Source of the DNA: Escherichia coli
Lineage (GTDB): Bacteria; Pseudomonadota; Gammaproteobacteria; Enterobacterales; Enterobacteriaceae
Assembly (NCBI RefSeq): GCF_050920415.1
Contig: NZ_CP169309.1
Direction: 5' to 3' (one strand)
DNA: 64,000 bases
Shown here: positions 1 to 64,000 of the stretch, piece after piece
How the letters are laid out: the number at the start of each line of letters is the position of its first letter
Position numbering within the stretch: position 1 is the first letter of the stretch
Notes under the pieces: generated by a model
The model's input: only the letters and a program-made list of their open reading frames with translations
Told to the model about the DNA's origin: nothing
The model's database searches: none
Made by a program: the position numbers and the translations under genes

Positions 1-265
1 CAACCAGGCCACGAGCCGCTTTAACCGAGGCGTCATCGGGCGCCAGGGCTTGCACTGATTCAACGGTCAGTTCCATTACAATTCTCTATTGGCGTGGGGA
101 AATCGATGGGGTCAAGGAGGCGTTAAGCAAAGCAGGAGGAGACTGTTTTCCGTAACAGCGTATTGCGCGTCCATCGCAAATTTGTAGTGAGTATAGCGGG
201 CGGTAAATTCAGGAAACAATGGCGGATAGCGGAAAGTGTAGTTTTTCGGAAAAAGATAACTTTAT

Positions 266-298
266 CCCGTGTAACCCGTTTTAAGCGGGCTACACGGG
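266..298 (-). terminator. Imperfect 13-bp hairpin just downstream of the gltD stop; possible terminator or attenuator
   Basis: Inverted repeat cccgtgtaacccg / cgggctacacggg (one mismatch) with a 6-nt loop, 11 nt past the gltD stop; only a delayed U-tract on the minus-strand RNA. Confidence 0.3.
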
Positions 299-308
299 AG
301 GCTGCAAT

Positions 309-1739
<1,431 letters not shown>

Positions 1740-4700
1740 TTACTGCGCCTGCACGCGCAACTCTGCTGCGCTACGACTACGGTGACCCAGCAGTGCTTTT
1801 ACATCACTGGACTTCGGTTTAACCAGCGCAAATTTCGTGGCGAAGGTTGACCAGTTAGCCAGAATCTCTTCACCACGCTGGGAACCGGTATGCTGAACAT
1901 GCTCGGTGATAAGACCACGCAGATGCTCTTCATGGATCGCCAGGGAGTCAACGCTTAAGACCTCGACCAGTTCCGGGTTAACGCGTTTGCGGAAATCGCC
2001 GCTTTCATCGAGAACGTAAGCGAAGCCGCCGGTCATGCCCGCGCCGAAGTTAACGCCGGTTTTACCCAGAATACAGACAATACCGCCCGTCATATATTCA
2101 CAGCCGTTGTCGCCAATGCCTTCTACCACGGTGATAGCACCGGAATTACGCACGCCGAAACGTTCACCCGCGCGGCCTGCGGCATACAGACGACCACCGG
2201 TCGCGCCATACAGGCAGGTATTGCCGATAATGCTTGCTTCATGGCTGCGGAAGGCTGAGCCAACCGGAGGACGAATGGCGATTAAGCCGCCCGCCATGCC
2301 TTTACCGACATAGTCGTTGGCATCACCGGTCAGGTACAGTTCCACGCCGCCCGCGTTCCACACACCGAAGCTCTGGCCTGCGGTGCCGTTGAAGTACGCT
2401 TTAATCGGATCGGCTGCCAGCCCCTGATCGCCGTGCGTCTGGGCGATATAGCCCGAAAGCGATGCACCCACGGAACGGTCGGTGTTGCGAATATCGAACC
2501 AGAAGGTTTTGCTCTGACGCTCATCGACAAACGGTTTTGCCTGTTGCAGCAACTGCGCGTTTAGCAGGCCATTATCAAACGGCGGGTTGTTTTCGGTACA
2601 GTAGAGCGCCTTACCTGGATGCGGCTCGGCAGTCTCCAGCAGCTTCGACAGCGCCAGTTTCTGCTGTTTGGCGGTGAAACCGTCCAGCTCTTTGAGCAGG
2701 TCGGTACGGCCAATCAGATCCACCAGGCGCGTTACGCCCAGTTGCGCCATCAGCTCGCGGGTTTCACGGGCGATAAATTCAAAGTAGTTGGTCACTTTGA
2801 ACGGTAAGCCGTGATAGTGGTTCTTACGCAGTTTGTCATCCTGAGTTGCTACACCGGTGGCGCAGTTGTTCAGGTGGCAGATTCGCAGGTATTTACAGCC
2901 GAGCGCCACCATCGGGCCAGTGCCGAAGCCGAAGCTTTCTGCGCCGAGAATCGCCGCTTTGATGATATCGACACCTGTTTTCAGGCCGCCATCGACCTGC
3001 AAACGGATCTTATGACGCAAGCCGTTGGCAACCAGCGCTTGTTGTGTTTCAACAAGCCCCAGTTCCCACGGGCAGCCTGCGTATTTCACCGATGAAAGCG
3101 GACTTGCGCCAGTGCCGCCGTCATAGCCTGCGATGGTGATTAAATCGGCATAAGCTTTCGCTACACCTGTGGCGATGGTACCAACGCCCGGTTCGGACAC
3201 CAGCTTCACGGAGATCATCGCTTTCGGGTTGACCTGCTTGAGGTCGAAAATGAGCTGCGCTAAGTCCTCGATAGAGTAGATATCGTGGTGCGGCGGCGGG
3301 GAGATCAGCGTCACTCCGGGCACCGAATAGCGCAGTTTGGCGATGTAAGGAGTGACTTTGTCGCCCGGCAACTGACCGCCTTCGCCCGGCTTCGCGCCCT
3401 GGGCGACTTTAATCTGAATGACGTCAGCATTGACCAGGTACGCCGGAGTAACGCCGAAGCGACCAGAAGCCACCTGCTTGATGCGCGACACTTTGTTAGT
3501 GCCGTAGCGCGCCGGATCTTCACCCCCTTCACCGGAGTTCGAGTTACCGCCGATGCTGTTCATCGCTTCCGCCAGCGCCTCGTGGGCTTCCGGGCTTAAC
3601 GCGCCGATAGACATCGCAGCAGTATCGAAGCGTTTAAACAGTTCGCTTGCCGGTTCAACATCAGCAATGTTGACCGCGTTTTCACCCGGTGTAATTGCCA
3701 GCAGATCGCGCAGCGTGGTTGCCGGACGTTCATTAACCAGCTTCGCGTATTCCTGATAGTCGCTATACTCGCCGCTCTGTACCGCCTGTTGCAGCGTGCG
3801 CACCACGTCCGGGTTGTAGGCGTGGTATTCGCCACCGTGCACATATTTCAATAGGCCGCCCTGGCTGATGGGCTTGCGCGCCAGCCAGGCACGTTTCGAC
3901 AGATTCAGCAGATCCTGCTGGAAGTCTTCAAAGCTTGCCCCACCAATGCGGCTGACCGCCCCCTGGAAGCACAGGCCCACTACATCATCGTGCAGACCGA
4001 CCGCTTCGAACAGTTTCGAGCAGCGGTAAGACGCGATGGTGGAGATGCCCATTTTGGACATGATTTTGTACAAGCCTTTGTTGATGCCGTTACGGTAGTT
4101 GAGCATCACGGTACGATAATCTTTGGCAATCGCGTGGGTGTCTACCAGGCGGCCCAGCGTTTCATAGGCCAGGTACGGATAAATAGCCGTCGCGCCGAAG
4201 CCCAGCAACACGGCGAAGTGGTGCGGGTCGCGGGCGCTGGCGGTTTCGACGATGATGTTGGCATCGCAACGCAGGCTTTGATCGACCAGACGAGTCTGGA
4301 TCGCGCCAACCGCCATTGGGGCCGGAACCGGCAGGCGATCTTTAGCGATATTCCGGTCGGAGAGCACCAGCAGCACGGTGCCGCTACGTACCATTTTTTC
4401 GGCTTTGTCGCACAGCTCTTTGACCGTCGATTCGAGCGTGGTTTTAGTGACGTCAAAGGTGATATCCAGTGTATCTGCGCGGTAGTGCTCCTCTTTCATC
4501 GTCGTGAGCTGTTTGAAATCGGAGTAGAGCAGAATCGGCGATTTAAAACTTAAACGGTGCGCCTGGCCCTCTGCTTCACAGAAGACGTTCATTTCACGCC
4601 CGATGCTGGTGGCGAGCGACATAACATGCGCTTCACGCAGTGGGTCGATTGGCGGGTTGGTGACCTGGGCAAATTGCTGGCGGAAGTAATCGTAAATAAT

Positions 4701-6200
4701 GCGCGGCTGACTGGAGAGCACGGCGAATGGGGTGTCGTCGCCCATCGAACCGACCGCTTCCTGACCGTTTTCACCCAGTACGCGAATTACGGAGTCCAGC
4801 TCTTCCGCGCTGTAGTTAAACTGTTTCTGGTAGCTGACAAGCGTGTCGTCGTCCAGTTCGCGGCTACCCACTTCTTCATCGGGCAGATCTTCAAACGGTA
4901 CCAGACGGCGGACGTTTTTCTCCATCCACTCTTTATATGGATGGCGGCTTTTCAGATCGTCATCGGTTTCTGCCGAGTGCAGAATACGCCCACTGCGGGT
5001 GTCGATAACCATCAGTTCGCCTGGCCCCACGCGGCCTTTTTCGACCACTTCGTCAGGCTGATAATCCCAGATACCGACTTCAGAGGCGCAGGTGATGAGC
5101 TTATCTTTGGTGATGACGTAGCGCGCCGGACGCAGACCGTTACGGTCGAGGTTACAGGCAGCAAAACGACCATCGGACATCACGATGCCCGCCGGGCCAT
5201 CCCACGGCTCCATATGCATGGAGTTAAAGTCAAAGAAGGCACGCAGTTCCGGGTCCATATCCGGGTTGTTCTGCCAGGCGGGTGGTACTAACAGACGCAT
5301 GGCGCGGATGATATCCATCCCGCCCGCCAGCAGCAGTTCCAGCATGTTATCCATGGAACTGGAGTCAGAGCCGGTTTCGTTGACGAACGGCGCGGCGTCG
5401 TGCAGGTCAGGGATCAGCGGTGTCTGGAATTTATAGGTACGCGCGCGCGCCCATTGGCGGTTACCGGTGATGGTGTTGATTTCACCGTTATGCGCCAGGT
5501 AGCGGAACGGCTGTGCCAGCGGCCAGCGCGGTACGGTGTTAGTGGAGAAGCGCTGGTGGAACAGGCAAATGGCCGATTCCAGACGCAGGTCCGCAAGATC
5601 CAGGTAGAAGCGCGGCAGATCCGCCGGCATACACAGACCTTTATAGATGTTCACCAGATTCGACAGGCTACAGACGTAGAAGTCTTTGTCAGCTTCGAGA
5701 CGCTTTTCAATGCGGCGGCGGGCGATAAACAGACGGCGCTCCATATCGCGCGGACGCCAACCTGCCGGGGCGTTCACAAAAATTTGCTCAATGCGTGGCA
5801 GAGAGGAGAGGGCGATTTCACCCAGCACGCCTTCGTTAGTGGGGACATCACGCCAGCCGACAATCGACAACGTTTCGCGTTGCAGCTCTTCTTCAACGAT
5901 GCGGCGTGCGGTCGCGGCGAGTTCAGGATCTTTATTCAGGAAAAGCATCCCGACGGCGTAGTTTTTCGCTAAACGCCAGCCTCGCTCCTGCGCAACAATG
6001 TGAAAAAAGCGATCCGGTTTTTGTAACAGCAAGCCGCAACCGTCACCGGTTTTACCATCGGCGAGAATCGCGCCACGGTGCTGCATGCGGGCCAGTGCGT
6101 GTATTGCAGTACGCACTACCTTGTGGCTAGGTTCGCCTTCTATGTGGGCGATCAGGCCGAAACCACAGTTATCCCTCTCAAGGGATTTATCGTACAACAT
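1740..6200 (-). CDS. gltB: Glutamate synthase large subunit
   Basis: ORF open to 6308 (1522 aa), but Met37 at 6200 gives the 1486-aa protein (MLYDKSLERDNCGFGL...) with the Ntn-amidotransferase Cys following a short propeptide. Confidence 0.95.
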   Translation of the reverse strand: MLYDKSLERDNCGFGLIAHIEGEPSHKVVRTAIHALARMQHRGAILADGKTGDGCGLLLQKPDRFFHIVAQERGWRLAKNYAVGMLFLNKDPELAATARRIVEEELQRETLSIVGWRDVPTNEGVLGEIALSSLPRIEQIFVNAPAGWRPRDMERRLFIARRRIEKRLEADKDFYVCSLSNLVNIYKGLCMPADLPRFYLDLADLRLESAICLFHQRFSTNTVPRWPLAQPFRYLAHNGEINTITGNRQWARARTYKFQTPLIPDLHDAAPFVNETGSDSSSMDNMLELLLAGGMDIIRAMRLLVPPAWQNNPDMDPELRAFFDFNSMHMEPWDGPAGIVMSDGRFAACNLDRNGLRPARYVITKDKLITCASEVGIWDYQPDEVVEKGRVGPGELMVIDTRSGRILHSAETDDDLKSRHPYKEWMEKNVRRLVPFEDLPDEEVGSRELDDDTLVSYQKQFNYSAEELDSVIRVLGENGQEAVGSMGDDTPFAVLSSQPRIIYDYFRQQFAQVTNPPIDPLREAHVMSLATSIGREMNVFCEAEGQAHRLSFKSPILLYSDFKQLTTMKEEHYRADTLDITFDVTKTTLESTVKELCDKAEKMVRSGTVLLVLSDRNIAKDRLPVPAPMAVGAIQTRLVDQSLRCDANIIVETASARDPHHFAVLLGFGATAIYPYLAYETLGRLVDTHAIAKDYRTVMLNYRNGINKGLYKIMSKMGISTIASYRCSKLFEAVGLHDDVVGLCFQGAVSRIGGASFEDFQQDLLNLSKRAWLARKPISQGGLLKYVHGGEYHAYNPDVVRTLQQAVQSGEYSDYQEYAKLVNERPATTLRDLLAITPGENAVNIADVEPASELFKRFDTAAMSIGALSPEAHEALAEAMNSIGGNSNSGEGGEDPARYGTNKVSRIKQVASGRFGVTPAYLVNADVIQIKVAQGAKPGEGGQLPGDKVTPYIAKLRYSVPGVTLISPPPHHDIYSIEDLAQLIFDLKQVNPKAMISVKLVSEPGVGTIATGVAKAYADLITIAGYDGGTGASPLSSVKYAGCPWELGLVETQQALVANGLRHKIRLQVDGGLKTGVDIIKAAILGAESFGFGTGPMVALGCKYLRICHLNNCATGVATQDDKLRKNHYHGLPFKVTNYFEFIARETRELMAQLGVTRLVDLIGRTDLLKELDGFTAKQQKLALSKLLETAEPHPGKALYCTENNPPFDNGLLNAQLLQQAKPFVDERQSKTFWFDIRNTDRSVGASLSGYIAQTHGDQGLAADPIKAYFNGTAGQSFGVWNAGGVELYLTGDANDYVGKGMAGGLIAIRPPVGSAFRSHEASIIGNTCLYGATGGRLYAAGRAGERFGVRNSGAITVVEGIGDNGCEYMTGGIVCILGKTGVNFGAGMTGGFAYVLDESGDFRKRVNPELVEVLSVDSLAIHEEHLRGLITEHVQHTGSQRGEEILANWSTFATKFALVKPKSSDVKALLGHRSRSAAELRVQAQ

Positions 6201-6874
6201 ATCGTGAACCTCCCCCAGGCTCTGCGGGAACCCCACTTCCGAACCGCTGCGCACGGGCACAGAAAGAGCGTGGCGACGGGGTTTGCGTTTCATACGCGCG
6301 CCTCGCATTCGCCCCCTTGTTGTCCTTTTCGCATCGATTAATACGGTGAAGAGGGGATCTCAATTACTGCATAAATATGATGAGCAGGCTGCTCATCCAG
6401 AAAGCTTCCAGCGGATTTCCAACTTATCGGGAAAGCTGATACAGGTCAAATGGCAAGCTTATTGGTACAGAAATGTGCTTTAGCGCAAAATTCTTTATTA
6501 ATTCATTGAAATTAAAAAGGATTTGTTAATTAAGTTGAAAAGAGGCGTCGTTAGGGAAGCAGTCATTTCCTGACTGTCATAAAGGCGTGTTAACCCTTAT
6601 CCTGCCTTGAACTGATGAGAAAACCAGCATTTTATACTGCCTTAATTGGTAATGACGTTTCATGCTACTGTTTTTGCCTAAAATCCATAAGGAGATAAAA
6701 AAATCTGACACAAGATAAGCAAAAGTGATTTATGTGATTATGCATGAAATTTCGGTAATTTTGATTGATTATGCAATTGATAAAAGCAGGCTGGGACGAT
6801 TGATCCAGGTCATCGCCGAATTGAGCTAAAAATGGCAGGCTTTGGCCTCTTTTCAAGGCGCGGTCTATCAGATT

Positions 6875-7804
6875 ATGCAGTTACAGAAATTAGTCAATAT
6901 GTTTGGTGGTGATCTCACCCGTCGTTATGGGCAAAAGGTGCATAAGCTGACGCTGCACGGCGGTTTTAGCTGCCCTAACCGTGACGGTACCATCGGGCGT
7001 GGTGGCTGCACATTCTGTAATGTTGCCTCGTTTGCCGATGAAGCGCAGCAGCATCATTCCATTGCCGAGCAACTGGCGCACCAGGCGAATTTAGTTAACC
7101 GCGCTAAACGCTATCTGGCCTACTTTCAGGCGTATACCAGCACCTTTGCCGAAGTTCAGGTGCTGCGTTCTATGTATCAGCAGGCGGTGAGCCAGGCCAA
7201 TATTGTCGGTTTGTGTGTTGGTACCCGCCCGGACTGCGTGCCGGATGCGGTGCTGGATCTGCTTTGCGAATATAAAGACCAGGGCTACGAAGTGTGGCTG
7301 GAGCTGGGGCTACAAACCGCCCACGACAAAACGCTGCATCGCATCAATCGCGGTCATGATTTTGCCTGCTATCAGCGCACGACGCAGCTGGCGCGTGAGC
7401 GCGGGCTGAAGGTGTGTTCTCACTTAATTGTCGGCCTGCCTGGAGAAGGGCAGGCTGAATGTTTGCAAACGCTGGAGCGAGTGGTTGAAACCGGCGTGGA
7501 CGGCATAAAGCTGCATCCGCTACATATAGTAAAAGGCAGCATTATGGCGAAAGCCTGGGAAGCGGGGCGTTTGAACGGTATTGAACTGGACGATTACACG
7601 CTCACTGCCGGAGAAATGATTCGCCATACGCCACCGGAAGTGATCTACCACCGCATTTCCGCCAGCGCCCGTCGCCCGACGCTGCTTGCTCCGCTGTGGT
7701 GCGAAAATCGATGGACGGGAATGGTCGAGCTGGATCGCTATCTGAATGAACATGGCGTACAGGGATCGGCGCTGGGACGTCCGTGGCTACCTCCAACGGA
7801 GTAG
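6875..7804 (+). CDS. yhcC: Radical SAM family protein YhcC
   Basis: ATG at 6875 gives 309 aa; the track ORF starts at an upstream TTG; CxxxCxxC-type Cys motif (CPNRDGTIGRGGCTFC); divergent from gltB. Confidence 0.9.
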   Translation: MQLQKLVNMFGGDLTRRYGQKVHKLTLHGGFSCPNRDGTIGRGGCTFCNVASFADEAQQHHSIAEQLAHQANLVNRAKRYLAYFQAYTSTFAEVQVLRSMYQQAVSQANIVGLCVGTRPDCVPDAVLDLLCEYKDQGYEVWLELGLQTAHDKTLHRINRGHDFACYQRTTQLARERGLKVCSHLIVGLPGEGQAECLQTLERVVETGVDGIKLHPLHIVKGSIMAKAWEAGRLNGIELDDYTLTAGEMIRHTPPEVIYHRISASARRPTLLAPLWCENRWTGMVELDRYLNEHGVQGSALGRPWLPPTE

Positions 7805-7899
7805 GCCATTGAGGGGAATTCCGCATTTCTCACACAATTTATAACGTAACTGTCAGAATTGGGTATTATTGGGGCAGGTTGTCGTGAAGGAATTCCCTA

Positions 7900-10236
7900 A
7901 TGAAGCAAATTCGTCTGCTGGCGCAGTATTATGTTGACCTGATGATGAAGTTAGGTCTGGTGCGCTTCTCAATGTTGCTGGCGCTGGCCCTCGTCGTTCT
8001 TGCCATTGTGGTACAAATGGCAGTGACCATGGTGCTGCATGGTCAGGTCGAAAGCATTGATGTTATTCGTTCTATCTTCTTTGGTTTGCTGATTACGCCG
8101 TGGGCGGTCTACTTTCTATCGGTGGTCGTCGAGCAACTGGAGGAGTCACGACAACGTCTGTCACGGCTGGTGCAAAAACTGGAGGAGATGCGCGAGCGCG
8201 ATTTGAGCCTCAACGTTCAGTTAAAAGATAATATTGCCCAGCTAAATCAGGAAATTGCCGTTCGTGAAAAAGCGGAAGCAGAACTGCAGGAAACCTTCGG
8301 CCAACTGAAAATTGAAATTAAAGAGCGCGAAGAGACACAAATTCAGCTCGAGCAGCAATCCTCATTCTTACGTTCCTTCCTTGATGCTTCACCCGACCTG
8401 GTTTTTTATCGTAACGAAGATAAAGAGTTTTCCGGCTGTAACCGCGCGATGGAGCTGCTGACCGGAAAAAGCGAAAAACAACTGGTTCATTTAAAACCTG
8501 CTGATGTTTACTCACCGGAAGCCGCTGCGAAAGTCATTGAAACCGATGAAAAAGTGTTCCGTTATAATGTGTCACTGACCTATGAGCAGTGGCTGGATTA
8601 TCCCGACGGACGCAAAGCCTGCTTTGAAATCCGTAAAGTGCCGTACTACGACCGCGTGGGTAAACGTCACGGTTTAATGGGTTTTGGTCGCGACATTACC
8701 GAGCGTAAGCGGTATCAGGATGCACTTGAACGCGCCAGCCGCGACAAAACAACGTTTATCTCCACCATCAGTCACGAATTGCGTACACCGCTGAACGGTA
8801 TCGTCGGCCTGAGCCGCATTCTGCTGGATACTGAACTTACCGCTGAGCAGGAAAAATATCTCAAAACCATCCATGTTTCTGCCGTCACGCTGGGGAATAT
8901 CTTCAACGATATTATCGACATGGATAAGATGGAACGGCGCAAGGTCCAGCTTGATAATCAGCCGGTTGATTTCACCAGCTTCCTTGCCGACCTGGAAAAT
9001 CTCTCCGCATTGCAGGCGCAACAGAAAGGATTGCGCTTTAATCTGGAGCCGACGCTGCCATTACCGCATCAGGTCATTACCGACGGGACGCGTTTACGGC
9101 AGATCCTGTGGAATCTCATCAGTAACGCCGTCAAATTCACCCAGCAAGGCCAGGTTACCGTGCGCGTGCGCTACGATGAAGGCGATATGCTGCATTTTGA
9201 AGTGGAAGACTCTGGTATCGGCATTCCGCAGGATGAGCTGGATAAAATCTTCGCCATGTATTACCAGGTGAAAGACAGTCATGGCGGTAAACCTGCCACT
9301 GGCACCGGTATTGGTCTGGCCGTTTCTCGTCGTCTGGCGAAAAATATGGGCGGCGATATTACGGTTACCAGCGAACAGGGCAAAGGTTCCACCTTTACGT
9401 TGACGATCCACGCACCATCGGTGGCTGAAGAGGTCGATGATGCGTTTGACGAAGACGATATGCCTTTACCGGCGCTGAATGTGCTGCTAGTAGAGGACAT
9501 TGAACTGAACGTGATTGTCGCGCGTTCTGTGCTGGAAAAATTAGGAAACAGCGTTGATGTCGCCATGACCGGCAAGGCGGCGCTGGAGATGTTTAAACCG
9601 GGTGAATACGACCTGGTGTTGCTGGATATTCAGTTGCCAGATATGACCGGGCTGGATATCTCTCGTGAACTGACGAAGCGATATCCGCGCGAGGATTTAC
9701 CACCGCTGGTAGCCTTAACCGCTAACGTGCTGAAAGACAAACAAGAGTACCTCAATGCTGGAATGGATGATGTGCTGAGTAAGCCGCTTTCTGTTCCGGC
9801 GCTAACCGCGATGATCAAGAAATTCTGGGATACCCAGGATGATGAGGAGAGTACGGTGACGACAGAAGAGAACAGTAAATCAGAAGCATTGCTCGATATT
9901 CCCATGCTGGAACAGTATCTCGAACTTGTAGGACCGAAGTTGATCACCGATGGGTTAGCGGTGTTTGAGAAGATGATGCCGGGATATGTCAGCGTGCTGG
10001 AGTCGAATCTGACGGCGCAGGATAAAAAAGGCATTGTTGAGGAAGGACATAAAATTAAAGGTGCGGCGGGGTCAGTGGGGTTACGCCATCTGCAACAGCT
10101 GGGTCAGCAAATTCAGTCTCCTGACCTTCCAGCCTGGGAAGATAACGTCGGTGAATGGATTGAAGAGATGAAAGAAGAGTGGCGTCACGACGTAGAAGTA
10201 CTGAAAGCGTGGGTGGCAAAAGCTACTAAAAAATGA
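7900..10236 (+). CDS. arcB: Aerobic respiration control sensor histidine kinase ArcB (hybrid kinase with receiver and HPt domains)
   Basis: 778-aa ORF; two N-terminal TM segments, leucine zipper/PAS region, H-box SHELRTPLN, receiver domain and C-terminal HPt; recognised as ArcB. Confidence 0.97.
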   Translation: MKQIRLLAQYYVDLMMKLGLVRFSMLLALALVVLAIVVQMAVTMVLHGQVESIDVIRSIFFGLLITPWAVYFLSVVVEQLEESRQRLSRLVQKLEEMRERDLSLNVQLKDNIAQLNQEIAVREKAEAELQETFGQLKIEIKEREETQIQLEQQSSFLRSFLDASPDLVFYRNEDKEFSGCNRAMELLTGKSEKQLVHLKPADVYSPEAAAKVIETDEKVFRYNVSLTYEQWLDYPDGRKACFEIRKVPYYDRVGKRHGLMGFGRDITERKRYQDALERASRDKTTFISTISHELRTPLNGIVGLSRILLDTELTAEQEKYLKTIHVSAVTLGNIFNDIIDMDKMERRKVQLDNQPVDFTSFLADLENLSALQAQQKGLRFNLEPTLPLPHQVITDGTRLRQILWNLISNAVKFTQQGQVTVRVRYDEGDMLHFEVEDSGIGIPQDELDKIFAMYYQVKDSHGGKPATGTGIGLAVSRRLAKNMGGDITVTSEQGKGSTFTLTIHAPSVAEEVDDAFDEDDMPLPALNVLLVEDIELNVIVARSVLEKLGNSVDVAMTGKAALEMFKPGEYDLVLLDIQLPDMTGLDISRELTKRYPREDLPPLVALTANVLKDKQEYLNAGMDDVLSKPLSVPALTAMIKKFWDTQDDEESTVTTEENSKSEALLDIPMLEQYLELVGPKLITDGLAVFEKMMPGYVSVLESNLTAQDKKGIVEEGHKIKGAAGSVGLRHLQQLGQQIQSPDLPAWEDNVGEWIEEMKEEWRHDVEVLKAWVAKATKK

Positions 10237-10348
10237 CCCCGGCTAGACCGGGGTGCGCGAATACTGCGCCAACACCAGGGAAATCTTGGCTGCGCCGTAA
10301 ATTATTATGATGAGTTACAAGGGCACAGCACTGTTTTTCAGGCCGCAC
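10228..10348 (-). ncRNA. arcZ: ArcZ (SraH/RyhA) Hfq-dependent sRNA, convergent with arcB and overlapping its last codons
   Basis: Minus strand reads GUGCGGCCUGAAAAACAGUGCUGUGCCC...GCGCACCCCGGUCUAGCCGGGGUCAUUUUUU, matching my recollection of ArcZ (~121 nt); ends in a GC hairpin plus U-run that overlaps the arcB stop. Confidence 0.75.
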
Positions 10349-10465
10349 GCAGTTAAGATAGCAAAACTTAAATGATTTGTTACATGAATCAGTTAAATGT
10401 GTGATGCGTAGCATTTTTATTAAAAAAATTAATGTGTTTCAGTCAATTGCGAAAGGATGATCACA

Positions 10466-11119
10466 ATGAAGAAAATTGGCGTAATTCTGAGCGGATGCGG
10501 CGTCTATGACGGTTCTGAAATTCATGAAGCGGTGTTGACGTTGTTAGCTATTTCACGCAGCGGTGCGCAGGCGGTCTGCTTTGCACCGGATAAGCAGCAG
10601 GTTGATGTTATCAACCATTTAACTGGCGAAGCGATGACGGAAACGCGCAATGTGCTGATTGAAGCGGCACGAATAACGCGCGGTGAAATCCGTCCTCTGG
10701 CTCAGGCCGATGCCGCTGAACTGGATGCGTTGATTGTGCCGGGGGGGGTTGGCGCGGCGAAGAATTTAAGCAATTTTGCCAGTCTTGGTAGCGAATGCAC
10801 CGTTGACCGTGAATTAAAGGCGCTGGCACAAGCGATGCATCAGGCCGGAAAACCGCTTGGTTTTATGTGTATTGCCCCGGCGATGCTGCCGAAAATTTTC
10901 GATTTCCCGCTGCGTTTGACCATCGGTATTGATATCGATACCGCAGAAGTGCTGGAAGAGATGGGCGCGGAGCATGTGCCGTGTCCTGTCGATGATATCG
11001 TGGTTGATGAAGACAATAAGATTGTCACCACCCCGGCATATATGCTTGCGCAGAACATTGCAGAAGCGGCGAGCGGCATTGATAAGCTGGTTTCCCGCGT
11101 GCTGGTTCTGACTGAATGA
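10466..11119 (+). CDS. elbB: DJ-1/PfpI-family glyoxalase ElbB
   Basis: ATG at 10466 ([21 protein letters not shown]...) gives 217 aa; class I glutamine amidotransferase-like fold. Confidence 0.93.
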
Positions 11120-11844
11120 GTAAAAGCCGCTTAACGGTGTTTAGTTTCGTTCGCCGTTTTCTTCTACGGTTAATGGTTGTCCTCGCCGTTTTCTGGGGCG
11201 GGGGCATCGCGTTGTTTAGCGTTGCGCCTGTTCCTTTCTCAGCGGTAATGGCCGAGCGACAAGTCAGCGCCTGGCTGCATGGCAATTTTCGTTACGTGGC
11301 ACATTCTGACTGGGTCAGTATGGATCAAATCTCGCCGTGGATGGGACTGGCGGTGATTGCCGCAGAAGATCAGAAGTTTCCTGAGCACTGGGGCTTTGAT
11401 GTCGCTTCCATTGAGCAAGCCCTGGCGCACAACGAGCGCAATGAAAACCGTATTCGCGGCGCATCAACGATTTCTCAGCAAACAGCCAAAAATCTCTTTT
11501 TATGGGATGGACGTAGCTGGGTACGAAAAGGGTTGGAAGCCGGATTAACGCTGGGGATAGAAACAGTCTGGAGCAAAAAGCGTATCCTGACGGTTTACCT
11601 GAATATCGCCGAATTTGGCGACGGTGTGTTTGGCGTCGAAGCTGCGGCACAACGTTATTTCCACAAACCCGCGAGCAAACTTACCCGGTCGGAAGCTGCG
11701 TTACTGGCTGCCGTATTACCTAATCCACTGCGTTTCAAAGTCTCCGCGCCATCGGGCTATGTGCGTAGCCGTCAGGCGTGGATTTTACGGCAGATGTATC
11801 AGTTAGGCGGTGAGTCGTTTATGCAACAACACCAGCTGAATTAA
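11116..11844 (+). CDS. mtgA: Monofunctional biosynthetic peptidoglycan transglycosylase
   Basis: 242-aa ORF with N-terminal TM helix and GT51 transglycosylase motifs; start overlaps the elbB stop (ATGA). Confidence 0.94.
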
Positions 11845-12473
11845 GCTTCGCGCGAAGTGAGGGCCAGCGTTTTGCTCTCACGTGGTTGCAGATCTTTCTG
11901 TAGGGCAATAGCCAGTGCCGGCTGGGCGATAAACCGTTTCCATAACCGCTCTTGCTTTCGCTGACAACACCACTTTGACCAGGTCGCCAGTGGAATCAAC
12001 GTGCTTTCACCAATGTTGTCGCAGACGACGGGGATAACCTCTGACTCACTGATGCGGTGACAGAGGATATTCTGCGGCTTCAACGACATCGTCACGATAT
12101 GGTTATCCTGCAAATAACGTTTCAGCTGTTTCAGTAACTGGCGCAGCTGTGCAACGTCTTCTTCGTAACGGCATTGTTCTGCAAATTCGGTCAGCGTAAC
12201 GGAGGGCTTACCGTCGAAATCGGCAATCACATCGTAGACATAACCCGTTCCGCAATCCGTCTCCACGGTACCGTGATAGCGCGGTATTCCACTCCAGTCT
12301 TTTAACCGGCGACCAAGATGCGCGTAATACTTTAACTCACGGCGGATCTCTTTATCACCACCATCACCACGGTGGTAGACAATCTTGATACAGCGTTGGG
12401 CATCTTCCGGATGCGCATAGCATTTCCGATGTCTTCCGGTGCCCAGGGGATTTTGTTCAGATAAGCGAATCAT
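11841..12473 (-). CDS. yrbL: PhoP-regulated protein YrbL
   Basis: ATG at 12473 ([24 protein letters not shown]...) gives 210 aa; its stop codon overlaps the mtgA stop (convergent 4-bp overlap). Confidence 0.9.
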
Positions 12474-12523
12474 ACCATCTCCTGGAAATATTTTCTGACG
12501 ATCTCCAGTATGGTCGAATAACT

Positions 12524-12540
12524 TAAACAAAACCTAAACA
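12524..12540 (-). promoter_or_regulatory. PhoP box (direct repeat TGTTTA-N5-TGTTTA) upstream of yrbL
   Basis: Minus strand reads TGTTTAGGTTTTGTTTA about 50 bp upstream of the yrbL start; matches the PhoP box consensus. Confidence 0.6.
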
Positions 12541-12685
12541 ATGCCTCTTAAGGTTTTCTTAAGGTTCTTCTGAAAGTGAAAAGCGCACAAAATGTACAAT
12601 TTCCGTCATTAATAACGATTTCAGTACGCGCTTTTTTTATTGTCGGGGGGAGCTTGAAGGGATTTGTATGTCAAAGTGATGAAAA

Positions 12686-12958
12686 TTAATCTTCATCAAA
12701 ACCAGAGTTAAAGAGGGCGATAACGGCGGCCAGTGCTTCCTCTTCCTGTGGACCGGTCGCTTCGACTTCAATCTGCCGTCCTTTGGCAGAATCCAGCATC
12801 AGCAGCGCAATAACGCTGTTGGCTTCAGCTTCAGTGCCTTCATCGTTACGTAACAGCACTTCAGCGTCAAAACCCTGCATTAATTCAAACAGCTTCATTG
12901 CAGGCCGGGCATGCATGCCCAGCTTGTTTGTGATTTCAACAGTTTGCTTGACGGTCAT
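12686..12958 (-). CDS. npr: Nitrogen-PTS phosphocarrier protein NPr
   Basis: 90-aa ORF, HPr-like ([20 protein letters not shown]...); overlaps the rapZ stop. Confidence 0.95.
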
Positions 12959-13809
12959 GGTTTACGTTTTTCCAGCGTACGATGGCGTGACTGGACGTTT
13001 TTACCGCGTGAACGGAAGTAGTCTGCCAACTGCTCTGCAATATACACCGAACGGTGCTTCCCGCCAGTACAACCAATGGCGACCGTCAGGTAGCTACGGT
13101 TGTTGGTTTCCAGCATAGGTAACCATAGCTCAAGATAGCTTCGCGTCTGGTAAATAAAATTGTGTACTTCTGTGTGGCGGTCGAGGAACGCGGCGACAGG
13201 CTTATCAAGACCTGTCATCGGACGCAGTTTTGGATCCCAGTGCGGGTTCGGCAAGAAGCGCACGTCAAAGACGTAATCTGCATCGATAGGGATACCGTGT
13301 TTGAAGCCGAAAGACTCAAAGACCATGGTCAGTTCGCGTTCACGTTTACCCAGTAAACGGGTACGCAACATTTCTGCCAGCTCGTGAACGGACATTTCTG
13401 AGGTATCGACAATCAGATCCGCTCGCGAACGCAGTGGTTCCAGTAGATCGCTTTCTTTGTCGATAGCACTTTCCAGCGACAGGTTTTTGCTGGAAAGCGG
13501 ATGCAGGCGGCGCGTGTCACTGTAACGACGAATTAAGGTATTACGGTCGGCATCCAGGAACAGGAGTTGCGGTGAGAAAGCGTCAGGTAGGTTACTCATC
13601 GCCTGTTCGAATATTTCTGGTGACTCCGGCATATTACGAACATCAATGCTGACGGCGGCAGAAATCTCGCGATCGGCCAGAGTTCGAGCCAGATCGGGTA
13701 ACAACACTACGGGGAGGTTATCCACGCAGTAAAAACCCATATCTTCCAGAGCACGAAGGGCGACAGATTTACCTGAACCTGAACGTCCGCTGACGATCAT
13801 CAGTACCAT
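12955..13809 (-). CDS. rapZ: RNase adaptor protein RapZ (YhbJ)
   Basis: 284-aa ORF with P-loop GRSGSGKS; recognised as RapZ. Confidence 0.95.
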
Positions 13810-13854
13810 GTACTGTTTCTCCTCACAACGTCTAAAAGAGACATTACCGAATAA

Positions 13855-14346
13855 CTACGCTTCATCCGGAGTACCTTCGGTATCCGTAATGATTTGATAC
13901 AGCTCTTCATCGCTCTGGGCTGCGCGTAAACGGCGGCAGATGGTTTTATCCGCCAGACGTTTCGCTACCAGCGACAGAGTATGCAGGTGCGTTTTGGTTT
14001 GGTCAGCTGGAACCAGCAACGCAAACAGTAAATCTACCGGTTGGTTGTCAATGGCATCGAAAGCTATGGGCGTTTCGAGCTGAACGAAAACGCCAACGGC
14101 GCGCAGAGTATCTTCTTCCAGTTTGCCATGCGGAATGGCTATACCATTGCCGATACCGGTACTGCCCATTTTTTCCCGCGTCAGGATAGCTTCAAAAACC
14201 ACCTGAGGCGGCAGGCTAAGTTGTTTCGCCGCCAGCTCGCTGATGATTTCCAGGGCGCGTTTTTTGCTCTGACAGTGGACGCGGCTTCGCGTACATTCCC
14301 TGTTAAGAACAGTGCTAAGCTGTAGAGTTGTATCATTATTTGTCAT
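13855..14346 (-). CDS. ptsN: Nitrogen-PTS enzyme IIA (EIIA-Ntr)
   Basis: ATG at 14346 (MTNNDTTLQL...) gives 163 aa; PTS EIIA fructose-type domain. Confidence 0.94.
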   Translation of the reverse strand: MTNNDTTLQLSTVLNRECTRSRVHCQSKKRALEIISELAAKQLSLPPQVVFEAILTREKMGSTGIGNGIAIPHGKLEEDTLRAVGVFVQLETPIAFDAIDNQPVDLLFALLVPADQTKTHLHTLSLVAKRLADKTICRRLRAAQSDEELYQIITDTEGTPDEA

Positions 14347-14463
14347 AATTTCACCTAAGAACCTGCTCACTCAAACGGTGGAACAGGTTCGGAGCATTAA
14401 CTGTACAAATGGCCCGTTGTGCCGCACAACAGGCCGCCATGCACATGCTAATTGCCCGGACAA

Positions 14464-14751
14464 TTAGTGTTGTTTCAGTTTATCTTTATGTTTGGTCAAC
14501 TGGCGTGCCAGCTTATCAATTAAGCCATCAATGGCAGCGTACATGTCCTGACCTTCCGCGCTGGCATGAATTTCACCACCGTTTACATGCAGTGTTGCAT
14601 CTGAGGTATGGGTGACTTTCTCCACTTTCAGAACAACATAGACCTGGTTGATTCGGTCAAAATATTGCTCAAGTTTGGCAAATTTAGCAGTAACAAATTC
14701 GCGCAGTGCCTCGGTGATCTCGACGTTATTTCCGGTAATGTTGAGCTGCAT
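14464..14751 (-). CDS. hpf: Ribosome hibernation promoting factor
   Basis: ATG at 14751 (MQLNITGNNVEITEALREFV...) gives 95 aa; the longer track ORF runs into rpoN. Confidence 0.93.
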   Translation of the reverse strand: MQLNITGNNVEITEALREFVTAKFAKLEQYFDRINQVYVVLKVEKVTHTSDATLHVNGGEIHASAEGQDMYAAIDGLIDKLARQLTKHKDKLKQH

Positions 14752-14773
14752 AGTGTCTTCCTTATCGGTTGGG

Positions 14774-16207
14774 TCAAACGAGCTGTTTACGCTGGTTTGA
14801 CGGCGGAATGGATAAAGACTCTCGGTACTTCGCAACAGTGCGGCGTGCCACCATGATACCTTGTTCTGACAGCAAAGAGGTTAACTTGCTGTCGCTTAGC
14901 GGTTTCGCTGGGTTTTCCGCCGCGATTAATTTCTTCACCAGCGCACGAATTGCCGTTGAGGAAGCTTCGCCGCCGCCCTCGGTATTGACGTGACTGGAAA
15001 AGAAATACTTCAGTTCAAAAATGCCTCGTGGACTATGCAGGTATTTTTGCGTGGTCACGCGAGATATCGTCGATTCATGCATTTCGACAGCCTGGGCGAT
15101 ATCGGCCAGTACCATCGGTTTCATATATTCTTCGCCTTGCTCAAAGAAGGCTTGCTGCTGTTCAACGATACAGCGACTCACGCGTAGTAGCGTATCGTTA
15201 CGGCTTTCCAGACTCTTGATCAACCATTTGGCATCCTGCAGATTGCTGCGGATAAACTGGCTGTCACCGTCGTTGCGCGCGTTATTGCACATCGAGGCGT
15301 AGTGCTGGTTGATTTGCAGACGCGGAATGCTGTCGCTGTTGAGTTCTACTATCCAGTGACCGTTATGCTTACGCACCAGTACATCTGGAATGACATACTC
15401 CGGTTCGCCAGTCTGGATCGACTGTCCGGGGCGTGGATCGAGCGACTGGATCAGATTGACGGCTTCTTTCAGCACATCTTCTTTCAGTCGCGTGACGCGC
15501 ATTAAGGTACGGAAGTCGTGATTGGCTAACAGATCGAGATGATCGCTAATGATCAGTCTCGCCTCTTCCAGCCACGGCGTAGTTTTATCGAATTGGGAGA
15601 GTTGGATCAGCAGGCAGTCACGCAGATCTTTCGCCGCTACGCCGACCGGATCAAACCGTTGGATCCGCTTCAGGACGGCTTCAACTTCATCGATGTCGAT
15701 TTCTTCATCGCCCATACTTTCGAGAATATCTTCCAGCGGAACAGTCAGATAACCGGTGTCATCAACGGCATCGACGATAGAGGTAGCAATAGCGCGGTCA
15801 GTGTCGGAAAACGGTGTCAGCTCGACTTGCCACATCAGGTAATCTTGCAAGGTCTGCGTTGTTTCGCCCTGATAGACCGGCAGCTCGTCGTCAATGTAGT
15901 CACCGCTGGTGCCGGAGGGTGTACCAGCGGTGTAAATGGTGTCCCAACTGGCATCGAGCGGCAGCTCTTCCGGCATCTCTTTTTGTTCGAGCGCGTCGGC
16001 GGTGTCCAGTGTTTCACTGTCTTGCGTTTCGCGGGTGTCGATTTCTTCATGAGTGTCGATTTGCTCAAGCAGCGGATTACTCTCCAGCGCCTGCTGTAGC
16101 TCCTGCTGAAGTTCCAGCGTCGACAACTGCAACAGACGAATAGCCTGTTGGAGCTGTGGCGTCATCGCCAGTTGTTGGCTAAGCCTGAGTTGCAAACCTT
16201 GCTTCAT
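14774..16207 (-). CDS. rpoN: RNA polymerase sigma-54 factor
   Basis: 477-aa ORF with Gln/Leu-rich N-terminus, acidic region and C-terminal RpoN box ([10 protein letters not shown]). Confidence 0.97.
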
Positions 16208-16254
16208 GTTCAGAATCGTACTCTCCTGATAAAACGTCGCAAACTTCTACCCTA

Positions 16255-16980
16255 TCAGAGTCTGAAGTCTTCCCCAAGGTATACACGCTTAACATGTTCG
16301 TCTTGTAAGATTTCTGTAGGCGTGCCGTGGGCGATCAAATGCCCCTGACTGACGATATAAGCGCGTTCACAAACCGCCAGCGTTTCACGCACGTTATGGT
16401 CGGTGATCAGCACGCCCAGGCCGCTGTCGCGCAAGTGCTCAATGATGCGTTTGATGTCGATAACCGAGATCGGGTCAACCCCGGCAAACGGTTCATCAAG
16501 CAGAATAAATTTCGGATTCGCAGCCAGTGCTCGGGCAATTTCTACACGGCGACGTTCACCCCCGGAGAGTGACTGCCCCATGCTGTCACGCAGGTGTTCG
16601 ATGTGAAACTCTTCCATCAGCTCGTTCGCGCGGTCTTCACGTTGTTCAGCAGACAAGTCGTCACGAATTTGCAGTACCGCCATCAGGTTATCGTAAACGC
16701 TGAGGCGACGAAAAATGGAGGCTTCCTGCGGCAGATAGCCGATACCGCGGCGCGCGCGCGCATGCAGAGGCAGCAGACTGATATCGTCATCATCAATAAT
16801 GATATTGCCCGCATCGCGCGGCACAATGCCAACAACCATGTAGAAAGTGGTGGTCTTACCGGCACCGTTTGGCCCCAGCAGACCGACAATTTCCCCGGAG
16901 TTGACGGTCAGGCTGACGTCTTCTACCACGCGGCGGCCTTTATAGGCTTTTGCAAGGTTCTTTGCAGTTAATGTTGCCAT
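16255..16980 (-). CDS. lptB: LPS export ABC transporter ATP-binding protein LptB
   Basis: 241-aa ORF with Walker [13 protein letters not shown] signature LSGGERRR and Walker B ILLDEP. Confidence 0.96.
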
Positions 16981-16986
16981 AACGAA

Positions 16987-17544
16987 TTAATTACCCTTCT
17001 TCTGTGCCGGGGTCTGGCCTTTGTTGTTTTTGTCCTGCAGCTGCGACGGCACCAGAACGGTGGTTACGCGCTTGCCTTTGTCGCTGAACGCCTGCATTTT
17101 CTGCTCTTTCACCAGGTAAGTGATCTTATCACCCTTAATGTTGCTATCGACCTGCTGCAGATAAGCATTACCCGTCAGAACGACAAAATCTTTTGCCAGT
17201 TCGTAGTGCATCTGGGAAGCGTGACCTTCAACGGGTTTACCGTTGTCCTGCATCTGGTAGAACGTTGCCGGTTTACCGTAGCCGTCAATCACTTCTTTAC
17301 CTTGTTCGCCGCCCGGACGGGTAACGACCACTTTGTCGGCATTAATTTTGATGGTGCCCTGGGTGACGATGACATTACCGGTAAAGGTAACCACGTTGCC
17401 TTGCATATCAAGAGATTGCTGGTCCGATTCAATGTGGATCGGCTGATCAGTGTCTCCGGTTACGGCAAATGCCGGAATGCTGGCGGCCAGAAGTGAGCTG
17501 GCAAGCACAAGATTAAGGCTGAGTTTGTTTGTTTTGAATTTCAT
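16987..17544 (-). CDS. lptA: Periplasmic LPS transport protein LptA
   Basis: ATG at 17544 (MKFKTNKLSLNLVLASSLLAASIPAFA...) gives 185 aa with a signal peptide; overlaps the 3' end of lptC. Confidence 0.94.
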   Translation of the reverse strand: MKFKTNKLSLNLVLASSLLAASIPAFAVTGDTDQPIHIESDQQSLDMQGNVVTFTGNVIVTQGTIKINADKVVVTRPGGEQGKEVIDGYGKPATFYQMQDNGKPVEGHASQMHYELAKDFVVLTGNAYLQQVDSNIKGDKITYLVKEQKMQAFSDKGKRVTTVLVPSQLQDKNNKGQTPAQKKGN

Positions 17545-18088
17545 AGGATGTTCTAACCTTTTCAATCAGCTCGGCGTTCTTGCTGCGTAAGTTGCCGCGC
17601 ATTTTCAGACCGCTGGAGTTAAATGTTGTTCCGTATAACGTGACAAGGTCTTCAGAGGTAACATCCTGCGTCACCAGATTGATCTGCGCGTTATCCGTCG
17701 TGATTCTGCGAAGTTGAGAGTCCGGCACGAGTGCGTTGACTTCAACGTGTCCATATAAATAGAGCATCCGGTCATTGGTCAGCTTGGCTTTATCTGCTTT
17801 TACGGACCATGTCGGGATTTTATCCTTATCAAACGTGGTAAGTACCGGCTGCGTAAACCACGAAACGGCCTGATCGGAATAATATTCAACGTGTTGAGCA
17901 ATCAATCGATAGCTTAGTGCCCCTTCTGGGTTATAGACGAGCGTGTCCGTATGCTCGCTTTTATAGGTGGGATCATTGTTGTTGACGACCACCTGGGCGG
18001 TATCGTCTTTTTCGGCCATATTAATGCCGATCATCACCAGAACCGCCAGTGATAGCACAATGATAACCCAACGTCTGGCTTTACTCAT
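17513..18088 (-). CDS. lptC: LPS transport inner-membrane protein LptC
   Basis: 191-aa ORF with N-terminal TM anchor; start overlaps the kdsC stop. Confidence 0.94.
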   Translation of the reverse strand: MSKARRWVIIVLSLAVLVMIGINMAEKDDTAQVVVNNNDPTYKSEHTDTLVYNPEGALSYRLIAQHVEYYSDQAVSWFTQPVLTTFDKDKIPTWSVKADKAKLTNDRMLYLYGHVEVNALVPDSQLRRITTDNAQINLVTQDVTSEDLVTLYGTTFNSSGLKMRGNLRSKNAELIEKVRTSYEIQNKQTQP

Positions 18089-18651
18089 ATCGATTGCCCT
18101 TTGGCTTCATCCAGTTTGCCCTGCGCCAGGAGTAATAAGTCGCAAACTTCTCGCACTGCGCCACGACCGCCAGCAATGCGCGTTACGTAATCGGCGCGCG
18201 GGAGCAACAGTGGATGCGCATCGGCCACGGCGATGCTTAAACCCACTTTTTCCATTACCGGCCAGTCAATGAGATCATCGCCGACATAAGCCACATTTTC
18301 CGGGGCAATTGCCAGTTTTTCCAGCAGATCGCTAAAGGCGATCAGTTTGTTTGACTGCCCCTGATACAAGTGAGTGATCCCCAATGTGGCACAACGATCT
18401 TCTACCAGTTTAGCCTTTCGCCCGGTAATGATAGCGACTTCAATATCAGAGGTGAGCGCACAACGAATGCCATAACCGTCACGAACGTTGAACGCTTTCA
18501 GCTCTTCGCCATTATTGCCCATATAAATCAGGCCATCTGACAGTACGCCATCGACATCGAGGATCAGCAGACGAATGTTCTCTGCTTTTGCCATAACGTC
18601 GGCGCTGACAGGGCCGTAACAGGTCGCAAGCGACGCACCTGCTTTGCTCAT
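18085..18651 (-). CDS. kdsC: 3-deoxy-D-manno-octulosonate 8-phosphate phosphatase
   Basis: 188-aa ORF, HAD superfamily (LILDVDGVLSDG). Confidence 0.95.
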   Translation of the reverse strand: MSKAGASLATCYGPVSADVMAKAENIRLLILDVDGVLSDGLIYMGNNGEELKAFNVRDGYGIRCALTSDIEVAIITGRKAKLVEDRCATLGITHLYQGQSNKLIAFSDLLEKLAIAPENVAYVGDDLIDWPVMEKVGLSIAVADAHPLLLPRADYVTRIAGGRGAVREVCDLLLLAQGKLDEAKGQSI

Positions 18652-18671
18652 TGTTGTTTATCCTTGAATCT

Positions 18672-19658
18672 TTACACTACGCCTGCACGCAGTAAATCAT
18701 GCATATGTAACACACCGAGTAAATGGTCGCCATCGGCAACCATCACGGAGGTGATATGGCGGGACTGCATTAAGTTCAGTGCCTCAACGGCCAGAATGCC
18801 AGGGCGTACACGTATTCCCCCCGGCGTCATCACATCGGCAATACTTAACTGACGAACATCCACACCCATATCGAAGACACGGCGTAAATCACCGTCGGTA
18901 AAGATGCCTTCAATCATCATATTGTCATCGCAAATGACCGTCATACCAAGATTTTTGCGGGTAACTTCCAGCAACGCGTCGCGCAGGCTGGCCGTTTTCT
19001 TAACATGCGGGATCTCATCGCCCGTATGCATAATATCGTTTACGCGCAGCAGAAGTTTACGACCCAGTGCGCCGCCGGGGTGTGAGAGCGCAAAATCTTC
19101 AGCAGTAAAGCCGCGTGCTTTTAACAGCGCGACAGCGAGCGCATCGCCCATAACCAGCGTGGCGGTCGTGCTGCTGGTCGGTGCCAGCCCTAACGGACAG
19201 GCTTCTTTCGCTACTTTAACACACAGATGCACATCTGCGGCGCGCGCCATGCTGCTCTCCGGGCGACCGGTGATGCAGATTAACGGCACGTGAAGACGCT
19301 TAAGCACTGGAATTAAGGCCGTGATTTCGCTGGATTCACCGGAGTTAGAGATAGCAATCACCACGTCCTGCGGGGTGACCATACCCAAATCACCATGAGC
19401 AGCTTCACCTGGATGGACGAAAAATGAAGGTGTACCAGTGCTGGCAAACGTTGCCGCCATTTTGCGCCCAATATGCCCCGATTTCCCCATCCCCATGACG
19501 ACAACTTTCCCTTTACACCAGAACATCTTTTCACAGGCAAGCGTGAAATTCTGATTGATGTATTGATCAAGCTCCGCCAGGCATTCACGTTCAATCGCCA
19601 GGACTTCTTTACCTGCTTGCTGAAAGTCAAAACCCGGTTGTAACTCTACGTGCGACAT
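18672..19658 (-). CDS. kdsD: D-arabinose 5-phosphate isomerase
   Basis: ATG at 19658 (MSHVELQPGFDF...) gives 328 aa; SIS domain plus tandem CBS domains. Confidence 0.95.
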   Translation of the reverse strand: MSHVELQPGFDFQQAGKEVLAIERECLAELDQYINQNFTLACEKMFWCKGKVVVMGMGKSGHIGRKMAATFASTGTPSFFVHPGEAAHGDLGMVTPQDVVIAISNSGESSEITALIPVLKRLHVPLICITGRPESSMARAADVHLCVKVAKEACPLGLAPTSSTTATLVMGDALAVALLKARGFTAEDFALSHPGGALGRKLLLRVNDIMHTGDEIPHVKKTASLRDALLEVTRKNLGMTVICDDNMMIEGIFTDGDLRRVFDMGVDVRQLSIADVMTPGGIRVRPGILAVEALNLMQSRHITSVMVADGDHLLGVLHMHDLLRAGVV

Positions 19659-19671
19659 AATACGTTTCCAG

Positions 19672-20649
19672 TTATTCAACGAGTATTGGCGATAACCAGT
19701 ACAACATCGCCAGCCATACGATAAATCCGCCAGTTAATAATACCCCTACACCACGGCCCGGTTGCTGGGAGCGCCGCCAGCACAGCAACGCAAAAATAAT
19801 GCTCACCAGCAACATCACGCTGTAGTCACGACTGTACGCCAGTGGATCAATCTCTCCAGGCGTTATCAGCGCGGGTAAACCCAACACGATGACAATATTA
19901 AAAATGTTTGCGCCAATGATATTCCCGACAGCAATGTCGTTTTCACCTTTGCGAACCCCCGCGATTGCGGTTGCCAGTTCTGGCAGACTGGTTCCGATAG
20001 CGATTGCCGTCAGACCCATCGTCAACTCGCTGATGGCAAAGTAATTCGCCAGCACCGTGGCGTTATCAACCACCATCCGCGTGGCCACTGGCATGATGAT
20101 CAGCGCAATGCCGAGCCATAAAAACGCGACGGGCAATCCGCCTTCACGCGGCAGCTCTGCAAGCTGCTCTCTGGTCAGGCTGTCAGTCCCCTGACGTTCA
20201 GCCAGACGTGCAAGTTTAACAATGAACAGCAGCCATAGCACAGCCAGAAAGAGGAGAAAGATACCATCGCTGCGACTAAGTTGTCCGTCATAGAGTACGG
20301 AACCGGCCACCACACTGACCAACAACATTAAGGGTAATTCGCGGCGCAGAACATCGGAATGGACGGTAAAAGGACGTACCAGCGCAGCCAGACCGAGGAT
20401 CAGCAAAATATTGATAATGTTTGATCCGAGGGCTACACCAACGGCTAAATCGCGTTGTTCGTGCAGTGATGCGGCAAGCGAAACGATGATTTCTGGTAAC
20501 GATGTGCCAATACTGACCACCGTCATGCCGATGATCAGTGGCGGTATGCCAAAGGATCGGCAAAGAATGGACGCGGCAAATACCAGGCGGTCGGCACTGT
20601 AAACGACCAAAAGTAAACCAACAATTAACAGTGCCGTAGCTAAAAGCAT
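19672..20649 (-). CDS. yrbG: Ca2+/cation antiporter-family inner membrane protein YrbG
   Basis: 325-aa polytopic membrane ORF with duplicated alpha-repeat motifs (GTSLPE). Confidence 0.93.
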   Translation of the reverse strand: MLLATALLIVGLLLVVYSADRLVFAASILCRSFGIPPLIIGMTVVSIGTSLPEIIVSLAASLHEQRDLAVGVALGSNIINILLILGLAALVRPFTVHSDVLRRELPLMLLVSVVAGSVLYDGQLSRSDGIFLLFLAVLWLLFIVKLARLAERQGTDSLTREQLAELPREGGLPVAFLWLGIALIIMPVATRMVVDNATVLANYFAISELTMGLTAIAIGTSLPELATAIAGVRKGENDIAVGNIIGANIFNIVIVLGLPALITPGEIDPLAYSRDYSVMLLVSIIFALLCWRRSQQPGRGVGVLLTGGFIVWLAMLYWLSPILVE

Positions 20650-20858
20650 CTAACGTCCTTTCTTCAGGTATACTCGCCGGTCCGCTGAAGATTTTCAGAA
20701 AGCCGTAACGGATTCTTAATTTTGACTTTATGCGGCTAAAAAGTAAAACAAATGCCAGCTTTCGCTAACCACGGCGGGTAATATTCTGTAAATATGTTGG
20801 GTTCAAGGTTAAATTGAGCGCCATGCTTAGAAAATCAACGCAAGACGAAGGGTGAATT

Positions 20859-22458
<1,600 letters not shown>

Positions 22459-22462
22459 GTTC

Positions 22463-23014
22463 ATGCAAACGAAAAAAAATGAAATTTGGGTGGGTATCTT
22501 TTTATTAGCAGCACTGCTGGCGGCGCTGTTTGTTTGCCTGAAGGCGGCGAACGTGACGTCCATACGTACTGAACCGACCTATACGCTTTATGCGACGTTC
22601 GATAACATTGGCGGCCTGAAAGCGCGCTCTCCGGTCAGCATTGGTGGCGTTGTTGTGGGCCGGGTGGCGGATATTACGCTGGACCCGAAAACCTATCTGC
22701 CACGCGTAACGCTGGAAATTGAACAACGTTATAACCACATTCCTGATACCAGTTCGCTGAGCATCCGTACTTCCGGCCTGCTGGGGGAACAATATCTGGC
22801 ATTAAACGTCGGTTTTGAAGACCCGGAACTGGGGACTGCTATCCTGAAGGATGGCGATACAATCCAGGACACTAAGTCTGCGATGGTGCTGGAAGATCTC
22901 ATTGGTCAGTTCCTTTACGGTAGTAAAGGCGATGACAATAAGAATAGTGGCGATGCGCCAGCTGCTGCGCCAGGTAATAATGAAACCACTGAACCTGTGG
23001 GTACAACGAAATAA
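22463..23014 (+). CDS. mlaD: MCE-domain phospholipid-binding protein MlaD
   Basis: ATG at 22463 (MQTKKNEIWVGIFLL...) gives 183 aa; the track ORF starts 15 nt upstream. Confidence 0.94.
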   Translation: MQTKKNEIWVGIFLLAALLAALFVCLKAANVTSIRTEPTYTLYATFDNIGGLKARSPVSIGGVVVGRVADITLDPKTYLPRVTLEIEQRYNHIPDTSSLSIRTSGLLGEQYLALNVGFEDPELGTAILKDGDTIQDTKSAMVLEDLIGQFLYGSKGDDNKNSGDAPAAAPGNNETTEPVGTTK

Positions 23015-23667
<653 letters not shown>

Positions 23668-23668
<1 letters not shown>

Positions 23669-23961
23669 TGAGCGAGTCACTGAGCTGGATGCAGACGGGT
23701 GACACGCTGGCGTTATCCGGAGAGCTGGATCAGGACGTTCTGCTACCGCTTTGGGAAATGCGTGAGGAGGCGGTGAAGGGGATTACCTGCATCGATCTTA
23801 GCCGTGTATCCCGCGTTGATACAGGTGGACTGGCGCTGCTGCTCCATCTTATCGATCTGGCGAAAAAGCAGGGCAACAATGTGACGCTTCAGGGGGTAAA
23901 CGACAAAGTGTATACCCTGGCGAAATTGTATAATTTGCCTGCTGATGTTCTGCCTCGTTAA
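23668..23961 (+). CDS. mlaB: STAS-domain protein MlaB
   Basis: ATG at 23668 overlapping the mlaC stop (TAATG); 97 aa (MSESLSWMQTGDTLALSGELD...). Confidence 0.92.
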
Positions 23962-23969
23962 ATTTTTTC

Positions 23970-24002
23970 AGGCCGGATAAGGCGTTAACCGCCTGTCCGG
24001 CA
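23970..24002. repeat. REP-like palindromic element downstream of mlaB
   Basis: gccggataaggcgttaaccgcctgtccggc resembles the REP consensus (GCCGGATAAGGCG...). Confidence 0.5.
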
Positions 24003-24120
24003 AACCTGCCTGCAAGTTGAGCCTTGTCTGATTTATCAGCGAGGCTTTTTGCTTATTTATGCCAGCGCAACTTTGCTCTAAGATGTTTCGCTGGTTTATT
24101 AACTGATGATTGAAGATCCC

Positions 24121-24375
24121 ATGGAAAATAATGAAATTCAGAGCGTGTTGATGAACGCTCTCTCCCTCCAGGAAGTCCACGTTTCCGGCGATGGCAGCCA
24201 CTTTCAGGTTATTGCCGTGGGTGAGTTGTTTGACGGCATGAGTCGGGTTAAAAAACAGCAGACGGTCTATGGCCCGCTGATGGAATATATTGCGGATAAC
24301 CGCATTCATGCTGTGTCGATCAAAGCGTATACCCCTGCGGAGTGGGCGCGCGATCGCAAACTGAACGGCTTTTGA
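24121..24375 (+). CDS. ibaG: BolA-family protein IbaG (YrbA)
   Basis: ATG at 24121 ([29 protein letters not shown]...) gives 84 aa. Confidence 0.92.
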
Positions 24376-24429
24376 GCTATGGGCGATTCGCCGGTAGCGG
24401 ATATGAATTGTTAACTGAGAACAAACTAA

Positions 24430-25689
<1,260 letters not shown>

Positions 25690-25703
25690 TCGTCCGAGAG
25701 CTG

Positions 25704-25725
25704 GCAGCCCCGTTCGCGGGGCTAC
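25704..25725. terminator. GC-rich hairpin between convergent murA and sfsB; putative shared terminator
   Basis: agccccg-ttcg-cggggct stem-loop 15 nt after the murA stop; no clear U-tract. Confidence 0.4.
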
Positions 25726-25736
25726 CGCCAGACCAC

Positions 25737-26015
25737 TCATTTTTTCGGTTTAGTGTAGCTACGCATCAACTGCGTTCTGTCGATAAACTCATGGGTCTGC
25801 GGATCATGGTAGCGTGATGGCCAGATAACCCAGGGGTCAGTTCCCAGTGCTTTCGCAATAATCATCTCTCCTTTCGGCCATGGGCGCGATAATGCGTTCG
25901 CCAGCGTTGAGGAACTCAAACCATTTCTACGAGATTCCGCCGCCATTGACGTTCCTTTCTTGCGTAAACCCGCAATGATGTCAGCGGGATGCCAGTCAAT
26001 GAAATTACTTTCCAT
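25737..26015 (-). CDS. sfsB: Ner-like DNA-binding protein SfsB (Nlp)
   Basis: 92-aa ORF with helix-turn-helix; recognised as Nlp/SfsB. Confidence 0.93.
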   Translation of the reverse strand: MESNFIDWHPADIIAGLRKKGTSMAAESRRNGLSSSTLANALSRPWPKGEMIIAKALGTDPWVIWPSRYHDPQTHEFIDRTQLMRSYTKPKK

Positions 26016-26207
26016 CTTTCCTCACTCCTTAAGTTAGTCGCTTTCATTCAGAACACTTCTTCTGTCGAGCATCACTATACTCCTGATGGCCTATTGCTCT
26101 AAAAAGTTCCTGTAAAGAGTGTGAATATTCAGAATATATAAAGATACATACACTGGTTTTTCAGGCGTTATTACGCTGAATAAGTGTTTTTATGGAACTT
26201 ATTGGAA

Positions 26208-26230
26208 TCATCCCGCGCACTGCGCGGGAT
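26208..26230. repeat. Perfect 11-bp inverted repeat with 1-nt spacer, 14 nt downstream of the ispB stop
   Basis: catcccgcgca-c-tgcgcgggatg; no adjacent U-tract on the ispB transcript. Confidence 0.6.
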
Positions 26231-26243
26231 GAGGGGGAGGGGA

Positions 26244-27215
26244 TTAACGATCGCGTTGAACAGCGATGTGCGCGAGGCCGATGAGTGCTTCTCGCCACGG
26301 GGTGTCCGGGAGCACCTGTAACGCTGCGATGGCTTTGTCTGCTTCTTCCTCGGCACGCTGACGCGTCCATTCAAGAGAGCCACAAGCGTTCATTGCTTCC
26401 AAAACCGGTTCCAGAAGATGACGACCGTTACCCTGTTCGATGGCGGTACGGATCATCTGCGCCTGTTCAGGTGTGCCATGATGCATCGCATGCAGCAGCG
26501 GCAGCGTTGGTTTACCTTCGTTCAGATCGTCGCCGACGTTTTTACCCAACTGTTCGCCATCGGCATTGTAATCGAGCAAATCGTCGATCAACTGGAAAGC
26601 GGTGCCGAGATAACGCCCATAATCTTGCAGGCCTTTCTCCTCCTCCGGCGAACAACCTGCCAGAATCCCGGAACACTGCGCGGCAGCCTCAAACAGACGC
26701 GCGGTCTTGCTGTAGATAACGCGCATGTAGTTTTCTTCGGTGATGTCCGGGTCGTTAACGTTCATCAGTTGCAGAACTTCACCTTCTGCGATGACGTTTA
26801 CGGCTTCAGACATCACTTCCAGCACTTTGAGCGAACCGAGGCTGGTCATCATCTGGAACGCGCGGGTATAAATAAAATCGCCTACCAGCACACTGGCAGC
26901 ATTGCCAAACGCAGCGTTGGCGGTAGCTTTACCCCTGCGCATATCTGATTCATCCACTACGTCGTCGTGTAGCAGAGTCGCCGTGTGGATAAATTCGATC
27001 AGGGCTGCAATGGTGACATGCGCATTTCCCTCATAGCCAACAGCTCGTGCAGCCAGTACAGCAATCATCGGACGAATACGTTTACCGCCGCCGCTGACGA
27101 TGTAATAGCCTAACTGATTGATCAGTTGGACGTCGGAATTAAGCTGCTCGAGAATTGCCGCATTAACACCCGCCATATCTTGCGCGGTTAACTCATTGAT
27201 TTTTTCTAAATTCAT
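26244..27215 (-). CDS. ispB: Octaprenyl diphosphate synthase
   Basis: 323-aa ORF with two Asp-rich motifs (LLHDDVVDESD and FQLIDDLLD). Confidence 0.96.
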   Translation of the reverse strand: MNLEKINELTAQDMAGVNAAILEQLNSDVQLINQLGYYIVSGGGKRIRPMIAVLAARAVGYEGNAHVTIAALIEFIHTATLLHDDVVDESDMRRGKATANAAFGNAASVLVGDFIYTRAFQMMTSLGSLKVLEVMSEAVNVIAEGEVLQLMNVNDPDITEENYMRVIYSKTARLFEAAAQCSGILAGCSPEEEKGLQDYGRYLGTAFQLIDDLLDYNADGEQLGKNVGDDLNEGKPTLPLLHAMHHGTPEQAQMIRTAIEQGNGRHLLEPVLEAMNACGSLEWTRQRAEEEADKAIAALQVLPDTPWREALIGLAHIAVQRDR

Positions 27216-27437
27216 CGCAAAAGCCGGGCTTTTCGCCCCGATTACCTTACTGTGAACAAAGGCAACTTAGGGTTTATGGTTAGGAATATAGGGTGATTGT
27301 ACTGAAAAAATGGCACAGATAAACGTTACCGTACAAGTTGTGTTTTTTTTCTTCGTGTATTGACTGTAGCACTTGTCAAAGGCGTGCGTTTTGCGTAATA
27401 TTCGCGCCCTATTGTGAATATTTATAGCGCACTCTGA

Positions 27438-28063
<626 letters not shown>

Positions 28064-28090
28064 GTTTTTCGCGTCCCGGTAACGGATGAA

Positions 28091-28119
28091 AGCCCCGCAA
28101 CACGTTGCGGGGCTTTTTA
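28091..28119 (+). terminator. Rho-independent terminator of rplU-rpmA
   Basis: agccccgcaac...gttgcggggct stem followed by TTTTT. Confidence 0.8.
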
Positions 28120-28189
28120 CATTCGATAACCGGTAAAAATTCGCATCGTGCGGCGTTAACTCGCAAATGCGTTTTGTAGGGAATACGGT

Positions 28190-29155
28190 ATGAAGCAGCA
28201 GGCAGGCATTGGCATTCTTTTGGCGCTCACTACCGCAATTTGCTGGGGTGCGTTGCCAATCGCAATGAAGCAGGTGCTGGAGGTGATGGAACCTCCGACA
28301 ATCGTGTTTTACCGTTTCTTGATGGCGAGTATTGGCCTTGGTGCCATTCTTGCGGTGAAGAAGAGGTTGCCGCCATTACGCGTGTTTCGTAAGCCACGCT
28401 GGTTGATTTTGTTGGCAGTGGCGACCGCCGGGCTGTTTGGGAACTTCATCCTGTTCAGCTCATCCTTGCAATACCTGAGTCCGACCGCTTCGCAGGTGAT
28501 TGGGCAACTCTCGCCAGTTGGCATGATGGTTGCCAGCGTATTTATCCTGAAAGAGAAAATGCGCAGCACCCAGGTAGTGGGGGCATTGATGCTCCTGAGC
28601 GGCCTGGTGATGTTTTTTAACACCAGTCTGGTTGAGATATTTACAAAGCTCACCGATTACACCTGGGGAGTTATTTTTGGGGTCGGTGCGGCGACGGTTT
28701 GGGTGAGTTATGGCGTAGCGCAGAAGGTTTTATTGCGTCGGCTGGCCTCACCGCAGATCCTGTTTTTGCTGTACACTTTATGTACAATTGCGCTCTTCCC
28801 TCTGGCAAATCCTGGAGTGATAGCGCAGCTTAGCCACTGGCAGCTCGCATGTTTAATTTTTTGCGGACTGAATACATTGGTAGGATATGGCGCCCTGGCG
28901 GAAGCGATGGCTCGCTGGCAGGCAGCGCAGGTGAGCGCGATCATCACGCTCACCCCACTGTTTACGCTGTTTTTTTCAGATCTTTTATCACTGGCCTGGC
29001 CCGATTTCTTCGCCAGACCGATGTTAAACCTTTTAGGTTATCTCGGTGCGTTTGTCGTGGTTGCGGGCGCGATGTATTCCGCCATTGGTCATCGTATTTG
29101 GGGCGGATTACGTAAGCATACAACGGTGGTATCGCAACCCCGCGCAGGCGAATGA
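28190..29155 (+). CDS. yhbE: EamA/DMT-family inner membrane transporter YhbE
   Basis: 321-aa polytopic membrane ORF with 10-TM EamA-like architecture. Confidence 0.92.
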   Translation: MKQQAGIGILLALTTAICWGALPIAMKQVLEVMEPPTIVFYRFLMASIGLGAILAVKKRLPPLRVFRKPRWLILLAVATAGLFGNFILFSSSLQYLSPTASQVIGQLSPVGMMVASVFILKEKMRSTQVVGALMLLSGLVMFFNTSLVEIFTKLTDYTWGVIFGVGAATVWVSYGVAQKVLLRRLASPQILFLLYTLCTIALFPLANPGVIAQLSHWQLACLIFCGLNTLVGYGALAEAMARWQAAQVSAIITLTPLFTLFFSDLLSLAWPDFFARPMLNLLGYLGAFVVVAGAMYSAIGHRIWGGLRKHTTVVSQPRAGE

Positions 29156-30343
<1,188 letters not shown>

Positions 30344-30349
30344 TCAGCT

Positions 30350-30379
30350 AAACCCCGGCCATGTGCCGGGGTTTCTCTT
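30350..30379. terminator. Hairpin between convergent obgE and dacB; probable bidirectional terminator
   Basis: aaccccggc-catgt-gccggggtt followed by tctcttt. Confidence 0.65.
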
Positions 30380-30383
30380 TAGA

Positions 30384-31817
30384 CTAATTATTCTGATAAA
30401 TATCTTTATACAAACGGCTTTCAAAACGCACTAACGGAATGCGGCGATTACGCTGAGCCGCGGGTTCTACCGCATAGCCAGAAAGATATTGTACAAACGC
30501 CATTCGTTGCCCGCTCGCTGTGGTAATGAATCCCGCCAGGTTATATACCCCCTGCAAAGAACCGGTTTTTGCTGAGACCTTTCCGTCCACGCCAGCCTGA
30601 TGCAGGCCCGCACGGTACTGCAAAGAGCCGTCATAGCCTGCCAGCGGCAGCATAGAGATAAAGTTAAGTTCATTGTCATGTTGGGCAATGTATTGCAGCA
30701 CCTGCATCATGGTGGCAGGTGCAATCAGGTTATGCCGCGAAAGCCCTGAACCATCGGCAATAATCGTGTTACCAATATCGATACCAGCTTGCTGACGCAG
30801 GATCTGACGTACGGCATCCGATCCGGCCCGCCATGTTCCGGGCACATTGAAGCGCGCATGGCCTATCATGCGGAAAACCGTATCGGCAATCATGTTGTCT
30901 GACTTTTTCAGCATAATCTTAAGCAGATCGTGCAACGGGGCCGACTGTTTACTGGCAACTACCGTTCCGGGTTCATTAACCTGAGTCTGGCGCAGTAGTG
31001 TTCCGCTCCAGGTGATACCTGCCTGTTTTAACTCATCTTTCAGAATTGCACCGGCATAGCTGGCTCCATCCTGTATGGCAAAAGCCAACGGGAGCGGCTC
31101 AGAACGTTGTGGCAGGCATCCGGTCAGCGTAAAGCGGTTCAGGTCGCCTGGCACCACATCCAGCTCGCAATATTGCGCTTCGGCAGAACCACGGGGGAGG
31201 GTGCGTACCTGGCTGAACATCGTAACAGGGTAATAAGATGCCACGCGTATAAAGGCCATATCACCGGGTTTTTGGGCACTGTAGAGCGAGACGGAGAAAC
31301 AGTTGCGGTCAACTATGGCGGCGGCAGGCGGAGCGCTAAAGCATTGTGTCATGTCATTCCACGGCCAGCCGGGGGCTTTATCGTGGCTGGCAAAAATGGA
31401 GGTGTCTATCAACACATTACCATCAATTTGGTTGACGCCAGATTTTTTCAAAGTCGTGACCATATTGCGAATATCCTGACGTTTTAACGTCGGATCGGCA
31501 CCAAATCGCGCCACTAAGTCACCCTTGAGTACGCCGTTTTCCACATTGCCTTTGGTTTCAAGCGTAGTGGTAAAACGAAAATCGGGGCCGAGTTGAATCA
31601 ACGCCGCCAGCGCAGTAATCACTTTCTGCGTACTCGCGGGCAACGCCATCTGCTGGCTGTGGTAATCAATAGCGGGGGCCGACGCGCCGACTTTTTGCAC
31701 CATCAGGGCAAGGTTGGCACCAGCGGGAAGTTGAGTAATGTACTCATCAACATTTGCGGCCTGAACACTGAACGCTATACAGCTGGTCAATCCGATGATA
31801 AATCTGGAAAATCGCAT
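30384..31817 (-). CDS. dacB: D-alanyl-D-alanine carboxypeptidase/endopeptidase PBP4
   Basis: 477-aa ORF with signal peptide, SxxK (STQK) and SxN motifs. Confidence 0.96.
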   Translation of the reverse strand: MRFSRFIIGLTSCIAFSVQAANVDEYITQLPAGANLALMVQKVGASAPAIDYHSQQMALPASTQKVITALAALIQLGPDFRFTTTLETKGNVENGVLKGDLVARFGADPTLKRQDIRNMVTTLKKSGVNQIDGNVLIDTSIFASHDKAPGWPWNDMTQCFSAPPAAAIVDRNCFSVSLYSAQKPGDMAFIRVASYYPVTMFSQVRTLPRGSAEAQYCELDVVPGDLNRFTLTGCLPQRSEPLPLAFAIQDGASYAGAILKDELKQAGITWSGTLLRQTQVNEPGTVVASKQSAPLHDLLKIMLKKSDNMIADTVFRMIGHARFNVPGTWRAGSDAVRQILRQQAGIDIGNTIIADGSGLSRHNLIAPATMMQVLQYIAQHDNELNFISMLPLAGYDGSLQYRAGLHQAGVDGKVSAKTGSLQGVYNLAGFITTASGQRMAFVQYLSGYAVEPAAQRNRRIPLVRFESRLYKDIYQNN

Positions 31818-31893
31818 AATCTCGCGCTAACAACCTGGAATCGAGCCGTCATACTACGGCGCAACGCCCTATAAAGTAAACGATGACCCTTCG

Positions 31894-31921
31894 GGAACTT
31901 CAGGGTAAAATGACTATCAAA
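31894..31921 (+). promoter_or_regulatory. Candidate sigma-E promoter of greA
   Basis: GGAACTT-N16-TCAAA matches the sigma-E consensus, ~140 bp upstream of greA. Confidence 0.5.
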
Positions 31922-31936
31922 ATGTGAATTGTAGCT

Positions 31937-31971
31937 GACCTGGGACTTGTACCCGGGTCGGTATTTTTTTG
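31937..31971 (+). ncRNA. graL: greA leader hairpin and terminator (GraL sRNA region)
   Basis: gacctggg...acccgggtc stem followed by ggtattttttt within the greA 5' leader; consistent with the described GraL leader transcripts. Confidence 0.5.
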
Positions 31972-32064
31972 CTTCTGGTCCCGGTGAGGAGTTATGCCGG
32001 GCAGGCCGAACAGCTGGGGTGGGTGGAGACTCGCCCCATCAGGAATATTCAAGAGGTATAACAA

Positions 32065-32541
<477 letters not shown>

Positions 32542-32585
32542 GAATTACCCAATACTCAAGATGTTGATGTATTGTAAAGAAAGGA

Positions 32586-32610
32586 AAAAGGCCGCTATGC
32601 GGCCTTTTAT
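32586..32610. terminator. Bidirectional rho-independent terminator between greA and yhbY
   Basis: aaaaaggccgc-tat-gcggccttttt: symmetric A-run/stem/T-run. Confidence 0.8.
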
Positions 32611-32696
32611 CAACGAACAGAGCGTGGCATTTTGCTCTCCTGCCTGCGGAAAACCCCTCGTTTTACACAGCAAATGTGTGTAACTTTAGGATAATC

Positions 32697-32990
32697 TTAG
32701 CGCGGCAGCGAGATTTTACGTTCTTTAGTTGGGCGATAAAGCACCAGCGTTTTACCGATGACCTGTACATTACAGGCGCCGGTTTCGCGCACGATAGCTT
32801 CCACGATCAAGGTTTTAGTTTCGCGATCTTCGGTGGCGATTTTCACCTTGATGAGTTCATGGTGCTCTAACGCTTGTTCAATCTCGGCCAGTACCCCTTC
32901 GGTCAAACCATTACTGCCAAGCAGAACAACTGGCTTGAGCGGATGTGCCAGACCTTTCAGGTGCTGTTTTTGTTTAGTACTCAGATTCAT
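32697..32990 (-). CDS. yhbY: Ribosome assembly RNA-binding protein YhbY (CRS1/YhbY domain)
   Basis: 97-aa ORF (MNLSTKQKQHLKGLAHPLKPVVLLGSNGLTEG...). Confidence 0.94.
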   Translation of the reverse strand: MNLSTKQKQHLKGLAHPLKPVVLLGSNGLTEGVLAEIEQALEHHELIKVKIATEDRETKTLIVEAIVRETGACNVQVIGKTLVLYRPTKERKISLPR

Positions 32991-33079
32991 CGTATTTTTT
33001 GCTTACGTTGGGATTGAAAACGGGTCATTCTACCGCCATCTCCCATATATCACCAAATAGGCGCGTAAAAATTTACGCA

Positions 33080-33110
33080 ATTGGTTACGATGAGTTATCC
33101 CCATGGGAAA
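33080..33110 (+). promoter_or_regulatory. Candidate heat-shock (sigma-32) promoter of rlmE-ftsH
   Basis: CCCCATGG -10-like element ~20 bp upstream of rlmE; the -35 match is weak; the operon is known to be heat-shock regulated. Confidence 0.35.
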
Positions 33111-33115
33111 GTTAA

Positions 33116-33745
33116 ATGACAGGTAAGAAGCGTTCTGCCAGCTCCAGCCGCTGGCTTCAGGAACACTTTAGCGATAAATATGTTCAACAGGCACAGAAAA
33201 AGGGGTTACGTTCCCGTGCCTGGTTTAAACTTGATGAAATACAGCAAAGTGACAAACTCTTTAAACCGGGAATGACGGTTGTCGACCTTGGTGCTGCTCC
33301 GGGTGGTTGGTCACAATATGTGGTCACCCAAATTGGCGGCAAAGGCCGCATCATCGCTTGCGATCTTTTACCTATGGATCCTATCGTTGGTGTGGACTTT
33401 CTTCAGGGCGATTTTCGTGATGAACTGGTGATGAAAGCACTGCTGGAGCGCGTTGGCGACAGCAAAGTCCAGGTTGTCATGTCCGATATGGCACCAAACA
33501 TGAGCGGAACACCGGCGGTGGATATCCCCCGTGCCATGTATCTGGTGGAACTGGCGTTAGAAATGTGTCGTGATGTATTAGCGCCAGGTGGCAGTTTTGT
33601 AGTGAAGGTGTTCCAGGGCGAAGGTTTCGATGAGTATCTAAGGGAAATTCGCTCCCTGTTTACGAAGGTCAAAGTTCGTAAGCCGGACTCTTCTCGTGCA
33701 CGTTCGCGGGAAGTGTATATTGTAGCGACCGGGCGTAAACCCTAA
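33116..33745 (+). CDS. rlmE: 23S rRNA (uridine2552-2'-O)-methyltransferase RlmE (FtsJ/RrmJ)
   Basis: 209-aa ORF with SAM-binding motif [13 protein letters not shown]. Confidence 0.96.
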
Positions 33746-33844
33746 CCGGGAGATTTCAGACGAAAGTTTGAAAGATGCTGGATATAGAGTATCCTGACGC
33801 TGTTTTTAACACAGTTGTAATAAGAGGTTAATCCCTTGAGTGAC

Positions 33845-35779
33845 ATGGCGAAAAACCTAATACTCTGGCTGGTCATTGCCGTTGTGCTGATGTCAGTATT
33901 CCAGAGCTTTGGGCCCAGCGAGTCTAATGGCCGTAAGGTGGATTACTCTACCTTCCTACAAGAGGTCAATAACGACCAGGTTCGTGAAGCGCGTATCAAC
34001 GGACGTGAAATCAACGTTACCAAGAAAGATAGTAACCGTTATACCACTTACATTCCGGTTCAGGATCCGAAATTACTGGATAACCTGTTGACCAAGAACG
34101 TCAAGGTTGTCGGTGAACCGCCTGAAGAACCAAGCCTGCTGGCTTCTATCTTCATCTCCTGGTTCCCGATGCTGTTGCTGATTGGTGTCTGGATCTTCTT
34201 CATGCGTCAAATGCAGGGCGGCGGTGGCAAAGGTGCCATGTCGTTCGGTAAGAGCAAAGCGCGCATGCTGACGGAAGATCAGATCAAAACGACCTTTGCT
34301 GACGTTGCGGGCTGCGACGAAGCAAAAGAAGAAGTTGCTGAACTGGTTGAGTATCTGCGCGAGCCGAGCCGCTTCCAGAAACTCGGCGGTAAGATCCCGA
34401 AAGGCGTCCTGATGGTCGGTCCTCCGGGTACCGGTAAAACGCTGCTGGCGAAAGCGATTGCAGGCGAAGCGAAAGTTCCGTTCTTTACTATCTCCGGTTC
34501 TGACTTCGTAGAAATGTTCGTCGGTGTGGGTGCATCCCGTGTTCGTGACATGTTCGAACAGGCGAAGAAAGCGGCTCCGTGCATCATCTTTATCGATGAA
34601 ATCGACGCCGTAGGCCGCCAGCGTGGCGCAGGTCTGGGCGGTGGTCACGATGAACGTGAACAGACTCTGAACCAGATGCTGGTTGAGATGGATGGCTTCG
34701 AAGGTAACGAAGGTATCATCGTTATCGCTGCGACTAACCGTCCGGACGTTCTCGACCCGGCGCTGCTGCGTCCTGGCCGTTTCGACCGTCAGGTTGTGGT
34801 TGGCTTGCCAGATGTTCGCGGCCGTGAGCAGATTCTGAAAGTTCACATGCGTCGCGTACCATTGGCACCCGATATCGACGCGGCAATCATTGCCCGTGGT
34901 ACTCCTGGTTTCTCCGGTGCTGACCTGGCGAACCTGGTGAACGAAGCGGCACTGTTCGCTGCTCGTGGCAACAAACGTGTTGTGTCGATGGTTGAGTTCG
35001 AGAAAGCGAAAGACAAAATCATGATGGGTGCGGAACGTCGCTCCATGGTGATGACGGAAGCGCAAAAAGAATCGACTGCTTACCACGAAGCAGGTCACGC
35101 GATTATCGGTCGCCTGGTGCCGGAACACGATCCGGTGCACAAAGTAACGATTATCCCGCGCGGTCGTGCGCTGGGTGTGACCTTCTTCTTGCCTGAGGGC
35201 GACGCAATCAGCGCCAGCCGTCAGAAACTGGAAAGCCAGATTTCTACGCTGTACGGCGGTCGTCTGGCTGAAGAGATCATCTACGGGCCGGAACATGTTT
35301 CTACCGGGGCGTCCAACGATATTAAAGTTGCGACCAACCTGGCGCGTAACATGGTTACCCAGTGGGGCTTCTCTGAGAAACTCGGTCCGCTGCTGTATGC
35401 GGAAGAAGAAGGTGAAGTGTTCCTCGGTCGTAGCGTAGCGAAAGCGAAACATATGTCCGATGAAACGGCACGCATCATCGACCAGGAAGTGAAAGCACTG
35501 ATCGAGCGTAACTATAATCGTGCGCGTCAGCTTCTGACCGACAACATGGATATTCTGCATGCGATGAAAGATGCTCTCATGAAATATGAGACTATCGACG
35601 CACCGCAGATTGATGACCTGATGGCACGTCGCGATGTACGTCCGCCAGCGGGCTGGGAAGAACCAGGCGCTTCTAACAATTCTGGCGACAATGGTAGTCC
35701 AAAGGCTCCGCGTCCGGTTGATGAACCGCGTACGCCGAACCCGGGTAACACCATGTCAGAGCAGTTAGGCGACAAGTAA
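33845..35779 (+). CDS. ftsH: ATP-dependent zinc metalloprotease FtsH
   Basis: ATG at 33845 ([16 protein letters not shown]...) gives 644 aa; AAA Walker [12 protein letters not shown], and zinc motif HEAGH. Confidence 0.97.
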
Positions 35780-35810
35780 GTTCCCGCATTAGATGACTGT
35801 ATTTGTACTG

Positions 35811-35840
35811 AAAACCCCGGGGCGTGCTCCGGGGTTTTTT
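35811..35840 (+). terminator. Rho-independent terminator downstream of ftsH
   Basis: aaaaccccggggcgtgctccggggtttttt. Confidence 0.8.
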
Positions 35841-35868
35841 CTTATCAATTCATACCAGGGATAACATC

Positions 35869-36717
35869 ATGAAACTCTTTGCCCAGGGCACTTCACTGGA
35901 CCTTAGCCATCCTCACGTAATGGGGATCCTCAACGTTACGCCTGATTCCTTTTCGGATGGCGGCACGCATAACTCGCTGATAGATGCGGTGAAACATGCG
36001 AATCTGATGATTAACGCTGGCGCGACGATCATTGACGTTGGTGGCGAGTCCACGCGCCCAGGGGCGGCGGAAGTTAGCGTTGAAGAAGAGTTGCAACGTG
36101 TTATTCCTGTGGTTGAGGCAATTGCTCAACGCTTCGAAGTCTGGATCTCGGTAGATACTTCCAAACCAGAAGTCATCCGTGAGTCAGCGAAAGTTGGTGC
36201 TCACATTATTAACGATATTCGCTCCCTTTCCGAACCTGGCGCTCTGGAAGCTGCTGCAGAAACCGGTTTGCCAGTTTGCCTGATGCATATGCAGGGAAAT
36301 CCAAAAACCATGCAGGAAGCCCCGAAGTATGACGATGTCTTTGCGGAAGTGAATCGCTACTTTATTGAGCAAATAGCACGTTGCGAGCAGGCGGGTATCG
36401 CAAAAGAGAAATTGTTGCTCGACCCCGGATTCGGTTTCGGTAAAAATCTCTCCCATAACTATTCATTACTGGCGCGCCTGGCTGAATTTCACCATTTCAA
36501 CCTGCCGCTGTTGGTGGGTATGTCACGAAAATCGATGATTGGGCAATTGCTGAACGTGGGGCCGTCCGAGCGCCTGAGCGGTAGTTTGGCCTGTGCGGTC
36601 ATTGCCGCAATGCAAGGTGCGCACATCATTCGTGTTCATGACGTCAAAGAAACCGTAGAAGCGATGCGGGTGGTGGAAGCCACTCTGTCTGCAAAGGAAA
36701 ACAAACGCTATGAGTAA
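35869..36717 (+). CDS. folP: Dihydropteroate synthase
   Basis: ATG at 35869 ([32 protein letters not shown]...) gives 282 aa; the track ORF starts upstream inside the ftsH terminator. Confidence 0.95.
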
Positions 36718-38047
36718 TCGTAAATATTTCGGTACCGATGGGATTCGTGGTCGTGTAGGGGATGCGCCGATCACCCCTGATTTTGTACTTAAGTTGGGTT
36801 GGGCCGCCGGTAAAGTGCTGGCGCGCCACGGCTCGCGTAAGATCATTATTGGTAAAGACACGCGTATTTCTGGCTATATGCTGGAGTCAGCACTGGAAGC
36901 GGGTCTGGCGGCTGCGGGCCTTTCCGCACTCTTTACAGGCCCGATGCCTACACCTGCCGTGGCTTATCTGACGCGTACCTTCCGCGCAGAGGCCGGGATT
37001 GTAATTTCTGCATCGCATAACCCATTCTACGATAACGGCATTAAATTCTTTTCTATTGACGGTACTAAGCTGCCGGATGCAGTTGAAGAAGCCATCGAAG
37101 CGGAAATGGAAAAAGAGATCAGCTGTGTTGATTCGGCAGAACTGGGTAAAGCCAGCCGTATCGTTGATGCTGCGGGTCGCTATATCGAGTTTTGCAAAGC
37201 CACGTTCCCGAACGAACTTAGCCTCAGTGAACTGAAGATTGTGGTGGATTGCGCAAATGGCGCGACTTATCACATCGCGCCGAACGTGCTGCGTGAATTG
37301 GGGGCGAACGTTATCGCTATCGGTTGTGAGCCGAACGGCGTAAACATCAATGCCGAAGTGGGGGCAACTGATGTTCGTGCGTTACAGGCGCGCGTACTGG
37401 CTGAAAAAGCAGATCTTGGTATCGCCTTTGACGGTGACGGCGACCGTGTGATTATGGTTGACCATGAAGGCAATAAAGTCGATGGCGACCAGATTATGTA
37501 TATCATCGCGCGCGAAGGTCTGCGTCAGGGCCAACTGCGTGGTGGCGCGGTGGGTACATTGATGAGCAACATGGGGCTGGAACTGGCGCTGAAACAGTTA
37601 GGAATTCCATTTGCGCGCGCGAAAGTGGGTGACCGCTACGTACTGGAAAAAATGCAGGAGAAAGGCTGGCGTATCGGTGCAGAGAACTCTGGTCATGTGA
37701 TCCTGCTGGATAAAACCACAACCGGTGACGGCATCGTTGCTGGTTTGCAGGTGCTGGCGGCGATGGCGCGTAACCATATGAGCCTGCACGATCTTTGCAG
37801 CGGCATGAAAATGTTCCCGCAGATTCTGGTTAACGTGCGTTACACCGCAGGTAGTGGCGATCCGCTGGAGCATGAATCAGTCAAAGCCGTGACCGCAGAA
37901 GTTGAAGCGGCGCTGGGCAGCCGCGGACGTGTGCTGTTGCGTAAATCCGGCACCGAGCCATTAATTCGCGTGATGGTGGAAGGCGAAGACGAAGCGCAGG
38001 TGACTGAATTTGCACACCGCATCGCTGATGCAGTAAAAGCCGTTTAA
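36710..38047 (+). CDS. glmM: Phosphoglucosamine mutase
   Basis: 445-aa ORF with active-site SASHNP motif; overlaps the folP 3' end by 8 nt. Confidence 0.97.
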
Positions 38048-38274
38048 AACAGTAGAAGGCTGGCTAAAAAGGCGGCGATTGTCGCCTTTTTTCTCAGCGA
38101 ACACATCGGTTTTGCTGTTTTTTTCCGCAGTTGATACAATGCGATAAAATTGCCCTTGCGAAGGTCATTCGCTTTGGTTAGTATTCACACCCGCTTCAGT
38201 GGGAAAGATTAAAAACTCCCGCTTTATTGGTTGAAGCATTGGTACGCGGCAACTCCGCAAGGAACAGGTTGATT

Positions 38275-38607
38275 ATGTACGAAGCTCTTTTAGTAGTTTT
38301 CCTTATTGTGGCAATTGGCCTTGTTGGTCTGATCATGCTGCAGCAAGGTAAAGGCGCTGATATGGGAGCCTCCTTCGGAGCAGGCGCTTCCGCTACGCTG
38401 TTTGGTTCAAGTGGTTCTGGTAACTTCATGACCCGCATGACGGCGCTGCTGGCAACGTTATTCTTCATCATCAGTCTGGTGCTGGGTAACATCAATAGCA
38501 ACAAAACCAATAAAGGTAGTGAATGGGAAAACCTGAGTGCGCCGGCCAAAACCGAACAAACTCAGCCAGCTGCTCCGGCTAAGCCGACCAGCGATATCCC
38601 GAACTAA
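38275..38607 (+). CDS. secG: Protein translocase subunit SecG
   Basis: ATG at 38275 (MYEALLVVFLIVAIGLVGLIMLQQGKGADMG...) gives 110 aa. Confidence 0.95.
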   Translation: MYEALLVVFLIVAIGLVGLIMLQQGKGADMGASFGAGASATLFGSSGSGNFMTRMTALLATLFFIISLVLGNINSNKTNKGSEWENLSAPAKTEQTQPAAPAKPTSDIPN

Positions 38608-38621
38608 AAAGTAGTATCCGT

Positions 38622-38708
38622 GCCGAGGTGGTGGAATTGGTAGACACGCTACCTTGAGGTGGTAGTGCCCAATAGGGCTTACGGGTTCAAGTCCCGTCCT
38701 CGGTACCA
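38622..38708 (+). tRNA. leuU: tRNA-Leu (anticodon GAG)
   Basis: 87-nt GCCGAGGUGGUGGAAUUGGUAGACACGCUACCUUGAGGUGG...GGUACCA with long variable arm and encoded CCA; 14 nt after the secG stop. Confidence 0.95.
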
Positions 38709-38721
38709 AATTCCAGAAAAG

Positions 38722-38746
38722 AGACGCTGAAAAGCGTCTTTTTTCG
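38722..38746 (+). terminator. Rho-independent terminator of secG-leuU
   Basis: agacgct-gaaa-agcgtct followed by TTTTTT. Confidence 0.85.
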
Positions 38747-39164
38747 TTTTGGTCCTGGTCTGAGGAATGGTTGTCAGGTATCTGTATCTCGTCCAGTTGC
38801 TTTACTCGTAGCTGGTTCTTTGAAACGATGGTGCCGGTACGCCTTAGTTATAAACTTTTCCCTACTGCTGACATAATTGGCACTTTATTGTGTCAACTCC
38901 AGTTCCGGTACGAATACGGATATGTTTACTTCTCGATAAACCATCCTGCTCCTGTCAGTATAACTACTGATGGCTACGTTCTGCGTAATGTTTAGAGACG
39001 CATTGATAATGTTATTTAATTACTGAGAACAATGGCCGCATCATTTAAAAAGAAAAAACTAACAGTGTTTCGGTCTGATATGGATCAGCGTTGAAAAACA
39101 TGTCTGATATAAAATTGAACATTGTTGATAATTGTTTATATTGGTTGTGAACTTGGATTTCTGG

Positions 39165-40037
39165 ATGACAGTATTCAACAAATTTGTTAGAAGTTTTAAA
39201 TCTCATTGGTTGTTGTATCTTTGTGTTATTGTTTTTGGTATTACGAACTTAGTCGCCTCTTCCGGAGCGCATATGGTTCAGCGATTGCTGTTCTTCGTTC
39301 TGACCATCCTGGTTGTTAAACGTATATCATCCCTTCCGCTTCGCCTGCTTGTTGCCGCATCATTTGTGTTACTGACAGCGGCAGACATGAGTATTAGCCT
39401 CTATTCATGGTGTACCTTTGGTACAACTTTCAATGATGGATTTGCGATTAGTGTGCTGCAGAGTGATCCGGATGAAGTTGTCAAAATGCTGGGGATGTAT
39501 ATCCCTTATCTATGTGCTTTTGCCTTTTTATCCCTTCTTTTTTTGGCAGTAATAATAAAATATGATGTTTCCTTGCCGACGAAAAAAGTGACAGGAATAT
39601 TATTGCTGATTGTCATTTCGGGCAGTTTATTTTCCGCTTGTCAATTTGCTTATAAAGATGCAAAAAATAAAAAAGCGTTCAGTCCATATATACTAGCGTC
39701 GCGATTTGCTACCTATACACCGTTTTTCAATCTCAATTATTTTGCTTTAGCAGCGAAAGAGCATCAAAGATTACTCTCAATTGCAAACACGGTGCCGAAT
39801 TTTCAATTATCAGTCAGGGATACAGGTATTGATACCTACGTGTTGATTGTGGGGGAGTCTGTACGTGTCGACAATATGTCTTTGTATGGATATACACGCT
39901 CTACGACACCGCAAGTCGAAGCACAAAGAAAACAGATCAAACTGTTTAATCAAGCAATAAGCGGTGCACCTTACACTGCGCTGTCGGTTCCCCTTTCTTT
40001 AACTGCTGATTCTGTTTTGAGTCATGACATTCATAAT
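39165..40037 (+). pseudogene. yhbX: yhbX, 5' fragment (putative phosphoethanolamine transferase / sulfatase-family inner membrane protein), interrupted by IS insertion
   Basis: AT-rich ORF with N-terminal TM helices; reading frame runs into the IS left end and stops at 40052; joining 40037 to 42166 after removing the IS and one repeat copy restores a continuous frame (...SHDIHN/YPDNIINMANQAGF...). Confidence 0.85.
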
Positions 40038-40138
40038 TGTCAGCGCCAATGATATAAGACAGTAATTCACCATTTGGATTGTCCGCTCCACCCAACATGT
40101 TGTTTCCTTAAGGTTCCTACACCACAAAGGGAACACTC

Positions 40139-42104
<1,966 letters not shown>

Positions 42105-42165
42105 TGACCAATAGCGGACATTAAAAATGGCGAAAAACGGCCAATAATCTTGGCGTTGACATAAT

Positions 42166-42918
42166 TACCCGGACAACATTATTAATATGGCTAATCAAGC
42201 AGGATTTCAGACTTTCTGGCTAAGCTCGCAATCCGCTTTTCGGCAGAATGGTACAGCAGTTACCAGTATCGCCATGCGCGCCATGGAAACAGTCTATGTC
42301 AGAGGATTTGATGAATTGTTGTTGCCGCATTTATCGCAAGCGTTACAGCAAAAGACGCAGCAAAAGAAACTGATTGTTCTTCATTTAAATGGAAGCCATG
42401 AACCGGCTTGTAGCGCCTATCCGCAATCCAGCGCCGTGTTTCAACCACAGGACGATCAGGATGCCTGCTATGACAACTCCATTCATTACACAGATAGTTT
42501 GCTAGGTCAGGTTTTTGAATTATTAAAAGATCGCCGAGCCTCGGTCATGTATTTTGCCGACCATGGCCTGGAACGCGACCCGACGAAGAAGAACATTTAT
42601 TTTCATGGAGGCAGGGAGGCCAGCCAGCAGGCATATCATGTTCCGATGTTTATCTGGTATAGCCCCGTTCTTGGGGATGGCGTGGATCGCACAACGGAAA
42701 ACGATATCTTTTCCACTGCTTACAATAATTACCTTATTAATGCGTGGATGGGGGTAACAAAGCCGGAACAGCCGCAAACGCTGGAGGAAGTGATTGCACA
42801 CTATAAAGGAGATTCACGGGTTGTAGATGCAAACCATGATGTTTTCGATTTTGTGATGCTAAGAAAGGAGTTTACTGAGGATAAGCAAGGTAACCCCACC
42901 CCTGAAGGGCAGGGTTGA
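42166..42918 (+). pseudogene. yhbX: yhbX, 3' fragment (sulfatase-family catalytic domain)
   Basis: Frame continuous with the 5' fragment once the IS is removed; the track ORF begins at internal Met 42187; convergent with argG. Confidence 0.85.
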
Positions 42919-42925
42919 TGTCGAA

Positions 42926-44284
<1,359 letters not shown>

Positions 44285-44320
44285 TTAATTAACTGATGAT
44301 GAGCCTGGATTTCCGCTCTC

Positions 44321-44357
44321 ACTGAATTTTTATGCAAAATAAATGAGTTTTCATTTA
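44321..44357. promoter_or_regulatory. Candidate tandem ARG boxes (ArgR operator) upstream of argG
   Basis: actgaatttttatgcaaa and ataaatgagttttcattt resemble the 18-bp ARG box palindrome (TNTGAAT-AT-rich-ATTCANW), 50-90 bp upstream of the argG start. Confidence 0.5.
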
Positions 44358-44494
44358 ATCATCTTTTATCGGTGACAGGAAGAGTTTAGTGTGTTTTTTG
44401 TAAAATAATGCGCTTAAGGAGGAGCAGTAGAGGGCAAAAGTATTCGACAAACGAAAGTGAACTGGATATTCATTCACGCGATTAGCAATAAATG

Positions 44495-44524
44495 TTGACA
44501 AAATGTGGCGTGGATCACTATAAT
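44495..44524 (+). promoter_or_regulatory. Candidate upstream promoter of the metY-nusA-infB operon
   Basis: TTGACA-N18-TATAAT, both hexamers consensus. Confidence 0.5.
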
Positions 44525-44570
44525 GCCTGCAGATTTTACGTCCCGTCTCGGTACACCAAATCCCAGCAGT

Positions 44571-44601
44571 GTTTGCATTTTTTACCCAAAACGAGTAGAA
44601 T
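44571..44601 (+). promoter_or_regulatory. Candidate proximal metY promoter
   Basis: TTGCAT-N17-TAGAAT ending ~15 nt before the tRNA 5' end. Confidence 0.55.
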
Positions 44602-44616
44602 TTGCCACGTTTCAGG

Positions 44617-44693
<77 letters not shown>

Positions 44694-44815
44694 CTTTCCC
44701 TTAGAGTCCTTTTTCAAATATACTGTGAAGACTTCGGCCTTCGTAGTGGGATTTGAAAAAATCCTTCTGGAAAGTGCTCCAGACCGCAGTTGCGGTTATA
44801 GGGTTCAGTTATATA

Positions 44816-44840
44816 AAGCCCCGATTTATCGGGGTTTTTT
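44816..44840 (+). terminator. Rho-independent (partial) terminator between metY and rimP
   Basis: gccccgat-tt-atcggggt followed by TTTTTT. Confidence 0.8.
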
Positions 44841-44899
44841 GTTATCTGACTACAGAATAACTGGGCTTTAGGCCCTTTTTTTATGTCTTGGGGGTGGGC

Positions 44900-45352
44900 T
44901 TGTCCACATTAGAGCAAAAATTAACAGAGATGATTACTGCGCCAGTTGAGGCCCTGGGTTTTGAACTGGTTGGCATCGAGTTTATTCGCGGTCGCACATC
45001 CACACTGCGCATCTATATTGATAGTGAAGATGGCATCAATGTTGATGATTGTGCTGATGTGAGCCACCAGGTAAGTGCTGTGCTGGATGTCGAAGATCCC
45101 ATCACCGTTGCTTATAACCTGGAAGTCTCCTCACCGGGTCTCGATCGCCCACTGTTCACGGCTGAACACTACGCCCGTTTCGTCGGAGAAGAGGTGACTC
45201 TGGTTCTCCGTATGGCGGTACAAAACCGTCGTAAATGGCAGGGCGTTATCAAAGCGGTAGACGGTGAAATGATCACAGTTACCGTCGAAGGTAAAGATGA
45301 AGTGTTCGCGCTGAGTAATATCCAGAAGGCGAACCTGGTTCCCCACTTTTAA
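44900..45352 (+). CDS. rimP: Ribosome maturation factor RimP
   Basis: Start inferred at TTG 44900 ([21 protein letters not shown]...) giving 150 aa; the track ORF starts 12 nt upstream. Confidence 0.85.
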
Positions 45353-45379
45353 TAGTCTGGATGAGGTGAAAAGCCCGCG

Positions 45380-46867
<1,488 letters not shown>

Positions 46868-46891
46868 TAAACTGTAGCAGGAAGGAACAGC

Positions 46892-49564
46892 ATGACAGAT
46901 GTAACGATTAAAACGCTGGCCGCAGAGCGACAGACCTCCGTGGAACGCCTGGTACAGCAATTTGCTGATGCAGGTATCCGGAAGTCTGCTGACGACTCTG
47001 TGTCCGCACAAGAGAAACAGACTTTAATTGACCACCTGAATCAGAAAAATTCAGGCCCGGACAAATTAACGCTGCAACGTAAAACCCGCAGCACCCTTAA
47101 CATTCCTGGTACCGGTGGAAAAAGCAAATCGGTACAAATCGAAGTCCGCAAGAAACGCACCTTTGTGAAACGCGATCCGCAAGAGGCTGAACGCCTTGCT
47201 GCGGAAGAGCAGGCGCAGCGTGAAGCGGAAGAGCAAGCCCGTCGTGAGGCAGAAGAATCGGCCAAACGCGAGGCGCAACAAAAAGCTGAACGTGAGGCCG
47301 CAGAACAAGCTAAGCGTGAAGCCGCTGAACAAGCGAAACGTGAAGCTGCGGAAAAAGACAAAGTGAGCAATCAACAAGACGATATGACTAAAAACGCCCA
47401 GGCTGAAAAAGCCCGCCGTGAGCAGGAAGCTGCAGAGCTCAAGCGTAAAGCTGAAGAAGAAGCGCGTCGTAAACTCGAAGAAGAAGCACGTCGCGTTGCT
47501 GAAGAAGCACGTCGTATGGCGGAAGAAAACAAATGGACTGATAACGCGGAACCGACTGAAGATTCCAGCGATTATCACGTTACTACTTCTCAACATGCTC
47601 GCCAGGCAGAAGACGAAAGCGATCGTGAAGTCGAAGGCGGCCGTGGCCGTGGTCGTAACGCGAAAGCAGCGCGTCCGAAGAAAGGCAACAAACACTCTGA
47701 ATCAAAAGCTGATCGTGAAGAAGCACGCGCAGCAGTACGTGGCGGTAAAGGCGGAAAACGTAAAGGTTCTTCGCTGCAGCAAGGCTTCCAGAAGCCAGCT
47801 CAGGCCGTTAACCGTGACGTTGTGATTGGCGAAACCATCACCGTTGGTGAACTGGCGAACAAGATGGCGGTTAAAGGTTCTCAGGTCATCAAAGCGATGA
47901 TGAAACTGGGCGCAATGGCAACCATCAACCAGGTTATCGATCAGGAAACCGCACAGCTGGTTGCTGAAGAGATGGGCCACAAGGTTATCCTGCGTCGTGA
48001 AAACGAGCTGGAAGAAGCGGTAATGAGCGACCGTGACACAGGTGCTGCGGCTGAACCGCGCGCGCCGGTTGTGACCATCATGGGTCACGTTGACCACGGT
48101 AAAACCTCTTTGCTGGACTACATTCGTTCAACGAAAGTGGCCTCTGGCGAAGCGGGCGGCATTACCCAGCACATTGGTGCATACCACGTTGAAACTGAAA
48201 ACGGCATGATCACCTTCCTGGACACCCCGGGGCACGCCGCGTTTACTTCAATGCGTGCACGTGGTGCGCAGGCAACGGACATCGTAGTCCTGGTTGTTGC
48301 TGCCGACGACGGCGTAATGCCGCAGACCATCGAAGCAATTCAGCACGCGAAAGCGGCAGGCGTGCCGGTTGTGGTTGCAGTGAACAAGATCGACAAACCA
48401 GAAGCCGATCCAGATCGCGTTAAGAACGAACTCTCCCAGTACGGCATCCTGCCGGAAGAGTGGGGCGGTGAAAGCCAGTTCGTACACGTGTCTGCGAAAG
48501 CAGGTACCGGTATCGATGAACTGCTGGACGCTATCCTGTTGCAGGCAGAAGTTCTGGAACTGAAAGCGGTACGTAAAGGTATGGCGAGCGGTGCGGTTAT
48601 CGAATCCTTCCTCGATAAAGGTCGTGGTCCGGTTGCTACCGTTCTGGTACGTGAAGGTACTCTGCACAAGGGCGACATCGTTCTGTGTGGTTTCGAATAC
48701 GGTCGTGTTCGCGCAATGCGTAACGAAATGGGTCAGGAAGTGCTGGAAGCAGGTCCGTCCATTCCAGTTGAAATCCTTGGCTTGTCCGGTGTTCCGGCAG
48801 CGGGTGACGAAGTTACCGTAGTGCGTGACGAGAAGAAAGCACGTGAAGTTGCACTGTATCGTCAGGGCAAATTCCGTGAAGTTAAACTGGCACGTCAGCA
48901 GAAATCGAAACTCGAGAACATGTTCGCTAACATGACCGAAGGCGAAGTTCACGAAGTGAACATCGTTCTGAAGGCAGACGTTCAGGGTTCCGTGGAAGCG
49001 ATCTCCGACTCCTTGCTGAAACTGTCTACTGACGAAGTTAAAGTGAAGATCATCGGTTCTGGCGTAGGTGGTATCACCGAAACCGACGCTACCCTGGCTG
49101 CGGCGTCCAACGCCATCCTGGTTGGTTTCAACGTACGTGCTGATGCCTCTGCACGTAAAGTGATTGAAGCGGAAAGCCTGGATCTGCGTTACTACTCCGT
49201 CATCTATAACCTGATCGACGAAGTGAAAGCGGCGATGAGCGGTATGCTGTCTCCGGAACTGAAACAGCAGATTATCGGTCTGGCGGAAGTTCGTGATGTG
49301 TTCAAATCACCGAAATTTGGTGCCATCGCAGGTTGTATGGTTACTGAAGGTGTGGTTAAACGTCACAATCCGATCCGCGTTCTGCGCGACAACGTGGTTA
49401 TCTACGAAGGCGAGCTGGAGTCCCTGCGCCGCTTCAAAGATGACGTTAACGAAGTCCGTAACGGTATGGAATGTGGTATCGGCGTTAAGAACTACAACGA
49501 CGTCCGCACTGGCGATGTGATCGAAGTATTCGAAATCATCGAGATCCAACGTACCATCGCTTAA
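46892..49564 (+). CDS. infB: Translation initiation factor IF-2
   Basis: 890-aa ORF; Glu/Ala/Arg-rich repetitive N-terminal region and GTPase G-domain (GHVDHGKTS). Confidence 0.97.
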
Positions 49565-49581
49565 GGTTTTTAGGGTTCTAT

Positions 49582-49653
49582 GCGGGATAAGGCGTTTACG
49601 CCGCATCCGGCATGGATTGCCTGATGCGACGCTGGCGCGTCTTATCAGGCTAC
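49582..49653. repeat. Pair of REP (BIME-like) palindromic units in the infB-rbfA spacer
   Basis: gcgggataaggcgtttacgccgcatccggca and gcctgatgcgacgctggcgcgtcttatcaggc match the REP consensus. Confidence 0.7.
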
Positions 49654-49686
49654 GTGAACAGCCCTTCTAACTGAAATTAATTTTAA

Positions 49687-49711
49687 AAAGGGGCTAACAG
49701 CCCCTTTTTTG
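49687..49711 (+). terminator. Terminator-like hairpin immediately upstream of the rbfA ribosome-binding site
   Basis: aaaaaggggct-aac-agcccctttttt. Confidence 0.6.
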
Positions 49712-49726
49712 TCAGGAGAATTTATT

Positions 49727-50128
49727 ATGGCGAAAGAATTTGGTCGCCCGCAGCGCGTAGCGCAGGAAATGCAAAAAGAGATCGCTCTCATCCTGCAACG
49801 CGAAATTAAAGATCCTCGTCTGGGCATGATGACCACCGTTTCCGGTGTCGAAATGTCTCGTGACCTGGCGTATGCAAAAGTATATGTGACGTTCCTTAAC
49901 GACAAAGATGAAGACGCGGTTAAAGCGGGCATCAAAGCGTTGCAGGAAGCTTCTGGTTTCATCCGCAGCCTGCTGGGGAAAGCGATGCGCCTGCGTATCG
50001 TGCCGGAACTGACCTTCTTCTACGACAACTCTCTGGTTGAAGGGATGCGCATGTCAAACCTGGTGACCAGCGTGGTCAAACATGACGAAGAACGTCGTGT
50101 TAACCCGGACGACAGCAAGGAGGACTAA
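49727..50128 (+). CDS. rbfA: Ribosome-binding factor A
   Basis: ATG at 49727 ([23 protein letters not shown]...) gives 133 aa. Confidence 0.95.
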
Positions 50129-51072
50129 TGAGTCGTCCTCGTCGTCGCGGTCGCGACATTAACGGCGTTTTGTTGCTGGATAAACCGCAGGGGATGTCCA
50201 GCAACGATGCGCTGCAAAAAGTGAAACGGATTTATAACGCCAACCGTGCCGGGCATACCGGTGCGCTGGACCCGCTGGCGACCGGCATGCTGCCGATTTG
50301 CCTCGGGGAAGCCACCAAGTTTTCCCAGTATCTGCTGGACTCTGACAAACGCTATCGGGTGATTGCGCGTCTTGGACAGCGTACCGATACTTCTGATGCC
50401 GACGGACAAATCGTTGAAGAACGTCCGGTAACCTTTAGTGCAGAGCAACTGGCGGCGGCACTGGATACTTTCCGTGGTGATATCGAACAGATCCCATCGA
50501 TGTATTCAGCACTGAAATACCAGGGCAAAAAACTGTACGAATATGCGCGTCAGGGAATTGAAGTCCCGCGTGAAGCACGCCCGATTACCGTTTATGAATT
50601 GCTGTTTATTCGCCACGAAGGCAATGAACTGGAGCTGGAAATTCACTGCTCAAAAGGCACCTATATCCGCACTATCATTGACGATCTCGGCGAAAAACTC
50701 GGCTGTGGCGCGCATGTTATTTACCTGCGTCGCCTGGCTGTAAGTAAATATCCGGTTGAACGGATGGTGACTCTGGAACATCTGCGTGAACTGGTTGAGC
50801 AAGCCGAGCAGCAGGATATTCCGGCAGCGAAGTTACTTGATCCATTACTGATGCCAATGGACAGTCCAGCTTCGGACTATCCGGTGGTGAATCTTCCGTT
50901 AACGTCTTCTGTTTACTTCAAAAATGGTAACCCGGTTCGTACATCCGGTGCGCCGCTGGAAGGACTGGTTCGCGTTACAGAAGGTGAGAATGGCAAGTTT
51001 ATCGGTATGGGCGAAATTGACGATGAAGGCCGCGTTGCGCCTCGTCGCCTGGTGGTTGAATACCCGGCGTAA
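50128..51072 (+). CDS. truB: tRNA pseudouridine(55) synthase
   Basis: 314-aa ORF with catalytic motif [12 protein letters not shown]; start overlaps the rbfA stop. Confidence 0.96.
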
Positions 51073-51124
51073 TGTTAACCGTCTTGCGATAACAAGTCGC
51101 TACGAGTAGAATACTGCCGCTTAA

Positions 51125-51490
<366 letters not shown>

Positions 51491-51504
51491 TTCTTGCGAG
51501 TTTC

Positions 51505-51534
51505 AGAAAAGGGGCCTGAGTGGCCCCTTTTTTC
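51505..51534 (+). terminator. Rho-independent terminator of rpsO
   Basis: aaaaggggcc-tgagt-ggcccctttttt. Confidence 0.85.
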
Positions 51535-51735
51535 AAACTGACGGCAGCAATTCACTGGAAACTAATGTATTGTTGCTATGAATGATCTTCCGTTGCAGAG
51601 GTTCGCGCGGCTAATGAGAGGCTTTACCCACATTGGGCTGGGTTAGGGTTGTCATTAGTCGCGAGGATGCGCAGAAGATCGGGTATTAACACCAGTGCCG
51701 TAAGGTGCTGTCTAAGAAAGAGAAAGGATATTACA

Positions 51736-53871
51736 TTGCTTAATCCGATCGTTCGTAAATTCCAGTACGGCCAACACACCGTGACTCTGGAAACCGGCAT
51801 GATGGCTCGTCAGGCTACTGCCGCTGTTATGGTTAGCATGGATGACACCGCGGTATTCGTTACCGTTGTTGGTCAGAAAAAAGCCAAACCAGGTCAGGAC
51901 TTCTTCCCGCTGACCGTTAACTATCAGGAGCGTACCTACGCTGCTGGTCGTATCCCGGGTAGCTTCTTCCGTCGTGAAGGCCGCCCAAGCGAAGGTGAAA
52001 CGCTGATCGCGCGTCTGATTGACCGCCCTATTCGCCCGCTGTTCCCGGAAGGCTTCGTCAACGAAGTTCAGGTTATCGCCACCGTGGTTTCTGTTAACCC
52101 GCAGGTTAACCCGGATATCGTTGCGATGATTGGTGCTTCCGCAGCACTTTCTCTGTCTGGTATTCCGTTCAATGGTCCGATTGGTGCTGCCCGCGTAGGT
52201 TACATCAATGACCAGTACGTACTGAACCCGACTCAGGACGAGCTGAAAGAGAGCAAACTGGACCTGGTTGTTGCCGGTACAGAAGCTGCCGTGCTGATGG
52301 TTGAATCTGAAGCTGAACTGCTGAGCGAAGACCAGATGCTGGGCGCAGTGGTGTTCGGTCATGAACAACAGCAGGTTGTTATTCAGAACATCAATGAACT
52401 GGTGAAAGAAGCCGGTAAACCGCGTTGGGATTGGCAGCCGGAGCCGGTAAACGAAGCGCTGAACGCGCGCGTTGCTGCGCTGGCTGAAGCTCGTCTGAGC
52501 GATGCTTATCGCATCACCGACAAACAAGAGCGTTATGCGCAGGTTGATGTCATCAAATCTGAAACCATCGCGACGCTGCTTGCTGAAGACGAAACCCTGG
52601 ACGAAAACGAACTGGGTGAAATTCTGCACGCTATCGAGAAAAATGTTGTTCGTAGCCGCGTACTGGCAGGCGAACCGCGTATCGACGGTCGTGAAAAAGA
52701 TATGATCCGTGGTCTGGATGTGCGTACTGGCGTGCTGCCGCGTACTCACGGTTCTGCGTTGTTCACCCGTGGTGAAACGCAGGCACTGGTTACCGCAACG
52801 CTGGGTACTGCACGTGACGCACAGGTTCTTGATGAACTGATGGGCGAACGTACTGACACCTTCCTGTTCCACTACAACTTCCCTCCGTATTCCGTAGGTG
52901 AAACTGGCATGGTCGGTTCTCCGAAGCGTCGTGAAATTGGTCACGGTCGTCTGGCGAAGCGCGGCGTGCTGGCAGTAATGCCGGATATGGACAAATTCCC
53001 GTACACCGTACGTGTAGTGTCTGAAATTACCGAATCCAACGGTTCTTCTTCTATGGCTTCCGTGTGCGGTGCGTCTCTGGCGCTGATGGACGCAGGTGTG
53101 CCAATCAAAGCTGCTGTTGCGGGTATCGCAATGGGTCTGGTGAAAGAAGGCGACAACTACGTTGTACTGTCTGACATTTTGGGCGACGAAGATCACCTGG
53201 GCGATATGGACTTCAAAGTTGCGGGTTCCCGCGACGGTATCTCTGCACTGCAGATGGATATCAAAATTGAAGGTATCACCAAAGAGATCATGCAGGTTGC
53301 GCTGAATCAAGCTAAAGGTGCGCGTCTGCATATCCTGGGCGTCATGGAGCAGGCGATCAACGCGCCGCGTGGTGATATCTCTGAGTTTGCACCGCGTATC
53401 CATACCATCAAGATCAATCCGGACAAGATCAAAGACGTTATCGGTAAAGGCGGTTCTGTTATCCGTGCCCTGACCGAAGAAACTGGCACCACCATCGAAA
53501 TCGAAGATGACGGTACTGTGAAGATCGCAGCGACCGACGGCGAGAAAGCGAAACACGCTATTCGTCGTATCGAAGAAATCACCGCAGAAATCGAAGTGGG
53601 TCGCGTCTACAATGGTAAAGTGACCCGTATCGTTGACTTTGGCGCGTTTGTTGCCATCGGCGGCGGTAAAGAAGGTCTGGTCCACATCTCTCAAATCGCC
53701 GACAAGCGTGTTGAGAAAGTGACCGACTACCTGCAGATGGGTCAGGAAGTACCGGTGAAAGTTCTGGAAGTCGATCGCCAGGGCCGTATCCGTCTGAGCA
53801 TTAAAGAAGCGACTGAGCAGTCTCAACCTGCTGCAGCACCGGAAGCTCCGGCTGCTGAACAGGGCGAGTAA
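51736..53871 (+). CDS. pnp: Polynucleotide phosphorylase
   Basis: Start inferred at TTG 51736 ([21 protein letters not shown]...) giving 711 aa; two RNase PH domains, KH and S1 domains. Confidence 0.95.
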
Positions 53872-53879
53872 GGTTGCCA

Positions 53880-53907
53880 TTTGCCCTCCGCTGCGGCGGG
53901 GGGCTTT
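53880..53907 (+). terminator. GC-rich imperfect hairpin with T-run downstream of pnp
   Basis: gccctccgctgcggcggggggctttt. Confidence 0.5.
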
Positions 53908-53979
53908 TAACCGGGCAGGACGCCTTGTTAGCAACCGGGAACAGGACGTTCATTCAACCGTGGTCTTCGGGAGTGGGAA

Positions 53980-54864
53980 ATGAAGCCTTTTTTGCGCTGG
54001 TGTTTCGTTGCGACAGCACTTACGCTTGCAGGATGCAGTAATACTTCCTGGCGTAAAAGTGAAGTCCTCGCGGTACCATTGCAACCGACTTTGCAGCAGG
54101 AAGTGATTCTGGCACGTATGGAACAAATCCTTGCCAGTCGGGCTTTAACCGATGACGAACGCGCACAGCTTTTATATGAGCGCGGAGTGTTGTATGATAG
54201 TCTCGGTCTGAGGGCATTAGCGCGTAACGATTTTTCGCAAGCGCTGGCAATCCGACCGGATATGCCTGAAGTATTCAATTACTTAGGCATATATTTAACG
54301 CAGGCAGGCAATTTTGATGCTGCCTATGAAGCGTTTGATTCTGTACTTGAGCTTGATCCAACTTACAACTACGCGCACTTGAATCGCGGGATCGCATTAT
54401 ATTACGGCGGTCGTGACAAGTTAGCGCAAGATGATCTGCTGGCGTTTTATCAAGACGATCCCAATGATCCTTTCCGTAGTCTGTGGCTTTATCTCGCCGA
54501 GCAGAAGCTCGATGAGAAGCAGGCTAAAGAAGTGTTAAAACAGCACTTCGAAAAATCGGATAAGGAGCAGTGGGGATGGAACATTGTCGAGTTCTACCTG
54601 GGCAACATTAGCGAACAAACGTTAATGGAAAGGCTCAAGGCGGACGCAACGGATAACACCTCGCTCGCTGAGCATCTCAGTGAAACCAACTTCTATTTAG
54701 GTAAGTACTACCTAAGTCTGGGGGATTTGGACAGCGCCACGGCACTGTTCAAACTGGCGGTTGCCAACAACGTTCATAACTTTGTTGAGCACCGATACGC
54801 ATTGTTGGAATTATCGCTCCTGGGCCAGGACCAAGATGACCTGGCAGAATCGGACCAGCAATAG
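53980..54864 (+). CDS. nlpI: Outer-membrane TPR lipoprotein NlpI
   Basis: 294-aa ORF with lipobox LAGC and TPR repeats. Confidence 0.96.
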
Positions 54865-54969
54865 CTGACGTACACATCAGCCCGTAATCTTTTTTGATTG
54901 CCATCACCTTAACGGGTGAGGGCGTTGTTGTTCGTTAATACACCTACTTTGAGCCGGTTCACACTTTTC

Positions 54970-55050
54970 AATGAAAATTGCTGATCAATTTCATGATGAG
55001 TTATGTAGACTGGCCGCCATTAATTTTGAGGCACACGTACTACATGGCTG
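54970..55050 (+). CDS. yrbN: Small protein YrbN (26 aa)
   Basis: ATG 54970 to TGA 55050 reads [26 protein letters not shown]; its stop overlaps the deaD start codon. Confidence 0.7.
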
Positions 55051-56933
55051 AATTCGAAACCACTTTTGCAGATCTGGGCCTGAAGGCTCCTATCCTTGAA
55101 GCCCTTAACGATCTGGGTTACGAAAAACCATCTCCAATTCAGGCAGAGTGTATTCCACATCTGCTGAATGGCCGCGACGTTCTGGGTATGGCCCAGACGG
55201 GGAGCGGAAAAACTGCAGCATTCTCTTTACCTCTGCTGCAAAATCTTGATCCTGAGCTGAAAGCACCACAGATTCTGGTGCTGGCACCGACCCGCGAACT
55301 GGCGGTACAGGTTGCTGAGGCAATGACGGATTTCTCTAAACACATGCGCGGCGTAAACGTGGTTGCCCTGTACGGCGGCCAGCGTTATGACGTGCAATTA
55401 CGCGCCCTGCGTCAGGGGCCGCAGATCGTTGTCGGTACTCCTGGCCGTCTGCTGGATCACCTGAAACGTGGCACTCTGGACCTCTCTAAACTGAGCGGTC
55501 TGGTTCTGGATGAAGCTGACGAAATGCTGCGCATGGGCTTCATCGAAGACGTTGAAACCATTATGGCGCAGATCCCGGAAGGTCATCAGACCGCTCTGTT
55601 CTCTGCAACTATGCCGGAAGCGATTCGTCGCATTACCCGCCGCTTTATGAAAGAGCCGCAGGAAGTACGCATTCAGTCCAGCGTGACTACCCGTCCTGAC
55701 ATCAGCCAGAGCTACTGGACTGTGTGGGGGATGCGTAAAAACGAAGCGCTGGTACGTTTCCTGGAAGCGGAAGATTTTGATGCGGCGATTATCTTCGTTC
55801 GTACTAAAAACGCGACTTTGGAAGTGGCAGAAGCTCTTGAGCGTAACGGCTACAACAGCGCTGCACTGAACGGTGACATGAACCAGGCGCTGCGTGAGCA
55901 GACTCTGGAACGCCTGAAAGATGGTCGTCTGGATATCCTGATTGCGACCGACGTTGCGGCCCGTGGCCTGGACGTTGAGCGTATCAGCCTGGTAGTTAAC
56001 TACGATATCCCGATGGATTCTGAGTCTTACGTTCACCGTATTGGTCGTACCGGCCGTGCGGGGCGTGCTGGTCGCGCACTGCTGTTCGTTGAGAACCGCG
56101 AGCGTCGTCTGCTGCGCAACATTGAACGCACTATGAAGCTGACCATTCCGGAAGTAGAACTGCCGAACGCAGAGCTGCTGGGCAAACGCCGTCTGGAAAA
56201 ATTCGCCGCTAAAGTACAGCAGCAGCTGGAAAGCAGCGATCTGGATCAATACCGTGCACTGCTGAGCAAAATTCAGCCGACTGCAGAAGGTGAAGAGCTG
56301 GATCTCGAAACTCTGGCAGCCGCACTGCTGAAAATGGCACAGGGTGAACGTACTCTGATCGTGCCGCCAGATGCGCCGATGCGTCCGAAACGTGAATTCC
56401 GTGACCGTGATGACCGTGGTCCGCGCGATCGTAACGACCGTGGCCCGCGTGGCGGCCGTGAAGATCGTCCGCGTCGTGAACGTCGTGATGTTGGCGATAT
56501 GCAGCTGTACCGTATTGAAGTGGGCCGCGATGATGGTGTTGAAGTTCGTCATATCGTTGGCGCGATTGCTAACGAAGGCGACATCAGCAGCCGTTACATC
56601 GGTAACATCAAGCTGTTTGCTTCTCACTCCACCATCGAACTGCCGAAAGGTATGCCGGGTGAAGTGCTGCAACACTTTACGCGTACTCGCATTCTCAACA
56701 AGCCGATGAACATGCAGCTGCTGGGCGATGCACAGCCGCATACTGGTGGTGAGCGTCGTGGTGGTGGTCGTGGTTTCGGTGGCGAACGTCGTGAAGGCGG
56801 TCGTAACTTCAGCGGTGAGCGCCGTGAAGGTGGTCGTGGTGATGGTCGTCGTTTCAGCGGCGAACGTCGTGAAGGCCGCGCGCCGCGTCGTGATGACTCT
56901 ACTGGTCGTCGTCGTTTCGGTGGTGATGCGTAA
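55044..56933 (+). CDS. deaD: Cold-shock DEAD-box ATP-dependent RNA helicase DeaD (CsdA)
   Basis: ATG at 55044 ([21 protein letters not shown]...) gives 629 aa; Q-motif, Walker [13 protein letters not shown] box, C-terminal Arg/Gly-rich repeats. Confidence 0.96.
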
Positions 56934-56973
56934 TTCGCTGACCCGCAGAACTCTGCCGTAAAGTAAAATATAC

Positions 56974-57005
56974 AGCCCCGATTTTAACAATCGGGGCTTT
57001 TTTTC
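56974..57005 (+). terminator. Rho-independent terminator of deaD
   Basis: agccccgatt-ttaaca-atcggggct followed by TTTTTTT. Confidence 0.85.
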
Positions 57006-57011
57006 TGTCTT

Positions 57012-57035
57012 TTGTACTCGTGTACTGGTACAGTG
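57012..57035. promoter_or_regulatory. Candidate TrpR operator in the mtr promoter
   Basis: tgtactcgtgtactggtacagt contains tandem GTACT half-sites resembling the trp operator, ~55 bp upstream of mtr. Confidence 0.55.
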
Positions 57036-57084
57036 CAATGCATAACAACGCAGTCGCACTATTTTTCACTGGAGAGAAGCCCTC

Positions 57085-58329
57085 ATGGCAACACTAACCA
57101 CCACCCAAACGTCACCGTCGCTGCTTGGCGGCGTGGTGATTATCGGCGGCACCATTATTGGCGCAGGGATGTTTTCTCTGCCTGTGGTCATGTCCGGGGC
57201 GTGGTTCTTCTGGTCAATGGCGGCGCTGATCTTTACCTGGTTCTGTATGCTGCATTCCGGCTTGATGATTCTGGAAGCTAACCTGAATTATCGAATCGGT
57301 TCGAGTTTTGACACCATAACCAAAGATTTGCTAGGCAAAGGCTGGAACGTGGTCAACGGCATTTCCATTGCCTTTGTGCTCTACATCCTGACTTACGCCT
57401 ATATTTCTGCCAGCGGTTCGATTCTGCATCACACCTTCGCGGAGATGTCGCTGAATGTTCCGGCACGAGCTGCAGGTTTTGGTTTTGCGCTACTGGTGGC
57501 GTTTGTGGTGTGGTTGAGCACCAAAGCCGTCAGCCGGATGACGGCGATTGTGCTGGGGGCGAAAGTTATTACCTTCTTCCTCACTTTCGGCAGTTTGCTG
57601 GGGCATGTGCAGCCTGCGACATTGTTTAACGTCGCGGAAAGCAATGCGTCTTATGCACCGTATCTGTTGATGACCCTGCCGTTCTGTCTGGCCTCATTTG
57701 GTTATCACGGTAACGTGCCGAGCCTGATGAAGTATTATGGCAAAGATCCGAAAACTATCGTGAAATGCCTGGTCTACGGTACGCTGATGGCGCTGGCGCT
57801 GTATACCATCTGGTTGCTGGCGACGATGGGCAACATCCCTCGTCCGGAGTTTATCGGCATCGCCGAGAAGGGCGGTAATATTGATGTGCTGGTACAGGCG
57901 TTAAGCGGCGTGCTGAACAGTCGTAGTCTGGATCTGCTACTGGTCGTGTTCTCAAACTTTGCGGTAGCGAGTTCGTTCCTCGGCGTAACGCTGGGTTTGT
58001 TTGACTATCTGGCAGATCTGTTTGGTTTTGACGACTCTGCCCTGGGCCGCTTTAAAACGGCGTTGCTGACCTTTGCACCGCCTGTCGTGGGTGGCCTGCT
58101 GTTCCCGAACGGATTCCTGTACGCTATTGGTTATGCTGGCTTAGCGGCTACCATCTGGGCGGCAATTGTTCCGGCGCTGTTGGCCCGCGCATCGCGTAAA
58201 CGCTTTGGCAGCCCGAAATTCCGTGTCTGGGGCGGCAAGCCGATGATTGCACTGATTCTGGTGTTTGGCGTTGGCAACGCACTGGTGCATATTTTATCGA
58301 GCTTTAATTTGCTGCCGGTGTATCAGTAA
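57085..58329 (+). CDS. mtr: Tryptophan-specific permease Mtr
   Basis: 414-aa polytopic membrane ORF; recognised as Mtr (HAAAP family). Confidence 0.96.
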
Positions 58330-58339
58330 TCAGCGGTGC

Positions 58340-58432
58340 CTTATCCGACATTTCTGCTGCCTACACAATGCCTGATGTGCTTCGCTTATCAGGCCTAGGT
58401 AGGACAGCGTTGCCAGCTCGGATAAGGCTTCC
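58340..58432. repeat. REP/BIME palindromic cluster between convergent mtr and yhbW
   Basis: gcctgatgtgcttcgcttatcaggcctaggtagg plus flanking partial REP units (gccttatccgac..., ...cggataaggc). Confidence 0.65.
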
Positions 58433-58446
58433 CACGTTAAAACACA

Positions 58447-59454
58447 CTATCCCAGTAACTCTTCCTTAACATCCATCGCCAGCTCAAACGAATGCAGGCG
58501 CGCCTGGTGATCGAAAATCTGCCCGTTAACCATAATCTCATCCGCGTCGGTTTCGCGCAGGATCGACTGCAAACCATGACGCACTTTCGCTTTATCACCC
58601 ACCAGCGACATATTCAGCGCCTGCTGCACGCCATACTGCTCAGACGGTGACCAGAACTGATCCATATTTTGAATCGGTGGCGGCAGTTGCCCGGTTTCAC
58701 CGCGGCGCAGCTTCACAAAGGCTTGCTGCATTGAGGTAAACAGAAATTCAGCGTCGCGGTTGCTGTCGGCGGCGATAATATTGATGCACACCATCGCGTA
58801 CGGTTTCTCCAGCCGCGCTGACGGTTTGAAGTTACTGCGATAAAGATGCAGCGCCTGGAACAGCATATCCGGTGCGAAGTGTGAGGCAAACGCGAACGGC
58901 AGACCAAGCTGCGCCGCCAGTTGTGCACTGTAAAGACTGGAGCCTAATAACCACACGGGGATTTTCTCGCCATAGCCCGGTACAGGGCGCACATGCGGAT
59001 TGGGATCACGGGCGTCAAACCAGTCCACCAGCTCCGCGACATCGCGGGGGAAATTATCAATATCGCCGCTCATATGGCGACGTAGTGCCATCATTGTCCG
59101 TTGGTCACTACCTGGCGCACGACCCAGCCCCAAATCGATTCGCCCCGGATAGAGCGTATTGAGCGTACCGAACTGTTCGGCAATCACCAACGGTGAGTGG
59201 TTTGGTAACATCACGCCGCCAGACCCCAGATGCAGCGTGGTGGTATTTGCCGCCAGATAGCCAATCAATACTGATGTTGCAGCACTGGCAATGCCAGTCA
59301 TATTGTGGTGTTCCGCCAGCCAGTAGCGATGATAGCCGCGCTTTTCAGCCAGACGGGCGAGGTCGAGAGAGTGGGAGAACGCTTCTCGCGCTGAAGAACC
59401 TTCGGGGATGGGGGCCAGATCGAGTAGCGAAAACGCAATGGTTTTATCAGTCAT
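58447..59454 (-). CDS. yhbW: Luciferase-like (LLM-class) flavin-dependent oxidoreductase YhbW
   Basis: 335-aa ORF; recognised as YhbW. Confidence 0.93.
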
Positions 59455-59534
59455 AACAGCTCACTTTGTTACCGATTAATCTTTAATACTGCATTAAAGG
59501 GTAGTTAAAGTTGTTAACAAAGTGAGCTATTTGC

Positions 59535-60413
59535 TTAGGCTTGCAGTTCCAGCCCAGCCAGCCGTCTCCAGTAGCCATTACAGTCGCTGTTTGCCGTCAA
59601 CGGGAGTGGTGCAGCGCCATTTTCATTAGCGCGGAAGGCGTCGAGCATCGCGAAAGTGTCAGTACCCTGCGGTGACAGGCGGACCACATCAACCAGCCCC
59701 TGCATGGATGCCAGCTCGTTACCGAGGTTGTACACGTAGCCGCTCATGGTCTGAATGCCATTGAGCACAAACACTTGTTGGTTTTCCTGCGACAGCACGT
59801 TGCGCCCGTTCGGATACTTAATGCAGCAGGTTTCACACTCATCTTTTGGGCGGTCTTCCGAACGCGCGGTAAAGCAGCGGGCGGAGTAGGCCAGCGGCAG
59901 ATGACCGTAGCTCAAGACTTCCACTTCAAACTGGTTGCGAATGCCCAGCTCATCGCACTGATTAAGCAGATTCACCAGCCAGTCGCGGGAAAGTTCCACC
60001 GGCATACACCAGCGCATCATTCCCTGTTTGAGCAATATTTTCAGCGTCACCGCGTTGTAGCAGTTCAGAGCGTGTCCGGCGACGAACGGCAGTTTGCGCT
60101 CAGCGCACATATTCACCACGCCGAGATCGCTGGCTTCAATCAGAAACTCACCGTTCTCAACATAGCGTTTCAGTTCGCCCAGTTCGGAGGATGCCTGCAC
60201 CAGCGCCAGCGTGGAGAGCACAATCTGCTTGCCACTTCCGGCGAGCGATTTTGCCATCTCCAGCCAGTCGCCAACTTTGGTTGCCCGGCGTTTGCTACAG
60301 ACCGCTTCACCGAGATAAATCACGTCTGCGCTGCTGGCGGCGGCCTGCTGATAAAAATCTTCCAGCGTCTCTTTTGGCCAGTACCACAGCACCGGCCCTA
60401 AGGAATATTTCAT
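59535..60413 (-). CDS. ubiV: O2-independent ubiquinone biosynthesis protein UbiV (YhbV, U32-peptidase family)
   Basis: ATG at 60413 (MKYSLGPVLWYWPKETLEDFYQQ...) gives 292 aa; Cys cluster near the C-terminus. Confidence 0.9.
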   Translation of the reverse strand: MKYSLGPVLWYWPKETLEDFYQQAAASSADVIYLGEAVCSKRRATKVGDWLEMAKSLAGSGKQIVLSTLALVQASSELGELKRYVENGEFLIEASDLGVVNMCAERKLPFVAGHALNCYNAVTLKILLKQGMMRWCMPVELSRDWLVNLLNQCDELGIRNQFEVEVLSYGHLPLAYSARCFTARSEDRPKDECETCCIKYPNGRNVLSQENQQVFVLNGIQTMSGYVYNLGNELASMQGLVDVVRLSPQGTDTFAMLDAFRANENGAAPLPLTANSDCNGYWRRLAGLELQA

Positions 60414-60421
60414 TACTTTTC

Positions 60422-61417
60422 TCACTGCCATTTACGGTGATACGCGCCAAGAGTGGTTTGTGTGCCTTCGGACATCGACCCGAGCGTCTCCATCCACGCG
60501 CTTTGCGGCACGAAGTTTTGCGGATCGGCCTTACAACGGTCGATAGCCTGACGCCAGACTTTCGCTACCTGGCTGACATACGCAGGGCTACGCTGGCGGC
60601 CTTCAATTTTCACCGAAGCGATATTCGCCGCCATTAACTCCGGCAGTAGCTCAAGGGTATTGAGACTGGTTGGTTCTTCCAGCGCATGATAGCGCTCGCC
60701 GTCCACCAGATAACGCCCTTTACACAGCGTCGGATAACCTGCGTTTTCGCCGTCCTGATAACGGTCGATCAGCACTTCGTTCAGGCGGGATTCCAGCCCC
60801 TGCGGCGTTTGCTGCCAGCGCACGAAACGGGCCGGAGAACATGCCCCCACGGTGTTGGGCGACTCACCCGTCAGATACGACGACAGATAGCAACGACCTT
60901 CCGACATAATGCACAGACTGCCGAAAGCGAACACTTCCAGCGGTACAGGCGTGACCCGCGCCAGTTGTTTCACCTGATGAATCGATAACACGCGCGGCAG
61001 CACCACGCGGGCAACGTCAAAATGGCGATGATAAAAGTGAATCGCCTCTTCATTGGTCGCCGAAGCCTGCACTGACACATGACGCTCAATATGCGGGTAT
61101 CGCTGGGCGGCGTACTCCAGCATGGCGAGGTCGGCGAGGATCAGCGCGTCGGCACCCAGCTGCGCCGCCATATCCACGGCGCGCTGCCAGCGGGCGTAAC
61201 CGTCCGGATGCGCAAAAGTGTTAATCGCGATGTGAAGTTTGCGGCGATGTTGATGGACAAAACTCACCGCTTCCTGCAATTTTTTCTCGGTAAAGTTAAG
61301 GCCGGCGAAGTGACGGGCATTGGTATCATCTTTTAGCCCGATATAAACAGCATCTGCGCCGTTTTCGATGGCCGCCTTAAGCGCCGGGAGATTTCCGGCA
61401 GGGCAGAGCAGCTCCAT
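60422..61417 (-). CDS. ubiU: O2-independent ubiquinone biosynthesis protein UbiU (YhbU, U32-peptidase family)
   Basis: ATG at 61417 (MELLCPAGNLPALKAAIENGADAVYIG...) gives 331 aa. Confidence 0.9.
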   Translation of the reverse strand: MELLCPAGNLPALKAAIENGADAVYIGLKDDTNARHFAGLNFTEKKLQEAVSFVHQHRRKLHIAINTFAHPDGYARWQRAVDMAAQLGADALILADLAMLEYAAQRYPHIERHVSVQASATNEEAIHFYHRHFDVARVVLPRVLSIHQVKQLARVTPVPLEVFAFGSLCIMSEGRCYLSSYLTGESPNTVGACSPARFVRWQQTPQGLESRLNEVLIDRYQDGENAGYPTLCKGRYLVDGERYHALEEPTSLNTLELLPELMAANIASVKIEGRQRSPAYVSQVAKVWRQAIDRCKADPQNFVPQSAWMETLGSMSEGTQTTLGAYHRKWQ

Positions 61418-61625
61418 AATTTTTCCTGAAGGGTGCGCTATCAAAACGCAAAAATGTTAACGAACTGGGATTTTAGTTAACCTTGCAGCGACAATTTTTG
61501 ATTTAAGGCAGTTAAAGTTGTATTGGTGGTAGCAGCAATTTCATATGGAATTGTTGATTTATACCGCTATGTTATTTTTCTGATATGGCAAAATAGGATG
61601 ATTGTTGAAACAGGGAGTAAAACTC

Positions 61626-62150
61626 GTGTTGGATAAACTGCGTTCCCGTATTGTGCATTTGGGGCCATCTCTGTTGAGTGTACCGGTAAAACTGACGCCA
61701 TTTGCGCTAAAACGCCAGGTTCTTGAGCAGGTCTTAAGCTGGCAATTCCGCCAGGCGCTGGATGATGGCGAGCTGGAGTTTCTTGAAGGCCGCTGGTTAA
61801 GTATTCATGTGCGTGATATTGACCTGCAATGGTTTACCTCGGTGGTGAATGGCAAACTGGTCGTTAGCCAGAACGCGCAAGCTGATGTGAGTTTTAGTGC
61901 CGACGCCAGCGATCTTCTGATGATTGCGGCGCGTAAACAAGATCCGGACACGCTCTTCTTCCAACGTCGGCTGGTGATTGAAGGCGATACGGAGCTGGGG
62001 TTATATGTGAAAAACCTGATGGACGCCATTGAATTGGAGCAAATGCCGAAAGCCTTACGCATGATGCTGCTGCAACTGGCGGATTTTGTTGAGGCGGGAA
62101 TGAAAACCGCGCCTGAAACCAAACAGACATCGGTAGGTGAACCATGCTAA
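61626..62150 (+). CDS. ubiT: SCP2-domain lipid-binding protein UbiT (YhbT)
   Basis: Start inferred at GTG 61626 (MLDKLRSRIVHLGPSLLSVPVKLTPFALKRQ...) giving 174 aa; divergent from ubiU. Confidence 0.85.
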   Translation: MLDKLRSRIVHLGPSLLSVPVKLTPFALKRQVLEQVLSWQFRQALDDGELEFLEGRWLSIHVRDIDLQWFTSVVNGKLVVSQNAQADVSFSADASDLLMIAARKQDPDTLFFQRRLVIEGDTELGLYVKNLMDAIELEQMPKALRMMLLQLADFVEAGMKTAPETKQTSVGEPC

Positions 62151-62647
62151 TTCGAGTAGAAATTCCCATTGATGCGCCGGGTATTGATGCCCTGCTGCGT
62201 CGTTCATTCGAAAGCGATGCGGAAGCGAAGCTGGTTCACGATCTGCGTGAAGATGGCTTTCTGACGCTGGGGCTGGTGGCGACAGATGACGAAGGTCAGG
62301 TCATTGGCTATGTGGCATTTAGTCCGGTTGATGTGCAGGGCGAAGACCTGCAATGGGTCGGCATGGCACCGCTGGCGGTAGATGAAAAATACCGTGGACA
62401 GGGGCTGGCACGCCAACTGGTCTATGAAGGACTCGATTCGCTTAATGAGTTCGGCTATGCCGCAGTGGTGACGCTGGGCGATCCGGCGCTGTACAGCCGT
62501 TTCGGCTTTGAACTGGCGGCGCATCACGATCTGCGTTGTCGTTGGCCGGGCACTGAAAGCGCCTTCCAGGTACATCGTTTAGCGGATGATGCGCTGAACG
62601 GCGTAACCGGTCTGGTTGAGTATCACGAACACTTCAATCGCTTTTAA
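62144..62647 (+). CDS. yhbS: GNAT-family N-acetyltransferase YhbS
   Basis: 167-aa ORF with acetyl-CoA binding motif ([10 protein letters not shown]); overlaps the ubiT 3' end by 7 nt. Confidence 0.92.
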
Positions 62648-62936
62648 TCTCCGGGGTTTGCAGGCTGCTCAACAGTTCTGCAAACCCTGCGCCTTCCGCT
62701 ACCAGACGCTCTTTTTGCCGTTTGGTCAGTTGCTTGATGCGATATTCCATCCGTAACGCCAGCGAGCGGTCGCCCACTGGCGCGGAAAACGCCAGCGTCA
62801 GTTCTCCTTTCCCGCGCAGTGCTTTCGCCCCTTTTCCGCTTTGGTGCTGCTGATAGCGGCGTTCAACATCCGTGGTGATCCCGGTATAAAGCTTATTGTC
62901 GGCGGTACGGATCAAGTAAAGAAACCAGGGTGTCAT
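62634..62936 (-). CDS. yhbQ: GIY-YIG nuclease-superfamily protein YhbQ
   Basis: ATG at 62936 ([31 protein letters not shown]...) gives 100 aa; 3' end overlaps the 3' end of yhbS by 14 nt. Confidence 0.9.
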
Positions 62937-62986
62937 CGTCTGCGTCACATGTTAAGGTCAGGCCCACAGTATAAAAGAGAACAGCT

Positions 62987-63409
62987 ATGGAAACACTCAC
63001 CGCCATCAGCCGTTGGCTGGCAAAACAACATGTTGTCACCTGGTGTGTGCAGCAGGAAGGGGAATTGTGGTGCGCCAATGCCTTTTATCTTTTTGATGCA
63101 CAGAAAGTTGCCTTCTACATTTTGACGGAGGAAAAAACGCGTCACGCGCAGATGAGTGGGCCGCAGGCGGCAGTTGCTGGAACGGTAAACGGTCAGCCGA
63201 AAACGGTAGCGTTAATTCGCGGTGTGCAGTTTAAAGGTGAGATCCGCAGACTGGAAGGTGAGGAAAGCGACCTTGCGCGCAAGGCGTATAATCGTCGCTT
63301 TCCGGTTGCCAGAATGCTGTCGGCGCCGGTGTGGGAAATCCGGCTTGATGAAATCAAATTCACTGACAACACGCTGGGCTTTGGTAAAAAAATGATTTGG
63401 CTACGTAGC

Positions 63410-63430
<21 letters not shown>
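62987..63430 (+). CDS. yhbP: Pyridoxamine 5'-phosphate oxidase-like FMN-binding protein YhbP
   Basis: 147-aa ORF; recognised as YhbP. Confidence 0.9.
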
Positions 63431-63966
<536 letters not shown>

Positions 63967-63967
63967 T

Positions 63968-64000
<33 letters not shown>

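Follow-up and report, generated by a model that had tools for sequence, protein, structure and literature searches.

Regulatory architecture of the divergent gltBDF–yhcC spacer in an Escherichia coli strain distinct from K-12

The gltB–yhcC spacer and the sites that control gltB

The window analysed here is a 64,000-nucleotide (64-kb) stretch of E. coli DNA. Within it a spacer of 674 bp, which corresponds exactly to 6201-6874, separates gltB, whose ATG lies at 6198-6200 on the minus strand, from yhcC, which begins with the ATG at 6875 on the plus strand, according to the annotation of near-identical strains and of K-12. An initial annotation of this DNA had given the same flanking genes and the same limits, and both are borne out by the annotation and by a gapless alignment of the spacer with K-12 3354051-3354724 (674 columns, ~96% identity), from which K-12 coordinates can be converted exactly (window position = 3360925 − K-12 coordinate). 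Note that yhcC is named mnmL in newer RefSeq records (6875-7804, plus strand), and that arcB, ArcZ, elbB and mtgA lie downstream of it. (The ArcZ sRNA, at 10241-10348 on the minus strand, matches Rfam RF00081 with 120.8 bits and adjoins arcB as in K-12.)

The spacer is present as a single copy in 5416 of 5426 complete E. coli genomes, and only two genomes of the collection match it at 99% or above. The strain is distinct from K-12, from which it differs at 8-10% of the four-fold degenerate sites of yhcC and gltB, and the differences that fall in the spacer are concentrated in one patch of 66 bp. (Elsewhere in the window, a 2.1-kb insertion at ~40039-42159 that is absent from K-12 belongs to the IS21 family, with an IstA integrase-core protein and an IstB ATPase, and splits a sulfatase-family gene matching K-12 yhbX.)

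A scan of species-representative genomes yielded 13 related loci in which yhcC, recognised by tblastn matches to YhcC, is divergent from gltB. The length of the spacer is 668-697 bp in these 13 loci, which reach as far as Yersinia, and of the seven E. coli alleles that we aligned, six have exactly 674 bp; such conservation of length is compatible with the helical-phase dependence published for the gltB promoter. The blocks conserved in 12 Enterobacteriaceae are the ARG boxes, Lrp site 2, the -35 and -10 hexamers of gltB, the first ~70 nt of the gltB leader, the Shine-Dalgarno region and 6797-6818, and the parts that are poorly conserved between genera correspond roughly to columns 160-200, 250-300 and 320-395 of the cross-genus alignment (A3). 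The features that bear on transcription of gltB are listed here with positions relative to its start in brackets.

6416/6417, minus strand: gltB transcription start, placed through the K-12 alignment by the Crp-site numbers and primer ends given in PMC1784095
6421-6449, minus strand: gltB core promoter, with the -35 hexamer TTGACC at 6444-6449, the -10 hexamer TAAGTT at 6421-6426 and a 17-bp spacer
6471-6492, minus strand: repressing CRP-cAMP site (-76 to -55, centre -65.5), from the footprint and mutagenesis of PMC1784095 and a consensus match
6491-6529, minus strand: IHF-protected region (-75 to -113; PMC1784095)
6499-6511, minus strand: IHF core match TTTCAATGAATTA, with one mismatch to WATCAANNNNTTR
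6502-6567, minus strand: patch (-151 to -86) that is hypervariable in sequence but conserved in length, lying between the IHF core and Lrp site 3
6558-6672, minus strand: Lrp-binding region, with sites centred near 6568 (-152), 6632 (-215) and 6662 (-246) (PMC1784095)
6625-6639, minus strand: Lrp site 2, CAGTATAAAATGCTG (-215), a consensus match with 1-2 mismatches, conserved across genera
6734-6777, minus strand: ArgR-protected region (-361 to -318), from the footprint of PMC1784095
6739-6756 and 6760-6777, minus strand: two ARG boxes, consensus matches conserved in 12 genera

The published numbering of the gltB start contains an inconsistency of 1 nt, the primer ends giving 6417 and the Crp centre 6416. 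The position of the core promoter follows from this +1 and from the stated gap of 21 bp between the Crp site and the -35 hexamer, and the promoter so placed is invariant in 12 genera. A short and simple promoter that would need no upstream sites, the condition under which the initial annotation would have been refuted, is contradicted by the literature. (Note that a sigma-70 consensus scan of the spacer found no promoter and was uninformative, because the gltB and yhcC promoters are both weak and activator-dependent.)

The regulatory effects of these sites have been described for K-12. In particular, loss of either Lrp or IHF reduces transcription by more than 30-fold, CRP and ArgR each repress about two-fold, and expression drops when 5 bp are inserted between the promoter and the proximal Lrp site but not when 10 bp are inserted (PMC1784095). 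In the published model a bend induced by IHF lets the Lrp complex contact RNA polymerase (PMC1784095). Moreover, the region upstream of yhcC is among the ArgR sites found by ChIP-exo. Binding and regulatory effects were measured in the K-12 and O157 alleles, and we infer that the same proteins act on the allele of this strain.

The initial annotation had attributed control of gltBDF to Lrp, IHF, CRP and others, which matches this published K-12 architecture. Searches with simple consensus sequences find Lrp at -216, CRP at -65.5, ArgR at -331.5 and -352.5, and IHF at -86/-89, that is, at the published positions. Consensus matches were by count no more numerous than in shuffles, so that the sites are assigned on the basis of their agreement in position with the experiments. 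Among seven E. coli alleles the consensus positions of the IHF core are invariant and its NNNN positions are variable, and the TTTCAATGAATTA of this strain is closer to the consensus than the TTTCAGTCATTTA of K-12.

Three further observations concern this part of the spacer. First, at approximately -150 (6558-6576) E. coli has CAGTCAGGAA(A/T)TGACTG, which is Lrp site 3, where all ten other genera have a perfect CRP core, GTGA-N6-TCAC; the alignment suggests that CRP input may have been rewired in Escherichia. Second, a conserved block at 6715-6729 between the ArgR and distal Lrp sites (ATCACTTTTGCTTAT here, ATTACTTTTCCTTAT in other genera) may be the site of the MarA ChIP peak reported for the gltB-yhcC spacer in Salmonella. 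Third, one E. coli lineage (L007, AREA_497) lacks 9 bp at that edge of the ArgR-protected region which is nearer to the promoter (columns 135-143 of alignment A2).

Transcripts and promoters at the two ends of the spacer

The initial annotation had described the whole of 6201-6874 as a control region; that description holds for the AT-rich core, which is regulatory, but not for 6201-6417, which is transcribed as the gltB leader. The features of this end are the following.

6198-6200, minus strand: gltB start codon (RefSeq annotation), with the Shine-Dalgarno sequence GGAGG at 6209-6213
6201-6417, minus strand: gltB 5' leader of ~217 nt and 55.8% GC, from the placement of +1
6268, minus strand: RNA 3' end within the leader (~+150; K-12 3354657), from Term-seq (Adams et al. 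2021, supplementary files 1 and 3)
6366-6412, minus strand: possible enclosing helix H1 (GCUG at 6409-6412 with CAGU at 6366-6369), from minimum-free-energy and consensus folds
6379-6397, minus strand: leader hairpin P1, GAUGAGCAGCCUGCUCAUC (+21 to +39), flagged as terminator-like by a simple scan

The gltB frame is open for 108 nt upstream of the annotated ATG (6201-6308) and contains ATGs at 6293 and 6308. Such an open extension exists only in Escherichia and one Citrobacter; in most of the other genera the register is shifted by 1 nt and a TGA stands just before the gltB ATG. We considered the two upstream ATGs, which once gave a GltB of 1517 residues, both as the true start of gltB and as the start of a leader peptide, and rejected them on the grounds that they fall in frame 0, 1 or 2 across genera and meet an early stop in one. 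Because the upstream ATGs are not conserved in frame, the annotated ATG with its GGAGG is taken as the real gltB start. The string GCCTGGGGAGGTTCAC(T)GAT-ATG is kept as far as Yersinia.

Hairpin P1 lies within the part of the leader at 6343-6417. Compensatory changes were found at six of its eight pairs in 12 genera, and at seven of eight in 15 distinct sequences, and its covariation score was reached by none of 500 shuffles. Moreover, a covariance model of P1 gives one match per locus, in Enterobacterales and only upstream of gltB, and the flanks of the hairpin are invariant, including CUGGAAG/CUGGAUG and AUUUAUGCAGUAA. The stability of the fold of the whole leader is not unusual when compared to shuffles (z=+0.29 for 223 nt, z=-0.30 for 75 nt), and within the leader only P1 is supported, by covariation and not by energy. 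The pairs of H1 are either invariant or show one-sided changes (G:U to A:U), and an H1 that encloses P1 with invariant single-stranded flanks is suggestive only. A search of the spacer against Rfam 15 (E<=1) returned only a spurious match (E=0.36, with 18 bits against a gathering score of 128 bits), and we found no published description of the P1 hairpin in the literature.

The stem of P1 has 8-9 bp, four of them G-C pairs, and is followed by AUAUUUAU; it passes a simple terminator scan, with a U-tract that is interrupted. A role for P1 as a terminator was rejected since, under the conditions of one dataset, the Term-seq rows for the region include no 3' end near K-12 3354550. (The 3' end at 6268 was classed as 'internal' by Adams et al. 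2021, a class that derives from an older and longer gltB start.) Pairing of the leader with OmrA/B, for which we found by eye a match of 5 nt (CCUCU), was too weak to claim, and searches of the literature for CsrA CLIP, RIL-seq and premature termination turned up nothing specific to the gltB leader. We put forward tentatively, and with somewhat more doubt than confidence, the proposal that the first ~55 nt of the gltB mRNA may form a hitherto undescribed cis-acting RNA module that is conserved in the Enterobacterales and is made up of P1 with its 6-7 covarying pairs, a possible closing helix and the invariant single-stranded flanks. Such a module, if real, would add a post-transcriptional layer to the control of glutamate synthase, for instance by binding a protein or an sRNA or by determining mRNA stability.

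At the other end of the spacer lie the promoter of yhcC and a short RNA that is divergent from it.

6800-6813, plus strand: FNR site TTGATCCAGGTCAT, two mismatches from the consensus, inside a 22-bp block (6797-6818) that is invariant in 12 genera
6833-6841, plus strand: putative extended -10 element of yhcC, TGGCAGGCT, of which AGCCTGCCA is invariant
~6848, plus strand: yhcC transcription start with a 27-nt 5' UTR (region 6833-6874), corresponding to K-12 3354077 (Table S1 of PMC7967276)
6861 to 6784, minus strand: reported short RNA G0-10702 of ~78 nt, from its start to its Term-seq 3' end (PMC7967276)

The target sequence given for yhcC/gltB by FNR ChIP-chip is letter-for-letter the block at 6797-6818, and yhcC is known from ChIP-seq/RNA-seq to be activated by FNR, as is nrdD. 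The yhcC start was listed as unknown in earlier FNR studies; the one used here comes from a single re-analysis table of dRNA-seq and Cappable-seq data, where its base is T, and may be off by 1-2 bases. (Cappable-seq supplements contained no independent start-site rows for the region that match it.) The centre of the FNR site lies at -41.5 from this reported start, which is class II geometry, and the yhcC end of the spacer reads as an FNR-dependent class II promoter. According to a 2026 preprint, YhcC stands in under anaerobiosis for the oxidase activity that MnmC contributes to mnm5s2U tRNA modification, and an anaerobic role of this kind fits the control of yhcC by FNR.

The start and coordinates of G0-10702 are those of PMC7967276, and its 3' end is K-12 3354141 in the Term-seq data of Adams 2021; the original annotation extends to 6756. 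The RNA is antisense across the yhcC promoter and FNR site, overlaps the yhcC 5' UTR by ~14 nt, and has a 5' hairpin with some covariation. It was removed from EcoCyc in 2019 for lack of evidence.

These transcripts bear on the question of whether the spacer encodes a small protein or small RNA that might explain its length and conservation. G0-10702, with its mapped 5' end and Term-seq 3' end, and the covarying hairpin in the gltB leader both speak for such a product. Nevertheless, none of the ORFs in the spacer stays open or keeps its frame from genus to genus, Rfam gives no match, and the two RNAs are found at the two ends of the spacer rather than in its AT-rich core. Furthermore, G0-10702, besides having been dropped from EcoCyc, shares its DNA with the yhcC promoter and the FNR site, and the function of these at the level of DNA already explains the conservation there. 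We therefore consider it unlikely that the spacer owes its length and conservation to a product of its own.

The AT-rich core and the interpretation of the spacer

The segment at 6480-6800 has a GC content of 33.6%, a value so low that just 0.16% of 321-bp windows reach it; the GC content of the whole window is 51.9%. (The window's other very AT-rich stretch, at 38776-39658 with a minimum of 32% GC, comprises the 5' part of the yhbX homologue and adjacent intergenic DNA.) Through the gapless alignment, the Lrp, IHF, CRP and ArgR sites all map inside the AT-rich stretch, and footprints cover ~200 bp of it.

The patch at 6502-6567 differs from K-12 at 17 of 66 positions, which is the maximum for any 66-bp segment in the 61.5 kb that can be aligned (mean 1.86) and amounts to a divergence of 26%, when compared to 8-10% at four-fold degenerate sites. 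Its changes are exclusively substitutions, with neither insertion nor deletion, in the seven E. coli alleles aligned, and the N positions of the IHF core lie within it. The allele of this strain is found in 16 of 5416 genomes; 1339 genomes match the K-12 allele at 99% or more, and 628 match it at no better than 80-90%. Separately from the proposal made above for the leader, it is conceivable, though we lean against it, that the patch tunes IHF/Lrp looping by lineage.

The patch also bears on whether the AT-richness of the spacer is mostly passive, that is, a result of unconstrained intergenic drift toward AT, with function confined to a few short sites. Much of the spacer indeed shows poor conservation between genera, and 6502-6567 diverges faster than four-fold degenerate sites. 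However, outside the 66-bp patch the spacer is 5-10 times less divergent within E. coli than synonymous sites, its length is held within ~30 bp across genera and at 674 bp in all but one of the seven E. coli alleles, and the footprints account for ~200 bp of the segment. Passive drift is thus, in our judgement, quite improbable as the main cause.

The initial annotation had described the segment as AT-rich with phased A/T tracts. The AT-richness is clear from the figures above, but the phasing is not: the segment contains 20 AnTm tracts of at least 4 bp, as compared to 16.8 +/- 2.1 in dinucleotide shuffles (P=0.10), the periodicity of tract centres at 10-11.5 bp does not stand out from dinucleotide shuffles (P=0.43), and the Fourier power of AA/TT at the helical period gives P=0.06. 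Nor did the prediction of curvature set the segment apart, since 6480-6800 falls within the range of shuffles (P=0.27 for the mean and P=0.18 for the maximum). We therefore rejected intrinsically curved DNA with phased A-tracts at 6480-6800. (Note that curvature was computed with a home-made implementation of the Trifonov wedge model, which could be wrong.) The only stretch that is significantly curved by this measure is 6780-6874, at the yhcC promoter, where the peak at 6833 is the second highest in the 64 kb; predicted curvature at 6621-6760 is moderate. The idea that the AT-rich segment acts mainly through its intrinsic shape, as a curved element of phased A-tracts or as a target of H-NS-type silencing, has in its favour the extreme composition, the moderate curvature at 6621-6760 and the strong peak at 6833, but is very improbable given that tracts, periodicity and curvature of 6480-6800 fall within the range of shuffles, that the significant curvature sits outside that segment, that the conserved blocks are specific motifs rather than A-tracts, and that the bend of the published model is induced by IHF.

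We conclude that the spacer is, with high probability, a back-to-back regulatory region for gltBDF and yhcC that works as has been described for K-12. The AT-richness of its core would be due to a dense array of protein-binding sites, themselves AT-rich, which act at a distance on the weak gltB promoter. Two starts ~431 bp apart, that of gltB at 6416/6417 on the minus strand and that of yhcC at ~6848 on the plus strand, would be served by this DNA. On the gltB side, Lrp would occupy three sites, at -152, -215 and -246, and IHF bound near -89 would bend the DNA such that the Lrp-DNA complex meets RNA polymerase, resulting in 30-40-fold activation; CRP-cAMP (at -65.5) and ArgR (from -318 to -361) would each repress about two-fold. 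On the yhcC side, FNR at -41.5 would activate transcription anaerobically in the manner of a class II promoter.

The reading of the spacer as a control region is correct, ordinary and already published, the DNA upstream of gltBDF being a textbook case of distant activation by Lrp and IHF that is modulated by CRP and ArgR. What is added here is that the published K-12 site positions are now available in window coordinates and that the picture of the spacer is corrected, in that one third of it is transcribed leader and its yhcC end is probably an FNR class II promoter. In addition, there are two small leads, the covarying leader hairpin and the hypervariable patch, which are relevant to natural variation in, and post-transcriptional control of, ammonia assimilation.

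Comparison with known systems

The closest comparison is with the gltBDF region of K-12 and O157 (Wiese 1997; Paul 2001, 2007), with which this spacer shares both locus and length. The CRP site, core promoter and leader are all identical, the ARG boxes differ by a single base, located at the distal limit of the ArgR footprint, and Lrp site 2 is conserved. This strain differs in the 66 bp that separate Lrp site 3 from the IHF core, where its allele is a rare one, found in 16 of 5416 genomes.

Other promoters that are co-activated by Lrp and IHF have in common with gltBDF multiple upstream Lrp sites, an IHF bend before the promoter and a dependence on helical phase; Paul 2007 names ilvP as another promoter at which the role of IHF is architectural (PMC1784095). 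At gltBDF, unlike at those promoters, Lrp does not respond to leucine and exerts its effect from more than 150 bp upstream. Looping at gltBDF is so far a proposed model (PMC1784095).

The 5' UTR of enterobacterial mRNAs can contain stem-loops that stabilise or regulate them, as do ompA-type 5' hairpins and attenuator hairpins. P1 resembles these in that it is conserved, shows covariation, lies close to the 5' end of its mRNA and is followed by a U-rich stretch. It differs from them in that it starts at +21 rather than at the extreme 5' end, and in having neither a leader peptide nor an Rfam family nor a Term-seq 3' end.

With class II FNR promoters, the yhcC promoter shares TTGAT-N4-GTCAT at -41.5 and a weak -10 element with a TG extension, together with in vivo occupancy by FNR and anaerobic activation, both of which are known from the literature. 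Its half-site GTCAT is two positions off ATCAA.

Follow-up and report, generated by a model that had tools for sequence, protein, structure and literature searches.

The arcZ small RNA gene of Escherichia coli and the 9 nucleotides it has in common with arcB

Two genes run towards each other at the 3' end of arcB in the window, the 64,000-nucleotide stretch of Escherichia coli DNA (contig NZ_CP169309.1) that was analysed and to which all positions refer. Which RNA is encoded opposite arcB, and where do the two transcripts end? A first-pass annotation made from the letters of the DNA had answered that the minus strand carries a 121-nt ArcZ at 10228 to 10348 and that one bidirectional terminator region serves both genes. 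The first part of this answer holds. The second, in our opinion, does not.

Identity of the RNA gene

The RNA gene at 10228 to 10348 (minus strand) is, with near certainty, arcZ of Escherichia coli at its usual site between arcB and elbB. The Rfam ArcZ family RF00081 matched 10241 to 10348 (minus strand) over the full length of the model (1 to 106) with 120.8 bits and E = 4e-27, far beyond the gathering score of 66 bits; the match stops at 10241 because the model ends ahead of the 3' half of the terminator. In the alignment, every one of the 121 nt agrees with arcZ of K-12 (b4450, K-12 positions 3350577 to 3350697). The alignment and the Rfam scan, two of the checks that had been suggested, thus bore out the 121-nt minus-strand ArcZ, and neither a missing Rfam match nor a divergent 3' region, named beforehand as grounds for abandoning it, was encountered. 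Of 5426 complete E. coli genomes, 5416 contain the gene, 5395 of them with at least 99% identity, and this frequency together with the Rfam E-value places the match far above chance. The full-length primary transcript begins with G 10348 and ends with the last U at 10228; two independent published data sets for K-12 place the ArcZ 3' end at 3350696 and 3350697, which are 10229 and 10228 in window coordinates.

The neighbors on the two sides are ArcB and ElbB according to NCBIfam equivalog models and the RefSeq annotation, with elbB upstream of arcZ. The convergent sensor kinase gene arcB occupies 7900 to 10236 (plus strand; also in the list of open reading frames [ORFs]), and its product scores 1480 bits against the NCBIfam ArcB equivalog NF008302 (cut-off, 838). 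ArcZ has been known since 2001, and older names of its gene are sraH and ryhA. The arcZ of the window is thus an already known and ordinary gene that matches the laboratory-strain copy. The RefSeq record with a sequence identical to the window has no arcZ feature, which is an annotation gap and no sign of gene absence; the Rfam call supplies the correct feature that the automated annotation omitted. The processing, targets, ArcAB control and arcB overlap of ArcZ have all been reviewed in detail (PMC11331407).

Could the region instead encode a small protein? A 62-codon ORF at 10226 to 10414 (minus strand) does appear in the mechanical ORF list. However, the mapped start of the arcZ transcript lies downstream of the ATG of this ORF, and indels of 1 nt and 9 nt in the ArcZ 5' part of close relatives would break the frame. 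The variable 5' half, the invariant 3' half and the compensatory changes in the stems form the pattern of a structured RNA. We give the small protein practically no credence and dropped the ORF as coding.

Promoter and parts of the RNA

The promoter block of arcZ lies at 10349 to 10404 (minus strand), with its hexamers placed relative to the K-12 transcription start: an extended -10 element, TGC-TATCTT, at 10355 to 10363 and a -35-like GTAACA at 10378 to 10383. The conserved sequence continues to about -56 upstream of arcZ, and the block is nearly invariant across the 21 Enterobacteriaceae species of our alignment. A sigma-70 consensus scan called no promoter for arcZ, because the match at 8 of 12 positions, accompanied by the extended -10 TG, falls under the threshold of 9.

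Is arcZ repressed by ArcA/ArcB, closing a feedback loop, as had been claimed? The literature states so, and ArcA-P binds the arcZ promoter according to a 2024 review (PMC11331407), but an ArcA ChIP-seq study reported that the region upstream of arcZ has no ArcA site (PMC3798270). The 15-mer ArcA consensus GTTAATTAAATGTTA has 0 matches with 3 or fewer mismatches in the whole window, and its best match in the arcZ promoter has 5 mismatches, which is not meaningful. Hence, the claim stands on the experiments cited in the literature and not on the sequence, which holds no consensus ArcA box.

The precursor starts with a variable part. Its 5' stem-loop at 10289 to 10329 (minus strand), taken from the Rfam consensus structure and the fold, has an 8-bp stem, GCUGUGCC/GGCGCAGC, in which a single pair is G.U, and its sequence differs between the aligned species. 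Downstream of it, CCAAGA|UUUCCC can be read in the window, and a cut at GA|UUU, between 10284 and 10283, leaves 56 nt as counted from the sequence; this is the processed active 3' form at 10228 to 10283 (minus strand). The RNase E site and the 56-nt product were described by Chao 2017 (PMC5222698) and in the review (PMC11331407). Directly 3' of the cleavage site we read the conserved core and seed, CCCUGGUGUUGGCGCA, at 10265 to 10280 (minus strand), which is named as the conserved determinant of ArcZ (PMC11331407). An ArcZ is expected to carry this core after GA|UUU in a fragment of 55 to 60 nt, and the window has it in one of 56 nt. The core is invariant across the 21 species, with the restriction that the pattern used to fetch those loci itself contained it. 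The seed region is therefore intact, as the first-pass annotation had it, with core and RNase E site both present, and the processing to a short 3' fragment that acts on rpoS and other targets is backed by the literature, with the 56-nt species as the active form (PMC11331407; PMC5222698).

Two hairpins and a tail make up the remainder. The small internal hairpin GCGC-AGUAUUC-GCGC at 10255 to 10269 (minus strand) is part of the Rfam structure and of the RNAalifold consensus; all 4 of its pairs are invariant, so covariation is silent either way. The terminator scan placed a Rho-independent arcZ terminator on the minus strand, a hairpin at 10236 to 10254 (ACCCCGG-UCUAG-CCGGGGU; -14.0 kcal/mol) followed by CAUUUUUU. 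Four of the 9 pairs of its stem show compensatory double changes across species in the RNAalifold consensus. The CA spacer and the six-U tail occupy 10228 to 10235 (minus strand), and a T-run of 5 to 9 nt stands at the 3' end in all ArcZ loci. Hfq binds the 3' region of ArcZ, and U-tails of this kind bind Hfq (PMC11331407).

Transcript ends where arcB and arcZ meet

ArcZ is described as lying downstream of and convergent with arcB, with its 3' end usually overlapping by about 10 nt (PMC11331407). In the window arcB (7900 to 10236, plus strand) and arcZ (10348 to 10228, minus strand) have 9 nt in common, 10228 to 10236, where AAA AAA TGA (Lys-Lys-stop) is complementary to the UCA-UUUUUU of ArcZ. 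The K-12 overlap is also 9 nt, as the arcB stop codon ends at 3350689 and arcZ at 3350697. The convergent arrangement and the overlapped stop codon are thus as had been annotated, but the further statement that the 3' hairpin and the U-run overlap the last arcB codons is right only for the U-run. The U's at 10228 to 10233 lie opposite the two final Lys codons, whereas the hairpin contributes a single base: the TGA stop at 10234 to 10236 (plus strand) is opposite the CA spacer (10234 to 10235) and hairpin base 10236, and the rest of the hairpin, 10237 to 10254, lies outside arcB. An overlap of 9 to 11 nt between the same genes in the same orientation occurs in 88 of the 110 Enterobacterales loci with a callable arcB frame (the window counted among them), and ArcB ends in ...KK in the species that have it. 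As a consequence of the overlap, deletions or tags at the arcB 3' end harm the ArcZ terminator and U-tail, and vice versa, a problem that experimenters already circumvent (PMC3937726).

Does the hairpin at 10236 to 10254 then act as a single bidirectional intrinsic terminator that ends both the arcZ and the arcB transcripts? It is near-palindromic and folds similarly both ways (plus strand, -13.4 kcal/mol; minus strand, -14.0 kcal/mol), and it begins at the final base of the arcB stop codon. Convergent bacterial genes commonly share a terminator. However, the scan gives a terminator on the minus strand alone. In the arcB direction the hairpin leads into GCGCGAAU and no U-tract, with a single T among 8 nt, and these 8 nt contain 0 to 2 T in 112 of 112 loci; being complementary to a conserved part of ArcZ, the stretch cannot turn into a U-tract. 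For the 112 loci, 120 were fetched with an 18-mer and about 8 chance matches in unrelated bacteria were removed, among them loci from Lawsonibacter, Caulobacteraceae, Solibacter, Comamonas and Austwickia, in which the downstream GCGCACCCC is missing. A bidirectional terminator would have an A-tract, a hairpin and a U-tract on each strand, and only the ArcZ strand has the U-tract.

Mapped transcript ends point the same way. The K-12 Term-seq and TRS tables contain the ArcZ 3' end, but between arcB and elbB they give none for the arcB strand, so that 3' ends on both strands were not found in these data; the arcB mRNA is of low abundance, which makes this absence of evidence. Moreover, arcB mRNA has been reported to act on ArcZ as an antisense, which is explained more easily by arcB transcripts that extend further into arcZ. 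A literature search for a bidirectional terminator together with arcZ returned the phrase in one unrelated use (a plasmid part), and the SMRT-Cappable-seq supplements mention neither arcB nor arcZ. Given the minus-strand-only call, the paucity of T at every locus and the mapping of the ArcZ end alone, we consider a bidirectional terminator very improbable and do not maintain the claim of a shared one.

The arcB transcripts could end farther on, at a weak intrinsic terminator inside arcZ that consists of the antisense of the 5' stem-loop (10289 to 10329, plus strand) followed by ACUGUUUUUC (10330 to 10339). In that case the arcB mRNA would have a 3' untranslated region about 100 nt long and complementary to ArcZ throughout. 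The plus-strand fold does give an interrupted hairpin of -15.1 kcal/mol and then a five-U run; the A-rich stretch at ArcZ nt 10 to 15 from which those U's derive recurs in close relatives, and a similar arcB-strand site scored in Citrobacter (locus L021). Yet the site was not called under the rule of the terminator scan, the z-score of its hairpin is only -2.0, the U-run stands 3 to 4 nt away from the stem, and where the ArcZ stem has its G.U pair, the arcB strand has a C.A mismatch. The two K-12 data sets have no arcB-strand 3' end at this position. A scan for arcB-strand terminators across species gave scattered sites without a consistent position, which is a weak negative only, as it varied hairpin lengths in 5-nt steps and missed the 41-nt candidate of the window itself. 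An internal terminator of this kind is conceivable, but we regard it as unlikely.

A more far-reaching reading, which as a whole we find rather doubtful, is that arcB has no terminator of its own here. Its transcription would pass through all of arcZ and the arcZ promoter, possibly into elbB-mtgA, and ArcZ read-through would extend antisense into arcB until Rho acts about 760 nt further. The feedback would then operate mainly by collision of the convergent transcription and by long antisense pairing, not by seed pairing, and it would be the Hfq-binding U-tail of ArcZ, not a requirement of the protein, that keeps the C-terminal Lys-Lys-stop of ArcB fixed throughout Enterobacterales. Mandin and Gottesman 2010 had put forward parts of this reading, according to the summary in the review (PMC11331407).

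Our preferred reading is that the hairpin at 10236 to 10254 probably terminates arcZ only. Since the hairpin lacks a U-tract on their strand, arcB transcripts that reach it would probably continue antisense to ArcZ. We hypothesize that these extended transcripts give the complementarity needed for the mutual repression of arcB mRNA and ArcZ, which has been reported along with the antisense action of arcB mRNA on ArcZ (PMC11331407).

Proposed mechanism and comparison with known systems

The regulation of ArcZ, its dependence on Hfq, its targets and the arcB feedback have been described (review, PMC11331407; Bak 2014, PMC3937726), and its expression, Hfq binding, processing and control of rpoS were published for the identical K-12 sequence, from which they may be carried over to the window. 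Behind its conserved promoter, the gene in the window consists of a 5' stem-loop that varies, the RNase E motif, an invariant single-stranded core, the small hairpin and a terminator that ends in six U's. Published experiments on this sequence in K-12 give the following course, which would apply to the window as well. Hfq binds the 3' part, and RNase E cuts the precursor once to give the stable 56-nt 3' fragment. The core of the fragment base-pairs with target mRNAs; ArcZ activates rpoS and represses tpx, sdaC, mutS and flhDC, among others. At low oxygen, phosphorylated ArcA is reported to repress arcZ transcription, and ArcZ in turn to lower the arcB mRNA, which closes a negative feedback loop.

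Among RNAs with a comparable life history, ArcZ resembles RprA and MicL, in which a precursor likewise undergoes a single Hfq-guided RNase E cut at R-N|W-U-U to yield a stable 3' species with the seed (PMC5222698; PMC11331407). Unlike ArcZ, however, RprA and MicL are not convergent with the gene of their own regulator; they lie at other loci and are unrelated in sequence. The closest counterpart is ArcZ of K-12 itself (SraH/RyhA, RF00081, b4450), which has the same 121 of 121 nt, neighbors, 9-nt overlap, RNase E site, core and terminator and a nearly unchanged promoter. The RNA is unchanged, and three substitutions are found in the aligned flanks: the promoter has one, at about -64, and arcB has two, of which the one nearest the stop codon is synonymous (GCT versus GCC, Ala).

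With bidirectional intrinsic terminators the locus has in common a GC-rich, near-palindromic hairpin that sits at the meeting point of convergent genes and folds on both strands. It differs from them in the mapped 3' end on one strand (K-12) and in having no A-tract 5' of the ArcZ-strand hairpin, because of which the arcB strand has no U-tract. In the GadY/gadX system a small RNA lies opposite the 3' end of a regulator mRNA and affects that mRNA by perfect complementarity. ArcZ is similarly placed opposite the 3' end of the mRNA of its regulator, but in contrast to GadY it acts mainly in trans via a short seed and overlaps the arcB coding sequence by only 9 nt; any longer complementarity to arcB would depend on how far the arcB transcript extends.

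Identity and anatomy of arcZ

Judged by its sequence, the element on the minus strand at 10228-10348 (GUGCGGCCUGAAAAACAGUGCUGUGCCCUUGUAACUCAUCAUAAUAAUUUACGGCGCAGCCAAGAUUUCCCUGGUGUUGGCGCAGUAUUCGCGCACCCCGGUCUAGCCGGGGUCAUUUUUU) is the already known small RNA ArcZ, the same RNA as the experimentally characterized K-12 molecule. All the defining features of ArcZ that a sequence can reveal are present: the covariance-model score, the synteny and overlap with arcB, the core with its cleavage site, and the terminator. An Rfam 15 scan of the entire window at gathering thresholds gave a full-length ArcZ match (RF00081) at 10241-10348(-), scoring 120.8 bits (gathering score 66; E = 4e-27). The model stops inside the terminator loop, so the match reaches 10241 instead of 10228. 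The window is identical to K-12 over 121/121 nt of arcZ and over the promoter block that extends upstream to -56; the aligned flanks contain three substitutions, of which one lies higher up in the promoter, near -64, and two lie in arcB. In the K-12 MG1655 record, arcZ (b4450, 3350577-3350697) overlaps arcB (3350689-3353025, opposite strand) by 9 nt. Since the two arcZ copies agree over their whole length, the first-pass annotation placed the ends of the gene exactly, and it recognized ArcZ correctly. We correct it on two points, the extent to which the hairpin overlaps arcB and bidirectional termination.

Transcription starts at G 10348 by identity with the K-12 annotation, and the RNA (all features on the minus strand) begins with a 5' stem-loop at 10329-10289, whose 8-bp stem includes one G.U pair. 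An RNase E motif, GA|UUU, places the cut between 10284 and 10283; the resulting 3' piece (10283-10228) is exactly 56 nt long, as reported for the active form (Chao 2017 PMC5222698; review PMC11331407). The conserved core CCCUGGUGUUGGCGCA, read from the sequence at 10280-10265, is described as a determinant of unique cleavage and carries the seed (review PMC11331407). The first-pass statements on an intact 3' seed and, by the literature, on processing to a short 3' fragment hold. A small GCGC/GCGC hairpin (10269-10255; Rfam structure and cross-species consensus) is followed by the terminator hairpin ACCCCGG-UCUAG-CCGGGGU (10254-10236; terminator scan, -14.0 kcal/mol) and directly by a CA spacer and six U's (10235-10228).

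The organism is Escherichia coli, and several complete genomes match a 371-nt query from around the site at 100%. This query is present in 5416 of the 5426 complete E. coli genomes, and the 121-nt arcZ alone has at least 99% identity in 5395 of those; 10 of the 5426 gave no match in the arcZ-region searches. In 21 genomes arcZ has only 95-99% identity, and one record has a copy of the region on a replicon labelled as a plasmid. The RefSeq annotation of L001 (NZ_AP027764.1 605814-609184), a scan locus identical to the window over this region, lacks an arcZ feature in the arcB-elbB interval, where the K-12 record has one, leaving a gap in the annotation of a conserved small RNA. The other matches at Rfam gathering level are expected in this part of the E. 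coli chromosome: SraG (51506-51677, minus) and, on the plus strand, the greA (31848-31969), ribosomal S15 (51163-51277) and rimP (44782-44882) leaders, the nucleoid-associated RNA naRNA4 (49581-49651) and two tRNAs (38622-38705, 44617-44690).

Promoter and conservation across species

An extended -10 element, TGC-TATCTT (10363-10355, minus), can be read from the sequence, with a -35-like GTAACA (10383-10378, minus) 17 nt from it. The consensus promoter scan did not call this promoter because 8 of 12 positions match and the threshold is 9. Repression of arcZ by ArcA/ArcB, also part of the first-pass annotation, is established by the literature, in which ArcA-P binds the promoter (review PMC11331407), and not by the present sequence analysis: no stretch of the window matches the ArcA 15-mer consensus at ≤3 mismatches, and the best match in the arcZ promoter has 5 mismatches. 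An ArcA ChIP-seq study states explicitly that it found no ArcA site upstream of arcZ (PMC3798270).

In 21 Enterobacteriaceae species the ArcZ 5' half is variable, with indels, and the 3' half and promoter block are almost invariant. The conservation of this block (10349-10404, ~56 bp upstream of the start) goes far beyond the needs of the -10 and -35 elements and suggests protein-binding sites beyond the core promoter. Scanning a species-representative genome collection with the 18-mer CCCTGGTGTTGGCGCAGT yielded at least 120 loci; about eight of the 120 listed are chance matches in unrelated phyla, and the rest are from Enterobacterales. Among the matches listed are Escherichia, Citrobacter, Enterobacter, Pantoea, Erwinia, Yersinia, Photorhabdus, Xenorhabdus, Proteus, Providencia, Edwardsiella, Hafnia, Rahnella and others. 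The 3' half in all Enterobacterales loci listed runs on through AUUCGCGCACCCC, a hairpin, UCA or UUA, and a run of 5-9 T; conservation of the 18-mer follows from the construction of the search, and that downstream of it does not. Compensatory double changes at 4 of 9 terminator-stem pairs (GG/CC, AA/UU, AG/CU, GA/UC; among the matches listed) support the hairpin as a selected structure.

Overlap with arcB and the ends of its transcripts

The arcB open reading frame (7900-10236, plus; ArcB equivalog NF008302, 1480 bits, cut-off 838) ends with AAA AAA TGA at 10228-10236, and arcZ is convergent with it and overlaps its stop codon, as annotated. Two Lys codons are therefore complementary to the ArcZ U-tail, and the stop codon to the CA spacer and the last hairpin base. 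Of the hairpin and U-run said to overlap the last arcB codons, the U-run does so and the hairpin contributes a single base. Next on the plus-strand side lies the ElbB gene (NF008747, 352 bits), which starts at 10457 in a mechanical ORF call (220 aa) versus 10466 at the RefSeq-equivalent position; the latter form, of 217 aa, aligns with the ElbB model over its full length.

The arcB frame was callable in 110 of the matches listed, window included; its overlap with the 3' end of ArcZ is 9-11 nt in 88 and 0-2 nt in 12, 9 loci have none, and ArcB ends in K-K-stop in the overlapping loci. In about 20 species among these matches (Pantoea, Mixta, Hafnia, Pluralibacter and others; loci including L009, L010, L015, L044, L047, L048, L053, L056, L067, L079, L088 and L098), arcB stops elsewhere, with a 0-2 nt overlap or a gap, and the UCA/UUA triplet between hairpin and U-tail is retained. 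The triplet may thus be under constraint from the RNA, and not just from serving arcB as its stop codon.

Do the two genes share one bidirectional terminator, as first proposed? The hairpin at 10236-10254 is near-palindromic and forms on either strand (-13.4 kcal/mol for that of arcB, -14.0 for that of arcZ). However, an intrinsic terminator also requires a U-tract, and the arcB strand has GCGCGAAU after the hairpin. The eight bases 3' of it on that strand include 0-2 T in all 112 ArcZ loci among the matches listed, and this stretch, being complementary to conserved ArcZ sequence, cannot evolve into a U-tract. In the terminator scan the site is called only on the minus strand. Published K-12 3'-end maps are in agreement, with an ArcZ end and no arcB-strand end: Term-seq has a strong ArcZ end at 3350696(+) in at least two condition lists (Adams 2021 PMC7815308), and the TRS tables have a primary terminus at 3350697(+), with minus-strand neighbours at 3349714 (elbB unit) and 3368963 and none for arcB (PMC10687069), an absence of evidence, as arcB mRNA is scarce. 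Sequence and maps together make a shared terminator very improbable, and of the interpretive claims in the first-pass annotation it is the only one that does not stand.

Where, then, do arcB transcripts end? Some of them might stop at the ArcZ 5' stem-loop in its antisense form, which has ACUGUUUUUC (10330-10339, plus) after it. This alternative is weak: the plus-strand stem is interrupted, because the ArcZ G.U pair becomes a C.A mismatch, its z-score is only -2.0, and the cross-species scan found no consistent equivalent among the matches listed. The arcB mRNA and ArcZ are reported to repress each other through antisense pairing (review PMC11331407; Bak 2014 PMC3937726), which makes most sense if arcB transcripts extend past the hairpin. 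We hypothesize that they do so, which would allow pairing with ArcZ. The least ordinary reading is that arcB has no terminator of its own and that convergent transcription through arcZ couples both genes. A Rho-dependent termination region antisense to arcB at K-12 3351461(+) (window about 9464(-)), about 764 nt past the 3' end of ArcZ, would fit an arcB without a terminator; the region has a Rho score of 15.2, bicyclomycin raises the downstream reads from 20 to 418, and the exact position is soft because the 800-nt upstream counting window includes ArcZ (Adams 2021 PMC7815308). This site could be due to transcription past the arcZ terminator or to an internal antisense promoter. An arcB gene without a terminator, if true, would be a modest refinement, and one partly proposed before.

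Follow-up and report, generated by a model that had tools for sequence, protein, structure and literature searches.

A PhoP box and an adjoining predicted PmrA/BasR box in the yrbL promoter of Escherichia coli

The yrbL promoter in the Escherichia coli DNA analysed here is, with high confidence, a PhoP-activated class II promoter of the kind known as architecture I that also receives a negative input from PmrA/BasR, a reading in which protein binding and the signs of both inputs are taken from the literature. It lies within a 212-bp spacer at 12474-12685 of the window, by which we mean the entire 64,000-nucleotide stretch under study, and both open reading frames and annotation place ptsN-rapZ-npr, the spacer and yrbL in this order along the minus strand. 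The regulated gene yrbL, supported as an open reading frame and by annotation, encodes 210 aa (11841..12473, minus strand, with the A of its ATG at 12473), and npr, also named ptsO (12686..12958, minus strand, with the final base of its stop codon at 12686), is the last gene of the ptsN-rapZ-npr unit. The initial annotation had placed the spacer downstream of the npr-rapZ-ptsN unit, and its limits are indeed exactly the start of yrbL and the stop of npr. On the other side, mtgA is carried by the plus strand and is convergent with yrbL; the two coding sequences share 4 bp at their stop codons (11841-11844), and the yrbL-mtgA pair has been listed among the 'excludons' of E. coli (PMC12288877). 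The PhoP box of yrbL is already known and well characterised, a textbook case within the PhoP regulon. The product of yrbL is named 'PhoP regulatory network protein YrbL' in the NCBI (RefSeq) annotation, and YrbL homologues carry the precomputed Pfam family PF10707 (YrbL-PhoP_reg). What the present analysis provides is a map of the promoter in window coordinates, comprising the PhoP box, an inverted PmrA/BasR box, the -10 hexamer, the leader and a further conserved block.

The PhoP box, TGTTTA-GGTTT-TGTTTA (TGTTTAGGTTTTGTTTA), is found on the minus strand at 12524..12540 (read 12540->12524), in direct orientation to yrbL and overlapping the -35 position. It had initially been described as a minus-strand direct repeat about 50 bp upstream of yrbL that matches the PhoP box consensus, and on closer inspection it is separated from the ATG by 50 nt and matches the hexanucleotide direct repeat (T/G)GTTTA, including the 5-nt spacing, exactly. 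The site is the sole exact match to (T/G)GTTTA-N5-(T/G)GTTTA on both strands of the 64 kb, where 0.03 matches are expected. For a motif scan, a position-weight matrix (PWM) was built from the 37 footprinted Salmonella 19-mer boxes in Table 1 of Zwir et al. 2012 (PMC3335776), from which yrbL was excluded, and was run over both strands of the window, 127,964 positions in all. The yrbL box scored 22.4 bits and ranked first of the 127,964, followed by a site of 16.1 bits at 20613-20631 within a coding sequence. Its score is higher than that of every site used to train the matrix (maximum 18.8) and also higher than the best score obtained from 30 shuffled windows (maximum 19.1).

Downstream of the box by 11 nt, the minus strand carries the -10 hexamer CATACT (12507..12512, read 12512->12507), the same hexamer as in the S1-mapped Salmonella promoter. 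A -35-like hexamer, TAGGTT at 12536->12531, agrees with the consensus at two of six positions and is followed by an 18-nt spacer to the -10. A simple promoter scan of 12300-12800 found no consensus sigma-70 promoter in the spacer, so that the promoter should depend on an activator. In Salmonella, where the yrbL promoter has been S1-mapped and footprint-analysed, the box TCGTTTAGGTTTTGTTTAA is in direct orientation, CATACT lies 11 nt past it, the -35 is TAGGTT with an 18-nt spacer, the leader is 32 nt long and the promoter was classed as "architecture I"; because that box overlaps the -35, a class II promoter is predicted. Comparison with this published footprint analysis, proposed as a check at the outset, bears out the assignment in the window, since box orientation, the 11-nt distance and the CATACT hexamer all equal the values tabulated for Salmonella yrbL. 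The window promoter thus has the features of architecture I, namely a direct box, 11-12 nt to the -10 and a poor -35 overlapped by the box. As in the other promoters of this class (mgtA, phoP, slyB, pmrD), a single direct PhoP box replaces the -35 about one helical turn upstream of the -10; unlike in those promoters, the distance from box to -10 in yrbL is 11 nt and not 12 nt, and within the class yrbL and pmrD also have a PmrA site. Transcription of yrbL probably starts near 12505-12500; the start reported for Salmonella is unusual in lying just 2 nt past the -10 hexamer. The 5' leader (12474..12506, minus strand) contains the Shine-Dalgarno sequence AGGAG at 12484->12480 and shows 0.82 identity across Escherichia and Citrobacter.

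The nearest known systems are the yrbL promoters of E. coli K-12, Shigella flexneri and Salmonella Typhimurium, which represent the same locus (Minagawa 2003; Zwir 2005, 2012; Lin 2018). The initial annotation had treated regulation of yrbL by Mg2+ and PhoPQ as known, and dependence on PhoP has been published for all three organisms. In Salmonella, S1 mapping revealed a single PhoP-dependent start that is active at 10 uM Mg2+ and gives no signal in a phoP mutant. In Shigella flexneri, phosphorylated PhoP shifts a yrbL upstream fragment in EMSA that bears the identical 19-mer tTGTTTAggtttTGTTTAa, and deletion of phoPQ reduces yrbL to 0.02 of wild type, a drop of about 50-fold. When PhoP is placed under optogenetic control in E. 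coli, yrbL reporters respond, although less sensitively and with more noise than those of phoP, pmrD and slyB. The window shares its 19-mer with Shigella and its geometry with Salmonella (11 nt to CATACT, TAGGTT at -35), differing from Salmonella Typhimurium in the first half-site, which is CGTTTA there and TGTTTA here. In the upstream half of the spacer, the strain of the window has a less common allele. Its PhoP box, PmrA box and -10 are nevertheless identical to those of K-12 MG1655, and between the conserved upstream block and the ATG there are two substitutions, one in the spacer between box and -10 and the other at -3. Since the promoter elements are identical, published work on K-12 applies directly.

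The initial description of the promoter as a PhoP box held for every element it named, but it was incomplete in omitting both a PmrA/BasR box and the third conserved block described below. The PmrA/BasR box, CTTAAG-N5-CTTAAG (12547..12563, assigned to the plus strand), lies 6 bp upstream of the PhoP box and is inverted relative to yrbL. On the yrbL strand it reads CTTAAG-AAAAC-CTTAAG (12563->12547), with the repeat unit AACCTTAAGA present in two copies at an 11-bp period, and its centre is 23 bp from that of the PhoP box. It is the sole YTTAAK-N5-YTTAAK site in the window, where 0.1 are expected, and it fits the published pmra-box definition of two hexamers 5 nt apart, XTTAAY-N5-XTTAAY. Because CTTAAG is palindromic, the orientation of the box has to be read from the flanking bases. 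The plus strand reads TTAAGGTT-TTC-TTAAGGTT, so that the extended PmrA half-site of bona fide E. coli targets is present twice on that strand. In K-12, the sense strand is CTTAAGGTTGGCTTAATTTT at the eptA promoter, which is activated by PmrA/BasR, and CTTAAGGTTAAGTTAATATT at the arnB promoter. Given that TTAAGGTT belongs to the sense strand in eptA and arnB and to the plus strand in the window, the box must be inverted relative to yrbL. An activated promoter has the PmrA box in sense orientation and overlapping the -35; here the box is inverted and lies upstream of the PhoP box. We also considered the box as a -35 surrogate for an antisense promoter on the plus strand and rejected this, as no hexamer with A2 and T6 occurs 10-12 nt downstream. 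With an inverted box and no usable plus-strand -10, the site would be of the repressing kind rather than part of a PmrA-activated promoter.

Published observations on PmrA point the same way. For yrbL of Salmonella and E. coli, a spacing of about 24 bp between the PhoP and PmrA sites has been described, as part of a "bi-fan" motif that also occurs in pmrD, and PmrA is stated, with Zwir 2005 as the source, to repress the E. coli yrbL promoter. In iron-adapted populations of E. coli B with strongly raised basR, eptA and arn expression, yrbL ranks among the most strongly down-regulated genes, an association that is correlative. From the motifs in the window we predict a PmrA site next to the PhoP box, which would make yrbL a two-input promoter. 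The closest parallel is pmrD, likewise a PhoP-activated, PmrA-repressed 'bi-fan' gene with the same regulators and signs and a PmrA box close upstream of the PhoP box; unlike pmrD, where the boxes are about 38 bp apart, yrbL has them at about 24 bp, and its product is without known feedback on PmrA. With eptA (pmrC) and arnB (pbgP), the window shares the extended half-site TTAAGGTT and the 11-bp periodicity; their motif, however, reads along the sense strand shortly before the start, and the pmra-box is described as overlapping the -35 of pbgP and pmrCAB, whereas in the window it is inverted and upstream of the site of another activator.

Taken together with the literature, the most probable course of events is as follows. 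PhoQ would sense low Mg2+, antimicrobial peptides or acid pH and phosphorylate PhoP, and a dimer of phosphorylated PhoP would bind head to tail on TGTTTA-N5-TGTTTA, in place of the missing -35. PhoP would then recruit sigma-70 RNA polymerase to the weak -10 CATACT, with transcription expected to start about 32 nt before the yrbL ATG. Phosphorylated PmrA/BasR, activated by Fe3+/Al3+ or via PmrD, would lower yrbL expression from the inverted box, presumably through steric or architectural interference with PhoP or RNA polymerase, and the promoter would in this way integrate two envelope-stress two-component systems.

Conservation was followed in two alignments, the first containing the window and 11 Escherichia and Citrobacter promoters, and the second adding Salmonella, Siccibacter, Pluralibacter, Erwinia sp., Enterobacter and Cedecea, with the same npr-yrbL-mtgA synteny at its loci wherever neighbouring genes had been called. 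Across Escherichia and Citrobacter, identity to the window is 1.00 for the -10 hexamer, 0.96 for the PmrA box, 0.95 for the upstream block, and 0.91 and 0.89 for the two PhoP half-sites, and falls to 0.48-0.56 in the segments between blocks. CATACT is invariant in 12 of these 12 sequences and is also found in Salmonella, Siccibacter and Erwinia sp. The box and the -10 are kept across Escherichia, Citrobacter, Salmonella and Enterobacter, so the absence of the motif from orthologous promoters, which had been named beforehand as grounds for giving up the assignment, was not what we found. GTTTA-N6-GTTTA is retained in most Escherichia and in C. amalonaticus, with GTTGA as the first half in Escherichia MOD1. 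The first PhoP half-site, (C/T)GTTTA, is more stable than the second; other Citrobacter, Salmonella and Enterobacter keep the first half, and in place of the second they frequently have ATTTA or CGTTTA. The strict (T/G)GTTTA form is hence not universal, several genera having ATTTA in the second half-site.

For E. coli itself, 5,425 genomes were compared with a 48-nt query that spans the two boxes. The sequence is identical in 3,151 of them and differs at one or two positions in 841, while 1,432 genomes (about 26%) differ at three positions, with 93.8% identity in all seven of the seven matches sampled. The one aligned example of the three-difference class is APEC IMT5155, TGTTTAGATTTCGTTTA, with a B2-type box whose second half-site, CGTTTA, falls outside strict (T/G)GTTTA and which also has a change in the box spacer. 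CGTTTA would be the second half-site in about 26% of complete E. coli genomes. In E. coli 2009C-3133 (2786-3483), the second half-site is likewise CGTTTA, and yrbL would be expected to be uncoupled from PhoP. An IS1 insertion is another natural variant of the yrbL promoter. In E. coli ST131 strain 4993, one 11-bp unit of the PmrA box (AACCTTAAGAA, corresponding to 12553-12563 of the window) is deleted and a single half-site is left, which looks like the outcome of slippage between the two repeat units. Such natural promoter variants could serve as ready-made genetic tests of box function.

Three other explanations of the repeat and of yrbL expression have to be weighed against a PhoP-activated, PmrA-repressed promoter. 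That a short degenerate consensus was matched by chance, and that the repeat plays no regulatory role, seems to us close to negligible: the consensus does specify 12 positions only, and some match to KGTTTA-N5-KGTTTA turned up in 3 of 100 shuffled windows, but the box also has the top score in the window by an independent PWM, is correctly oriented 11 nt from an invariant -10, is kept across genera while its flanks diverge, and has published binding and PhoP dependence for the identical sequence. Very unlikely, though a little less so, is that the repeat mainly serves another regulator of the OmpR/PhoB family, for example PmrA/BasR acting on a degenerate TTTAGG-N5-TTTAAG or RstA, with PhoP acting only indirectly. 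A relaxed YTTARK-N5-YTTARK pattern does overlap the PhoP box, weak TTTAAT/TTTAAG sites are bound non-specifically by PmrA in vitro according to the literature, and PhoP controls further regulators. Against this, purified phosphorylated PhoP shifts the Shigella yrbL upstream fragment bearing the identical box, the Salmonella PhoP box classes, yrbL included, were derived from DNase footprinting, and a far better PmrA box is available 6 bp upstream.

The remaining explanation is that yrbL is expressed chiefly by read-through from ptsN-rapZ-npr and that the PhoP promoter is minor in this strain. The two genes npr and yrbL are co-oriented and 212 bp apart, and a simple terminator scan of 12300-12800 found no canonical intrinsic terminator after npr, so that read-through into the yrbL promoter region is possible. 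The sole candidate is a long imperfect hairpin on the minus strand, AAAAGCGCGTAC...GTAC...GCGCTTTT, followed by CACTTT (12579..12635), which could be a weak npr terminator in this allele only; it folds with -15.6 kcal/mol (z = -2.2) in the window and with -8.7 kcal/mol (z = -0.4) in K-12. However, yrbL falls about 50-fold upon phoPQ deletion in Shigella, Salmonella has one PhoP-dependent start that is silent in a phoP mutant, and relatives with strong npr terminators retain the same promoter blocks, and we regard dominant read-through as just as improbable as an indirect role for PhoP. A PhoP-activated promoter with a repressing PmrA/BasR input remains by far the better account.

Further upstream, the alignments contain a third conserved block of 19-21 bp on the minus strand, wTTGTACATTTyGTGCkCTTTT (12579..12599, read 12599->12579), a candidate for a third cis-regulatory input. 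Some 35 bp separate it from the PmrA box downstream; its position is roughly -75 to -95 from the probable start, and it has 0.95 identity in Escherichia and Citrobacter with about 0.5 on both flanks. Versions of the block can be recognised in Salmonella, Siccibacter, Pluralibacter and Enterobacter; the Pluralibacter version has GAAAA in place of the central ATTTT and keeps GTAC and GTGC. Several identities were considered and rejected. The block is present in a single copy per genome and is thus not a repeated element, and as a small open reading frame of 16 codons it would need a strain-specific ATG that is absent from K-12. Nor does it form the 3' arm of an npr terminator: C. amalonaticus, Siccibacter and Pluralibacter each have a canonical terminator further upstream, and conservation does not extend, even in K-12, to the 5' arm that would pair with it. 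An Rfam scan of 12300-13000 returned two sub-threshold eukaryotic families only, which we take as chance, and left the block unmatched. Compared by eye with the motifs of OmpR, Fis, RstA, MarA, CRP, sigma-54 and sigma-E, it bears, to our knowledge, no convincing resemblance to any of them. The block may tentatively be considered a binding site of a third regulator, a proposal we find somewhat doubtful, in which case yrbL would have a three-input promoter. If true, this could explain its atypical and noisy response to PhoP.

The spacer itself is nearly universal in E. coli, a 401-bp query across it having found matches in 5,425 of 5,426 complete genomes. The allele of the window is rare: it is 100% identical to that of strain 2013C-4282, most other E. 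coli genomes reach about 95%, and at least 99% identity over the 401 bp was reached in just 18 of the 5,425. Differences from K-12 are clustered in the npr-proximal half of the spacer (12600-12660), and the promoter-proximal half is nearly invariant. At the npr end, the npr stop codon lies at the centre of a 20-bp palindrome, GATGAAGATTAATCTTCATC (12678-12697), which has no mismatch in K-12 and one in the window. Conservation of its core GAAGATTAATCTTC is restricted to Escherichia, and the palindrome could fold into an 8-bp hairpin whose loop holds the stop codon.

As for the gene product, YrbL of the window shares 98% identity with the common E. coli allele, and the MG1655 annotation describes the protein as kinase-like. 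Three loci encode YrbL-family homologues of about 50% identity; they are located after dnaE, and homologues at this level of identity are non-syntenic and uninformative with regard to the promoter. Two of the three lie beside genes for Kdo/WaaP-type kinases, one of these also adjoining a glycosyltransferase gene, and the third is beside a gene of the Wzy_C family. The YrbL substitutions E42G and V149L arose in selections for resistance to antimicrobial peptides (PMC11842939, PMC9241736). Homologue neighbours, annotation and resistance mutations together hint at an envelope- or LPS-related kinase role for YrbL. Finally, a 420-bp contig labelled Tannerella forsythia ATCC 43037 carries a YrbL fragment 96% identical to the YrbL of the window, most likely reflecting E. 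coli contamination of that assembly.

Follow-up and report, generated by a model that had tools for sequence, protein, structure and literature searches.

Organization of the ispB locus

The palindrome described here lies in the 228-bp spacer between ispB and sfsB (nlp) within the window, that is, the whole stretch of 64,000 nucleotides of Escherichia coli DNA that was analysed. The genes are arranged in the order murA (+ strand, 24430-25689), sfsB (-), ispB (-) and rplU (+) and, since ispB is encoded on the minus strand, the region downstream of ispB corresponds to lower coordinates (Table 1). The two hexamers of the sfsB promoter, TTTAGA and TATAGT, were described in the ispB-sfsB spacer as those of a constitutive RpoD promoter (PMC3946193). 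Strain EC42405 has an identical spacer (100%), and 5,425 of 5,426 complete E. coli genomes contain the spacer as a single copy. Its sequence (26016-26243) is unusually polymorphic within the species: an identity to the window of at least 99% is found in 49 of 5,425 genomes and one of 90-95% in 4,559, and the differences between the window and K-12 are clustered about 60-95 nt past the hairpin, in a patch at about 26140-26175. The IspB protein is 100% identical to IspB of the E. albertii type strain.

Other sequence elements are found in the same region. A further hairpin, GCCCCGTTCGCGGGGC, at 25701-25728, lies between the convergent murA and sfsB genes and serves both of them, with published 3' ends on either strand (murA at K-12 ~3335191-3335196 (-), sfsB at 3335229 (+)). 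The G-rich tract at 26234-26241 (+), beside the palindrome, fits the FtsK-orienting KOPS consensus GGGNAGGG; it is one of four matches in the window, all on the + strand (24742, 26234, 31194 and 42907), their total count is at chance level, and the match beside the palindrome is not conserved in Citrobacter. Two other candidates were discarded, namely an antisense ORF at 26184-26321 (+, 45 aa), which overlaps the ispB 3' end and the palindrome and is not a conserved gene, its frame being shifted in K-12 by a 1-nt indel in the G-tract, and a 7-bp inverted repeat (AAGTTCC/GGAACTT) between the post-stem tail and the sfsB -35 region, which is about what chance provides in a spacer of 230 bp.

Table 1. 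Features of the ispB-sfsB region, in window coordinates.
Feature	Coordinates	Strand	Basis
ispB (octaprenyl diphosphate synthase) CDS; stop codon TAA at 26246-26244	26244..27215	-	ORF list; RefSeq annotation of EC42405 and K-12
Pyrimidine-only spacer UCCCCUCCCCC, from stop codon to hairpin	26233..26243	-	Sequence
Palindrome, 3'-terminal stem-loop of the ispB mRNA	26208..26232	-	Folding, K-12 3' ends, conservation and covariation
Window equivalent of the K-12 ispB 3'-terminus peak (3334715-3334728)	26196..26209	-	Window/K-12 alignment, by homology
Conserved 20-nt tail UUCCAAUAAGUUCCAUAAAAAC directly past the stem, with two UUCC repeats 11 nt apart	26186..26207	-	Alignment
C-rich, G-poor tract of 80 nt, candidate rut/Rho-loading region	26128..26207	-	Composition
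sfsB sigma-70 promoter, TTTAGA-18-TATAGT	26074..26103	-	Promoter scan
sfsB (nlp), next gene downstream, same strand as ispB	25737..26015	-	ORF list, annotation

The palindrome and its fold in the RNA

The preliminary description of this DNA reported a perfect 23-bp palindrome, CATCCCGCGCA-C-TGCGCGGGATG, at 26208-26230 and 14 nt after the ispB stop codon. The 23-mer occurs letter for letter in the window, shifted by one position (26209-26231), and its 11-bp arms with a 1-nt spacer are exact; the arms do not end there, however, and with the pair T26208/A26232 they reach 12 bp, which gives a palindrome of 25 bp. Counted from the stop codon, 12 nt precede the 23-bp form and 11 nt the 25-bp form. 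A palindrome of this size is well beyond chance expectation: perfect inverted repeats of 11 bp or more whose loop does not exceed 5 nt are found at three loci in the 64-kb window, as compared to a mean of 0.05 in simulated windows (n = 100, first-order Markov). The other two are hairpins flanked by an A-run and a T-run, similar to bidirectional intrinsic terminators.

In the ispB transcript the elements follow each other as UAA-UCCCCUCCCCC-(UCAUCCCGCGC AGU GCGCGGGAUGA)-UUCCAAUAAGUUCCAUAAAAAC. Since a loop of 1 nt is impossible in RNA, the effective fold is a stem of 11 bp closed by a 3-nt AGU loop. This GC-rich stem-loop, located after the gene as in an intrinsic terminator, has a predicted energy of -20.3 kcal/mol, and the region has a predicted z-score of -5.5.

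The palindrome has a single match in the window, even with up to 3 mismatches allowed. A 35-nt query is present in 5,421 of 5,426 E. coli genomes, at a median of two places per genome; these two places most probably represent the two strands of one palindrome, i.e., one locus per genome, because genomes in which the palindrome is imperfect give one place. In the genome-wide search that had been proposed as a check, the motif thus has one copy in the window and one in each of about 5,400 E. coli genomes, and is not dispersed.

Conservation and covariation of the hairpin

Conservation was followed in 80 orthologous ispB loci from species of Enterobacterales, collected in one scan with IspB. In 78 of them ispB is followed by a homologue of sfsB in the same orientation, and in the remaining two the sequence ends early. 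Conservation had been suggested as a further check, and it extends beyond the family: a hairpin is found 1-53 nt after the ispB stop codon in all 80 loci, at a median distance of 9 nt and within 26 nt in 75 of them. The median hairpin energy is -16.8 kcal/mol, and the best 40-nt windows average -17.6 kcal/mol vs -7.9 in shuffled sequences. In the Yersiniaceae, Pectobacteriaceae, Morganellaceae and Budviciaceae, sfsB is located 580-1650 nt after ispB, vs about 220 nt elsewhere, which points to the insertion of extra sequence or of a gene; also in these four families the hairpin adjoins the ispB stop codon.

The 80 loci carry 80 distinct hairpin sequences, in which pairing is preserved by means of compensatory changes. 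Escherichia, for instance, has CATCCCGCGC, Citrobacter has CATCCCGTGC/GCACGGGATG, Enterobacter has TCTCCCTGCG, and Buttiauxella and Cedecea have TTTAGCGCGCC. Covariation was counted on an alignment of 25 sequences, with the window stem given as the structure: 84.8% of the cells are paired, and changes on both sides are found at 7 of the 11 pairs. The covariation score, uncorrected for relatedness, is 0.320 vs 0.185 in shuffled alignments (none of 500 reaches 0.320), controls in which the structure was slid give at most 0.147, and the picture is the same with 35 sequences. One of the stem pairs offers a textbook compensatory path, being C-G in E. coli, U·G in C. youngae and U-A in C. werkmanii. 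RNAalifold returned no consensus structure for 33 sequences, as the stems of Cedecea and Buttiauxella are misregistered by MAFFT, and for 25 sequences it recovered the 5 outer pairs only, after which the pairs were counted on the given structure.

Variation is seen also within the species. The K-12 hairpin, CAUCCCGCGC-AGC-GCGCGGGAUG, has a stem of 10 bp, which an outer U·G pair lengthens to 11 bp, and is mismatched at the position that closes the loop; in other E. coli strains a U·G pair results from the replacement of A by G in the 3' arm, or the changes lie immediately beyond the stem. The exact dyad with its 1-nt spacer is therefore a strain variant, and the stem is the conserved part.

The mismatches indicate which molecule is under selection. 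With a stem finder that scores G·T and A·C mismatches equally, the internal mismatches of the transition type on the ispB-sense strand amount to 16 G·T and 1 A·C (binomial p=2.7e-4, uncorrected for shared ancestry). As G·U is tolerated only in RNA, and here on the ispB-sense strand, this count argues against a DNA operator, a cruciform or an antisense RNA, and it is therefore the ispB RNA that is under selection, and neither the DNA nor an antisense transcript. The energies of the sense and antisense hairpins do not differ significantly (p=0.16); taken as a whole, the 80-nt region has the better fold in the antisense direction.

Mapped 3' ends of the ispB transcript

The preliminary description had proposed the mapping of ispB 3' ends as a check, and its reading would have been refuted by a common dispersed repeat or by transcripts that run on without a 3' end. 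Neither applies, the motif being no dispersed repeat and published maps of K-12 placing the end of ispB transcripts at the hairpin. In the TRS tables (Bar et al., 2023; PMC10687069), a "Primary" 3' terminus is assigned to ispB in three data sets. In the re-analysed Term-seq data of Dar and Sorek it covers K-12 + 3334715-3334724, with the dominant end at 3334718, a signal of 0.88 and adjusted p-values of 1e-27 to 4e-34; in the RNAtag-seq data of Barsheshet it covers 3334715-3334728 (dominant 3334720, signal 0.77), and in the LB data of the TRS authors, also obtained by RNAtag-seq, 3334716-3334727 (dominant 3334721, signal 0.82) (PMC10687069). The two RNAtag-seq data sets are independent of each other. 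The fold predicted in the same tables at the ispB terminus is the same hairpin, with -20.2 kcal/mol and a longest U run of 2 (PMC10687069). In our alignment the K-12 stem ends at 3334715, which places the ispB termini 3-6 nt past the stem. The three dominant ends (3334718, 3334720 and 3334721) correspond by alignment to window positions 26206, 26204 and 26203, and the mature ispB RNA of the window strain would therefore end in ...GGGAUGGUUCCA (26203-26206); all the 3'-end data are from K-12-type strains (K-12/BW25113), from which the hairpin of the window strain differs at 2 positions.

The read density over the sfsB CDS is 5-8 times lower than over ispB (0.06-0.11 vs 0.47-0.53; TRS tables, PMC10687069), which indicates that most transcription stops short of sfsB. 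The Term-seq table of Adams 2021, which covers the strongest ends only, lists no ispB end, there is no ispB entry in the TERMITe supplements, and text searches of the literature returned nothing relevant that links sfsB to Rho or ispB to Hfq/ProQ. The distance from the stem to the 3' end was considered as a discriminator between mechanisms and abandoned, since in the TRS tables the rpmA terminator, which has a U-tract, shows a distance similar to these 3-6 nt.

The list of transcription start sites of Thomason et al. (quoted in TRS Supplementary Data 4) contains a 5' end at K-12 3334698 (+), approximately at window position 26226, within the 5' arm of the hairpin, and the density of read starts in the 41-nt ispB 3' UTR is about 4 times that in the CDS (TRS tables). 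The 5' end within the arm looks like a stable decay fragment of the hairpin and not like a promoter.

Sequence following the hairpin

As already recognized in the preliminary description, a U-tract is lacking. A terminator scan finds nothing at the site, where the tail of the ispB transcript reads AUUCCAAUAAGUUCC, with 2-3 U among the 8 nt that follow the stem, as compared to the 5 or more T in 8 that the scan requires. There is no T-run beyond the palindrome on either strand and no A-tract before the stem, where the spacer is UCCCCUCCCCC. A terminator score of the d'Aubenton-Carafa type was poorly calibrated, giving negative values also for known terminators of the window, and was not used. 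T-runs of at least 4 are found at the stem end in 11 of the 80 loci (e.g., in Hafnia, Edwardsiella, Photorhabdus, some Yersinia, Erwinia and Pantoea).

The RNA on both sides of the hairpin is rich in C and poor in G. Upstream, the stop-to-hairpin spacers of 35 Enterobacteriaceae loci contain, taken together, 150 C, 109 T, 41 A and 25 G. Downstream, the first 60 nt past the hairpin contain 13 C vs 7 G in the window and, over the 80 loci, the first 80 nt contain on average 22.0 C vs 10.9 G, with C exceeding G in 76 loci (35/35 Enterobacteriaceae and 41/45 others). The bias fades in the following 80 nt (16.0 C vs 15.6 G), and a control region upstream of ispB, read on the same strand, has 18.5 vs 15.3.

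Directly past the stem, 20 nt (alignment columns 63-82) are 54-91% conserved among 35 sequences from at least 12 genera, as highly as the stem itself, vs 30-45% further downstream; the UU at +2/+3 belongs to the conserved positions. The forms in which this tail is written are TTCCARTAAGTTCC..., YTCCARTAARTTCC...AAA and TTCCAATAAGTTCCATAAAAAC (window 26207-26186, - strand). No second copy of the motif is found in the window, and genera without the exact motif nonetheless have UUCC/YC-rich tails. The lambda tR1 Rho-dependent terminator is built as rutA, boxB hairpin and rutB. By analogy with it, the simplest reading of the tail is that it may provide YC contacts for Rho, the hairpin being placed between two C-rich segments. 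Otherwise, the tail may have been selected as a non-canonical U-tract, it may act as DNA in the regulation of sfsB, or its ...CCA end may resist exonucleases.

A stronger proposal, which we consider rather doubtful, is that the C-rich spacer, the hairpin and the 20-nt tail (YUCCARUAARUUCC...AAA) constitute one sequence-specific termination module shared by at least 12 genera. The module might be a compact Rho-loading site, in which YC dinucleotides spaced by 11 nt would serve as primary-site contacts, or else the ...UUCCA-3' end of the mature ispB mRNA might itself be a selected determinant of exonuclease resistance. If the module were real, it would stand out among Rho-dependent terminators, which rarely have a recognizable conserved motif.

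Mechanism of 3' end formation

The palindrome encodes an RNA hairpin at the 3' end of the ispB mRNA, a transcript end of an ordinary type. Among the roles listed in the preliminary description, that of an RNA stability hairpin agrees with the 3' ends mapped at the hairpin and with the covariation in the ispB sense. In their study of such ends, Dar and Sorek (2018) reported that nearly all Rho-dependent transcripts of E. coli end at stable stem-loops without a U-tract or an upstream A-tract, that these transcripts are extended in pnp and rnb mutants, being trimmed by PNPase/RNase II, and that a sequence with C>G, taken as the rut site, lies immediately downstream of the ends (PMC6061677). The ispB element has each of the sequence features of this class and for this reason we favour, with a probability of about 0.55, a mechanism in which the transcript is released by Rho and then trimmed back to the hairpin by exonucleases, where both the role of Rho and the trimming are deduced from the behaviour of the class and from composition. 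The alternative of a Rho-dependent termination element, also raised in the preliminary description, is thus consistent with the conserved C>G tract and with the 3' end at the hairpin, and the dependence on Rho itself is carried over from the class.

According to this mechanism, the ispB mRNA has its last structured element in the transcribed palindrome, whose 11-bp GC-rich stem-loop would define and protect the 3' end. In view of the missing U-tract, RNA polymerase would pass the hairpin and continue. Rho would then load on the C-rich, G-poor RNA on either side, namely UCCCCUCCCCC upstream and the UUCC repeats with about 80 nt of C>G sequence downstream, and would release the transcript within roughly 100 nt before the sfsB promoter. 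Finally, the 3'-5' exonucleases PNPase and RNase II would trim the tail to the base of the stem and stall there. The expected outcome is a stable ispB message, with sfsB insulated from it and using its own promoter.

The main competitor, less probable and nonetheless a serious possibility, is a weak or non-canonical intrinsic (Rho-independent) terminator, in which the hairpin and a short U-containing tail (A/G-UUCCA) would destabilize the elongation complex, perhaps with the help of NusA/NusG, so that the mapped ends would be true or lightly nibbled release sites. The stability of the stem (-20.3 kcal/mol) is of the grade of canonical terminators, the 3' ends are about as distant from it as those of rpmA, a terminator with a U-tract, and the conservation across genera of the UU at +2/+3 and of the next 20 nt would be odd for a decayed U-tract. 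Moreover, the T-runs at 11 of the 80 loci suggest that a canonical terminator is the ancestral or an alternative state, and mixed or transitional terminators were themselves proposed by Dar and Sorek (2018; PMC6061677). Against intrinsic termination stand the mere 2-3 U in the 8 nt after the stem, below the rule of the terminator scan, the lack of an upstream A-tract, and the conserved downstream C>G tract, which has no role in such a mechanism. Release by Rho and weak intrinsic termination are compatible with each other.

Other roles of the palindrome

The remaining explanations place the function of the palindrome elsewhere than in the ispB RNA. The preliminary description had offered a protein-binding site as one option, and the perfect dyad of the window strain, its position between ispB and sfsB, about 105 bp upstream of the sfsB -35, and the fact that sfsB encodes a DNA-binding protein could all suit an operator bound at the DNA level by a dimeric protein, e.g., a regulator of sfsB or SfsB itself. 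This option is abandoned as very improbable, since the half-site is not conserved between Escherichia (CATCCCGCGC), Enterobacter (TCTCCCTGCG) and Buttiauxella/Cedecea (TTTAGCGCGCC) and the complementarity is, the excess of G·T over A·C mismatches (16 vs 1) is not what a double-stranded DNA site would favour, the central position of the dyad varies even inside E. coli, and an RNA 3' end maps at the palindrome.

Still less credible is a role on the + strand, where the palindrome would serve an antisense transcript of ispB as terminator or processing hairpin. In that direction the fold of the hairpin is equally good, and the surrounding 80 nt, as stated above, fold even better; however, the sequence that comes next is GGGGGAGGGG, without a T-run, murA, the sole upstream gene on the + strand, has its own terminator with mapped ends at 25701-25728, and the G·U pairs become A·C mismatches in the antisense RNA.

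Membership in a dispersed family of extragenic repeats (REP/BIME-like or other), which might be suggested by an extragenic GC-rich palindrome whose GGGATG/GGATG superficially resembles the REP core, can be practically dismissed in view of the single match in the window, the single locus per E. coli genome, and the lack of a REP-core or Rfam match. In agreement with the preliminary description, which had set the palindrome apart from REP sequences, the REP-core pattern GCCKGATGCGRCG (up to 2 mismatches) matches genuine REP sequences at 49599-49650 and misses 26208-26232. The cluster at 49599-49650 comprises three matches with 0 mismatches, or four when one with 2 mismatches is included, and is followed by a perfect hairpin, A5-GGGGC...GCCCC-T5, at 49685-49709, which resembles a bidirectional terminator. 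Rfam scans of the ispB-sfsB region gave nothing above the gathering threshold, which is at 46-67, the best scores being 13.9-20.4 bits (E-values between 0.66 and about 10); a full-length match to STnc560 (Rfam) across the intergenic region, at 13.9 bits, disappeared once the search range was changed and was rejected.

Significance and comparison with known systems

Both the ispB terminus and its fold are present in published tables and the class of the element is well described. Being the 3' hairpin of ispB, the palindrome is not worth pursuing as an operator or a repeat and has little meaning beyond annotation. As a single locus, it illustrates the general evolutionary point made by Dar and Sorek, the stem-loop being always kept and covarying, and the U-tract coming and going (T-runs in 11/80 loci); this turnover of the U-tract agrees with transitions between intrinsic and Rho-assisted termination. 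The tail with the UUCC repeats could be a handy natural substrate for studying Rho recognition beside a protective hairpin.

Among known systems, the closest is the class of Dar and Sorek (PMC6061677), with which the ispB element shares a GC-rich stem-loop just before a precise steady-state 3' end, the lack of a U-tract and an A-tract, C>G sequence downstream, and a position after a moderately or lowly expressed gene. It differs from the class in the 20-nt post-stem sequence conserved across genera, which has not been described for its members, and in that Rho dependence and trimming by PNPase/RNase II are putative at ispB. Canonical intrinsic terminators have a stem-loop of the same size and energy, directly after the stop codon, and T-runs are found at some of the orthologous loci, but the U-rich tract of 7-8 nt and the upstream A-tract are missing in Escherichia and in most Enterobacteriaceae. 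REP elements acting as 3' stabilizers are likewise extragenic GC-rich palindromes able to block 3'-5' exonucleases at the end of an mRNA; the ispB palindrome, in contrast, is single-copy, departs from the REP consensus, and diverges in sequence among genera at a constant locus. As for lambda tR1, it is an analogy only, in that a hairpin is placed between C-rich, G-poor single-stranded segments which might jointly form a loading site for Rho; the two share no sequence similarity, the ispB tracts are short (11 nt upstream), and no N/Nus function is implied.

Follow-up and report, generated by a model that had tools for sequence, protein, structure and literature searches.

In Escherichia coli K-12 the greA leader, with its promoters P1 and P2 and the short RNA GraL, is already known and has been thoroughly characterised (Potrykus 2010, NAR 38:1636, PMC2836576; Dylewski 2019, IJMS 20:5224, PMC6829880). 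Primer extension revealed two strong overlapping promoters with starts 11 bp apart, P1 dependent on sigma-70 and P2 on sigma-E, and sigma-E holoenzyme transcribes from P2 in vitro; in reporter assays P1 alone was approximately as active as P1 and P2 together (Potrykus 2010, PMC2836576). The terminator was described as an 11 bp stem followed by AU7GCU2, and the short transcripts were physically released in a bead-release assay with no added factors (Potrykus 2010, PMC2836576). Release was spread over approximately 10 positions, which the authors called unprecedented for an intrinsic terminator. Termination reached 66% in vivo, where it was constant over growth, and about 60% in vitro, and removal of the terminator raised reporter output about 3-fold (Potrykus 2010, PMC2836576). 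GreA was found to repress its own expression 2-5 fold, independently of the promoter and of the region upstream of -36; for this autoregulation GreA must be catalytically active and the GraL sequence must be present in cis, and in the presence of GreA the level of GraL goes up and read-through goes down (Dylewski 2019, PMC6829880). The effect of GreA on termination was seen in vivo and never reproduced in vitro, which pointed to a further factor, and Hfq, the Nus factors and sigma-E were excluded as that factor (Dylewski 2019, PMC6829880).

Two wider classes are relevant for comparison. The first is the sigma-E (RpoE) regulon, of which greA is a core member (Rhodius 2006), and greA responds to sigma-E induction (Dylewski 2019, PMC6829880). 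In Salmonella a sigma-E ChIP-seq peak lies between dacB and greA; binding is lost when the motif is scrambled, and it is greA and not dacB that the site activates (Li 2015). The second class is that of small RNAs derived from 5′ UTRs, such as SreA of Listeria, which the authors cite as the other dual cis/trans case (Dylewski 2019, PMC6829880). GraL resembles these RNAs in being a stable short RNA that arises at a leader terminator and acts also in trans, and differs from them in having no ligand-sensing aptamer or alternative fold and in terminating imprecisely, over about 10 nt.

The window analysed here, a stretch of 64,000 nucleotides from an E. coli strain that is not K-12, contains the gene order obgE-dacB-greA-yhbY-rlmE-ftsH, and the genes that flank the leader are the same as in K-12. 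In the list of open reading frames dacB is on the minus strand with its ATG at 31817, and greA is on the plus strand at 32065-32541 (158 aa; the product is called transcription elongation factor GreA in the annotation of matching E. coli genomes); all the features described below are on the plus strand unless stated otherwise. A query of 401 nt around the site was present in 5425 of 5426 complete E. coli genomes, with dacB and greA annotated beside it, and was matched at 100% identity in two strains, MFDS1022581 and N96. Positions 31800-31985, including the promoters, the start sites, the stem and AU7GCU2, are identical to K-12 MG1655, and because of this identity the K-12 experiments transfer base for base. 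The start sites, the sigma dependence, the transcript release, the termination efficiency and the 3′ end were thus established in K-12 on the identical sequence, while the sequence identity, the fold and the conservation with covariation come from the present analysis. The Rfam model RF01769 (Enterobacteria greA leader) matches over its full length (model positions 1-124 of 124) at window positions 31848-31969 on the plus strand, directly upstream of greA on the same strand, with 127.5 bits and E = 2.5e-24 where the gathering score is 60. A reading made from the sequence alone had identified this interval as the greA leader with a sigma-E promoter and the GraL terminator; the Rfam score and the MG1655 identity bear it out, and nothing contradicts it. 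We therefore regard it as nearly certain that this interval represents the promoter-leader region of E. coli greA, in which overlapping P1 and P2 fire into the GraL intrinsic terminator.

The differences from MG1655 are five substitutions, at 31986, 32015, 32026, 32032 and 32037, all within the read-through part of the greA 5′ UTR (31975-32064) and none in GraL. Four of the five sit in a predicted hairpin at 32015-32038, where two change G-C to G-U, another disrupts the terminal pair and the last is a loop base. Stability beyond that of shuffled sequence was not supported for this hairpin or for the leader downstream of the terminator (z = -0.85 and -1.1).

For a comparison across Enterobacterales, loci were collected from species-level genomes with an anchor upstream of the promoters, ACTACGGNGCAA-N7-9-AAAGTAAACGATG. 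The search yielded 111 loci from the genera Escherichia, Salmonella, Citrobacter, Klebsiella, Enterobacter, Yersinia, Serratia, Pectobacterium, Brenneria, Sodalis, Erwinia and Pantoea, corresponding to 108 distinct sequences for the promoter columns and 98 for stem pairing; since the anchor lies inside the promoter-upstream block, the sample is biased towards relatives that keep that block. Downstream of the anchor greA was found at 108 of the 111 loci and divergent dacB upstream of it at 110, the remainder being truncated loci. There was no indel across 31848-31929 in the 108 distinct sequences, in which GAACT, TCAAA, TAAAAT and the A residues of both start sites are invariant or nearly so.

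As read directly from the window, the sigma-E promoter P2 has the form GGAACTT-N16-TCAAA and occupies 31894-31921, with the -35 element GGAACTT at 31894-31900, the spacer at 31901-31916 and the -10 element TCAAA at 31917-31921. Compared with the sigma-E regulon promoters (Rhodius 2006), both elements and the spacing are a perfect consensus. The core GAACT of the -35 element is invariant in 108/108 orthologs and TCAAA in 107-108 of 108. The P2 start, A31927, lies 6 nt after the -10 element and 11 bp downstream of the P1 start; the sequence there is AA, as priming with ApA demands, and the A is kept in 106/108 orthologs, so that elements, spacing and start site all agree with a sigma-E promoter. 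In two respects P2 is unlike the sigma-E regulon promoters: it is interleaved with a sigma-70 promoter, its -10 element lying inside the P1 transcript (+2 to +6), and its transcripts mostly terminate 37-47 nt later.

Could motif and hairpin have come together by chance, without function? On its own one short consensus match is weak evidence, and when up to one mismatch is allowed 30 of 100 shuffles give at least one match (0.34 expected), although P2 is still the sole match in the window. Against a chance origin, the exact pattern has this single match in the 64 kb on both strands where 0.01 is expected per window from 100 shuffles, a whole bacterial order shows invariant motifs and a covarying stem, and direct biochemical and genome-wide evidence was obtained on the identical sequence. 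We consider such a coincidence vanishingly improbable.

The sequence-only reading missed the overlapping sigma-70 promoter P1, whose start at 31916 is 11 bp upstream of the sigma-E start. A consensus scan identified P1 as ATGACC-17-TAAAAT, with a 9/12 match to the consensus, overlapping the sigma-E promoter. The -35 element ATGACC (31883-31888) fits the mapped P1 start, and its ACC is invariant in 106-108 of 108 orthologs, only these three positions being informative as ATG was fixed by the ortholog search pattern. The -10 element TAAAAT (31906-31911), which lies outside the search pattern, is invariant in 107-108 of 108. The positions of both starts follow from published constraints, four of which bear on P1: the distance of 11 bp between the starts, priming of P1 with ApU and of P2 with ApA, and AAAA at +4 to +7 of P1 (Potrykus 2010, PMC2836576), together with the position of the greA AUG, +150, and the placing of +1 to +18 ahead of the hairpin (Dylewski 2019, PMC6829880). 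The sole assignment that satisfies all of them places P1 +1 at A31916, an A in 106/108 orthologs, and P2 +1 at A31927. Two further 5′ ends seen in primer extension, P3 and P4, touch formally on the objection that greA starts downstream of the hairpin would raise against the sequence-only reading; the authors judged them to be products of post-transcriptional processing, as they lacked consensus elements, were inactive in vitro with both holoenzymes and gave 17 and 6 Miller units (Potrykus 2010, PMC2836576).

Genome-wide data were brought onto the window by the conversion window = 3360780 minus MG1655 coordinate, which reproduces the start codons of greA and dacB. A full-length greA transcript reported by SMRT-Cappable-seq (MG1655 3328168-3328861, reverse strand; Yan 2018) corresponds to window position 31919, 3 nt from P1, through approximately 32612, just past the hairpin downstream of greA, and is direct evidence for read-through molecules. 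No entries for greA or dacB start sites were found in the supplementary tables of Cappable-seq and Kim 2012. When the published P1, P2 and GraL coordinates were compared with the window, a check that the sequence-only reading had proposed, every published landmark fell on the expected base.

Downstream of both starts lies the GraL intrinsic terminator, a hairpin at 31934-31962 in which GCTGACCTGGG (31934-31944) pairs with CCCGGGTCGGT (31952-31962) in an 11-bp stem closed by a 7-nt loop (31945-31951). Its predicted folding energy is -19.6 kcal/mol (z = -3.6 to -4.6 versus shuffles). Seven of the 11 pairs are GC and a T7 tract follows, as in intrinsic terminators: the stem is succeeded by A31963, T7 at 31964-31970 and GCTT at 31971-31974, the T7 ending 94 nt before the greA ATG at 32065. 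The published 11 bp stem with AU7GCU2 thus coincides exactly with 31934-31974. A sigma-E-like promoter, a stem and a T7 run upstream of greA had all been noted where we find them, and some details needed adjustment. The stem had been given as gacctggg/acccgggtc, of which 31937-31944 paired with 31952-31959 is indeed the core of the 11-bp stem, and the leading a of the second arm (31951) is a loop base; the distance from TCAAA to the stem, put at about 20 nt, is actually 12 nt, or 15 nt to the core described.

The termini of GraL agree with this structure. P1 chains of 49-59 nt (Dylewski 2019, PMC6829880) end at 31964-31974, within the A-U7-GCUU stretch (31963-31974) that constitutes the zone of imprecise termination. 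Counted on the sequence, the U-tract is 49-59 nt from P1 and 38-48 nt from P2, matching the reported chains of 50-60 nt and 40-50 nt and the northern blot clusters centred at approximately 55 and 45 nt (Potrykus 2010, PMC2836576). By Term-seq a strong 3′ end was detected under two conditions at MG1655 3328811 (minus strand), a position 96 nt ahead of the greA ORF, with a Rho score of 0.67 ("No") and an intrinsic score of 5.2 versus a threshold of 3 (Adams 2021). It corresponds to window position 31969, the sixth T of the run; published Term-seq, which had been suggested as a check, thus locates an intrinsic, non-Rho end where the terminator predicts it. By Term-seq and northern blotting the GraL small RNA extends over 31916-31969, approximately 54 nt in its P1 form and, from 31927, approximately 43 nt in its P2 form. 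In Supplementary file 3 of Adams 2021 the regulatory-element column is blank in the row for 3328811, though this is the published GraL terminator.

The hairpin is maintained as a structure in the relatives. Across the 98 orthologs 87.9% of cells of the 11-bp stem can pair, a share that drops to 21-58% once the 3′ partners are shifted by 1-3 columns; the tested stem was taken from the sequence of the window itself, which favours the zero-slide register, and the MAFFT alignment takes no account of structure, so that the pairing counts are, if anything, too low. Compensatory double changes occur in 8 of the 11 pairs, and the number of double-change cells, 67, compares with 19 +/- 3.9 in shuffles, none of 500 shuffles reaching the observed value. 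The arms exist in 48 and 51 distinct versions, yet they remain complementary. As the alignment is not structure-aware, RNAalifold recovered only 4 core pairs from it, and the pairs were then counted on the specified structure, whose helix is also the terminator helix of the RF01769 model. Hairpin ends in the orthologs were located by a direct stem finder rather than by the MFE of the whole segment, since pairing of the 5′ A-rich stretch with the U-tract hides the stem boundary in the latter. With the stem finder, the hairpin with a T-rich tail was found to recur in orthologs; it allows no bulges and therefore under-reports bulged stems, for example in Pectobacterium.

The A-rich stretch AUCAAAAUGUGAA at the start of the P1 transcript is able to pair with the U-tract and its following bases (31916-31979), extending the terminator in the MFE; similar pairing is seen in many orthologs and is impossible in P2 transcripts. 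After the GraL hairpin the tract differs by clade: Escherichia, Citrobacter and Salmonella have AU7, most other Enterobacteriaceae have U4CU4 / UUUUCUUUU, and Pectobacterium and Brenneria have GGUUGCUUUU. The imprecision of termination seen in E. coli may for this reason differ between genera.

The presence of a terminator ahead of greA raises the question of whether a classical conditional attenuator or riboswitch-like element is at work here, with an upstream antiterminator that competes with the terminator and a signal that switches between them. "A clear antiterminator structure" was reported for greA leaders (Naville & Gautheret 2010), RF01769 is classed as "Cis-reg; leader" and carries three hairpins 5′ of the terminator, and GACCC at 31885-31889, as read from the sequence, is the complement of GGGTC within the stem's 3′ arm. 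However, the proposed 5′ sequences (31848-31915) lie upstream of both mapped starts and are consequently absent from the RNA; the candidates of Naville & Gautheret (2010) ran from the boundary of the upstream gene to the terminator, without start-site data. The real transcripts have only 18 nt (P1) or 7 nt (P2) ahead of the hairpin, so that no antiterminator can form, and both GraL forms fold only into the terminator hairpin, with ensemble frequencies of 0.52 (P1) and 0.90 (P2); a mutually exclusive antiterminator was not found within the transcript. Termination is moreover constant over growth, and the known effector, GreA, increases termination and does not relieve it. In 108 sequences compensatory changes were absent from the 5′ helices of RF01769 (31848-31918), where each variable position disrupts its pair (CA in 25, CT in 51, TT in 40 and AC in 15 sequences). 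We therefore rejected the three helices and the antiterminator, as they are upstream of the starts and show no covariation, and the transcripts fold only into the terminator. The attenuator reading was already largely refuted and in our assessment is very unlikely. The RF01769 model sets in 68 nt ahead of the P1 start as mapped, its positions 1-71 corresponding to 31848-31918, and thus about half of the model is promoter DNA and not RNA.

The strain studied here would be expected to behave as K-12 does, given the identical sequence, and the leader would then operate as follows. P1 (31916) and P2 (31927) would fire into one short leader, and after 18 nt from P1 or 7 nt from P2 the RNA would fold into the 11-bp GC-rich hairpin, followed by A-U7-GCUU. 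RNA polymerase would release about two thirds of the chains there, scattered over approximately 10 nt, giving GraL RNAs of 40-60 nt, and the remaining third of the transcripts would run on into greA through the read-through part of the 5′ UTR, to which the full-length SMRT-Cappable-seq transcript attests. Under envelope stress sigma-E would raise the input. Negative feedback would be exerted by GreA, raising termination at the GraL site in vivo, a process that would need the catalytic residues of GreA, the GraL sequence in cis and a further accessory factor. Released GraL would act in trans as well, nudE mRNA being the likely target (Dylewski 2019, PMC6829880). The sequence-only reading had implied conditional read-through into greA. 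GreA does raise termination in vivo, but with termination of about 66%, constant with growth, and no antiterminator, "conditional" is only loosely right and overstates the case: read-through is partial, largely constitutive and tuned downward by GreA, and is not gated by an alternative RNA fold.

The purpose of the terminator may be viewed differently, in that it would be kept mainly to make GraL for its action in trans, the dampening of greA being a by-product. Overproduction of GraL alters more than 100 transcripts and improves competitive fitness, and two strong promoters followed by a terminator are, as the authors remark, an odd route to constant greA expression (Potrykus 2010, PMC2836576); the likely trans target nudE fits the same picture. 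On the other hand, GraL supplied in trans had no effect on a greA fusion or on GreA abundance (Potrykus 2010, PMC2836576), and GreA autoregulation needs GraL in cis, the authors arguing that the cis role evolved first (Dylewski 2019, PMC6829880). In addition, the hairpin arms and loop vary freely while pairing is kept (48 distinct 5′ arms), as would be expected of a structural terminator more than of a base-pairing seed, though the 5′ 14 nt of GraL are conserved. We find it doubtful that production of GraL is the main reason, and it does not exclude the preferred account, in which partial termination with GreA feedback sets greA expression in cis; the two may hold together.

Upstream of both greA starts, from -68 to -27 of P1, we observed a block of 42 bp (31848-31889), GTCATACTACGGyGCAA-N8-AAAGTAAACGATGACCC, whose sequence is the same from Escherichia to Yersinia, Pectobacterium and Sodalis, save for a variable 8-mer of fixed length. 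It stands at a fixed distance of 35-36 nt from the dacB ATG. The block is not part of the GraL RNA, though RF01769 includes it, and it is dispensable for GreA autoregulation. The sole sigma-70-like pair on the minus strand of the intergenic region is TTTACT-18-TAGTAT, a weak match (8/12), where TTTACT is the reverse complement of 31875-31880 and TAGTAT that of 31851-31856; both fall in invariant parts of the block, and the variable 8-mer falls in the spacer. The block may thus contain a candidate promoter for the divergent dacB, interlocked with the -35 element of greA P1, an arrangement that would explain the pattern of conservation. Alternatively, it may be a putative binding site of a regulator, conceivably tied to the further factor in greA control. 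We put forward only tentatively that the block is a DNA-level control element shared by dacB (PBP4) and greA. A dacB transcript was not seen by primer extension (Potrykus 2010, PMC2836576), and a literature search for promoter or start-site data of dacB found none.

Two other features near the leader were considered. An upstream ORF of 29 codons (31994-32083, ATG at 31994) was rejected, as conservation of its start codon, frame and length breaks down already within Escherichia, and it is therefore probably no real upstream ORF; its ATG is preceded by a Shine-Dalgarno-like GAGGAG (TAAGGAG in MG1655), and it overlaps the greA start out of frame. Between the convergent greA and yhbY, at 32586-32608, there is a perfect 10-bp hairpin, AAAAGGCCGC-TAT-GCGGCCTTTT; bordered by A and T runs on either side, it resembles a bidirectional terminator. 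It is flanked by published 3′ ends, that of the greA transcript at approximately 32612 and a Term-seq end of the opposite strand at approximately 32583. A match of Rfam STnc540 to the same positions was discarded, as it scored 20 bits versus a gathering score of 38 and merely reflects the hairpin downstream of greA.

The finding itself re-identifies a published, experimentally dissected element whose functional part is identical in sequence; as such it matters very little, and an element already known and well characterised is of low interest. Beyond it, the analysis corrects the view of RF01769, approximately the 5′ half of which, with the antiterminator idea attached to it, falls outside the mapped transcripts. 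It also points to the extremely conserved upstream block, whose function is not described in the greA/GraL papers cited here. Finally, it provides independent confirmation, across the order, that selection acts on both promoters and on the terminator structure.

Follow-up and report, generated by a model that had tools for sequence, protein, structure and literature searches.

ER/K single alpha-helix (SAH) domains, such as those of myosin VI/X and caldesmon, typically follow a 4- or 7-residue pattern, and RG/RGG-rich tails are found in the eukaryotic helicases Ded1/DDX3X, DDX4, and LAF-1. In E. coli IF2, residues 1–90 of Domain I bind NusA, and a long linker connects this domain with the core (PMC12297416). 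Residues 51–294 have been described as an intrinsically disordered or flexible linker, with a low-confidence AlphaFold3 model, and the N-terminal region drives a cold-induced, RNA-dependent phase separation that is lost in the beta isoform (PMC11838494). The IF2 isoforms also affect recovery from DNA damage (PMC3334882). Condensates of the full-length DEAD-box helicase DeaD/CsdA have been observed both in vitro and in cells (PMC12758526; bioRxiv 10.1101/2024.10.04.616694).

The window analyzed here, 64,000 nucleotides of Escherichia coli contig NZ_CP169309.1 (assembly GCF_050920415.1), contains repetitive stretches in infB and deaD. These encode low-complexity segments, ordinary and already known and catalogued, in the cold-shock proteins IF2 and DeaD (a helicase) of E. 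coli:

46892–49564, + strand: infB, translation initiation factor IF-2, 890 aa (open reading frame, translation, and Pfam; annotated in a genome 100% identical over 15 kb)
47198–47362, + strand: infB repeat block A, 24-nt (8-aa) units, IF2 residues 103–157 (Tandem Repeats Finder; within AF2 helix 96–158, pLDDT 81–91)
47444–47527, + strand: infB repeat block B, 24- and 21-nt units, EEEARRK(L)/EEARR(V/M)A, IF2 residues 185–212 (Tandem Repeats Finder; within AF2 helix 166–215)
55044–56933, + strand: deaD (csdA), cold-shock DEAD-box RNA helicase, 629 aa (open reading frame, translation, annotation, and Pfam)
56745–56930, + strand: C-terminal Arg/Gly-rich tail of DeaD, residues 568–629 (Tandem Repeats Finder, period 33; Pfam PF12343)

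The gene order rimP-nusA-infB-rbfA-truB places infB in the nusA-infB-rbfA operon context of bacterial IF-2, here in the enterobacterial long form. The IF2_N, IF2_assoc, GTP_EFTU, and IF-2 domains follow in order, every Pfam match lying above its curated cut-off, and across the 390 N-terminal residues aligned the protein differs from that of K-12 by one substitution, A269S. DeaD matches all five of its Pfam families (DEAD, Helicase_C, DeaD_dimer, DbpA, and DeaD_C) above cut-off; its mechanically called open reading frame begins with a TTG at 54978, and the annotated start is the ATG at 55044. IF2 and DeaD are cold-shock proteins of one gene cluster, and the low-complexity parts of both lie in proteins or regions that publications have linked to RNA condensates.

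Tandem Repeats Finder detected period-24 arrays in infB at 47201–47256, 47283–47357, and 47444–47507, a period-21 array at 47480–47527, and a period-33 array in deaD at 56745–56840, with a unit-to-unit match of only 73–85%. About four 33-nt (11-aa) units occupy positions 56748–56879 of the deaD tail, and the translation shows the repeat motif units in DeaD residues 568–612. All of the arrays fall within the stretches to which an earlier, sequence-only reading of this DNA had ascribed tandem nucleotide periodicity, in frame inside known proteins; the arrays and the shuffle scores given below bear out the periodicity, the annotated genes and Pfam matches bear out its setting, and the protein motifs then quoted were recovered on translating both genes. 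That reading had also held that the repeats were neither CRISPR nor satellite, which agrees with units that are contiguous and without spacers. A CRISPR array or other non-coding repeat element would share with these stretches only a superficial repeat length of 24–33 nt, and we give this explanation no credence, since the units run head-to-tail, without spacers, in frame inside conserved annotated genes; an Rfam scan found no RNA family in either the infB or the deaD stretch.

The periodicity was assessed against 2000 codon shuffles preserving composition and period 3. For infB, the lag of 24 nt gave z = 7.2, with 0 of the 2000 shuffles as high, and the corresponding amino-acid lag of 8 gave z = 8.8; block A (47198–47362) reached z = 7.9 at lag 24, and block B z = 3.6 at lag 21 and z = 3.0 at lag 24. 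The whole deaD tail is more weakly periodic than infB (z = 3.3 at lag 33 nt; z = 4.3 at amino-acid lag 11), and its R/G core alone showed no significant nucleotide periodicity after lag correction (135 of 2000 shuffles). Controls of the same length from the DeaD helicase core and the IF2 G domain showed no periodicity. Where residues one unit apart are the same, they share their codon in 17 of 33 cases in infB (14.5 ± 2.5 by synonymous permutation, P = 0.21) and in 11 of 18 cases in the deaD tail (12.1 by permutation). Codon identity between units is thus no higher than under synonymous permutation, which implies that the DNA periodicity is a by-product of the protein periodicity and not of recent DNA duplication.

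Two long antisense frames cover these regions:

47066–47695, − strand: antisense ORF of 209 aa opposite the infB repeats (in the codon-aligned antisense frame, between a sense-strand TTA at 47066 and TCA at 47702)
55398–57059, − strand: 553-aa antisense ORF over most of deaD (codon-aligned antisense frame)

The sequence-only reading was right that such frames exist but attributed them to the repeats. Stops in this frame can arise only from sense TTA, CTA, or TCA codons, of which deaD contains two (codons 62 and 119). The codon-aligned antisense frame runs without a stop over 496 codons of nusA, 719 of pnp, and 511 of deaD, but over just 55–68 codons of the weakly biased nlpI and mtr. The frames are therefore long because these three codons are nearly absent, an effect of codon usage that is gene-wide in nusA, pnp, and deaD. 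That the two ORFs encode real overlapping proteins is suggested by their being long and open, and by two of the three antisense frames being open over the deaD tail; however, their translations are low-complexity F/S/L/T-rich strings, neither matches a Pfam family, and the same frame is open gene-wide elsewhere, so that such coding is exceedingly improbable. As candidate genes they were rejected, being Pfam-negative and explained by the gene-wide codon-usage effect.

The repeat units differ in number among natural strains, and several of the resulting alleles are associated with short direct repeats in the present sequence:

47201–47235, + strand: 11-nt direct repeat GCGGAAGAGCA at 47201 and 47225, offset 24 (strain M15 duplicates the AEEQAQRE unit here)
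47217–47322, + strand: 10-nt direct repeat AGCGTGAAGC at 47217 and 47313, offset 96 (ends of a 96-nt (32-aa) in-frame deletion in strain N68)
47453–47493, + strand: direct repeat GAAGAAGAAGC(g/a)CGTCG at 47453 and 47477, offset 24 (ends of the infB −24-nt allele)
47480–47514, + strand: 14-nt direct repeat GAAGAAGCACGTCG at 47480 and 47501, offset 21 (longest exact repeat of the infB region; ends of the −21-nt allele)
56781–56876, + strand: 18-nt direct repeat GGCGAACGTCGTGAAGGC at 56781 and 56859, offset 78 (longest exact repeat of the deaD tail)

By BLAST identity and coverage bands combined with junction probes, counts that are affected by clonal sampling, repeat length variants of infB occur in about 46 of 5,425 complete E. 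coli genomes (0.85%, 29 of these being one clone) and those of the deaD tail in at least 182 of 5,426 (3.4%); 99% of genomes share one infB length. The 90–95% identity band held 45 genomes for the infB repeat region versus 0 for an equal-length G-domain region. Identity bands alone mislead, as split pieces are joined and deletions hidden; hence variant-allele queries and short junction probes were used, and cluster members, the variant queries, and the probes together served to reconstruct the infB allele spectrum. A concatenated two-junction probe produced a chance 29-nt match in ordinary genomes, and carriers were separated from these by query coordinates.

The infB alleles recovered are +24, +48, −24 (at two sites), −21, and −96 nt, and those of deaD are +12, −33, −78, and −132 nt. 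The −24-nt allele (882-aa IF2, P0010) is carried by 29 clonal genomes (Esc1-29 and CNR20191027), the −21-nt allele (883-aa IF2, P0006) by 4 complete-genome records, and the deaD +12-nt allele by 158 of 5,426 genomes; one gain allele is a perfect 24-nt duplicate. The deaD −78-nt junction, predicted from the 18-nt repeat before the search, was found in 21 of 5,426 genomes, in two of which deaD measures 1812 nt (603 aa). Deletions with aligned junctions end at direct repeats of 8 nt (deaD −132) to 18 nt. All of the recovered alleles of both genes are in frame, with no frameshifting allele among them, as would be expected if purifying selection acts against frameshifts in infB and deaD. The sequence-only reading had called these regions “prone” to in-frame copy-number variation between strains: unit-sized, in-frame variants do exist, but “prone” applies only relative to the rest of each gene, given frequencies of ~0.85% for infB, mostly one clone, and ~3.4% for deaD.

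Detectable arrays, unit-sized gains and losses in natural strains, the perfect 24-nt duplicate, and the number of genomes reached by the deaD +12-nt allele are what would be expected if the stretches had arisen by recent tandem duplication of DNA (as a minisatellite, VNTR, or contingency locus), with fast copy-number change tuning or switching the proteins. The modest unit match and the permutation-level codon sharing argue against such an origin, as do longest exact repeats of 10–18 nt, the single infB length of nearly all genomes with a single clone as the largest variant group, the absence of frameshift alleles among those seen, and a periodic architecture conserved across Gammaproteobacteria; we regard recent duplication as very improbable. 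By the preferred account, the periodic low-complexity segments would be kept by selection on the protein, the DNA periodicity being a side effect. The repeat units would be old and diverged at synonymous sites, leaving exact direct repeats of 8–18 nt, and occasional slippage or microhomology-mediated recombination between these may add or remove whole units, giving rise to the rare length alleles. We hold with high confidence to the identity of the two segments and to this DNA-level account of protein-borne periodicity with rare in-frame unit gain and loss between short direct repeats.

Two internal start codons of infB lie between repeat blocks A and B, a point that the earlier reading had missed:

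47363–47365, + strand: GTG codon 158, internal in-frame start of IF2-beta (IF2-2) (read in the sequence; matches nucleotides 472–474 of infB)
47384–47386, + strand: ATG codon 165, internal in-frame start of IF2-gamma (IF2-3) (read in the sequence; matches nucleotides 493–495)

The IF2-beta start codon is altered by the published g474c mutation and the IF2-gamma start by t494c (PMC3334882), and GTG-158 and ATG-165 of this infB occupy the positions of these known starts. Block B is present in all three IF2 isoforms; with the internal starts in the break between the predicted helices, block A belongs to the alpha isoform only. The location of both starts exactly between the blocks, together with a predicted centroid fold that is mostly unpaired around them, might suggest that the purine-rich repeats act mainly as mRNA, as an unstructured standby for internal initiation at GTG-158/ATG-165, with the protein periodicity secondary. 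However, 47303–47425 has an unremarkable folding energy (z = −0.96; matched by 28 of 200 shuffles), both starts are upstream of block B, the comparable DeaD repeat is without a known internal start, and across genera it is the amino-acid pattern that is conserved and not the codons. A main role as mRNA is accordingly improbable. An explanation of the internal starts by mRNA structure was rejected, the fold being ordinary.

At the protein level, IF2 residues ~97–213 are rich in Glu, Ala, Arg, Lys, and Gln; residues 97–213 contain 0 Gly or Pro, are 54% charged and ~27% Ala, and have 62 opposite-charge pairs at i/i+3 plus i/i+4, compared with 32.8 ± 4.4 in shuffled sequences (z = 6.6). The AF2 model (pTM 0.27) has helices at 96–158 and 166–215 with pLDDT 80–91 and a low-confidence break at 159–165, although AF2 tends to draw helices for E/R/K/A-rich sequence and the model alone does not establish a stable isolated helix. 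ATG-165 lies in this break. Full-length IF2 chains are present in PDB entries 3jcj, 3jcn, 5me0, 5me1, and 9h9h by sequence match, which does not show whether residues 97–213 are modeled. Among Gammaproteobacterial homologues, most of which were truncated, so that just those spanning the whole query were compared, the segment from R94 to DYH229 is mostly 136–142 aa long (range 127–164) and remains E/A/K/R/Q-rich and 8-periodic even at ~45% identity.

These properties are consistent with residues ~97–213 most likely forming two long, solvent-exposed, charged alpha-helices of ER/K type, of about 63 and 50 residues, which may serve as an extended linker between the NusA-binding subdomain (residues 1–90) and the ribosome-binding core. 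Both predicted helices fall inside the N-terminal region that, according to published work, promotes RNA-dependent condensation in the cold. A more specific proposal, which we put forward only tentatively, is that the region is not a generic disordered linker but a pair of semi-rigid ER/K-type helices acting as a molecular ruler for the reach from NusA (on RNA polymerase) to IF2 (on 30S), its combined length being kept near 136–142 residues across Gammaproteobacteria and its break being so positioned that a protein started internally lacks exactly the first helix. If so, the natural E. coli alleles (+8, +16, −7, −8, and −32 residues) would constitute a ready allelic series in which the coupling of transcription to translation and condensation in the cold could be studied. 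The cited IF2 literature (PMC12297416, PMC11838494, PMC3334882) does not describe the 8-residue periodicity, the prediction of two helices broken at the internal starts, or the natural length alleles.

DeaD residues 568–629 match PF12343, “DeaD helicase C-terminal disordered region,” over profile positions 1–62 of 62, and residues 567–629 are 32% Gly and 30% Arg with 4 Phe. Reading of the sequence identified one strict RGG and three GGR, with acidic residues in the unit. A PDB sequence search returned no solved chain that includes the tail, entry 5b88 stopping at about residue 564. To our knowledge, there is no arginine methylation in E. coli. The tail may act as a disordered auxiliary RNA-binding segment that promotes condensate formation. 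We give about even chances to the functional proposals of a helical tether in IF2 and an RNA-binding tail in DeaD.

For genome scanning the result is mainly a negative one: periodic stretches of this kind, and the shadow ORFs that go with them, need no flag as repeat elements or as overlapping genes, since they are to be expected from low-complexity protein segments and from strong codon bias in highly expressed genes. The survey also suggests that synonymous divergence between units keeps slippage rare in an essential gene, and the catalogue of natural in-frame length alleles, each bounded by a short direct repeat, offers possible material for structure-function work.

With respect to known systems, infB and deaD resemble coding VNTRs and contingency loci (phase-variable simple-sequence repeats) in changing length by whole units between direct repeats. 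In contrast to these, their repeats are imperfect and synonymously diverged, and the variation is rare, always in frame, and without on/off switching. The DeaD tail is like PF12343 DeaD_C and the RG/RGG tails of other DEAD-box helicases (E. coli RhlE and SrmB, and eukaryotic) in being Arg/Gly-rich with interspersed Phe, in a protein that condenses, but it departs from a classical RGG box in the acidic residues of its unit and in having a single strict RGG plus three GGR. IF2 97–213 shares with SAH domains its length, its Gly/Pro-free, E/R/K-rich composition, the enrichment of opposite-charge pairs, and predicted helices of 63 and 50 residues; it differs from them in being richer in Ala and Gln, in its charged fraction of 54%, below that of a classical ER/K helix, in its 8-residue pattern, and in being called disordered in the literature. 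The closest described system is E. coli IF2 domains I–II itself, the flexible linker or disordered region with its alpha, beta, and gamma isoforms: the infB repeats of this window are that very region, with no difference in kind.

Tandem Repeats Finder (TRF) and codon shuffles confirm the repeat-like periodicity that the sequence-only reading had described in infB and deaD, which is strong in infB and modest in deaD. The TRF arrays are as follows:
47201-47256, infB, period 24
47283-47357, infB, period 24
47444-47507, infB, period 24
47480-47527, infB, period 21
56745-56840, deaD, period 33

In translation, IF2 residues 103-157 (block A, 47198-47362) form seven 8-residue units, residues 185-212 (block B, 47444-47527) the units EEEARRKL, EEEARRVA and EEARRMA, and DeaD residues 568-612 four 11-residue units. 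Against codons shuffled within each region, which preserves amino-acid and codon composition and period 3, infB scored z=7.2 at lag 24 nt (reached by 0/2000 shuffles) and z=8.8 at amino-acid lag 8, and the whole deaD tail z=3.3 at lag 33 nt and z=4.3 at amino-acid lag 11. Nucleotide periodicity in the deaD R/G core was not significant over all lags (135/2000 codon shuffles), and equal-length controls from the IF2 G domain and the DeaD helicase core showed no periodicity.

The periodicity is an old one, preserved at the level of the protein, because codon sharing is near its null, exact repeats are short and the pattern is conserved across genera; the nucleotide periodicity is therefore its consequence. 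For same-residue pairs one unit apart, with synonymous codons permuted among same-residue positions as the null, the codon was common to 17/33 pairs in block A (14.5 +/- 2.5 expected; P=0.21) and to 11/18 in the deaD tail (12.1 expected). Two identical EAAEQAKR peptides in IF2 differ at 4/8 codons in the window and at 5/8 in K-12, and exact direct repeats extend to no more than 10-14 nt in infB and 18 nt in deaD. An E/A/K/R/Q-rich, 8-periodic IF2 segment is found across Gammaproteobacteria, down to ~45% identity, with an R94-to-DYH229 distance of mostly 136-142 residues (range 127-164); Enterobacterales DeaD tails (77-107 residues) keep repeat units of the DeaD kind in varying number. That the repeats lie in frame inside known proteins, and are neither CRISPR nor satellite, holds: they are coding, and the absence of spacers between units rules out a CRISPR array. 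The imperfect, synonymously diverged units and low polymorphism speak strongly against a contingency locus or VNTR.

Other low-complexity stretches were seen in both proteins. DeaD residues 445-485 (56376-56498; 41 residues, 37% Arg, 20% Asp), a stretch between the dimerisation and RNA-binding domains that contains a DRGPR(D/G) repeat, had gone unmentioned in the sequence-only reading; a weak period-9 TRF signal lies just upstream (56365-56388). IF2 residues ~240-292 (47609-47770) are Gly/Arg/Lys-rich, with a period-18 TRF match at 47609-47645 and AF2 confidence <50.

We searched 5,426 complete E. coli genomes for length alleles. The 411-nt infB repeat window was present in 5,425, of which 45 fell in the 90-95% identity band, a signature of gapped alignment; a 411-nt G-domain control, though more divergent overall, had 0 genomes below 95% identity. 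The infB variants were recovered via cluster members, variant queries and junction probes. The alleles of the two genes are:
infB +24 nt, REAAEQAK duplicated (REAQQKAE in NR301), 8 genomes
infB +48 nt, AEEQAQRE and REAAEQAK both duplicated, 2 genomes
infB -24 nt, block A, REAAEQAK lost, at least 4 genomes
infB -96 nt, 32 residues lost, strain N68
infB -24 nt, block B, EEEARRKL lost, 29 genomes of one clone (Esc1-29 and CNR20191027)
infB -21 nt, EEARRVA lost, 4 records
deaD +12 nt, REGG duplicated, 158 genomes
deaD -33 nt, one unit lost, at least 1 complete genome
deaD -78 nt, 26 residues lost, 21 genomes
deaD -132 nt, 44 residues lost, 2 genomes

All are in frame and unit-sized changes dominate; the recovery of in-frame alleles alone is consistent with purifying selection against frameshifts. 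Where junctions were aligned, the deletions terminate in direct repeats between 8 nt (deaD -132) and 18 nt long, a pattern characteristic of replication slippage or microhomology-mediated deletion. The 18-nt direct repeat at 56781/56859 had led us to predict the deaD -78 allele ahead of the search that found it, and in two of its carriers deaD has 603 codons. The -26-aa DeaD allele stands under two protein accessions, from strains from China and Guinea-Bissau that are 1 nt apart over 336 nt. The suggested copy-number variation between strains is thus borne out insofar as in-frame, unit-sized alleles exist, but neither gene is hypervariable: infB variants total ~46 genomes (0.85%), mostly the single Esc1-29/CNR20191027 clone, and deaD variants at least 182 (3.4%). 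The 29 carriers of the block-B allele are near-identical (~5.1565 Mb each), so clonal sampling dominates the raw variant frequency.

Long open antisense frames are present as had been noted, but their cause is gene-wide codon usage and not the repeats. The following lie in the codon-aligned antisense frame, where stops are possible only opposite sense TTA, CTA or TCA:
45131-47011 (-), 626-aa ORF over nusA
47066-47695 (-), 209-aa ORF over the infB repeats
51712-53934 (-), 740-aa ORF over pnp
55398-57059 (-), 553-aa ORF over deaD

In nusA this frame runs without a stop for 496 codons, in pnp for 719 and in deaD for 511; these are highly expressed genes whose long antisense ORFs follow from their having only 0-3 TTA/CTA/TCA codons; we rejected these ORFs as genes, regarding them as shadow ORFs. 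In infB it is open for up to 352 codons away from the repeats, and in nlpI and mtr for only 55-68. No Pfam family matches the 209-aa or 553-aa ORF, and low complexity adds only a second open frame locally.

The 15 kb searched around the two genes (44000-59000) are 100% identical to Escherichia coli strain MFDS1022581, with the gene order argG, tRNA-Met, rimP, nusA, infB, rbfA, truB, rpsO, pnp, nlpI, yrbN, deaD, mtr. Selected genes, and Rfam matches above gathering score, are:
44617-44690, tRNA, annotated tRNA-Met (Rfam)
44782-44882, rimP leader (Rfam)
46892-49564, infB, 890 aa
49581-49651, naRNA4, just past the infB stop (Rfam)
51163-51277, ribosomal S15 leader (Rfam)
51506-51677 (-), sRNA SraG, antisense to the pnp start (Rfam)
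54971-55051, yrbN, small annotated gene, 26 aa (Pfam YrbN), with an 8-nt overlap at the deaD start codon
55044-56933, deaD from its annotated ATG, 629 aa

The mechanical deaD ORF begins upstream, at TTG 54978, and some database DeaD entries (650 aa) use an upstream start. Only 16/5,425 complete E. coli genomes reach >=99% identity over 44000-59000. Identity to K-12 is 99% in the infB repeat window. The G-domain window stands at 95-99% against nearly all genomes, only 2 genomes match the deaD tail at 100%, and UniRef carries this IF2 protein under a name taken from E. fergusonii (IF2_ESCF3). The infB-deaD region could be mosaic/recombinant, or simply belong to an uncommon lineage.

Pfam IF2_assoc (residues 56-94) precedes the infB repeats and the second IF2_N (residues 314-364) follows them; the repeats themselves are covered by no Pfam family. 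IF2 residues 97-213 contain 0 Gly/Pro and 54% charged residues, with i/i+3 and i/i+4 opposite-charge pairs strongly in excess (z=6.6), and AlphaFold2 (30-sequence alignment) predicts helices at 96-158 and 166-215 (pLDDT 80-91) parted by a low-confidence break at 159-165. This predicted break coincides with the internal start codons, previously mutated as g474c and t494c (PMC3334882):
47363-47365, Val-158, GTG, internal start of IF2-beta
47384-47386, Met-165, ATG, internal start of IF2-gamma

Block A is therefore present only in the alpha isoform and block B in all. IF2 Domain I, which binds NusA via residues 1-90, is attached through a "long flexible linker" (PMC12297416). In the cold, IF2 undergoes RNA-dependent phase separation driven by its N-terminal region, an ability that the beta isoform has lost; this region is termed disordered, yet predicted helices are noted with spectroscopic support cited (PMC11838494). 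We infer that the IF2 repeats may act as an extended charged-helix tether, the helix being predicted.

The DeaD tail is Pfam PF12343 (DeaD_C), a "C-terminal disordered region"; residues 567-629 are 32% Gly and 30% Arg, and no solved chain includes the tail (5b88 stops at ~residue 564). DeaD/CsdA condenses both in vitro and in cells (PMC12758526; bioRxiv 10.1101/2024.10.04.616694), and the tail may be the source of condensate behaviour or RNA binding.

Both features are already catalogued parts of well-studied proteins, namely the IF2 N-terminal region with its isoforms and Pfam DeaD_C, and the repeats will not surprise a specialist in either protein. The codon-level demonstration of protein origin, the allele catalogue with direct-repeat end points and the match of the predicted IF2 helix break with internal start codons are modest additions. 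By its sequence, the IF2 segment would qualify as an ER/K-type single helix.

Follow-up and report, generated by a model that had tools for sequence, protein, structure and literature searches.

The infB-rbfA spacer and its features

The DNA analysed in this work (the window, a stretch of 64,000 nucleotides) comes from E. coli, and a 366-nt query taken around the spacer between infB and rbfA gave 100 % identity with strain MFDS1022581 and 97 % with K-12. The gene names infB and rbfA were taken from the features lying under the 100 % match, an annotated E. coli chromosome. The spacer occupies positions 49565-49726 and is 162 nt long, so the length and borders given for it in an earlier note on this DNA were exact to the base. 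Its K-12 counterpart is NC_000913.3 3313179-3313341, on the minus strand. Read from 5' to 3', the spacer is composed of a y REP, a 6-nt linker, a z2 REP, an AT-rich stretch, the terminator-like hairpin t3 and the Shine-Dalgarno sequence of rbfA. The features referred to in the text are the following:

46892-49564, plus strand: infB coding sequence (IF2), from the list of open reading frames and the annotation of the 100 %-identical E. coli record; stop codon TAA at 49562-49564
49577-49616: y-type REP hairpin, by consensus match and fold; core on the minus strand at 49582-49611, plus strand in the "GTAG-first" orientation
49581-49651, plus strand: the y+z2 pair as one unit, matching Rfam RF02564 (naRNA4, REP325 BIME unit)
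49613-49618, plus strand: linker TGGATT, 6 nt between the REPs, of the BIME-2 "S" kind by the definition of PMC3333891
49619-49653, plus strand: z2-type REP in the inverse (iREP) orientation, by pattern match and fold, with CTAC at the outer end (49650-49653)
49660-49665, plus strand: AGCCCU, a duplicate of the 3' arm of t3, predicted to sequester the 5' arm while the RNA is nascent
49685-49710, plus strand: t3 terminator-like hairpin (A5, GGGGCU, AAC, AGCCCC, U6), by fold and conservation, with t3 named in PMC6511841
49714-49718, plus strand: Shine-Dalgarno sequence AGGAG of rbfA, 8 nt from the ATG, by sequence
49727-50128, plus strand: rbfA coding sequence, ATG at 49727-49729, annotated as rbfA in E. 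coli records

The whole spacer is strongly folded, with a folding energy of −72.2 kcal/mol and a z-score of −6.06 relative to shuffled controls, and no sigma-70-like promoter was predicted inside it. Since rpsO, located further downstream, has its own promoter and leader, the downstream unit affected by events in the spacer is mainly rbfA-truB.

The window also contains metY encoding the initiator tRNA (44617-44690), which reads GAAGGTCG where K-12 has GAAGATCG. The metY of the window thus encodes the G46 (metZ-like) variant that has been reported in E. coli B strains, the K-12 form being A46.

The two REPs constitute a single BIME-2-like unit

The core of the y REP, GCCGGATGCGGCGTAAACGCCTTATCCCGC, lies on the minus strand (49582-49611) and shows one mismatch to the y pattern GCCGGATGCGGCGNNNNCGCCTTATCCGGC, with 0.00 such matches expected from 100 shuffles. 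The hairpin at 49577-49616 contains internal mismatches and has a folding energy of −23.6 kcal/mol (z = −6.3); its stem starts 12 nt past the infB stop codon. The tetranucleotide GTAG located 5' of the palindrome foot is needed for binding of the REP transposase (PMC3333891). In the window it has decayed to CTAT (49578-49581); it is kept in E. coli allele B, described below, in which the canonical y REP GTAGGCCGGATAAGG is present, and in most other genera. The y REP of the window is a decayed member of its family, which retains the consensus and the palindrome and has lost the GTAG.

The z2 REP, GCCTGATGCGACGCTGGCGCGTCTTATCAGGC, matched the z2-type pattern on the plus strand with no mismatches over 32 positions (49619-49650; 0.00 expected) and has a folding energy of −21.8 kcal/mol. 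It lacks one C of the consensus GGCCTAC and differs by one edit from a 36-nt z2 consensus. A plasmid copy of the z2 REP, 97.4 % identical over query positions 154-190, indicates that the element is dispersed. The 366-nt query as a whole matched a median of 12 places per E. coli genome and 72,096 places in total; the site is intergenic.

Considered as one unit, the y+z2 pair scored 75.6 bits against RF02564 (gathering score 59.5, E = 1.3e-11) and was the sole match of this kind within the 64 kb window. The pair is a single BIME-2-like unit according to the definition in PMC3333891, i.e. y and z2 REPs that are inverted relative to each other, with a short linker in between. Only one unit, with no tandem copies, is present here, and copy-number variation was not seen in about 107 sampled E. 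coli rows. Both REP-consensus palindromes that the earlier note had placed in the spacer were recovered, the y REP at 49577-49616 and the z2 REP at 49619-49653.

A second, decayed REP cluster is present elsewhere in the window, at 58340-58430, where a z1-like element GCCTGATGTGCTTCGCTTATCAGGCCTA lies between the y-like half sites GCCTTATCCGAC and CGGATAAGGC. It scores below the Rfam threshold for naRNA4.

The terminator-like hairpin t3 and the upstream AGCCCU copy

The arms of the hairpin preceding rbfA, AAAAAGGGGCU and AGCCCCUUUUU, span 49685-49709, are 100 % complementary and are separated by a 3-nt loop. The core GGGGCU-AAC-AGCCCC occupies 49690-49704 and is followed by T6 at 49705-49710, which confirms the GC stem with a T6 run directly before the rbfA ribosome-binding site (AGGAG at 49714-49718) described previously for this DNA. 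The sequence has the hallmarks of an intrinsic terminator, i.e. a 6-bp stem with 5 G-C pairs, a 3-nt loop and U6 directly at the 3' side, and the U-run is carried by the hairpin and not by the REPs. The folding energy reaches −15.2 kcal/mol when the A/U extension is included and −9.5 kcal/mol for the GC core, which is short (5-6 bp). The gap between the end of the stem and the AGGAG of rbfA is 9 nt, or 10 nt to the GGAG core.

A consensus terminator scan did not report this hairpin and a stricter custom scan did. The consensus scan missed it because the upstream A-run pairs with the T-run, which was thereby scored as stem instead of tail, and the miss counts as no evidence against the hairpin. 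The hairpin is symmetric, with A5 on one side and U6 on the other, and the minus strand reads a hairpin followed by U5 (49685-49709, −15.7 kcal/mol) that could act as a stop for antisense transcripts arriving from rbfA.

The loop and 3' arm of the hairpin are part of an exact 8-nt direct repeat, AACAGCCC, present at 49657-49664 and 49696-49703. When the nascent RNA was folded only up to the loop, GGGGCU (49690-49695) was predicted to pair with the upstream AGCCCU (49660-49665) with P of 0.88-1.0; the terminator hairpin prevails in the folding as soon as its 3' arm is present. The AGCC of the upstream copy is invariant in 15 BIME-bearing spacers. In the folding model the AGCCCU copy is a possible kinetic competitor ("anti-terminator"), which could slow the formation of the hairpin and make t3 leaky in a manner specific to the Escherichia lineage. 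A conserved anti-terminator as a general feature of such spacers was rejected, since sequestration of the 5' arm at P > 0.7 was obtained in only 25 of the 86 spacers compared below and the partners were unrelated.

The hairpin is conserved across Enterobacteriaceae and the repeats are interchangeable

For comparison, 80 loci from other genomes were collected through RbfA, and 79 of them gave a spacer (78 from other Enterobacteriaceae and one from E. coli). Together with six further E. coli strains and the window they constituted a set of 86 spacers, with seven E. coli besides the window. Spacer length in this set ranged from 62 to 289 nt. A hairpin followed by a T-run was present in 86/86 spacers, in 36 distinct versions in which the GGGG(G)C/GCCCC stem was invariant and the loop was free to vary. 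No covariation for the hairpin could be obtained from these 86 spacers because the stem sequence is invariant. The position of the hairpin relative to rbfA fell into two classes, with 9-10 nt between the end of the stem and GGAG in 60 spacers and 15-18 nt in the remaining 26, and the spacing between GGAG and ATG was 8 nt in 78 of the 86. The class with the longer gap (e.g. loci L009, L012, L027 and L050) mostly carries an insert of ~7 nt, TCTTTAT or TCTTTATT, between the U-run and the Shine-Dalgarno sequence of rbfA.

The repeats are distributed quite differently among genera. The 14 shortest spacers (62-75 nt) contain little beyond the hairpin and are devoid of REPs; REP-free spacers came from Cedecea, Buttiauxella, Shimwellia, Atlantibacter, Entomohabitans and E. 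pulveris, among others. Most other genera have a single y-like REP, GTAGGCCGGGTAAGCGAAGCGCCACCCGGCA, located ~10 nt upstream of the hairpin. The y+z pair, with either z2 or z1, was found only in Escherichia (coli, albertii), Pseudocitrobacter, some Citrobacter and Kluyvera georgiana, and an extra ERIC-like palindrome occurs in Salmonella diarizonae, Raoultella, C. youngae, C. braakii, Phytobacter and others.

The ERIC-like palindrome, CGCTCACCCCGGTCACATAGTTATCTATGCTCCCGGGGATT, was seen in spacers of 212-289 nt (loci L011, L017, L020, L022, L025, L043, L044, L052, L055 and L061). Its shorter forms, in spacers of 146-154 nt, and its longer ones, in spacers of 284-289 nt, resemble the known internally deleted and expanded ERIC variants.

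Judged from this comparison of sequences, the hairpin is the old, constrained element of the spacer, and the repeats are later additions that are dispensable, interchangeable and lineage-specific. The retention of the hairpin with or without REPs weakens the idea that the BIME acts as the attenuator. The conservation of the hairpin together with the variability of the REPs favours a split of roles, in which the hairpin terminates transcription and the REPs at most stabilise the upstream RNA.

The same comparison bears on the proposal that ribosomes terminating on infB are stalled by a y REP located no more than 15 nt past the stop codon, with mRNA cleavage and a lower output of IF2 as the consequence. 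The onset of the y stem at 49577 lies inside the limit of 15 nt or less that RepRanger attributes to Liang et al. However, the distance between the stop codon and the REP is not conserved: in other genera the first REP begins from 8 to more than 130 nt past the infB stop codon, or is absent altogether, and IF2 is an abundant, essential protein. We regard this explanation as highly improbable.

Variation of the spacer within E. coli

The locus was found at no less than 80 % coverage in 5422 of 5426 complete E. coli genomes, and the spacer lengths deduced from about 107 sampled E. coli rows were all 158-164 nt. Comparison of the REP content between strains, suggested in the earlier note, therefore revealed no presence/absence polymorphism.

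Two alleles of the spacer were distinguished. Allele A, found in K-12, O157 and the window, is represented by about 4700 genomes at least 95 % identical to the K-12 query, and allele B, with a spacer of 158 nt, by 473 genomes at least 99 % identical to it. The common allele is present in the window as a rare variant, with only 12 genomes at least 99 % identical over the 366-nt query; between this spacer and that of K-12 a few bases differ, none of them in the hairpin. The terminator is retained in both alleles, each with a loop of its own (GGGGCUAACAGCCCC in allele A and GGGGCUAUGGCCCC in allele B).

The most conspicuous change between the alleles concerns the foot of the y stem. Going from allele B to allele A, GTAGGCC.../...GGCAGCC is replaced on both sides by CCATGCG.../...GGCATGG (window positions 49573-49618 compared with loci L003, L004 and L005), which makes the stem longer and perfect and eliminates the GTAG. 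On sequence grounds the exchange looks like a compensatory change or a conversion from another copy. The z2 REP of K-12 and O157 has lost its CTAC.

In strain 22AH104 (NZ_AP043972.1; L087 2680-4000) a 1.3 kb element of the IS4 family interrupts the loop of the t3 hairpin and is oriented antisense to the operon. Its ends, CTGAGGGATCCCC..., are IS10-like, the target duplication is GGCTATGGCC, and a hairpin with U6 has been re-formed on the rbfA side. This insertion is one variant, hence at least one, among the E. coli matches listed. An IS10R insertion between infB and rbfA has also been described in heat-evolved K-12 strains (PMC10044804). The tolerance of IS insertions in the spacer implies that physical continuity of the operon at this point is not essential. 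The spacer attracts small repeats as well as IS elements.

These data are relevant to the possibility that the REPs serve no function here, as neutral or selfish passengers, so that only the hairpin matters. Such a view would account for the absence of REPs from the 14 shortest spacers and for the swapping of y-like, z1, z2 and ERIC-like families between genera, and it agrees with the loss of GTAG from the y REP of the window, the loss of CTAC from the z2 REP of K-12 and O157, and the tolerance of IS elements. On the other hand, the pair has been retained in the 5422 of 5426 E. coli genomes, the paired changes between alleles keep and even lengthen the y stem, a y-like REP adjoins the hairpin in most genera, and a general tendency of REPs is to favour expression of the gene upstream. 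Some constraint on the REPs is indicated by their near-fixation in E. coli and by the compensation within the y stem, and we consider a pure passenger role conceivable but on balance doubtful.

Published transcripts and 3'-end maps of the spacer

Terminator t3 was placed just upstream of rbfA by Brandi et al. 2019 (PMC6511841), who cite previous mapping studies. In the Northern analyses presented there, an RNA of ~4.8 kb comprising rimP-nusA-infB was negative with the rbfA probe and a read-through RNA of ~6.7 kb was positive; RNAs of ~4.3 kb and ~2.7 kb also contain infB, the former being rbfA-negative and the latter reported with the infB probe. The same authors quote roughly two times as much infB mRNA as rbfA mRNA (PMC6511841). 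Sizes calculated from the window are 4.33 kb from nusA (45380) to 49710, 2.82 kb from infB (46892) to 49710, and 6.7 kb from about 44830 to the rpsO terminator at about 51530. The calculated sizes agree with the published bands and fit a common 3' end in the spacer, although sizes estimated from Northern blots do not resolve whether the RNAs end at the U-run (49710) or have been trimmed to the z2 REP (49653).

Published genome-wide lists of 3' ends were consulted for the same region. The curated Term-seq list of Adams et al. 2021 (MG1655, three conditions, thresholded) contains no 3' end between 3311708 (rpsO leader) and 3318213 (metY), and their list of Rho-dependent regions (thresholded, one growth condition) has no entry within 3307737-3318065 on the operon strand (deaD to metY region). 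The supplements of Yan et al. 2018 have no entry for rbfA, infB or the coordinates of the spacer. The lack of a 3' end called by Term-seq indicates that t3 is probably a weak terminator, as its short GC core also suggests, or that its products are short-lived. Being thresholded, these lists point to a 3' end that is minor or short-lived and speak against a strong stop of the Rho-dependent kind; absence of termination is not shown by them.

The earlier note had read the spacer as a site of attenuation or differential mRNA stability between the nusA-infB and rbfA-truB-rpsO segments. This is supported by the published t3 and the Northern data, the downstream segment concerned being mainly rbfA-truB in view of the separate promoter of rpsO. 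The outcome of looking for 3' ends in the spacer, also proposed there, was mixed: Term-seq of Adams et al. 2021 lists none in the K-12 spacer, but RNAs of fitting sizes exist in the Northern blots. The site has already been described as t3 plus a BIME, and reading it as an attenuator is not new.

The BIME upstream of rbfA, like those of gatY and cvpA, was flagged as a candidate attenuator by Naville & Gautheret 2010 (PMC2965389), and it could be the BIME itself that attenuates, with the polymerase pausing or being released at or after the REP hairpins, possibly aided by Rho, and with the small hairpin in an accessory role. Besides the grouping of the rbfA, gatY and cvpA elements in that study, this explanation can draw on Espeli et al. 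2001, which is cited for Rho-linked attenuation at BIMEs, and on REP325 in yjdMN, which is a partly Rho-dependent terminator. Nevertheless, the hairpin is kept in 14 loci of other genera that are entirely free of REPs, different genera carry REPs of different type and number, the Rho list of Adams et al. 2021 is empty for the region and strand specified above, and the U-run belongs to the hairpin rather than to the REPs. In our opinion the BIME is unlikely, by a wide measure, to be the attenuator at this locus.

Another way of interpreting the read-through is that t3 acts as a regulated switch, at which Csp proteins or NusA alter read-through and tie rbfA-truB to temperature or to the level of NusA. 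Anti-termination by Csp proteins was proposed by Bae et al. 2000 for nusA, infB, rbfA and pnp (as cited in PMC6511841), and the operon transcripts increase when NusA-dependent termination is reduced (PMC6511841). The stems of the t2, t3 and rpsO terminators all read GGG(G)C...G(C)CCC, with a U-run of 6-7 behind them, and in the folding model the nascent 5' arm would first be held by the upstream AGCCCU. Against this, Brandi et al. 2019 saw no new read-through species on cold shock and their data did not fit anti-termination (PMC6511841), the competing helix is limited to Escherichia-type spacers, the Rfam rimP-leader model has no match at the site, and a common stem motif in so few terminators is a very small sample. 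Regulation of this kind therefore seems rather unlikely to us.

The terminators with the shared stem, which are the three leaky ones of the metY-pnp region, are located at 44863-44882 (t2, in the rimP leader), 49690-49710 (t3) and 51511-51533 (rpsO). The remaining six strict terminator-like hairpins of the 64 kb window differ from them in their stems. One might speculate that t2, t3 and the rpsO terminator form one factor-sensitive class tuned by NusA or Csp proteins, with the BIME-borne AGCCCU making the t3 of Escherichia kinetically adjustable, but the odds are well against it.

A probable leaky terminator with a later REP pair

With the anatomy of the spacer, its conservation and the published transcripts established, the explanation that we consider probable, and prefer, is a conserved leaky terminator, t3, to which a REP pair with a secondary effect was added later. 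A part of the RNA polymerases would stop at t3 and produce RNAs ending after infB, and the remaining ones would continue through rbfA-truB as far as the rpsO terminator. Such a partial stop would keep the level of rbfA-truB mRNA below that of infB mRNA.

The y+z2 pair would represent a later insertion, in the Escherichia lineage, of an ordinary dispersed repeat, the effect of which is most likely secondary. The two hairpins (−22 to −24 kcal/mol), located at or near the 3' end of the infB-terminated RNAs, would block 3'-to-5' exonucleases, as REPs do elsewhere, and the REPs may also slightly increase the attenuation. This division of work between the hairpin and the REPs is what we infer from the comparisons presented here, as is the kinetic weakening of t3 by the upstream AGCCCU.

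The locus offers a textbook-style case of an internal leaky terminator that sets the expression ratio within an operon, here of IF2 versus RbfA and TruB, and otherwise the analysis is mainly a confirmation. The additions made in this work are modest: the hairpin, and not the REPs, constitutes the conserved core across Enterobacteriaceae, two structurally compensated alleles occur in E. coli, and the spacer is prone to acquiring repeats and IS elements. The set of spacers from different genera separates the conserved functional core, the hairpin, from the interchangeable repeats, and argues against exaptation of the BIME as an attenuator. It also provides natural versions of one spacer with no REP, one REP and two REPs, which may be used to measure the contribution of REPs to a terminator.

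Comparison with known systems

The closest counterpart is t3 of Brandi et al. 2019 (PMC6511841), which is the same locus, with the same position and the same partial-stop behaviour, and no substantial difference was found. Within the same operon, the attenuator of the rimP leader (RF01770) likewise has a short GGGC...GCCC stem followed by a U-run, but it sits in a 5' leader whereas t3 lies between two genes. Assignment of t3 to the rimP-leader family was rejected: at an E-value limit of 1 only the true leader at 44782-44882 was matched, and not 49685-49710.

The REP pair resembles BIME-2 (PMC3333891; Bachellier/Gilson nomenclature) in its y and z2 composition, inverse orientation, 6-nt linker, extragenic location and dispersal. 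It differs in being a single unit and not a tandem array, in the change of the y GTAG to CTAT and in the lack of one C before the CTAC of z2.

REP325/naRNA4 of yjdM-yjdN (Harris et al. 2026 preprint) is likewise a REP pair between co-oriented genes of one operon, and it reportedly makes the mRNA of the upstream gene more stable and restricts how much of the downstream gene is transcribed; a role in nucleoid condensation, claimed for the naRNA4 family, is disputed. REP325 consists of six tandem units with no separate hairpin and U-run, whereas the infB-rbfA spacer contains one unit and a conserved terminator of the intrinsic type, with no reported Rho signal.

Finally, the rbfA locus is itself one of the BIME candidate attenuators of PMC2965389, where it is argued that the BIME was exapted as an attenuator. 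The wider sample of spacers compared in this work shows instead that the hairpin predates the REPs and does not depend on them.

Follow-up and report, generated by a model that had tools for sequence, protein, structure and literature searches.

How are the two strands of the short spacer between rpsO and pnp used in Escherichia coli, and on which of them does selection act? PNPase is a major RNA-degrading enzyme on which growth in the cold and virulence depend, and the rpsO-pnp spacer is a textbook case of a ribonuclease controlling its own mRNA via RNase III. In the window analyzed here, a stretch of 64,000 nucleotides, an initial annotation of this spacer had left the strand and the ends of the small RNA SraG undecided. 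We hold it to be nearly certain that the spacer is the rpsO-pnp control region, with a two-way terminator, an RNase III leader hairpin, a UUG start codon, and the antisense RNA SraG, working as published. This system has already been described in detail and no new biology is claimed; what is gained is a clean annotation in which SraG has a settled strand and settled ends and each element is placed in window coordinates (Table 1).

The sequence around the spacer is that of E. coli. The 801 bases from 51100 to 51900 had matches covering 80% or more of their length in 5,424 of the 5,426 complete E. coli genomes, several of the RefSeq matches having 100% identity, and all matches were annotated as rpsO and pnp. 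Locus, gene order, hairpin, Shine-Dalgarno sequence, UUG, and terminator are the same as in the rpsO-pnp region of E. coli K-12 studied by Portier, Regnier, Hajnsdorf, and colleagues, from which the spacer differs by four substitutions and one indel, none of them in the core helix of the leader hairpin. The substitutions lie at 51537, at 51634 and 51636 in the apical loop of hairpin R, and at 51707, where the window has a G-U pair and K-12 an A-U pair in the small hairpin downstream of R. The indel is in the left arm of the terminator, where the window has one G fewer; because of this extra G, the K-12 spacer is 246 bp long and that of the window (51491–51735) 245 bp. The initial annotation had spoken of a 245-bp leader. 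The length is correct but the term is not, as 245 bp is the whole intergenic spacer, with the terminator in its first 43 bp; the pnp leader 3′ of the terminator is ~200 nt long, or ~155–158 nt when counted from the promoter P2.

Table 1 Features of the rpsO-pnp region in window coordinates.
Feature	Position	Strand	Basis
rpsO CDS, ribosomal protein S15, 89 aa	51221–51490	+	ORF list; RefSeq annotation of 100%-identical matches; K-12 b3165
Bidirectional Rho-independent terminator (T1 for rpsO on +, T for SraG on −)	51507–51533	both	Sequence, fold, conservation
SraG primary transcript, 215 nt (K-12: 216)	51507–51721	−	K-12 b4449 transferred via alignment; circular RT-PCR in PMC5029454; Rfam
Tentative small hairpin (GGCAGCAAT.../...ATTGTTGCT)	51543–51577	+	MFE fold, between terminator and P2
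Probable P2 −10 hexamer TATTGT	51568–51573	+	GTATTGT block nearly invariant in 76 species among the loci listed
Leader hairpin R, RNase III substrate starting pnp mRNA decay and PNPase autoregulation	51584–51680	+	Fold; role from PMC5029454
12-bp core helix, CGCGGCTAATGA (51606–51617) with TCATTAGTCGCG (51652–51663)	51606–51663	+	Essentially invariant
Candidate upstream CsrA site, GGA in invariant GAGGATG, 3′ arm of R	51665–51667	+	Putative, from sequence
Small conserved hairpin CAGTGCC-GTAA-GGTGCTG	51693–51710	+	Fold, −9.9 kcal/mol; covariation
pnp Shine-Dalgarno AAGGA, 7 nt before UUG	51724–51728	+	Sequence; AAGGA conserved in alignment
Putative SraG promoter −10 hexamer TAATAT, between pnp Shine-Dalgarno and UUG	51733→51728	−	7 nt upstream of 51721
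pnp CDS, PNPase, 711 aa, start UUG 51736–51738	51736–53871	+	K-12 b3164 annotation; alignment

Other Rfam matches in the window fit this region of the E. coli chromosome, namely the ArcZ sRNA (10241–10348, minus strand), the greA leader (31848–31969, plus), the rimP leader (44782–44882, plus), and two tRNAs (38622–38705 and 44617–44690, both plus). Just upstream of the spacer, the S15 leader RF00114, the translational operator of rpsO, matched its pseudoknot region at 51163–51277 on the plus strand with 117.6 bits, and it was also matched in 14 of 15 other scanned loci, which are all those containing the region 5′ of rpsO. A naRNA4/CssrE match at 49581–49651 (75.6 bits on the plus strand, 39.2 on the minus strand) corresponds to a REP-type palindromic element. 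It presumably adjoins rbfA on the upstream side, if the position of rbfA is taken from the K-12 gene order.

A degenerate pattern of the first 12 pnp codons, in which ATG, GTG, or TTG was allowed as the start, was run against species-representative genomes and gave at least 120 Enterobacterales loci. Among the loci listed and the window (121 sequences), rpsO lay directly upstream of pnp in 116, two of the other five having too little upstream sequence to tell, and the spacers measured 201–535 nt. The predicted pairs of the window were then counted on the 76 listed spacers that aligned end to end, a pair position being one sequence at one pair. Standard pairs formed at 90.3% of the pair positions, against 41–50% when the 3′ partners were slid by 1–3 columns. 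Two-sided changes were found at 159 positions, against 69 ± 10 in column shuffles, none of 500 shuffles reaching 159, and compensatory changes affected 21 pairs overall.

The terminator that had been named after rpsO is present as a GC stem-loop followed by a U run. Its sequence, AAAA-GGGGCC-TGAGT-GGCCCC-TTTTTT, comprises a 6-bp GC stem and a 5-nt loop ahead of the TTTTTT. It folds at −19.3 kcal/mol on the plus strand and −17.4 kcal/mol on the minus strand, forms a stem at 51505–51533 in the minimum free energy (MFE) fold of the spacer, and pairs at 91% of its pair positions across the 76 listed species. On the minus strand it reads GGGGCC-ACUCA-GGCCCC-UUUU, and SraG has its 3′ end at this rpsO terminator, which has explicitly been termed bidirectional (Fontaine et al. 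2016, PMC5029454). Neither T1 nor P2 nor the SraG promoter was listed by a scan for sigma-70 promoter and terminator consensus sequences. On our assumption of how the scan behaves, T1 was probably missed because its stem extends into A/T runs, and we do not count the miss against the signals because two of them have been mapped experimentally and T1 is obvious by eye. The left arm of T1 (51511–51514) contains four Gs against five in K-12 MG1655, and the stem is therefore perfectly paired in this strain. The four-G form recurs in a further E. coli (strain E69, L072), and in the alignment E. albertii (L005) carries the extra G, as K-12 does.

The spacer and the first codons of pnp (51491–51760) fold with an MFE of −102.6 kcal/mol, against −75.2 ± 4.7 kcal/mol in 200 dinucleotide shuffles (z = −5.8), none of which was as stable. 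The leader is thus highly structured, as had been proposed, and the hairpin expected to be the RNase III substrate was found in it. This hairpin R is a long, imperfect structure of 37 pairs (−46.1 kcal/mol when folded alone) that lies downstream of P2 in the 5′ UTR of pnp and has the same stem sequence as in K-12. It is conserved in the 76 listed spacers, where 12 of the pairs in its three helices are invariant, 12 show two-sided changes, and 82–96% of the positions are paired. Within the 12-bp core, nine pairs never vary and three vary in one to four of these 76 species; the GAGGATG that follows the core helix is nearly invariant. Downstream of R, the small hairpin at 51693–51710 shows compensatory changes in all seven of its pairs in the same spacers. 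The hairpin predicted at 51543–51577 pairs at 83–95% of its positions in the 76 listed species, with a two-sided change in one pair only, and it would exist as plus-strand RNA only in read-through transcripts from the rpsO promoter P1, because it overlaps the DNA of P2.

We estimated the start of P2 at 51578–51581 by back-calculation from the transcript running from P2 to RNX1 (Fontaine et al. 2016), whose length is given inconsistently as 234 or 237 nt, an uncertainty of ±3 nt (PMC5029454). The start would be 51578 or 51581 depending on whether the 237 nt include an added GGG, and a range is given. The reported RNase III cuts lie at +39 and +77 from P2, one in each arm of R and 38 nt apart (PMC5029454), positions that fit the hairpin geometry only with a start at 51578. 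RNase III sites in the pnp leader are confirmed by Romero 2014, Stead 2011, and two reviews, which give no nucleotide positions, and the main text of the genome-wide RNase III map of Altuvia 2018 does not mention pnp. With a 38-nt spacing and a 2-nt 3′ overhang, the core helix accommodates solely cuts between 51616 and 51617 and between 51654 and 51655, and we predict cleavage near these positions as a geometric estimate. With such cuts, the processed 5′ end would precede the UUG by 81 nt, which we take to be the distance given in the older literature.

The UUG at 51736 proved to be the pnp start, as first annotated: the frame from it to 53871 encodes 711 aa, as does K-12 b3164, and among the at least 120 loci listed plus the window, TTG stood at this position in 119 of 121 sequences and GTG in two, though ATG was allowed by the pattern. 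Both GTG starts, the only two in the set, belong to Providencia (L041 and L045). A toe-print has been observed at +15 from the UUG (PMC5029454). We rejected a longer mechanical reading frame of 740 aa from the TTG at 51649, which begins inside hairpin R, has no Shine-Dalgarno sequence, and is further disfavored by indels between species upstream of 51736 that do not look like whole codons.

Two CsrA sites have been reported in the leader, one of them over the Shine-Dalgarno sequence (PMC5029454). From the 5′ end predicted to result from processing up to the UUG, only two GGA motifs occur, at 51665–51667 and 51726–51728, and to judge from the sequence these may be the two CsrA sites. The candidate at 51665–51667 would be exposed only once RNase III and PNPase have processed the RNA.

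The presence of SraG in the spacer was borne out by Rfam, and its orientation and ends could be settled as minus strand, 51721→51507. The SraG family RF00082 matched the minus strand from 51677 to 51506 over model positions 1–177 of 177, with 160.8 bits (gathering threshold 50; E = 3.7e−30). K-12 annotates sraG (b4449) as a 216-nt ncRNA opposite to rpsO and pnp, and circular RT-PCR has mapped its ends and moved the start upstream by 42 nt relative to the former annotation of 174 nt (Fontaine et al. 2016, PMC5029454). SraG is 215 nt long here because one terminator G is missing compared with K-12, and the Rfam match begins at 51677 because the model represents the old 174-nt form; the match covers the 3′ 172 nt of SraG. 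SraG lies between rpsO and pnp on the opposite strand here, in K-12, and in 15 of 15 other Enterobacterales among the loci listed, and its antisense overlap with the pnp leader stops 4 nt short of the Shine-Dalgarno core. The bases from 51708 to 51760 are identical to those of K-12, where the SraG start and −10 box have been mapped and mutated, so that SraG would have its own promoter here as well; a mutation of the −10 box abolishes SraG (PMC5029454). We saw no convincing −35 element for the SraG promoter. A coding role for SraG was dropped, no frame of more than ~37 codons being free of stops, and a mechanical 58-aa minus-strand ORF (51624–51800), whose start at 51800 precedes that of SraG, so that SraG does not contain it, was treated as a chance frame.

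Removal of SraG raises pnp mRNA and PNPase 1.3-fold, a 30S toe-print is lost with full-length SraG and kept with the short form, and SraG induces extra RNase III cuts in vitro (PMC5029454). The 5′ part of SraG that is absent from the short form is needed for repression (PMC5029454), and RF00082, which follows the earlier 174-nt annotation, omits 44 nt at the 5′ end of SraG here (42 nt if counted from the end annotated earlier).

Together, these elements would operate as follows. Transcripts from P1 would stop at T1 or read through into pnp, and P2 would make a pnp-only mRNA, so that both pnp mRNAs carry hairpin R, which would be cut by RNase III in both arms. PNPase would then remove the short 5′ strand still paired to the processed leader, which would expose the 5′ end to RNase E and uncover the GGA site. 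Binding of CsrA to the uncovered GGA and to the Shine-Dalgarno sequence would block translation from the weak UUG, and PNPase would in this way limit its own synthesis. From the opposite strand, SraG would be made from a promoter whose −10 box lies between the Shine-Dalgarno sequence and the UUG and would end at the same terminator in reverse; by pairing perfectly with the leader to within 4 nt of the Shine-Dalgarno core, it would block the 30S subunit, add RNase III cuts, and modestly lower pnp expression. Sequence features, fold stability, conservation, covariation, strand, and coordinates come from our analysis, and the cleavage, binding, and expression steps all come from the literature (mechanism: PMC5029454); we infer where P2 starts, where exactly RNase III cuts, and which GGA is the upstream CsrA site. 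We found no evidence contradicting the identification.

The closest known counterpart is SraG/PsrO of K-12 (RF00082; b4449; Argaman 2001, Fontaine 2016), with which the RNA of the window shares a full-length model match, the antisense position to the leader, and the end at the rpsO terminator; the promoter regions are identical and the RNAs differ in length by the single nucleotide given above. In Streptomyces coelicolor and others, a structure cut by RNase III also lies upstream of pnp in an rpsO-pnp operon, a likeness of arrangement. No antisense RNA of the SraG type has been reported outside the enterobacteria; RliD of Listeria and ref41 of Enterococcus are similarly placed but show no clear sequence similarity to SraG (PMC5029454).

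The two strands of the spacer do not fold equally well. Hairpin R reaches only −33.4 kcal/mol on the minus strand, a difference of 12.7 kcal/mol from the plus strand, and the small hairpin at 51693–51710 drops to −3.9 kcal/mol, because conserved G-U pairs of the sense strand become A-C mismatches on SraG. It seems, then, that the pnp leader is the main target of selection for pairing. RF00082 matched all 15 members of a diverse sample of the loci listed, which ranged from E. albertii to Arsenophonus, each time on the other strand from the S15 leader. Of 116 species, by contrast, only 36 keep TAATAT at the homologous position and 45 have a promoter-like hexamer there; in Klebsiella, Enterobacter, or Pantoea the hexamer reads TTCTAT or TCAAAG. 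As the −10 hexamer is kept in only 36–45 of 116 species, the regulatory weight of SraG is uncertain outside Escherichia and its close relatives. Since the leader hairpin and the Rfam match are far more widely conserved than TAATAT, much of the signal of the SraG model may be a mirror image of the leader and the terminator, SraG in E. coli itself staying experimentally established. The strand asymmetry and the patchy −10 hexamer are small additions beyond the literature we consulted.

These observations give some weight to the idea that the conservation detected by Rfam is mainly a by-product of selection on the sense pnp leader and the rpsO terminator, SraG being a minor, lineage-restricted element. 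We regard this as a serious possibility, though one that falls short of an even chance: the greater stability of both hairpins on the plus strand, the Rfam match in 15 of 15 diverse loci beside a patchy promoter, and the mere 1.3-fold shift of pnp upon SraG removal speak for it. However, SraG has been detected experimentally in E. coli, where it needs a promoter of its own, and it keeps the 30S subunit from binding in vitro; its −10 box is the site of an old autoregulation mutation (PMC5029454), and the promoter may sit elsewhere in other species. The idea concerns the evolutionary cause of the conservation and does not conflict with the control region working as published.

A related suggestion, which we offer only as a speculative and rather unlikely one, is that the invariant 12-bp core and the GAGGAUG reflect a sequence-specific reading of the stem beyond RNase III, by PNPase, S1, or CsrA, with repression by SraG as a recent add-on. 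Sequence-specific reading is suggested by the near invariance of the core and GAGGAUG in 76 species while the rest of R covaries freely, and the patchy −10 box suggests that SraG repression was added to an older leader mechanism in Escherichia and some relatives.

It is still less probable that SraG acts mainly in trans on other mRNAs, with Hfq or ProQ, and that its control of pnp is secondary. Yersinia pseudotuberculosis SraG reportedly regulates YPK_1206-1205 and changes 16 proteins, SraG binds Hfq with a sub-nanomolar Kd (PMC5029454), and it is listed among the ProQ-associated antisense RNAs. Nevertheless, no trans target was found in E. coli by microarrays, by target prediction, or by probing ten candidates on Northern blots, deletion of hfq left both the level of SraG and its effect on pnp unchanged, and the Yersinia targets lack homologues in other genera (PMC5029454). 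Finally, one could hold that the spacer is an ordinary one and its predicted structure due to chance. Nothing speaks for this view except that any long sequence shows some pairing in its MFE fold, and it is already refuted by the shuffled folds, the pairing and compensatory changes in 76 species, and decades of experimental work on the leader.

Beyond the elements shared with E. coli, some of the listed loci carry extra sequence in the spacer. A segment of ~65 nt between the rpsO stop codon and the terminator, absent from Escherichia, is found in Pantoea, Erwinia, Tatumella, and some other loci (L011, L031, L037, L040, L043, L048, L056–L058, L068, L079, L082, L084, L087, L094, L105, L108, L109, L113, L118, and L120) and has its own inverted repeat, e.g., GAATCTGATC...GATCAGATT. 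Larger insertions of ~100–155 nt occur in L059 (443 nt, including 45 nt of pnp), where the terminator region is interrupted, and in Kluyvera (L013) and Pseudocitrobacter (L022), both ~390 nt, where they lie between the terminator and P2.
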